Source of the DNA: a virus
Taxonomy: Duplodnaviria; Caudoviricetes
DNA: 25,025 bases
IMG/VR virus record: IMGVR_UViG_3300012942_000127
Coordinates: 1 to 25,025 of that record
Reading direction: 5' to 3' (one strand)
Below the pieces are notes generated by a model, which was given only the letters and a program-made list of their open reading frames with translations, ran no database searches and had not been told where the DNA came from. A program made the translations under genes and the position numbers. Shown here one piece after another: positions 1-25,025 of this stretch. Every line of letters begins with the position of its first letter. Position 1 is the stretch's first letter.

Positions 1-105
1 GGACACCCGAAGGGCACCATATCGACCTGGGCCAACCGCCTTGGCCTCGCCGATCGCGACCGCATGATCGCCTCGCTGAAGCAGAACGCGGTAGAGGCAG
101 AATGA
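1..105 (+). CDS. 3' end of upstream phage gene (possible HTH-containing protein), partial
   Basis: Frame 1 is open from base 1 (GHPKGTISTWANRLGLADRDRMIASLKQNAVEAE*). Its TGA at 103-105 overlaps the ATG at 102 (ATGA coupling). 'KGTISTWANRLGL' resembles an HTH recognition helix. Confidence 0.55.
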   Translation, partial: GHPKGTISTWANRLGLADRDRMIASLKQNAVEAE

Positions 106-2804
106 ACCTCGCCCCCAGCTATCGCGATTTCCTCGCCGCCAAGATGGTGTTCGCCCCGGCAGGCGGCTTCACCATCGACCTGGCCGAGATCAATCCGCTG
201 CTCAAGCCGCACCAGAAGGCGATCGTCAAATGGGCGATCGAGGGCGGACGGCGGGCGATTTTCGCCGCCTTCGGCCTCGGCAAGAGCTTCATCCAACTGG
301 AGATTGTCCGCCTGGTCCTCGCCCGGCAGGGCGGCATGGGGCTGATCTGCGCCCCGCTCGGGGTGCGGCGCGAGTTTTTCCATGACGTTCAGGTGCTGGC
401 GACCGGCGGCGATCCGAGCATCAGCGATGCGCAGCGTGCCGAGCTGCGCGCCTGGCAGGAGGGTCATCCCGAGCGCGTGCCGGCACTGAAATTCATCCGG
501 TCGCTGGCCGAGGCTGTCGACGGCGGCATGCACATCACCAATTACGAGACGGTCCGCGATGGCCGGCTCGATCCGCGCGCCTTTGCCGTGGCTAGCCTTG
601 ACGAGGCCTCGTGTCTGCGCGGCTTCGGCGGCACCAAGACCTTTCGCGAGTTCATGCGGCTGTTCGACGGGGTGCGGTTCAAGTTCGTCGCCACCGCAAC
701 GCCCTCGCCCAACCAGTTCATCGAACTGCTCGCCTATTCGGCCTTCCTCGAGGTGATGGATGTCGGCCAGGCCAAGACGCGCTTCTTCAAGCGCAACAGC
801 GAGAAGGCCGACACCCTCACCATCCACCCGCACAAGGAGCGCGAATTTTGGCTATGGGTCGCGAGCTGGGGACTGTTCGTGCAGAAGCCATCCGATCTCG
901 GCTTCTCGGACGAGGGCTACGAGCTGCCGGGGCTCGACGTGTTCTGGCACGAAATCCCCGCCGATCATTCGCGGGCCGGCGAAGAGAAATCCGGACAAGG
1001 CCGGTTGCTGCGCAACGCCGCGGCTTCGCTGGCCGACGCCGCGCGCGAGAAGCGCGACAGCCTCTCCGGACGGGTCGCCAAGCTGATGGAGCTGCGGGCG
1101 ATCGACCCGGGCGCGCACCGTGTAATCTGGCATGACCTCGAGGCCGAGCGCGAGGCTGTCGAGCGGGCCATCCCGGGCGTCAAATCAGTCTATGGCAACC
1201 AGGACCTTGACGAGCGCGAGCGTCGCCTCGCCGACTTCTCCGAAGGCCGATCGGCCGAGCTGTCGACCAAGCCGGTGATCGCCGGGCAGGGCAGCAATTT
1301 CCAGCGCCATTGCCATTGGGAAATCTTCCTCGGCATCGGCTTCAAGTTCAACGATTTCATCCAGGCCGTGCATCGCTGCTACCGCTTCCTGCAGCGCGAT
1401 CGGGTGCGCATCGACCTGATCTACACCGAGGCCGAGCGGCCGGTGCGTGACGTGCTGGAGGCGAAGTGGCGCCGGCATGACGAGCAGATGGCGATCATGA
1501 CCGATATCATTCGGGAGTTCGGCCTCAGTTCTGCCGCCATGGCGTCGAGCCTTGAACGCGGGATGGGCATCGAGCGGCGCGAAATCGCGGGCGACGGCTA
1601 CACCCTGGTCAACGAGGACTGCGTCGAGGAAACGCGGCGCATGCGGGATGGATCGGTCGACCTGATCGTCACTTCGATCCCGTTCTCGACCCAGTACGAA
1701 TATTCGCCGAACTACGCCGATTTCGGCCATACCGACGATGACGCGCACTTTTGGGCGCAGATGGATTTTCTCATTCCCGAGCTGCTGCGGGTGCTGGCGC
1801 CGGGGCGGATTGCCGCCATCCATGTGAAGGACCGGATCGTGCCGGGCGGTATGACCGGTCTGGGCTTCCAGACCGTATCGCCCTTCTCCGATGATTGCAT
1901 CGCCCGCTTCCGCCGGCACGGCTTCGCCTTCCTCGCCCGCAAAACCATCACCACGGACGTGGTGCGCGAAAACAACCAGACCTATCGGCTGGGCTGGACC
2001 GAGCAGTGCAAGGATGGCTCGCGCATGGGCAATGGCCTGCCGGAATATCTGCTGGTGTTCCGGAAGCCGCCGACCGACCGATCCGACGGCTACGCCGACA
2101 GGCGGGTGGTCAAACCGAAAAAGATCTGGGGCGATATCTCGGAGGACCATGCTGCAGAGGGTGAGGAAGACGAGAACGGCGTGCCGCGCAAGCCGCGCGC
2201 CGCCGGCTCCGGCGGCTGGAGCAATCCGGACGGCTATAGCCGGGCTCGCTGGCAGCTCGACGCGCATGGCTTTCAGAGATCGAGCGGCGACCGGCTGCTG
2301 ATGCCGGAGGAGCTTCGGCACCTGCCGGCCGGGGTGATCTATCGGCTATGGAAAAAGTTCAACCTGGCGCTCCCCTACGACTATGAGCATCACGTCGCCG
2401 TCGCCGAGGGGCTGGAAGAGTTCGGCGCGCTGCCGAAAACCTTCATGCTGATCCCGCCGCACTCCGAGCACCCGGACGTGTGGAGCGATATCACCCGCAT
2501 GCTGTCGATGAACACGCTGCAGGCCGGTGCTGGCCGCGAGCTGCATCTGTGTCCGTTGCAGTTCGACATCGTCGATCGCGCGATCACCCAATATTCCGAG
2601 CCCGGCGAGACGGTGTTCGACCCTTTCGGCGGGCTGATGACCGTCCCCTATCGCGCCCTGAAGCTTCGGCGCAAGGGCATCGGCATCGAGCTGAGCCCAA
2701 CTTATTTCGCCGACGGTGCGGCCTATGTGGAGGCCGCTGCGCGCGACCTCGCCATGCCGTCGCTTTTCGACCTCATGGGCATTGAGCAGGGAGAAGAGGC
2801 ATGA
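102..2804 (+). CDS. SF2/SNF2-like helicase fused to N4/N6 amino-DNA methyltransferase (beta class)
   Basis: 900 aa. N-terminal LKPHQ Q-motif, Walker A AFGLGKS, Walker B SLDEAS, motif III TATPSPN and motif VI-like QAVHRCYRF. C-terminal EDCVE...VDLIVTSIPF (motif IV-like) precedes VFDPFGG (SAM-binding motif I) and GIGIEL. RBS AGAGG upstream. Confidence 0.85.
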   Translation: MNLAPSYRDFLAAKMVFAPAGGFTIDLAEINPLLKPHQKAIVKWAIEGGRRAIFAAFGLGKSFIQLEIVRLVLARQGGMGLICAPLGVRREFFHDVQVLATGGDPSISDAQRAELRAWQEGHPERVPALKFIRSLAEAVDGGMHITNYETVRDGRLDPRAFAVASLDEASCLRGFGGTKTFREFMRLFDGVRFKFVATATPSPNQFIELLAYSAFLEVMDVGQAKTRFFKRNSEKADTLTIHPHKEREFWLWVASWGLFVQKPSDLGFSDEGYELPGLDVFWHEIPADHSRAGEEKSGQGRLLRNAAASLADAAREKRDSLSGRVAKLMELRAIDPGAHRVIWHDLEAEREAVERAIPGVKSVYGNQDLDERERRLADFSEGRSAELSTKPVIAGQGSNFQRHCHWEIFLGIGFKFNDFIQAVHRCYRFLQRDRVRIDLIYTEAERPVRDVLEAKWRRHDEQMAIMTDIIREFGLSSAAMASSLERGMGIERREIAGDGYTLVNEDCVEETRRMRDGSVDLIVTSIPFSTQYEYSPNYADFGHTDDDAHFWAQMDFLIPELLRVLAPGRIAAIHVKDRIVPGGMTGLGFQTVSPFSDDCIARFRRHGFAFLARKTITTDVVRENNQTYRLGWTEQCKDGSRMGNGLPEYLLVFRKPPTDRSDGYADRRVVKPKKIWGDISEDHAAEGEEDENGVPRKPRAAGSGGWSNPDGYSRARWQLDAHGFQRSSGDRLLMPEELRHLPAGVIYRLWKKFNLALPYDYEHHVAVAEGLEEFGALPKTFMLIPPHSEHPDVWSDITRMLSMNTLQAGAGRELHLCPLQFDIVDRAITQYSEPGETVFDPFGGLMTVPYRALKLRRKGIGIELSPTYFADGAAYVEAAARDLAMPSLFDLMGIEQGEEA

Positions 2805-3178
2805 CCCGCGAGCGCTTGCCCGATCGACGGGAAATGGAAGCCCTCGAGGCGGAGCATATCTGGCGCGGGCCGCATGGCGAGGTGGGCGAGACGATGCTCG
2901 TCTCGATCGGCCGCTATGCGGATGGCCGGATCGGCGAGGTGTTCATCGACTATCCGACGCATGAGGGCGAGCGGAAGAAGAGCGAGCGCACCATGGCGCT
3001 CGGGCACGATATCGCCATCCTGATCTCGCTTGCCCTGCAGCACGGCGCCTCGATCGATACGCTGCGCCACGCCGTCAGCCGGGAAGATGCAAATGTGCTC
3101 GGCAGAATCGTGCCGGTGCCGTCAACGGTGGTTGGTACCGTGCTCGATGCGCTCGCGGCGGAGGCCGGCAATGGCTGA
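2801..3178 (+). CDS. small protein resembling the C-terminal (TSCPD-like) domain of class II ribonucleotide reductase
   Basis: 125 aa. RERLPDRR, GRYADGRIGEVFID and AILISLALQHGA resemble the NrdJ C-terminal domain. ATGA overlap with the upstream gene. Confidence 0.65.
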   Translation: MTRERLPDRREMEALEAEHIWRGPHGEVGETMLVSIGRYADGRIGEVFIDYPTHEGERKKSERTMALGHDIAILISLALQHGASIDTLRHAVSREDANVLGRIVPVPSTVVGTVLDALAAEAGNG

Positions 3179-4181
3179 TGGCTCCCCGATCGAATGGACG
3201 AACGCGACCTGGAACCCGGTGACGGGCTGCTCGATCGTCTCAAAGGGCTGCACCAATTGCTATGCCATGCAGGTCGCCGGACGCATGGAGGCAATCAGCA
3301 TCGCCCATGAGGCGCGCCATGGCGGCGATCCGGGACCGATGCTGCGCTATGGCGGCACCACCGAGCAGACGCGGCGCGGCAAATCCGTATGGACCGGCAA
3401 GATCAACCTCGTTCCGGAGGTGCTGACCGCGCCGCTGCGCTGGAAGAAGCCGCGGCGGATCTTCGTCAATTCGATGTCGGACCTCTTCCACGAGGGGGTC
3501 CCTGACGAGTGGATCGACAAGGTGTTCGCCGTCATGGCGCTCTGCCCGCAGCATAGCTTTCAAGTGCTGACGAAGCGGCCGGCGCGGATGCGGGCATATT
3601 TGTCCAATCAGCCGCAGGCCAGGCGCCGTTGGGAGGACGTGCTGAGGACGATGGGCATCATGCATCGCTCGCCAGCAGTTGTGCTGCGGAATGTCTGGCT
3701 CGGCACCAGCGTCGAGGATCAGGGTTCCGCCAACGAGCGCATTCCGGAGCTGCTGGCGACGCCGGCGGCCGTGCGCTTCATCAGCGCGGAACCTCTGCTC
3801 GGGCCGGTGGACATGATCTGGGCTCTATGCGGTCTCGATTGGGTGATCGTCGGCGGCGAAAGCGGCCCCGGCGCCCGTCCGATGCATCCGGATTGGGCCC
3901 GATCGCTGCGCGACCAGTGCGCGGACGCCGGTACGCCATTTTTCTTCAAGCAATGGGGCGAGTGGCTCGGCGGGCGTTGGGAGGACGATGGCGATTCCGG
4001 CTGGTTTGTCCCGGCTGATGGCGGCGGTCGGCGGCCCTATCGCGATGCCGGCATAGAGCACTGGTTCGACCGAGAGAGCTGGCCCATCGGACCCGGCTCA
4101 ATGCGCCTTGGCCGGAAGAGCACCGGTCGGCTGCTCGATCGCATCGAACATAATGCGATGCCGGAGGCGAAAAGTGGCTGA
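3171..4181 (+). CDS. phage Gp37/Gp68 family (DUF5131) protein, CX6CX2C
   Basis: The likely start is ATG 3171 after GGAGG (336 aa). Family-typical segments: IEWTNATWNPVTGCSIVSKGCTNCYA, IFVNSMSDLFHE, FQVLTKRP, NVWLGTSVE, RFISAEPLLGP, WVIVGGESG, FFFKQWG. Confidence 0.92.
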   Translation: MADGSPIEWTNATWNPVTGCSIVSKGCTNCYAMQVAGRMEAISIAHEARHGGDPGPMLRYGGTTEQTRRGKSVWTGKINLVPEVLTAPLRWKKPRRIFVNSMSDLFHEGVPDEWIDKVFAVMALCPQHSFQVLTKRPARMRAYLSNQPQARRRWEDVLRTMGIMHRSPAVVLRNVWLGTSVEDQGSANERIPELLATPAAVRFISAEPLLGPVDMIWALCGLDWVIVGGESGPGARPMHPDWARSLRDQCADAGTPFFFKQWGEWLGGRWEDDGDSGWFVPADGGGRRPYRDAGIEHWFDRESWPIGPGSMRLGRKSTGRLLDRIEHNAMPEAKSG

Positions 4182-4563
4182 TATCAGGTCGACGCTCCGG
4201 CAGGCTTTGGGCGATGGTACCCGCGCTGTCGATTTCGAAGAGTTCGTTACATTTGCGGCCAATACACAGGCCGCTTATCGCGACGTTGCCGACCCTCGAG
4301 CTGCAGTTCTTCTCCGGTTCATCGAGCTTTTCTCCATTGCCGCCGTCGAAGGTGGCCGAGAGGGGGCCGGTAAGCTCGGTGAGCGGCCAGACGATACAGC
4401 CGACGTGATGCACTTCATGTGCACCGGTGCAGCCGTAGCGGTGTGCTCAGCCGTTCTCAGTGTCCTCGAAGACGACATCCCAGCGTCCGCTTTGCGCAAA
4501 ATTGTCCTCGGCTCGTTTCGCGACGGACTGGAGGAAGTCATCAGGGTGAACGGGCTGAAATGA
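4174..4563 (+). CDS. hypothetical protein
   Basis: GTG at 4174 follows GGAGG (4163-4167). 129 aa. Overlaps the stop of the upstream gene and the start of the downstream gene, filling the gap exactly. Confidence 0.7.
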   Translation: MADIRSTLRQALGDGTRAVDFEEFVTFAANTQAAYRDVADPRAAVLLRFIELFSIAAVEGGREGAGKLGERPDDTADVMHFMCTGAAVAVCSAVLSVLEDDIPASALRKIVLGSFRDGLEEVIRVNGLK

Positions 4564-5636
4564 GCCTGTCGCCCGAGCTTGCCGCCCTCCGTGACGAGGC
4601 TTTGCGGGTCACCTGCCAGTCCTGGGCTATCCAGAAGCGGTGGAAGCTGGCCAAGGATGGCGCCTGGCTCGTCGGTCCCTGTCCAGAGTGCGGCGGCACC
4701 GATCGATTCTCGATCAGCATCCAGCGGGACTTCTTCAAATGTCGAAAGTGCGACGTCCAGGGTTCGGGCGTCATCGATCTCGTCATGAAGACGGAAAAGC
4801 TGGAGTTCGTGCCGGCCTGCGAGCTGATCACCGGACGCAAGGCCGCCGATCCGGTCGACGAGAAGCGAATGGCCGAGCTTAGGGCAAAGGCGGAAGCCGA
4901 TGCTCGCAAGCGCGAGCAGGATGCCGCTATTTTCCGCGAGCGGGCGCGCGAGGCCGGCTATCGAATCTGGCATAGCGCCAAGGCCGTGCCGATCGGTGGC
5001 ATCGTTTCCGCCTATCTCGCCGAGGCGCGGGGCCTGCGTGGCGGCCGCATCGATTTCAGCGCGCCCGGTTGGGCCGCCGGCATGCACATCCGCTACATCG
5101 CCGCGCATCCGTATTGGGATGAGAAGGGCAAGCACCGGCTGCATGTCGGGCCGGCGATGATTGCCGGCATCCAGTACCCGGACGACAGTTTCGCCGGCGC
5201 GCATCAGACCTGGATCGATCTCGACCGCCCGAAGGCTAAACTGGTGTTGCCGCCCGACGAGAAAGGGCGGCAGCGTTCGGCCAAGAAGGTGCGCGGCAGC
5301 TGGAAGGGCGGCGCGATCCGTCTCGTGACGCCACCCAATGTACGCCGAATCGTGATGGGCGAGGGCATCGAAACGACGCTGACCGCCTATGCCCACGCCT
5401 GGGAGCCCGACACGGCCTATTGGGCTGGCGTCGTCAAAGGCAACATGGCCGATTTCTTCGTGCCGCCCGATTGGTGCCGGGAACTGATCTATCTCACCGA
5501 CGAGGCCGAGGCGATCGGCGACATGGAAAAGGGCCTGCGGCGCGCTGAGGCTGCGCGGCCCGGCCTCGTCGGCATGCTGGTCGAGCCGGTCGGGGACGGC
5601 CGGGACTTGAACGAGCTGGTGATGCACCGTGGCTGA
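4560..5636 (+). CDS. P4-alpha-type zinc-ribbon plus Toprim-like primase
   Basis: ATG 4560 (ATGA overlap), 358 aa. Zn ribbon GPCPECGGTDRF...CRKC, then GAHQTWID, GGAIRL, Toprim VMGEGIET and C-terminal DLNE. Confidence 0.85.
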   Translation: MSLSPELAALRDEALRVTCQSWAIQKRWKLAKDGAWLVGPCPECGGTDRFSISIQRDFFKCRKCDVQGSGVIDLVMKTEKLEFVPACELITGRKAADPVDEKRMAELRAKAEADARKREQDAAIFRERAREAGYRIWHSAKAVPIGGIVSAYLAEARGLRGGRIDFSAPGWAAGMHIRYIAAHPYWDEKGKHRLHVGPAMIAGIQYPDDSFAGAHQTWIDLDRPKAKLVLPPDEKGRQRSAKKVRGSWKGGAIRLVTPPNVRRIVMGEGIETTLTAYAHAWEPDTAYWAGVVKGNMADFFVPPDWCRELIYLTDEAEAIGDMEKGLRRAEAARPGLVGMLVEPVGDGRDLNELVMHRG

Positions 5637-7527
5637 CGACGAGGATCCGAACGGTCCCGACGCGGTCAAGAAGGCGATCGGCCGTAAACGCAAGGTCGGG
5701 CCGCTGACCGTCATCGAGGGCGGTAAGGGCGAAAAGCCGAAACGCGCGCGCAAACCGAAGGCCAAGGTCTCGGCCGAGAGCGATGGCGGTTTCGATCCCT
5801 CGGCCGTACCGGGAGCTGTCGGACAGGAATTCGATGACGTCGAACCGGAAGATGAGGATGGCGACGATTTCGATGGCGCCAACTTCAATGGTGATTTCAG
5901 CGGCGATGATTATGACCGCCGGCCGGATGGCTATGACGATGCGATCTGGGAGATGGCCAAGCATTGTGCGGCCTATGATCAGAACGATCGCGACAATGCG
6001 CGGCGGCTCGACATATGGTCAGGCGGAAACATCCGCTATGTGCCTGGCCTCGGCTGGCTGACCTGGCGCGGTACGCATTGGGAACGCGATGAGGGCGAGT
6101 TGCATGTGCGCCTGATGGCGCAGGACCTGGTCGACCGCATCAAGCTCGAGCCCTTCTTCATATTGGCGACGCCGGCACAGCAGAAGCTGCTCGATATCGC
6201 CGCCAAATATGCCAAAATCGCCGAAGAGGATCGTTCGCCGGGGCAAGTGGCGACGATTGCTCGCGCCGACAAGGTGCGCTCCGCGCTGTCGAACAAGCGC
6301 AGCAAACGCAAGAATTTCGCGGTCACTTCAGGCAATGCCGGCCGCACGACGGCGATGCTGGTGCAGGCCACTAGCCTGAAGAAAATCGACCCGAAGACGC
6401 TCGATGCCGATCTCTATCAGTTCAATGTGCGCAATGGCACGCTGCATTTTTCCCGCACCCCGGACCTCGAGCAGGATATCGATGGGCCGGACGTGAAAAT
6501 CCGCTATATCGGCAATATCGAGTTTCGGCCGCATAGTCGCGACGACTTCGTGACCAAGATGGCCGATGTCGATTACGATCCCGAGGCCAAATGCCCGCGG
6601 TTCCAGGCATTCCTCGACCGGATGATGCCCGGCGACCAGATGCAGCGCTTTCTGATGGTCTTTCATGCTTATGCCATGCTGATCGGCGGTAATGGCGCCC
6701 AGAAGGTCGCTTATCATTTCGGCCTTGGCGGCAATGGCAAGACGGCCTTCCTGGAGACGCTCGGGCGCCTCGCCGGCAACTATCGCACTACGGTTTCACC
6801 AGACACGATTACCGGCGATAGCCAGCGGCAGGGGCAGCAAGCCTCACCTGACATCGCCCGGCTGTTCAACACCCGCTTCGTCGTGGTGGAGGAGCTGCCG
6901 AAGGGCGCGTCGCTGCGCGAGGACCTGATCAAGGCGTTTTCCGGCGGCACCAGGTTGACGGCGAGATTCCTGCAGAAGGACATTTTCGAGTTCCTGCCGA
7001 TTTTCGTGGCCATTCTCTCCGGCAACACCAAGCCGACCATTCAGGGCTCGGACCAAGGTATTTGGCGGCGCGTGCTGATCGTGCACTGGAAGCAGACGAT
7101 CGCTGAAGATGATCCGTCGCGCATGGAGCTGCCGGACCTATTAGCCATGTTCGACGAGGAACGATCCGGTATCCTCAACTGGCTGATCGAAGGTGCGTTA
7201 CTCTATCTCAAGAGCGGGCTGATGACCTACGTCCCGGCCGAGGTGACCGCCTTCACCAATGCATATCGTCGCGACCGCGACAATATCCAGGTGTTCTGCG
7301 AGGCGATGATCCGGCCGGCGAAGGGTAAGAAGGTGCAGGCCGGACCACTCTACCGAAGCTATACCGATTGGTGCGAGGCCAACGGGCTGCGATCGGCATC
7401 GCAGCGTAGCTTCGGCGATCGCCTGACCGAGTTGGGCTACGAGAAATATTCCGGCCGCGTCTACGAGTATCTCGATATCGAGCTCGAGGCGAACCCCAAA
7501 TACGATCCGCCCGGCTCGAACGATTAG
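5629..7527 (+). CDS. D5/P4-family primase-associated SF3 helicase
   Basis: 632 aa, GTG start. D5_N-like WLTWRGTHW and FNVRNGTL, Walker A GLGGNGKT, Walker B VVVEE, motif C GNTKP, GIWRR, ILNWLIEGA, and winged-helix-like LYRSYTDWC. Confidence 0.9.
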   Translation: MADDEDPNGPDAVKKAIGRKRKVGPLTVIEGGKGEKPKRARKPKAKVSAESDGGFDPSAVPGAVGQEFDDVEPEDEDGDDFDGANFNGDFSGDDYDRRPDGYDDAIWEMAKHCAAYDQNDRDNARRLDIWSGGNIRYVPGLGWLTWRGTHWERDEGELHVRLMAQDLVDRIKLEPFFILATPAQQKLLDIAAKYAKIAEEDRSPGQVATIARADKVRSALSNKRSKRKNFAVTSGNAGRTTAMLVQATSLKKIDPKTLDADLYQFNVRNGTLHFSRTPDLEQDIDGPDVKIRYIGNIEFRPHSRDDFVTKMADVDYDPEAKCPRFQAFLDRMMPGDQMQRFLMVFHAYAMLIGGNGAQKVAYHFGLGGNGKTAFLETLGRLAGNYRTTVSPDTITGDSQRQGQQASPDIARLFNTRFVVVEELPKGASLREDLIKAFSGGTRLTARFLQKDIFEFLPIFVAILSGNTKPTIQGSDQGIWRRVLIVHWKQTIAEDDPSRMELPDLLAMFDEERSGILNWLIEGALLYLKSGLMTYVPAEVTAFTNAYRRDRDNIQVFCEAMIRPAKGKKVQAGPLYRSYTDWCEANGLRSASQRSFGDRLTELGYEKYSGRVYEYLDIELEANPKYDPPGSND

Positions 7528-7606
7528 TTTCGGGCCGACCCTTTGCGCGCTCGCGGCTTTGCCGTCGGCGCCCCGCACCCCCTCCCCCAAGATAGAAAAA
7601 CGGAAG

Positions 7607-7920
7607 TCGCAACCCTCGTCGCGCTGACGCGCGCGACACGAGGGTTGCGAGAGTTTTTCGAGGTTTAAATGCGACACTCTCGCGGGCGTTTCAATAGTAA
7701 AATCAACATGTTGACCGGTGATTGCGAGGGTCGCGAGGGTCGCGCTCGGGTATATATGGGTTTCGGGGGAAAAGGGGTTGGCCTCACCCTTCCCGTTGGT
7801 GGCGAAAGCTCACATCATGTGAAGCAACCCTCGCCACCCTCGCAAACCCCCGCCATGTCGTTGGTCCTGCGTCGCTTTTTAGCTAGCGAGGGTCTTCTCT
7901 CGACCCTCGCTAAACCTCGC
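7607..7920. repeat. ACCCTCG iteron cluster, putative replication origin
   Basis: Eight exact ACCCTCG/CGAGGGT copies (+ at 7612, 7827, 7836, 7903; - at 7639, 7725, 7734, 7887) plus degenerate copies. Inverted repeats at 7607-7619/7638-7650 and 7884-7894/7902-7912. AT-rich patch at about 7689-7713. Lies directly downstream of the helicase. Confidence 0.75.
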
Positions 7921-7941
7921 AGAGAAATAGAGGCGAAGCCG

Positions 7942-8598
7942 ATGGTTGAAGAAGAGGTGAAGCCGGCCAACGTGCCGGTCGTGAAGGTGCCGATGGGGCG
8001 TGGCAGCGCCGCACAACGGCGGCAGTTCGAGCAGCCGGAGCTGCCGACGCCTCGCGAGATTGAGGCGCATAGCTGGTACATCGTTCAAGTGGCGTCGAAC
8101 CGCGAGCAATTGACGGCCGACTTGCTGCGCCACCGCGCCCATCTGGCAGTCGTGCCGGTGGTCGAGCGATACCGGCGCGCCAATCGCTATGCCAGGAGCA
8201 AGCGCAAGGTGACGTTTCCCATCATGCCGCGCTATGTGATCGTGGGGTTTGGCCGTGACGCCATGCAGCCCTGGCGCGACCTGTTCGGTATCGGATTTGT
8301 GCAGGGCGTAGTCAGCGACGCTCGCGGGCCGATGCAGGTGCGCGACAAGAAGTTGGCCAAGTTTTTCGAGGAGCTTGGCGGCTCGAAGTGGAACGCGCCG
8401 GATTGGGAGCGCCATATGCGGTCAGGGCACGAGTTCAAGCCCGGCGACTATGTCGACCTAGCTGAGGGATCGCTGGCGGGCTGGCGCGTACAGGTTCACG
8501 ACATCGTCGGCGATGTGGCGAAGATCATTATCAACAACCTGCTCGGACGCGACGTAGAGATGTCGGTGCCGCTTGCGCAACTCATCAAAGCAGAGTAG
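7942..8598 (+). CDS. NusG-family transcription antitermination protein (NGN + KOW), probable late-gene activator
   Basis: ATG 7942 after AGAGG, 218 aa. NGN features WYIVQVASNREQ, PIMPRYVIV and VQGVV. KOW-like FKPGDYVDLAEGSLAG and NLLGRDVEMSVP. Occupies the lambda Q position. Confidence 0.88.
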   Translation: MVEEEVKPANVPVVKVPMGRGSAAQRRQFEQPELPTPREIEAHSWYIVQVASNREQLTADLLRHRAHLAVVPVVERYRRANRYARSKRKVTFPIMPRYVIVGFGRDAMQPWRDLFGIGFVQGVVSDARGPMQVRDKKLAKFFEELGGSKWNAPDWERHMRSGHEFKPGDYVDLAEGSLAGWRVQVHDIVGDVAKIIINNLLGRDVEMSVPLAQLIKAE

Positions 8599-8601
8599 TT
8601 G
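8573..8601 (+). promoter_or_regulatory. putative sigma70-type late promoter (pR'-like)
   Basis: TTGCGC (8573-8578), 17-bp spacer, TAGTTG (8596-8601), overlapping the antiterminator stop codon. The match is imperfect and supported mainly by position. Confidence 0.4.
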
Positions 8602-8691
8602 TTCGATTTAGGACGATTGCTCGATCCGACCGCAGGCATTTGAGCCCGAGCGGCGGAGTGACCCAGGCGCCGACGATACGAGCGCCGCCAA

Positions 8692-8703
8692 GGGCGAAGC
8701 TTG
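8692..8703 (+). promoter_or_regulatory. ops-like pause / factor-loading element
   Basis: GGGCGAAGCTTG is a 12-mer fitting the G-11 G-10...Y-1 G+1 elemental pause consensus, like ops (GGCGGTAGCGTG). It contains the GCGAAGC DNA mini-hairpin and lies just upstream of a terminator. Confidence 0.5.
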
Positions 8704-8725
8704 CGACATCGATAGCCGAACCACG

Positions 8726-8753
8726 ACGCGCCCGAGTGGCGCGTTTTTCGTTT
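8726..8753 (+). terminator. intrinsic terminator upstream of the late operon (tR'-like)
   Basis: Stem ACGCGCC (8726-8732) / GGCGCGT (8738-8744), loop CGAGT, followed by TTTTCGTTT. Confidence 0.75.
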
Positions 8754-8917
8754 CTGCCTTAGTGTCAGAGGCGGCGCTGACGTGGCAGATAGGGCGATGA
8801 GGGCCGTGTCATCGCGTTGGGGGCCACGGCGCGCCGCCTCACCTTTCGCAACTTTGCGGGAAGTCAGATACGCGACGCGGGCCGACCATCGACCTCCGGC
8901 CCTCCACCCACCCCTTT

Positions 8918-8961
8918 GGGTCCTTCCCCGAGGCCGGCGCGTATGCGGAACGTCAAAGCGC
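8918..8961 (+). other. lambda-like cos site (cosQ plus cosN)
   Basis: GGGTCCT (identical to lambda cosQ) at 8918-8924, then 23 nt ending TATGCG (lambda: 23 nt ending TTACG), then GAACGTCAAAG-CGC. Immediately upstream of terS. Confidence 0.75.
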
Positions 8962-9030
8962 TTGAAACACGGAACATTTCGGGTTTTGCGCGGCTCGTTT
9001 TAAGTTTCCTGTTGTTGTTCAAGCGGATAG

Positions 9031-9627
9031 ATGGAAAACATCGACACTGGCCTGCCAGCCGGCGTTGTGGATGCGGTCCTCAACCGCGGCGAACTGGCAC
9101 GGGCACTGAACAAGAGCGAGCCGACCATCACGGCGTGGATCGGCGAGGGGATGCCGGTCCTCCGGCAAGGGACAAATGGGCAGGCCTACGAGTTCCAGCT
9201 CTCGGCGTGCTGGCGCTGGCTGAAGGCCCGTGAGCGCGCCGATCAGGAGAAGACCTCGGCGGCGCAGCAGGCCGTGCAGCAGATGCGCCTGGCGCTGATC
9301 GGCGGCAATGACATTGCCGATGATGATCGCATCCTCAGCCCCAAGCAGCGGCAAGAACTATACGATGCCGAGCGCGCCTACCTGCTGGCGGCCCAAAAGC
9401 GGGGCGAGCTGGTCAACCGGATCGATGTCGCCATCGTCTTCGAAAAGGTGTTCGTCATTATGCGCGACGCGCTGACCTCATTGCCGGACCGCCTCGAGCG
9501 CGAAATCGGCCTCACCGGCCGAGCCCTCGATCTATCGATCCAGATCTGTGACGGCGTCCTGGTCGAGGTGCAGAAGGAAATCGGCGACATGGCGCAGGCC
9601 GAGCAGCTGCGCGAGGCGGCCGAATAA
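9031..9627 (+). CDS. terS: terminase small subunit (gpNu1/DUF1441-like)
   Basis: 198 aa. Winged HTH LNRGELARALNKSEPTITAWIGEGMPV...GQAYEF, then a coiled coil, RGELV and LPDRLER. Precedes terL. Confidence 0.9.
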   Translation: MENIDTGLPAGVVDAVLNRGELARALNKSEPTITAWIGEGMPVLRQGTNGQAYEFQLSACWRWLKARERADQEKTSAAQQAVQQMRLALIGGNDIADDDRILSPKQRQELYDAERAYLLAAQKRGELVNRIDVAIVFEKVFVIMRDALTSLPDRLEREIGLTGRALDLSIQICDGVLVEVQKEIGDMAQAEQLREAAE

Positions 9628-9629
9628 AC

Positions 9630-11792
9630 ATGCTGCTCGATCATGATTATCGCCGCAGCGGGGGCGTTCTGCCGCCGCTCGCCTCGGCATGGGAGTGCGT
9701 CGCCGAGGCATTGCCAGCCGTCGCACCGGCGCAGCGCATCACAGTGCCGGAATCGGCGGCGCGGTATCGGATCGTCGAGGCGCCCGGCTATCGCGGCCCC
9801 TGGCGCAACGAAGCTGCCCCGCAGATGATCGAGCCGGCCGAGCAGATGACCTCACGCCGCTTCGAGGGCGTGATCTTTGCGGGACCGGCGCGCACGCTCA
9901 AGACGGACGGGCTCGTAGTGAACACGATCGCGCACCGCATCATGACGAACCCGCGCGATATGCGCGTCGTCCACATGAGCAAGGATACGGCCCGAGAGTT
10001 CTCGCTCTCGACCATCGACAAAATGATCCGCAACTCGCCGGCGATCCGCGCACGCCTGGTGCAGGGCCGTCGCTCAGACAACATCTTCGACAAGCAGTTT
10101 ATGGGCGGCATGCGGCTGACCATTGCATGGCCGGTGATTGCCCAGCTTTCGGCGGCGACGCTGCCGGATGTGCTCTTCACCGATTATGATCGTATGCCCG
10201 ACGACATCGACGGCGAAGGCGAGCCCTTCGCCCTCGGCAAGAAGCGCAACGAGACGGTCGGCTCGGTCGGCAAGACAGCGGCTGAAAGCTCGCCCGGCCG
10301 TCCGATCATTGACGATGAGTGGAAACCGTCTACACCGCACGAGCCGCCGCCGACGACAGGCATCCTCGCGCTTTACGGGCAGGGCACGCGCGGCCGGCTC
10401 TATTGGCCGTGTCCGCATTGCGCCAAGCTCTATGAACCCAAGTTCTCGCTGTTCCGCTATCCGCAGGGTGCGCCGCCGGTCGAGGCCAGCGAGCAGGTGC
10501 GGCTGATTTGCCCGCATTGCGGCTACCCGACGCCGCCGGAACTGAAAATGGAATTGCTCGCCAACTCGCGCTGGTTGCACGAGGCGGCGGATGAAGGGCT
10601 CGGCGGCTATCTCGCTGGCCTCACCACCATCGACGGGAATGTCCGCCGCTCGCCGCTCGCCAGCTACTGGATGTTCGGGCCGGCGGCATCGTTCCAGACC
10701 TGGCCGAAACTGGTGCTGGCCTATCTGCAGGCCGAGCAGGTCTATAAGCTGACCGGCGACGAAAAGGCCCTGCAGGTCACCGTCAACGTCGACCAGGGCG
10801 ACGCGTATCGCCCGCGGGCGATGGGCACGTCGTCGCTGATGACCGAGGTCGAGCTGAAGAAGCGCGCGGTCAAGCTGCCGGGCCAGGGTGTACCGGTCAA
10901 TACGCGCTTCATCACCGTGCAGGTCGACGTGCAGGCCAATCGCTTCGTGGCACAGGCGGATGCCTGGGGACCGCAGCTGGAGCGGACGCTGGTCGATCGC
11001 TTCGAGCTGTTCGAACCGGCCGATCCGGATAGTGAGCGGGCCATCGATCCCGCCCGTTATGCGCAGGATTGGGATTGCCTTTTCGCCCTCGCCGAACGCG
11101 AATACGAAGTCGATGGGACCGGCTATGCGTTGCGGCCGGCGTTCACCGTGGTGGATAGCGCCGGCCAGCCCGGCGTCACCGCCAATGCCTATAAATTCTG
11201 GCGCCGCGCGCGCAAGCGCGGCCTTGGCCACCGCATCATGCTGGTGCGCGGCAATCACGTGAAGCGCGGACTGCCGGATGCGCAGCGACGGGCTTATATC
11301 GCCTACCCGGAACGCTCGACGGAAAACGGCCGCACCAGGCAGCTCGACGTGCCGGTGATCTGGGTCGGGACCGATGCGCTGAAAGACGAAATCAGCGCGG
11401 CGCTCACCCGCGATGAGATCGGCGACGGGTCCTACAACGTCCTCGACCGCGTGGACCCGGTAGTGTTCGCGGAGCTGGCGGCGGAACGGCGCACCGACAA
11501 GGGCTGGGAAAAGCGGCCCGGCGTGGTGCGCAACGAAGCCCTCGACCTCGCCGTCTATGGCAAGGCCGTCGTCATCGTCAAAGGCGGCGAAAAGATCAAT
11601 TGGGCGGCGCCCCCTGATTGGGCTGCGCCCATGGAAACGAATGTCAACGCAGTGCTGGTCGAGGGCTTCGTCACGCCTGCGGTCGAGCCGTTCACGCGGC
11701 CGCAGGAAGAGCCGCTGCCATCAGCGACGATGCCGGCTCGTTCGCGCTCTGGATGGCTTGGCGGCCGTCGCCATGGATTTTTGGGGAGATAA
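9630..11792 (+). CDS. terL: terminase large subunit, lambda GpA family
   Basis: 720 aa. GPWRNE, Walker A-like GPARTLKT, FTDYDRM, ESSP, two CPHC motifs, nuclease VDVQANR, DSAG and RNEALDLAVY. Confidence 0.93.
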   Translation: MLLDHDYRRSGGVLPPLASAWECVAEALPAVAPAQRITVPESAARYRIVEAPGYRGPWRNEAAPQMIEPAEQMTSRRFEGVIFAGPARTLKTDGLVVNTIAHRIMTNPRDMRVVHMSKDTAREFSLSTIDKMIRNSPAIRARLVQGRRSDNIFDKQFMGGMRLTIAWPVIAQLSAATLPDVLFTDYDRMPDDIDGEGEPFALGKKRNETVGSVGKTAAESSPGRPIIDDEWKPSTPHEPPPTTGILALYGQGTRGRLYWPCPHCAKLYEPKFSLFRYPQGAPPVEASEQVRLICPHCGYPTPPELKMELLANSRWLHEAADEGLGGYLAGLTTIDGNVRRSPLASYWMFGPAASFQTWPKLVLAYLQAEQVYKLTGDEKALQVTVNVDQGDAYRPRAMGTSSLMTEVELKKRAVKLPGQGVPVNTRFITVQVDVQANRFVAQADAWGPQLERTLVDRFELFEPADPDSERAIDPARYAQDWDCLFALAEREYEVDGTGYALRPAFTVVDSAGQPGVTANAYKFWRRARKRGLGHRIMLVRGNHVKRGLPDAQRRAYIAYPERSTENGRTRQLDVPVIWVGTDALKDEISAALTRDEIGDGSYNVLDRVDPVVFAELAAERRTDKGWEKRPGVVRNEALDLAVYGKAVVIVKGGEKINWAAPPDWAAPMETNVNAVLVEGFVTPAVEPFTRPQEEPLPSATMPARSRSGWLGGRRHGFLGR

Positions 11793-11795
11793 CCT

Positions 11796-12002
11796 TTGCC
11801 GTGGACGCAAGCCGATATGGACAAGCTCAAGGATGCCATGGGCAAGGGGCTCCGCAGCGTCCGCTACACCTCGGGCGAGGTGCAGTACCAGTCCGTCGAC
11901 GACATGCGGAAGATCCTCGCCGACATGCAGCGCGATATCGACGCCGCGTCCGGCGTGCCAACCACTTCGCGCCGCGTCGCGCGATATAGCCGGGGCTTCT
12001 GA
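11796..12002 (+). CDS. head-tail joining protein, gpW-like
   Basis: 68 aa, TTG start after GGGAG. WTQADMDKLKDAMGKG..SVRY...VQYQS. Sits between terL and portal. Confidence 0.85.
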   Translation: MPWTQADMDKLKDAMGKGLRSVRYTSGEVQYQSVDDMRKILADMQRDIDAASGVPTTSRRVARYSRGF

Positions 12003-12007
12003 TCCGC

Positions 12008-13546
12008 ATGCGCACCAATCTTCTGGACCGGGCGATCCTCTGGCTGTCGCCCGAGCGCGGCGCCGCGCGCATCGAAGCGCGGGCTCGGGCCAGTGTCGCC
12101 GCTCGCCGGGCGACCATGCTCGAAAGCGTTTATGACGGCGCGACGCATTCCTATCGCAATTCGAGCCGCCGTTACCGGCCGGGCGATGCCAACTCGACGC
12201 TGATCCACGCTGCTCGCCGCCTGCGCTTTGCAGCCCGTGATCTGGAGCGGAACAATCCGATCGCACAGCGCGGCTTTTCGGTGCTGACCAGCAACGTCAT
12301 CGGCGCCGGCATTGTACCATCGGTGACGACGCCGCGCGGCGGCAACCGCTCGCTGACGGCGCTGCAGCAGCTGCTCAAGAGCCATTGCGATACGCCGAAA
12401 ATTGACGCCGCCGGCCGGCAGAATCTCTATGGCCTGCAGACGGTCGCCTTCCGCGCGGCTGTCCGCGACGGCGAAAGCCTGATGGTGCGCCGGCTGGCGC
12501 TGGCTTCGGAAGGATTGCCACTACCCTTTCAGGTGGCCGTGCTTGAGGCGGACTATATCGATGATCGGGTCAATGGCGTCCAGCCGAACGGCAATCTCGC
12601 AGTGCAGGGGATCGAGTTCGACAGGAAGGGCGAGGCGGTCACCTACCATCTGTATGATCATCACCCCGGCGATTTGACGATCTATACGGCCTTGAACAGC
12701 CGGCCCTATCCCGCGGCGGATGTCGTCCACCTCTATCGCATCGATCGGCCCGGCCAGGCGCGCGGCGTCAGCTGGATCGCGCCGGTGATCGTCCGCCTCG
12801 GTGATTTCGAGGATACCAAGGAGGCCTATGTCATGCGGCAGAAAATTGCCGCCTGCTTCGCCGCCTTCATCACCAAGGTCGATGCGGCCGGCAACCCGGT
12901 CGATCAGGAAACGACACCGAATGGCTCGCCGATCGAGACGGTCGAGCCGGGGATGATCGAGCATCTGGGGCCGGGAGAATCCGTCACCTTCGGCACGCCT
13001 CCCGTGGTCGGCGACCTGGAGGCGTTTTTCCGGGTCAATGCCCGCGATATCGCGGTCGGGTTGGGCATGACCTATGAGGCGCTCACGGGTGATCTCAGCA
13101 ACGTCAACTTCTCCTCCGGCCGCATGGGCTGGCTCGAGTTCCACCGGAACATCGGCGCCTGGACCTGGCAGATGGTGCTGCCGCAGATGTGCAGCAAACT
13201 CGGCCAATGGCTGCTCGACGGCCTGATGTTGATGGCCGTGGTGCCGACAGGCGCCACGATCGAATGGACGCCGCCGCGCCGCGAAATGATCGATCCGGCG
13301 AGCGAGCTGAAGGCGGCGGCGCAGGCGGCCCGCGATGGCCTCGGCACGCGCTCGATGTGGCTGCGCGGCATGGGCTACGACCCCGAGACGATCGATACCG
13401 ATCGCGCGACCGAGCTGCAGCGCGAGGCGACGCTCGGCCTGCTCTACGACACCAATACCTCGGCCGAGGTGGCCGCAAAGGTGCGCACCGCGCCGCAGCC
13501 GACGCCGGAACAAACCGCGCCCAACAGTCAGGAGGTCGATCAGTGA
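12008..13546 (+). CDS. portal protein, lambda family
   Basis: 512 aa. ARDLERNN, DGESL, EADY, QGIEFD, RPGQARGV and YEALTGDLSNVNFSSGRMG. Confidence 0.95.
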   Translation: MRTNLLDRAILWLSPERGAARIEARARASVAARRATMLESVYDGATHSYRNSSRRYRPGDANSTLIHAARRLRFAARDLERNNPIAQRGFSVLTSNVIGAGIVPSVTTPRGGNRSLTALQQLLKSHCDTPKIDAAGRQNLYGLQTVAFRAAVRDGESLMVRRLALASEGLPLPFQVAVLEADYIDDRVNGVQPNGNLAVQGIEFDRKGEAVTYHLYDHHPGDLTIYTALNSRPYPAADVVHLYRIDRPGQARGVSWIAPVIVRLGDFEDTKEAYVMRQKIAACFAAFITKVDAAGNPVDQETTPNGSPIETVEPGMIEHLGPGESVTFGTPPVVGDLEAFFRVNARDIAVGLGMTYEALTGDLSNVNFSSGRMGWLEFHRNIGAWTWQMVLPQMCSKLGQWLLDGLMLMAVVPTGATIEWTPPRREMIDPASELKAAAQAARDGLGTRSMWLRGMGYDPETIDTDRATELQREATLGLLYDTNTSAEVAAKVRTAPQPTPEQTAPNSQEVDQ

Positions 13547-15699
13547 ACCCGCTCATCATCAATGGCGAGCTGGTGCTTTATGGCACCGTCGGCGAGATCG
13601 ATTGGGACCTCGACGCCTTCACGGCGATCGATGTCATCGTCGCGCTGACGCTGCTGTCCGGCGACATCACGGTGCGGCTCAATTCCGGCGGCGGCTCGGT
13701 AGCGGAAGCACTGGGGATTTACAACGCGCTCAAGGCCTATCCGGGCAAGGTCACCGTCGTAATCGACGGGATTGCACTATCCTCAGCCAGCCTCATCGCC
13801 ATGGCCGGCGACACCATCATCATGAATGTCGGTTCGCTGATGATGATCCATGAGCCGAGCGCGCCGAGTTATGGCAATGCCGATGATCATCAGTCCGCGG
13901 CCGATCAGCTCGACAAGATGGCCGAGCAGGTGGCGGCGATCTACGCCGCGCGAGCTGGCATCACCCCGGATGATGCCCGGGCCATCATGAAGGCGGAGAC
14001 CTGGTTCACGGCCGAGGAAGCGGTTGCGGCGGGCTTCGCCGATGAGGCCGCGCCGGTCGTAGCCAAAGCCGTCGCTCTGTTCGACTTCCGGTCGTACCGG
14101 AATTCACCCGCATCGCTGACCGAGCTGGCAACAGCTTCCGCCACGATGTTCCAGCCGAAAGCGGCAAAAGCCGCGCAACCCAAGGAGACAGGCATGACGC
14201 TCGCCGAGCTGATTGCAATGCTGGCCGCGCGACTGAAGTCGCCGGCCGAAGATGTTACCATGATCTGCACCCAGGCCTCGGCACTCGGCCTCGACGTCAA
14301 GGGCGTCGAGACGCTGTTTGCCGCCGTCACCACGATGGCCGCTGCCAAGGATGTCCTCAAGGCAAAAGCCGCCGAAATGGTCGGCGTGCCTGCTCCGGCT
14401 CCTGCTCCCGCGCCGGCGCCCGCCGTCACGACGATGTCCGCCGGCGATCAGATGGAAGTGCTGCGCCGCGCCGGTCAGGCGGGCCTCGACCTGCCGGCGA
14501 CCGAAGCCATCATGGCCGCTTCGCGTACCAAGGATGCGGCCTTCGCCGCCATTATCGACAAGGTTGCCGAAATGCGCGGCAATCCGGCGACGCCGACCGC
14601 GACGTCGCACGTGACCGAGGACGCCCGCGACAAGTTCATCACCGGCGCCTCTCGCGCGCTGATGGCGAAGGTTGGTCTCAAGGGCGGCGAGCGCAATGAG
14701 TTCTCCGGCCTCAGTCTCGTGGAACTTGGCCGTGAATCGCTGATGGTGGCGGGCCGTCCGAGCCTCGAAGTGCGTCGGATGGACAAGATGCTGATGATCG
14801 GCACGGCGTTCACCATGGCCGGCGGTCTGCACTCCACCTCGGATTTTGCCTATATCCTGCAGAATGTGGCGCAGCTGTCGGTGCTCAAGGGTTTCCAGGA
14901 AGCGGAGGAGACCTATCAGCTCTGGACATCGGTCGGCTCGGCTTCCGATTTCAAGCCGATCAGCCGCGCCGATCTCGGGCTGTTCCCGGCTCTCGACCTG
15001 GTCGGCGAGGGAGCCGAATACAAATACGCCAAGATCAGCGATCGCGGCGCCACCGTCGTCGTCGCTACCTATGGCAAGATGATCGGCATCACCCGCCAGG
15101 CGATCATCAATGACGATCTCGGCTTGATCGGGACGCTGCCGATCAAGATGGGCCGTGCTTCCAAGCGTACCGTCGGAAACCTGGTCTATGGTGTCCTCAA
15201 CGCCAATGCCGCCCTCGCCGATGGTATCGCGCTCTTCCACGCCAATCACAACAATCTCGGCACGGCTGGCGCGCCGTCCGAGACCAGCTGGCAGGAAGCG
15301 GTCACGAAAATGGGCAAGCAGCAGGACAGCGACAAGAACGCCGTCGCGCTCAACATTCAGCCCAAATACTTCCTGTCGAGTGCTTACCAGTTCACCGCCA
15401 AGCAGCTGTTGCAGTCGAGCGGCTCGATCGCCGACAACAAGAGCGCGGCCGTAGTGAACACCGTGCAGGGGCTGGTCACGCCGATCACCGACCAGCGGAT
15501 CACCGGCAACCAGTGGTTCATGGCGGCCGATCCCAACCAGTTCGACACCATCGAGGTCACCTATCTCGATGGCGTGCAGGAGCCGGTTGTCGAAAGCCGC
15601 GACGGCTGGACGATCGACGGTACCGAATTGAAGGTGCGCCTCGATGCCGGCGTCAACGTCCTCGATTTCCGCGGCCTGTTCAAGAACGCCGGTCCCTGA
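13543..15699 (+). CDS. ClpP-like prohead protease / scaffold / major capsid fusion protein
   Basis: GTG 13543 after AGGAGGT (GTGA overlap), 718 aa. Protease motifs RLNSGGG, GIALSSAS, MMIHEP and ETWFTAEEAVAAGFAD. Capsid motifs HSTSDF, TYGKMIGITRQAIINDDLG, ALFHANHNN and IEVTYLDG. Confidence 0.92.
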   Translation: MNPLIINGELVLYGTVGEIDWDLDAFTAIDVIVALTLLSGDITVRLNSGGGSVAEALGIYNALKAYPGKVTVVIDGIALSSASLIAMAGDTIIMNVGSLMMIHEPSAPSYGNADDHQSAADQLDKMAEQVAAIYAARAGITPDDARAIMKAETWFTAEEAVAAGFADEAAPVVAKAVALFDFRSYRNSPASLTELATASATMFQPKAAKAAQPKETGMTLAELIAMLAARLKSPAEDVTMICTQASALGLDVKGVETLFAAVTTMAAAKDVLKAKAAEMVGVPAPAPAPAPAPAVTTMSAGDQMEVLRRAGQAGLDLPATEAIMAASRTKDAAFAAIIDKVAEMRGNPATPTATSHVTEDARDKFITGASRALMAKVGLKGGERNEFSGLSLVELGRESLMVAGRPSLEVRRMDKMLMIGTAFTMAGGLHSTSDFAYILQNVAQLSVLKGFQEAEETYQLWTSVGSASDFKPISRADLGLFPALDLVGEGAEYKYAKISDRGATVVVATYGKMIGITRQAIINDDLGLIGTLPIKMGRASKRTVGNLVYGVLNANAALADGIALFHANHNNLGTAGAPSETSWQEAVTKMGKQQDSDKNAVALNIQPKYFLSSAYQFTAKQLLQSSGSIADNKSAAVVNTVQGLVTPITDQRITGNQWFMAADPNQFDTIEVTYLDGVQEPVVESRDGWTIDGTELKVRLDAGVNVLDFRGLFKNAGP
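14389..14424 (+). repeat. (Pro-Ala)6 low-complexity linker
   Basis: cctgctccggctcctgctcccgcgccggcgcccgcc encodes PAPAPAPAPAPA in the scaffold region. Confidence 0.85.
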
Positions 15700-15731
15700 T
15701 CCGACAGCCGACTAGCAGCTAACCCCCGCGA

Positions 15732-15763
15732 ATGAGGCGCCTTCGGGCGCCTCATCGTTTTCT
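15732..15763 (+). terminator. hairpin after capsid gene (terminator or mRNA stabiliser)
   Basis: Perfect 10-bp stem ATGAGGCGCC / GGCGCCTCAT with a C(UUCG)G loop, followed by CGTTTTCT. Confidence 0.75.
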
Positions 15764-15799
15764 CACCCCCTTTTTGCAACTCCGCTATGGGAGAGTTCT

Positions 15800-16123
15800 A
15801 TGAAGAATTTCGTACAGGACGGCGACGTCCTCGACCTGCTGCTGTCCGCCGACGTGGCCGCGGGCGGCGTGGTGATCGCCGGCGATATCGTCGGCATCGC
15901 CATCACGGATGGTAAGAGCGGCGCCACCATCTCGGTGAAGACCAGCGGCGTCTTCGACTTGCCCTACGGCGTCAACGCCGCCGTAACTTTGGGGGCCAAG
16001 GTCTACTGGGATGGCTCCAAGACCACCGGAACGGCCACCGGCAACACGCTCATGGGTCATGCTGTGAAGGCAGCCGCTGCCAACGACGCCACCTTGCGCG
16101 TCAAGCTGATCGCGCAGGCCTGA
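15800..16123 (+). CDS. DUF2190-family capsid cement/decoration protein
   Basis: 107 aa. MKNFVQDGD, GVFDLP, GAKVYWD and GNTLMG. Directly follows the capsid gene. Confidence 0.88.
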   Translation: MKNFVQDGDVLDLLLSADVAAGGVVIAGDIVGIAITDGKSGATISVKTSGVFDLPYGVNAAVTLGAKVYWDGSKTTGTATGNTLMGHAVKAAAANDATLRVKLIAQA

Positions 16124-16464
16124 TGCGCCGCGACCTGGTCGAGGCGGCGCTGTCGAGCATTGCCTCGACTCTTTTTTCCGATGTCGATTTCACGCCGCCG
16201 GGCGGCTCGGTCCGGCGCATCGTTGCCGCGATCTCCGGTATCGAGATTGCTGCCGACGAATCGACCGAATATGGCGTCACCGCCGCGCGCATCGCGACCT
16301 ATCAGACGCAGGCGATCAAGACGCTTTTTCCGGATATCGCCGCCGGGGCGCTGATCAGCGAGTTGGACGATGCCGGCGCGTCCATCGGCGATTACGTTGT
16401 GCTCGACTGGAAGCCCTTCGGCGATGCCCGGCTGGAAATCCAGATCAGCCTTCGCCCGGCTTAG
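16123..16464 (+). CDS. putative head-tail joining (head closure) protein
   Basis: 113 aa. TGATG coupling and a position equivalent to lambda FII. Sequence support is weak. Confidence 0.6.
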   Translation: MRRDLVEAALSSIASTLFSDVDFTPPGGSVRRIVAAISGIEIAADESTEYGVTAARIATYQTQAIKTLFPDIAAGALISELDDAGASIGDYVVLDWKPFGDARLEIQISLRPA

Positions 16465-16470
16465 CCCAGG

Positions 16471-17139
16471 ATGCCAAGCCGCCTGCAAATCCAGGCGACG
16501 CTGGTCGGCAATCTTCCGGACTTCATGAAGGAAGAGACCGACCGCGCCGCCGCCGCCGTCAGCCAGGGTACCAGCAAGACCACCGACTGGCTGAAGGCGC
16601 AGTTGCGCAGCCAGATCATGGCGGCCTTCGGCTCGCAGAAGCTGGCCAATGCCTGGCGCAGTCGGGTTTTTCCGGCGCTCCCAAAAACCAGCATGGGCGC
16701 CGCCGGCGTCGTCTGGTCGAACGCGCCGCACATCATCGAGGCCTTTTCCGCCAACACTGTCATCAAGAGCGGCAAAGGCTTCTGGCTGGCTATCCCCTCG
16801 CCGGATTGCCCCAAGAGCTATGGCTACAAGCGCGTCACGCCGTCGAACTGGAACGATGCCAAATATGGCCCGCTCCGCTTCGTCTATCGGCCCGGCAAGG
16901 TCTCGCTGCTCGTCGTCGACAATGTGAAGCGCACCAGTGCCGGCAATGTCAGCGGGCAGCTGCAGATGCGCAAGAACGGCGGCTACAAGGCCGGTGCCAG
17001 CACGGTCATCATGTTCTACCTGGTCCCGCAAGTGACGCTGCGGCAGCGGATCGATCCGCAGGGCGCCTATGCCGAAGCGCTCGATCAGCTGCTCGACAAC
17101 GTCGTCGAGGCCTGGCAGGCGGCAGAGGAAAGTGAATGA
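16471..17139 (+). CDS. DUF6441-like tail completion / neck protein
   Basis: 222 aa. KLANAWRS, VWSNAPHII, GFWLAIP, LRFVYR and FYLVPQVTL. Confidence 0.75.
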   Translation: MPSRLQIQATLVGNLPDFMKEETDRAAAAVSQGTSKTTDWLKAQLRSQIMAAFGSQKLANAWRSRVFPALPKTSMGAAGVVWSNAPHIIEAFSANTVIKSGKGFWLAIPSPDCPKSYGYKRVTPSNWNDAKYGPLRFVYRPGKVSLLVVDNVKRTSAGNVSGQLQMRKNGGYKAGASTVIMFYLVPQVTLRQRIDPQGAYAEALDQLLDNVVEAWQAAEESE

Positions 17140-17561
17140 GCAAGCGCGACCAGATTTTTGATGCGCTCTATGTCGTCCTGCAGCCCGCTATGGAAGGCCT
17201 CACTCGTAATAAGCCTCTGGTCGATTTCGATGCGGCCAGCTTCACCACGCTGAGCGATGACGCCGACCCGGAGCTGACCGAGACGTTTCTCAATCCGCCG
17301 CTCTATGAGTTCACCATGCGGCCGGTGCTCGTGCTGGCGGTGAAGGGCGATGACGGCGCCGCGCGGGATGCAGCGCTGACGGCGCTCATCGACAGCGCCG
17401 CCGCACAGCTCGCCACAGTGACCGACCTTGGCGGCCTAATCACCGATATACGCCCGCAGCCCGTCAGCTACGCTTCAAGCCAGATCTGGGGTGCGGCCGG
17501 CATCAAGGGCGGCGAGCTGCCCATCGAGCTCGATTTCTGGTCCACCAGCAGCCTCGGCTGA
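17136..17561 (+). CDS. putative tail terminator protein
   Basis: 141 aa. MSKRDQI..., RDAALTALI and DLGGL. Immediately upstream of the tail tube gene. Confidence 0.65.
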   Translation: MSKRDQIFDALYVVLQPAMEGLTRNKPLVDFDAASFTTLSDDADPELTETFLNPPLYEFTMRPVLVLAVKGDDGAARDAALTALIDSAAAQLATVTDLGGLITDIRPQPVSYASSQIWGAAGIKGGELPIELDFWSTSSLG

Positions 17562-17587
17562 AGCCGGGCATTCATCAGGAGAAAGTC

Positions 17588-18583
17588 ATGGCTTCGAAGC
17601 CTCGCGCTACCGGCGCGGATGCCGTCGTGCTCTTCGGCAAGGAAGTGACCTATGCCACGCCGCCCGATGGCAGCGCCGGCGGTGTCTATGTGCGGCCGCC
17701 GCTCAAGACCAGCGAACTGTCGGGCTCGCAGCCCCTCGAGGATGACCAGCTTTGGAACACCGGCTCGTCCGAAGATACCGATCCGTCGCTTGGCGCCTTC
17801 GATGCCTCCGGCGATATCACCGCGCCGCTCGACAGCCGCGGCGCCGGCTTCTGGCTGACAGCCGCCCTTGGCGCCGAACCAGCCGCGCCCGTGCACGATG
17901 CCGATGCCGGCACCTATCTCCACACCTGGCAGTCGGGCGAGGACATTTCCTCGTATACGGTCCAGACCGGACACCCGAAGCTGACCACGCCGAAGTGGAA
18001 GACAGCCAAGGGCGCAAAAGCCGGCGGCTTCTCCTTCCAGCTCGCCCGCAATGGCCGCGCGATCCTGACGCTGCCGATGATCGCGCAATCCGAGGCCAAG
18101 GACACGCCCGCCAATCCGCGCGACGCCGCGCCGCTGGTCTATGACTATCTGCCGTTCGACAACGCCACCGGCAGCGTCAAGGTGAACGGTACGCAGCTCG
18201 CGAGCCTCACCGGGGGCACCATCACGTATTCGAGCACGCCGGAGGCGATCGAGACCATCCGCCCCGACATGTTCATCGACGGGATCGATGAAGGCATCCG
18301 CACCCTGAGCGGCTCGTTCGACCTGCGGCTGGGGACCGATCACACGATCGACGATCTAGTCGATGGTGGCACCTCCTGCGCCGTCGAGGTGTCCTTCACC
18401 TTGCGCTCGCAACCGACCTGGAAGTTCGTACTCACCATGCCACGCGTGTTTTTCGAGCGCAGCAAGCAGCCGATCGACGGACCCGGCGGCATCCAGATCA
18501 CCACGAATTGGCGGGCGGCCAAGGATGCGACCGCCGGCTACATGCTGCAGGTGACCTTGCTCAACGATGTGGCGGCGTATTGA
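17588..18583 (+). CDS. major tail tube protein
   Basis: 331 aa, RBS AGGAG. RATGADA, GFWLTA, HTWQSG and PIDGPGGIQ..NWRAA...VTLLNDVAAY. Confidence 0.88.
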   Translation: MASKPRATGADAVVLFGKEVTYATPPDGSAGGVYVRPPLKTSELSGSQPLEDDQLWNTGSSEDTDPSLGAFDASGDITAPLDSRGAGFWLTAALGAEPAAPVHDADAGTYLHTWQSGEDISSYTVQTGHPKLTTPKWKTAKGAKAGGFSFQLARNGRAILTLPMIAQSEAKDTPANPRDAAPLVYDYLPFDNATGSVKVNGTQLASLTGGTITYSSTPEAIETIRPDMFIDGIDEGIRTLSGSFDLRLGTDHTIDDLVDGGTSCAVEVSFTLRSQPTWKFVLTMPRVFFERSKQPIDGPGGIQITTNWRAAKDATAGYMLQVTLLNDVAAY

Positions 18584-18584
18584 T

Positions 18585-19007
18585 ATGGCCATTCGCCTCA
18601 AGCGCCGGCTCGAATCGAGCTGGATAGAGCTGGGCAGCAATGCTGCCCTGTTCTGCGAACCGGCGACCACGATGCTGGTCTATGCGGCGCGCGCCCAGGC
18701 GCAGGCCTTATTCGTCGAGCTTTCCGAAGCAGGCGAAGCCGTGACCAAGGCCGGTGGCAGAATTGCCGGAGTGCCGGATCTGGCGGACCCCGCGCGCGCC
18801 AAGAGCTGTCAGGAAGCACTTTTCGTCGTGAGCCTCGCTGAGCTAGCTGCCACTGACTGGCGCGGCATTCACGATGAGGATGGCGTCGAGCTGACATATG
18901 ATGCTGCACTCTTGCCCCTGCTCCTCACCGACCATGCCGTCGTGGACAATTTTCTCGGCCGATACCTGCGCCCGATCAGTCAGGTGGTGACCGAGGGAAA
19001 AGACTAG
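18585..19007 (+). CDS. tail assembly chaperone (gpG-like)
   Basis: ATG 18585, 140 aa. Contains TDWRGIHDEDG and ends E-G-K-D on the slippery heptamer G GGA AAA. Lies between the tube and tape measure genes. Confidence 0.85.
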   Translation: MAIRLKRRLESSWIELGSNAALFCEPATTMLVYAARAQAQALFVELSEAGEAVTKAGGRIAGVPDLADPARAKSCQEALFVVSLAELAATDWRGIHDEDGVELTYDAALLPLLLTDHAVVDNFLGRYLRPISQVVTEGKD

Positions 19008-19042
19008 CGGCCCTTGCCGGGTGGCATTTCGGCAGGGGCCGC
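18995..19042 (+). promoter_or_regulatory. -1 programmed ribosomal frameshift signal
   Basis: GGGAAAA (18995-19001), a 5-nt spacer, then a 13-bp stem 19007-19019/19030-19042 with one G-U pair. Confidence 0.85.
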
Positions 19043-19363
19043 GGAAGGTCCTATTGCGACGGTTGTGTCGTCGTCGGCGCCAGCTGTGCCACCAGCGAGC
19101 CAGGGCGCTGTCCCTATAATGAGTATGCGCCCGCCACCTTTGACGGCCGCATCGTCTGGGCTCTCTTCTGCGAGAACAGCTTCCGCGTGAAACTGGCAGG
19201 TTTTGGCGGCGTCGTCGGTGTCGAAACCGATATCGCGCGGCGCCGCGCGATATCGGCTGGGATTGATGACGATATCGCCGAAGACCTGCTCGCGCATTGT
19301 GAGCGGGCGCTGATAGCCGCCTATAACGAAAAGGACGCAACTGACGATGGCGGAGAAAACTAG
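18995..19363 (+). CDS. tail assembly chaperone gpT-like extension, expressed by -1 frameshift
   Basis: The -1 frame is open from the slippery site to TAG 19361-19363: GKRLAALAGWHFGRGRGRSYCDGC...CPYNEY...DGRIVWALF...LLAHCERALIAAYNE. It has no ATG of its own and is absent from the ORF track. Confidence 0.85.
   Translation, partial: GKRLAALAGWHFGRGRGRSYCDGCVVVGASCATSEPGRCPYNEYAPATFDGRIVWALFCENSFRVKLAGFGGVVGVETDIARRRAISAGIDDDIAEDLLAHCERALIAAYNEKDATDDGGEN
19227..19256. repeat. perfect 30-bp palindrome
   Basis: CCGATATCGCGCGGCGCCGCGCGATATCGG equals its own reverse complement. Confidence 0.95.
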
Positions 19364-21416
19364 GGAAATTGGCATCCGCCTGTCGGTTAAGGATGCCGAT
19401 GTCGCCAAAGCGGCGCTCACCGCCTTCGGTACGGAAGGCGCGGCGGCGCTTAAGCGACTGGAGGTTGCCAGTGCGCCGGCTTCGACTTCGCTTCTGTCAC
19501 TGAGCAATGCCATCGACAAGACGAGGGAGGTTGGTGCGAGCCGGCTTGAGGCCCTTGCCGATCAATTCAAGGAGGTGGGCTCCAGCATCCTGCTGCCTCT
19601 CGCCTCGCTTGCGACGCTCACCGGCGCGTTCGAAGCGTTCAAGGCGCAGATTGAACGCGCCGATTCGGCTAACAAACTATCGGCGTCACTCGGCCTCAGT
19701 GTCGAAGCTTTGACGCAGCTGGAACATGCCGCCGACCTGGCAGATATTTCGACCGATCAACTATCCACGGGACTGCGGCAGCTATCGAACAACGCGGCCC
19801 TTTCGGTCGAATCGTCGACAGGGAACGCCGCAAAGGCGTTTCAGACGCTCGGCGTCAATGTGAAGACGGCGAGCGGCTCTCTCAAGTCCACTGATCAATT
19901 GTTCGCCGACGTGGCGGACAAATTCGCCAACCTGGGAAATTCATCCACCAAGACCAGTCTGGCCATGCAGATCTTCGGCCGATCCGGCGCCGCGCTGATC
20001 CCGCTGCTGAACGAAGGTCGAGATGGTCTCAAGCAGCTGGCGGATCAGTCCGATCAACTCGGGCTGACCATCAGCAGTCAGGCTGCCGCTTCGGCAGAGG
20101 AGTTCAACGATAAGCTCACAGTCCTTGGCGAGCGCATTACCGGGGTGATCAGCCGAGTTACCCAAGAGGCGCTTCCGGCCTTTAACGCATTGGTTGACCA
20201 GTTCGATTCTCTGATCTCCGATGGCCCGCTCATGAGCACGGTGTTCACCCTGCTCGAGGGCGGCGTGCGTGACCTGACCAGTTTCATGGTTCAGCTGGTC
20301 GGAGCCACGAAGGAGCTTTCCGAGCTCTTGGGCGGTCTTTCGCTGGCAGCCGAGGGCCTGCAGCGCGGCGAAGGCTTTGGTTCGTTCTTTGCGACAATGA
20401 CGGGTGCATTGCAGGACTTCAACAAGACCGCCAGCGACACCGAGAAGCTGGCGAATGCCGTCTTGAACGGTACGCCTCTGCCCCAATCCAACAATGCCAG
20501 CTGGCAGGCGCTCATTGCCGGCTTCGGCAAAGGGGGGGCGACTGCGCCGCCTCCGGCGCTCACCTCCACCACGACCGATCAGGCTCAAAAGAAAATCGAC
20601 GCTGTCAGCAAGTCGATCGACCTGCAGATCAAGAACCTGACCGAAACCAACCGGCAGCAGGAGATCAATAACGAGCTTTCCCGCGCCGGAGTTACGATCG
20701 ATAGCGACGCCGGCAACGCGATCGCCGCCAAAGCGGCGCAATATTACGACGAAAAGCAGGCGATCGAGGAGGCCAATCAGGCCGCCGGCTTTCTGGCGCA
20801 GACGGGCGAGAGCGCGATCGAGAGCTTCGTCGAGGGCAAGGAGGATGCCGTCTCTGCCATCAACGATATCACGAGCGCGCTGGAATCGGCGGTGTTGCAG
20901 GCGGCATTGCTCGGCAGCGGGCCGCTCGGCAATATCTTCGGTGGCGCGCCGACAACGTCGGGAGCGACCGGCGGTTTCGTTGGTAGCCTGCTGTCGAGCT
21001 TCGGCCTCGGGGCCAAGCCCAATGCCAAGGGTGGCGTCTATTCGTCACCGAGCCTCAGCGCCTTTTCGAATTCAATCGTGAGCCAACCCACCATGTTCCG
21101 GTTCGCCTCCGGCGCCGGGTTGATGGGTGAAGCCGGTCCCGAGGCGATCATGCCGCTGACACGCGGGGCCGATGGCCGCCTTGGCGTGGCCGGCGGCACC
21201 GCGGCACCAACCTCGATCGAGGTCACCATCCGCACCGTCAACGGCCAGGCGGTGCAGACCAAGGACGCCAAGGCCTCACAATCCAAGAATGGCGGCCTGT
21301 CGCTCGATCTGCTGCTCGACACCCAGATGTCGCAGACCATGAGCAAACCGGGCAGCCAGACGCGCCGCACCATGCGGGTGCAGTTCGGCCTCAACCCCTC
21401 GCTGACGAAACGCTGA
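19347..21416 (+). CDS. tail tape measure protein
   Basis: 689 aa, Ala/Leu-rich and helical. AMQIFGRSGAALIPLLN and C-terminal NAKGG...GLMGEAGPEAIMPL. Confidence 0.92.
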   Translation: MAEKTREIGIRLSVKDADVAKAALTAFGTEGAAALKRLEVASAPASTSLLSLSNAIDKTREVGASRLEALADQFKEVGSSILLPLASLATLTGAFEAFKAQIERADSANKLSASLGLSVEALTQLEHAADLADISTDQLSTGLRQLSNNAALSVESSTGNAAKAFQTLGVNVKTASGSLKSTDQLFADVADKFANLGNSSTKTSLAMQIFGRSGAALIPLLNEGRDGLKQLADQSDQLGLTISSQAAASAEEFNDKLTVLGERITGVISRVTQEALPAFNALVDQFDSLISDGPLMSTVFTLLEGGVRDLTSFMVQLVGATKELSELLGGLSLAAEGLQRGEGFGSFFATMTGALQDFNKTASDTEKLANAVLNGTPLPQSNNASWQALIAGFGKGGATAPPPALTSTTTDQAQKKIDAVSKSIDLQIKNLTETNRQQEINNELSRAGVTIDSDAGNAIAAKAAQYYDEKQAIEEANQAAGFLAQTGESAIESFVEGKEDAVSAINDITSALESAVLQAALLGSGPLGNIFGGAPTTSGATGGFVGSLLSSFGLGAKPNAKGGVYSSPSLSAFSNSIVSQPTMFRFASGAGLMGEAGPEAIMPLTRGADGRLGVAGGTAAPTSIEVTIRTVNGQAVQTKDAKASQSKNGGLSLDLLLDTQMSQTMSKPGSQTRRTMRVQFGLNPSLTKR

Positions 21417-21772
21417 TGGTAGCCATTTGGCCTGAAACCCTGCCGCAGCGGCTGTTCGTCGACGGCAGCCAGGAGAGCATGGGCGATGGCCGCCTGCGCA
21501 CCCAGACCGATACAGGCCCCGGCAAGGTGCGGTCTCGGTCAAGCGCCGTGGTCCGCCCGCTTTCCGGCACTATGCGCATGAACAACGCTCAGCTCGAAAC
21601 CATGATGTCGTTCATCAACATCGATCTGGTCGGCGGCTCGCTGCCGTTCAACTTTCCGGCGCCGCGTGGCGAGGGGACCTGGCTGGTGCAGCTGGGACAA
21701 AATATGCCGAGCTGGAGCAATGTCGGCGGCGATCGCTATAACGTGACAATCGCTGTCGAGGTGCTGCCGTGA
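21416..21772 (+). CDS. distal tail protein (gpM-like)
   Basis: 118 aa. WPETLP, LRTQTDTGPGKVR and GGSLPFNFP. Follows the tape measure gene. Confidence 0.8.
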   Translation: MVAIWPETLPQRLFVDGSQESMGDGRLRTQTDTGPGKVRSRSSAVVRPLSGTMRMNNAQLETMMSFINIDLVGGSLPFNFPAPRGEGTWLVQLGQNMPSWSNVGGDRYNVTIAVEVLP

Positions 21773-22272
21773 GCCGATCGATCTCCTTGACCGCGACCGC
21801 CTCGCTGATGGCGGAACGCACCGGCGAGACCTGGGTGTTTCTGATCACCGTCGAGCATGAGCAGTTGACGGCGCCGCTGCGCTTTTCCAGCGATCCGGGC
21901 GAGCGGGTTTCGGAGGAGCCGCTGACCTACGGTGTTACCAGCCGGGATAATTTCTACACCTTTCTTCCGATCACTGCGACGCTGCCCGACGATAGTGACG
22001 GCACGCCGCCGGCGATCAAGCTGGTGCTCGACAACGTCATGCGGCAGGCGATCCCGCTGCTGCGAACCATCACCACGCCGCCTTCGGTCACCATCGAAAT
22101 GGTACTCGCCTCGGCCCCGGATACCGTCGAAACCAGCTTCCCGGCCTTCGACTTGGTCGACACCAATTACGATCAAGCCTCGGTTTCGGTCGATCTGACG
22201 ATCGATGGCCTGACCACCGAACCCTATCCGGCCGACACCTTCGCGCCGTCAGGCTTTCCTGGATTGTTCTGA
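21769..22272 (+). CDS. DUF1833-like minor tail protein
   Basis: 167 aa, GTG start. LITVEH, TLPDD, LVLDNV, VLASAPDTVE and EPYP...FPGLF. Confidence 0.8.
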   Translation: MSRSISLTATASLMAERTGETWVFLITVEHEQLTAPLRFSSDPGERVSEEPLTYGVTSRDNFYTFLPITATLPDDSDGTPPAIKLVLDNVMRQAIPLLRTITTPPSVTIEMVLASAPDTVETSFPAFDLVDTNYDQASVSVDLTIDGLTTEPYPADTFAPSGFPGLF

Positions 22273-22275
22273 TCG

Positions 22276-22668
22276 ATGGATTTTTCCGATTTTGTTGGCC
22301 TGCCCTGGAAGGACCGGGGCCGGGACGCTGCCGGCTATGATTGCTATGGCCTGTTCCGGGCCGTCTTCCGCGCCGGCACCGGCATCGAGCTGCCCAGCTA
22401 CGCCGACGACTATCTGACGGCCGCCGATCGCGCCGATACCGCGCAACTCATCGGCGCCGGTCTAGACGATTGGCTGCCCGTGGCGCGCCGGCAGGAACGG
22501 GCCTTCGACGGCGCGCTGCTGCGTATCGCCGGCGGCCTCCATATCGGCCTCATTATCGCGCCCGGCCGCATGCTGCATATGCCTGAAAGCAAGGCGAGCG
22601 TCATCGAGCCGCTGAGCCGCTACGACCTGGTGCTCACCGGTCTCTATCGCCATGCGAGGTTGGCATGA
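22276..22668 (+). CDS. NlpC/P60-family tail assembly peptidase (gpK-like)
   Basis: 130 aa. VGLPWKDRGR, DCYGL (catalytic Cys), HIGL (His) and MLH. Confidence 0.9.
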   Translation: MDFSDFVGLPWKDRGRDAAGYDCYGLFRAVFRAGTGIELPSYADDYLTAADRADTAQLIGAGLDDWLPVARRQERAFDGALLRIAGGLHIGLIIAPGRMLHMPESKASVIEPLSRYDLVLTGLYRHARLA

Positions 22669-25025
22669 CGGTTGTCGCAACCCGGCCGTTGCAGGGCGAG
22701 ATCATTCCGCCCGGCATCGGCGTGACGCTGGTGCTGGCGCTGCGCCCGCTCTCGCTCGAGCGCCGGATGCTTGTCGCGCCGGCCGGCCTGACGATCGCCG
22801 AACTGGTCGAGTTCGGCGAGGCCCGGGCCGAAACCGGACTGCGGACGCGGCTGGTGGCGCGGCTCAATGGCGAGCCGATCGAGCCAGAGATCTGGCACCG
22901 GGTGCGGCCGAAGCCGGGCACTACGCTGGTCATCCGCGCCGTGCCGGCCGGCGATCCGGGCAACCTGCTGCGCAGCGTATTGACCCTCGCGGTCATCGGC
23001 TTGTCGATCTTTGCGGCGCCGATCATCGCGCCGGTGCTCGGCCTCTCTGCCAGCCTGGTCGGCGCCGGCATCACCATTGGCGGCCAGTTGCTGATCAATG
23101 CGCTGTTCCCGGTGGCTCAACCGCAGCTCGGCAGCAGCCAAGCGGGCTCGACCTCGCAGACCTATTCGCTCTCGGGTGGCCAGAACCAGGCGAACCCGTT
23201 CGGCCCGGTGCCGTCGATCCTCGGCAAGAACCGTTATTACCCGCCGCTCGGCGCAAAATCCTATACCGAGTTCGTCGGCGCCGATCAGTACCTCAGGATG
23301 CTGTTCGTCTGGGGCTATGGGCCGCTCGCCATCTCCGACATCAAGATCGGCGAGACGCTGATCACCGACTATCAGGATGTCCAGATCGAAACCCGCCAGG
23401 GTCTTCCCGGCGATGCGTCGCTGACCCTGTTTCCGAACGCGGTGCTGCAGACGGACCTGTCGATCGCGCTGACCGCCGCGGCGGGCTGGCAACAGCAGAC
23501 GACCGACACCGGCATCGACGAAATCTCGATCGACATCGTCGCGCCGGGCGGCATCGTCCGCGTCGACAGCAGTGGCATGTCGCAGAACTACACCGTTTCG
23601 ATCCGGGCCGAATATTCGCCGACCGGCGCCAACGCCTGGTCGCTGCTCGGCACCCTCGACCTGACCTCGCGCTCGACCGACGCCATACGGCAGACGATCC
23701 GGCTCGCGGTAGCGAACGGCCAATATGATGTCCGGGTCGAGAAAACGAGCGCCGATTATACCGGCAGCGATCAGGTGCAGGAGGAGGTCGACTGGACCGC
23801 CATCCGTGGCACCCGCAATGCGCCGCCGGTGAGCTTCTCCAAGCCGCTGGCGATGACGGCGATCCGCATCCGCGCCTCGTCGCAGCTCAATGGCGTCATC
23901 GATAATTTCAACGGCGTTGTCCAGAGTATCGTTGCGCAAAGCTTCAACGGCGAGAGCTGGGTCGCCAACCAGATCAGCCGCAACCAGGCCGATCTCTTTC
24001 GCCACGTGCTGCAGGGGCCCGCGAACGCCCGCCCGGCGCCGGACGGCCGCATCGACCTCGAAACGCTGGAGCAGTTCTGGACCTATTGCCACACCCAGAA
24101 TTTCAACTTCGATATGGTCCGCGACTATTCGGCCTCGGTCTATGACACGCTGTCGGATATCGCCTCATCGGCGCGGGCCGTTGTGCTGTTTCGCGATGGC
24201 AAATGGAGCGTCGCCTGGGACCAGTCGGATGCGCCGATCGTCCAGCATTTCACGCCGCGCAATAGCTGGGGCTTTGCCGGGCAGCGCAACTACCAGCAGC
24301 TGCCGCATGCTTTCCGGGTGCAGTTCGTCAACGCCGACAACGGCTACCAGCAGGATGAGCGCATCGTCTATGACGATGGCTACACCGCCGCAAACGCCAC
24401 GCTGTTCGAGCAGATCGAGTTTCCCGGCGTCACCGATCCAGACACCGTCTGGCGCATGGGCCGCTTCCATATCGCCCAGGCGAGGCTGCGACCGGAGACC
24501 TATACCCTCAATGTCGATGTCGAGCACATCGTCTGCACGCGCGGCGACCGCGTGCGCGTCACCCATGACGTGCCGATGTGGGGCCTTGCCAGTGGCCGGG
24601 TGAAGGCGGTCAGCGGCCTGACGGTGACGCTCGATGAGCCGATCACCATGGAGGCTGATAAAACCTATTCGATCCGTTTCCGGCTCGCCAATGGCGATAG
24701 CCTGCTGAAGACGCTGGTCACCGACGATGGCGAGCAGTTCGCCGTGTCGGTGACGGATGGCGCGGACAGCATGCCGGCTATAGGCGACCTGTTCATGGCC
24801 GGTGAAATGGGCACGGAATCGGTGGTGTTGCGCATCAGCGGCATCACGCCGGCGGAAGACCTCAGCGCCAAAGTGACGATGGTCGACGACGCGCCCGAAA
24901 TCTCGACGGCCGATAGCGGCACCATCCCGCCGTTCAACAGCCAGATCACCGCGCCGACGGCGCTGTTTGCCGCCAAGCCGATCAACCTCAAGGTCAAGGA
25001 GGGCTTTCAGGGCACCGGCGACAAC
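22665..25025 (+). CDS. tail tip / host-specificity protein (gpI-like N-terminus plus TipJ), 3'-truncated by the window edge
   Basis: ATG 22665 (ATGA overlap). I found no in-frame stop to the window end (787 codons). WHRVRPKPG, NQANPFGPVPSILG, WGYGPL..SDIKIGET, IRIRASSQLNG, VQHFTPRNSWGF and RGDRVRVTHD. Missing from the ORF track because it lacks a stop. Confidence 0.9.
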   Translation, partial: MTVVATRPLQGEIIPPGIGVTLVLALRPLSLERRMLVAPAGLTIAELVEFGEARAETGLRTRLVARLNGEPIEPEIWHRVRPKPGTTLVIRAVPAGDPGNLLRSVLTLAVIGLSIFAAPIIAPVLGLSASLVGAGITIGGQLLINALFPVAQPQLGSSQAGSTSQTYSLSGGQNQANPFGPVPSILGKNRYYPPLGAKSYTEFVGADQYLRMLFVWGYGPLAISDIKIGETLITDYQDVQIETRQGLPGDASLTLFPNAVLQTDLSIALTAAAGWQQQTTDTGIDEISIDIVAPGGIVRVDSSGMSQNYTVSIRAEYSPTGANAWSLLGTLDLTSRSTDAIRQTIRLAVANGQYDVRVEKTSADYTGSDQVQEEVDWTAIRGTRNAPPVSFSKPLAMTAIRIRASSQLNGVIDNFNGVVQSIVAQSFNGESWVANQISRNQADLFRHVLQGPANARPAPDGRIDLETLEQFWTYCHTQNFNFDMVRDYSASVYDTLSDIASSARAVVLFRDGKWSVAWDQSDAPIVQHFTPRNSWGFAGQRNYQQLPHAFRVQFVNADNGYQQDERIVYDDGYTAANATLFEQIEFPGVTDPDTVWRMGRFHIAQARLRPETYTLNVDVEHIVCTRGDRVRVTHDVPMWGLASGRVKAVSGLTVTLDEPITMEADKTYSIRFRLANGDSLLKTLVTDDGEQFAVSVTDGADSMPAIGDLFMAGEMGTESVVLRISGITPAEDLSAKVTMVDDAPEISTADSGTIPPFNSQITAPTALFAAKPINLKVKEGFQGTGDN

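Follow-up and report, generated by a model that had tools for sequence, protein, structure and literature searches.

A candidate late-gene antitermination switch combining a phage NusG paralogue with a predicted two-stem leader RNA

Characterised NusG paralogues activate bacterial operons for capsules, antibiotics and conjugation. The put RNA of phage HK022 acts on early genes and does so without any phage protein. It is described as 73 nt long and made of two stems close to where the transcript begins; a pause lying 21 nt beyond stem II is suppressed by it, and the effect depends on that distance (PMC9378689). How most of the specialised NusG paralogues find their targets is called an open question in an article that also mentions, in passing, rfaH-like genes on prophages (PMC7593976). 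UpxY is reported to load at pause-hairpin pauses, where its NGN domain reads upstream and non-template DNA and the RNA of the class 1 hairpin is not recognised (PMC11685472, sections 9 and 11); according to the same report, opsX carries a non-template hairpin in one class and none in another. LoaP is reported to require a leader hairpin (PMC12691694). Our literature search, outside which most subscription papers and supplements lay, returned no characterised NusG late switch of a phage and no RNA of the kind described below.

The locus lies in a 25,025-nt stretch of DNA from a temperate phage, here called the window, which is a linear virus record about 44% complete, with a late operon extending past its end. 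The gene order is lambda-like. A primase (5629-7527) is followed by the NusG paralogue (7942-8598) and, across a gap of 430 bp, by terminase, portal and protease-capsid genes. The succession of regulator, promoter, terminator and late genes known from lambda Q/qut is present in the window. The features are as follows.

7942..8598, + strand: NusG paralogue (NGN and KOW domains, 218 aa) of a phage subfamily with an RxNRYxKxK β2-β3 hairpin and an APxxQRxMRTxxEF linker
8155..8220, + strand: basic β2-β3 hairpin, residues 72-93, candidate nucleic-acid contact; strands at residues 73-79 and 87-93 in the model
8573..8578, + strand: predicted -35 hexamer TTGCGC, within the last codons of the gene
8596..8601, + strand: predicted -10 hexamer TAGTTG, whose TA belongs to the stop codon; 17-nt spacer, predicted start near 8608
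8611..8664, + strand: predicted stem 1 of the leader RNA, with a GG/CC base, an A.C or G-U pair, a YGA bulge, an irregular hairpin and further internal loops
8666..8686, + strand: predicted hairpin 2 of the leader RNA, ending 16 nt before the pause-like T; variable in sequence, pairing kept
8692..8703, + strand: pause-like 12-mer GGGCGAAGCTTG, with T8702/G8703 and a GCGAAGC core at 8694-8700; fits the elemental pause consensus (PMC9974457)
8725..8753, + strand: intrinsic-terminator-like hairpin, stem from 8725, and T run
8918..8924, + strand: GGGTCCT, a cosQ-like motif distinct from the leader
9031..11792, + strand: small (from 9031) and large (from 9630) terminase subunits, first genes of the putatively controlled late operon
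15732..15765, + strand: second strong terminator-like site, within the late operon and 3' of the capsid gene

Much of this layout had been anticipated in a preliminary description made from the sequence of the window. It had placed a NusG-family gene in the lambda Q position, an assignment upheld by the coordinates, by Pfam and PHROG matches, and by the primase before and the terminases after the gene. The promoter candidate over the stop codon and the 12-mer GGGCGAAGCTTG were both located exactly, with some of the homologues keeping the TTG position and the TAG or TAA stop of the former, and the terminator shortly 3' of the 12-mer is present and recurs in homologous loci. It is the homologous loci that speak against a chance origin of promoter, 12-mer and terminator. 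Two further observations concern the region upstream. A helicase-methyltransferase fusion of 900 aa is encoded at 102-2804, and the gap 5' of the paralogue (7560-7930) holds several ACCCTCGC repeats and their reverse complements, possibly an origin or operator region adjoining the primase.

The reading frame 7942-8598 matches Pfam PF02357 (35.7 bits, cut-off 22.2) and the 'transcription antiterminator' PHROG 6386 (E 1e-14). The frame is open from 7669, and we placed the start at 7942 because the relatives P0003 and P0005 likewise begin with MVEEEV. An AlphaFold2 model (pLDDT 92) shows an NGN and a β-KOW domain, with NusG and RfaH as the best PDB matches; PF02357, this model and a profile search all place the protein in the NusG superfamily (NGN plus KOW). 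The KOW domain consists of β strands only in this single model, which is still compatible with fold switching of the kind seen in RfaH, whose autoinhibited KOW is α-helical and refolds. The curated cut-offs of the RfaH, UpxY, LoaP and NusG families are all missed, with 28.3 bits against 144.5 for TIGR01955 (RfaH), 30.4 against 100 for NF033644 (UpxY) and 17.7 against 125 for NF033641 (LoaP). The RfaH-like identity first suggested for the factor finds no support in its score, which is below the RfaH cut-off. Residues 72-93 align to the NusG β-hairpin, and the net charge of this hairpin has a median of +7 among the 22 proteins caught by a regular expression. The KOW domain is positive in none of 61 homologues (median net charge -4), the positive charge lying on the β2-β3 hairpin instead.

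A homologue search of 50%-cluster representatives yielded 536 proteins (E≤0.001), the best 150 of which have the RxNRYxKxK hairpin and an MRTxxEF linker in common. Loci were gathered from viral, genome and metagenome collections with the back-translated linker, 104 of the 119 sequences examined from this search encoding a relative, and more came from further searches. A single-protein locus search in viral contigs gave no matches, and a class-level genome search gave three further matches, all stop-containing. The 114 loci fall into 68 protein clusters at 85% identity, two of which (L119 and L124) were found through the RNA pattern and the others through the protein; we did not count the duplicate of the window, one protein from a cyanophage, five paralogues that were chromosomal or unrelated, or any locus with less than 300 nt downstream. 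Named hosts are almost all Alphaproteobacteria. A terminase is among the next three ORFs in 30 of 58 homologous loci scanned (a manual count in which many loci were short), and these terminases belong to unrelated families, of the lambda, HK97 and headful types.

Several relatives stand apart. T4-like cyanophages encode a distant one (L003:3037-3627, 27% identity), whose surroundings are unrelated and gave no leader match. The Hyphomicrobiales chromosomal RfaH-like genes of L152 and L157 have in common an ops-like CACCCGGAGTGCGGTAGC about 90 nt after the stop codon, and the genes that follow it resemble polysaccharide genes. In other clades of the family (L024, L039, L014, L036, L058, L083, L053, L068, L143 and L089), different common downstream motifs were seen by eye, which may represent further leader RNA classes.

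The TTGCGC-17-TAGTTG candidate fails a sigma-70 consensus scan. Among the homologues, 24 of 68 clusters have TTG 23 nt ahead of the stop, which in every one of them is TAG or TAA; of the 44 others, 26 use TGA. The clusters are related, so these promoter counts are not fully independent events. The leucine codon that supplies the TT of this TTG is CTT in 22 of 28 cases, as compared to 112 of 814 elsewhere. When distances are taken from the leader RNA instead, 36 of 40 loci show a TTG 33-42 nt 5' of it, displaced cassettes included (shuffle mean 7, maximum 17). From this codon choice and spacing we infer a transcription start near 8608.

The best-conserved cis part, which did not figure in the preliminary description, is a predicted leader RNA of about 78 nt with two stems at 8611-8686. 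Across the loci, a GG-R-YGA motif opens 2-3 bases after the predicted start and pairs with YCC 35-106 nt on, with hairpin 2 directly after, and the RNA occurs in a long and a short form. In 34 loci whose anchors were chosen by hand with the pairing in view, the third pair of stem 1 is A.C in 25, G-U in 6 and A-U in 2, and of the 136 cells of the next helix 108 are paired, as compared to 76±4 after shuffling of partners. Counted on plain MAFFT alignments against a structure that we supplied, 39 cells of the long form change on both sides, where shuffling gives 13.9, and 33 of the short form, where it gives 17.4; slid controls fell below the observed covariation in both alignments, and for the short form covarying pairs were no more numerous than in the shuffles. 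The bulge bases of stem 1 are near-invariant, and the loops, ATTTGA and ACGATA in the window, vary among homologues. These data support the folding of the first ~80 nt into two abutting stems. Energy-based predictions speak in part against this model: the minimum-energy fold of the window (-30.9 kcal/mol, against -28.2 for the comparative model) does not close the GG/CC base and displaces one helix, the window leader has a fold z of -1.75, and RNAalifold pairs GGAYG of the long form with a downstream CGCC instead. A kink-turn at the YGA bulge was rejected, since 13 of 34 loci have G or C at the base that has to be A.

Covariance models detect the leader in 36 of 68 clusters, comprising 30 that contributed seeds, five out-of-sample matches at E≤0.01 and one weak match; short-form models also match long-form loci. 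The match in the window, itself a seed member, spans 8609-8686 at 51 bits. The other 32 clusters are without a valid model match, some having look-alike variants by eye, implying that the paralogue family is not always accompanied by the leader RNA. An R3 match in L012 (E 8e-4) proved false, lying in coding DNA 859 nt upstream, so that the model E-values are rough. A scan with an RNA pattern gave 18 viral matches, nine directly 3' of a paralogue and nine elsewhere; by inspection the latter are without the 5' part, and their model E is above 0.01. A looser sequence pattern for the short form matched 148 of 401 genomes and was useless. In the RNA-model search, with 28 candidates scored per genome, three of 151 genomes matched, all three directly 3' of a paralogue. 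Rfam gave no match in the window and only one tRNA in 14 homologous loci, on which basis a known Rfam family was rejected.

By the strict scan, 23 of 39 loci have a terminator no further than about 100 nt from hairpin 2, as compared to 6 of 195 shuffles; an earlier, looser scan was too permissive (27 of 117 shuffles matched) and was replaced. In 18 of these 23 loci the terminator pairs have a mean probability above 0.8 within the full leader. The terminator thus dominates the ensemble, which argues against an antiterminator fold in cis, and a cis antiterminator or riboswitch was rejected on this ground. The window's own value is low, at 0.37, although its minimum-energy fold keeps the terminator. 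In three loci (L082:1687-1758, L092 and L095), a tRNA gene takes the terminator's place directly 3' of the leader RNA.

These results bear on the reading of the element as a DNA packaging signal, or as a riboswitch or attenuator unrelated to the paralogue. It lies just 5' of cos and the terminase genes, and a leader followed by a terminator is a layout typical of riboswitches. However, the leader precedes all three types of terminase, whereas the cosQ-like motif occurs only with the lambda type. GGGTCCY, the cosQ-like motif seen at 8918..8924, accompanies lambda-type terminases in 10 of 12 loci and other terminases in none of 18. We therefore rejected a packaging signal, and with neither a conserved antiterminator fold nor an Rfam match in the loci searched, we regard this whole reading as highly improbable.

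Downstream of hairpin 2, TG occurs at a distance of 15-17 nt in 21 of 34 loci and YG in 27 of 34 (shuffle 5.9±2.1, maximum 13 in 2000 shuffles), hairpin 2 having been called by folding (6 of 40 loci gave no call) and the 15-17 nt window set after inspection of the data. A second TG stands at position 13 in 10 loci. The 29 aligned pause 12-mers prefer G at -11 (20) and -10 (14) and T at -3 (17), preferences that resemble the elemental pause consensus quoted in PMC9974457.

By itself GCGAAGC is common, with eight copies in the window on both strands. GCGAAGC-n1,2-TG occurs within 300 nt in 5 of 68 cluster representatives, against 0.45 expected, and also in L083 and L020. As DNA, d(GCGAAGC) forms an exceptionally stable mini-hairpin. 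The preliminary description had proposed a conserved GCGAAGC loading hairpin and expected GCGAAGC..TG to recur 5' of a terminator beside homologues. The position of TG and the terminator were borne out, and GCGAAGC itself is enriched and in the ops register, but it is absent from about 90% of the clusters. It occurs in 7 of 68, in separate parts of a quick tree, and starts at -9 or -10 in those loci that allow a pause to be assigned. In the clade of the window, L005 has GCGAAGC, whereas L004 (76% identical to L005) and L007 have GTGGTT(A/C), and two of the window's three closest relatives are without it. A universal GCGAAGC loading site was ruled out by this minority occurrence and by the swapped core in L004 and L007; sequence comparison indicates that GCGAAGC is a real but optional variant. 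The canonical ops was also rejected, because its GCGGTAG core is absent from the window and, present in 4 of 68 clusters, shows no enrichment over shuffles (mean 2.0, maximum 6).

The recurrence of GCGAAGC at -9 or -10 of the pause is what loading on DNA alone, as at ops or opsX, would predict. The paralogue would then read the non-template strand and the upstream duplex, hairpin 2 would be merely a pause hairpin, and stem 1 would be dispensable. The basic β2-β3 hairpin is like that of UpxY, whose NGN is reported to read DNA and not hairpin RNA, and opsX is likewise reported with and without a non-template hairpin (PMC11685472); for the former reason in particular this explanation keeps a minor share of our confidence. 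It leaves unexplained, however, the covarying helices and near-invariant bulge of stem 1, 40-90 nt 5' of the pause, and the core that differs between proteins of 76% identity. We lean slightly towards a requirement for the folded RNA in antitermination by the paralogue.

The promoter, RNA, pause and terminator move as a unit. In L020, L023, L057 and L081, inserted DNA displaces them 250-850 nt downstream, with a TTGAC promoter kept ahead of the displaced cassette; displacement by 250-850 nt from the paralogue was also observed in L051, L013 and L110. In genome G002, a full cassette (G002:C6:45488-45566; L138 and L161) stands 2.7 kb 5' of a terminase. The 8.5 kb upstream of this cassette hold no paralogue, and the sole phage-type paralogue of this genome lies on another contig (C23:98657-99274; L158) without a leader RNA. 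Possibly the arrangement in G002 is split and acts in trans, in the way of a gene transfer agent.

The G002 cassette without a nearby paralogue is compatible with an RNA that acts like put, binding polymerase and antiterminating alone, while the paralogue adds processivity or protection from Rho and the promoter sets the timing. The leader layout is indeed the same as that reported for HK022 put (PMC9378689). All the genome-wide model matches nevertheless lie directly 3' of a paralogue, and a self-acting antiterminator before its own terminator makes no switch unless the promoter is regulated, so we consider this improbable. We give similarly little weight to the idea that the terminated transcript of ~145 nt is a trans-acting small RNA, the paralogue using other signals or another target. 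Promoter, fold and terminator do delimit a discrete RNA, and in Shiga-toxin phages terminated late-leader transcripts act as sRNAs; here, the fixed 15-17 nt spacing to the pause and the conservation of paired geometry, and not of an unpaired seed, suggest a co-transcriptional role.

Taken as a whole, the data make it probable that the NusG paralogue is a late antiterminator acting on this leader. As to how, we give a modest preference to a mechanism in which it loads at an RNA-flanked pause and antiterminates the late operon, in the manner of UpxY/opsX and with a put-like RNA. Host polymerase would start near 8608, at the promoter overlapping the stop codon, as codon selection and spacing suggest, and the first ~80 nt would fold into the two abutting stems that covariation supports. 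Polymerase would then pause at T8702 with hairpin 2 just out of the exit channel, a step suggested by the consensus match and the fixed spacing. With the paralogue absent, transcription would stop at 8745-8753, giving the ~145-nt RNA. In the least certain step, the paralogue would bind the paused complex via the folded RNA and the bubble-flanking DNA, and the modified polymerase might pass the leader terminator and later ones. The size and placement of the RNA, like those reported for HK022 put (PMC9378689), suggest docking on polymerase near the exit channel. GCGAAGC would be one among several interchangeable non-template signals and not the loading code of the family. More speculatively, the put-like nascent RNA, docked at the exit channel, and the paralogue might convert the paused polymerase only jointly, which would make them an antitermination complex of a new class, with a portable cassette that is maybe switched in trans in G002.

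The system consists of a small protein and a 190-bp cassette. It comes with predictions down to single base pairs and with natural variants that have or lack the DNA mini-hairpin, so that recruitment by RNA, by DNA or by both can be tested directly. A portable, protein-gated terminator is also a potential tool for gene control in Alphaproteobacteria.

Among known systems, UpxY/opsX of Bacteroides fragilis resembles the phage locus in having a NusG paralogue with a basic β2-β3 hairpin and a leader pause of elemental consensus, the opsX RNA hairpin being reported to end at -9 to -16 (PMC11685472). The pause preceded by an RNA hairpin is present here at the level of sequence. On the other hand, the upxY gene comes first in its own operon, 3' of opsX and with upxZ, whereas the phage gene lies upstream of the promoter with the terminases next, and no UpxZ was seen. 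The phage target is a late operon, and an extra covarying RNA domain of 50-100 nt stands before the hairpin. LoaP at dfn and mln of Bacillus velezensis shares the combination of paralogue, leader RNA, pause, terminator and long operon; as reported (PMC12691694), it binds a small UNCG hairpin and has a basic KOW domain, whereas the phage has a larger, bulged two-stem RNA and a neutral or acidic KOW domain. No UNCG hairpin occurs in the leader loops of the window.

RfaH at ops of E. coli shares the 12-nt consensus pause, and the 12-mer of the window could form a small non-template hairpin at the ops register (compare PMC7819879 and PMC7593976). ops is described as having no pause hairpin (PMC11685472), whereas the phage pause follows hairpin 2. 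The single phage model shows a β KOW domain, the ops core is not enriched, and the first start codon comes 328 nt after the pause. With HK022 put (PMC9378689) the likeness is one of layout: the transcript begins with two abutting stems, together ~75 nt, and stem II is followed at a set interval by a pause, which is given as 21 nt for put and is 15-17 nt in the phage leaders. Lambda Q/qut, Bartonella BrrG (10.1101/2024.11.20.624540) and Caulobacter GafZ (PMC11150451) show the same succession of regulator, promoter, short leader, terminator and genes for packaging and virion, and the latter two are described as antiterminating phage-derived late genes in Alphaproteobacteria. As described there, Q, BrrG and GafZ bind promoter DNA and are not NusG folds, whereas the phage protein is one. 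BrrG is also reported to need a -10-like pause element (10.1101/2024.11.20.624540), which is not conserved in the phage leaders; by inspection, the transcript starts show no conserved -10-like sigma pause (TAnnnT) and read nnGGRYGA. The system would work like UpxY/opsX and LoaP, yet by the marks that define each it belongs neither with them nor with RfaH or Q. If RNA and paralogue do act only jointly, phages of Alphaproteobacteria would gain a fourth solution besides N, Q and put.
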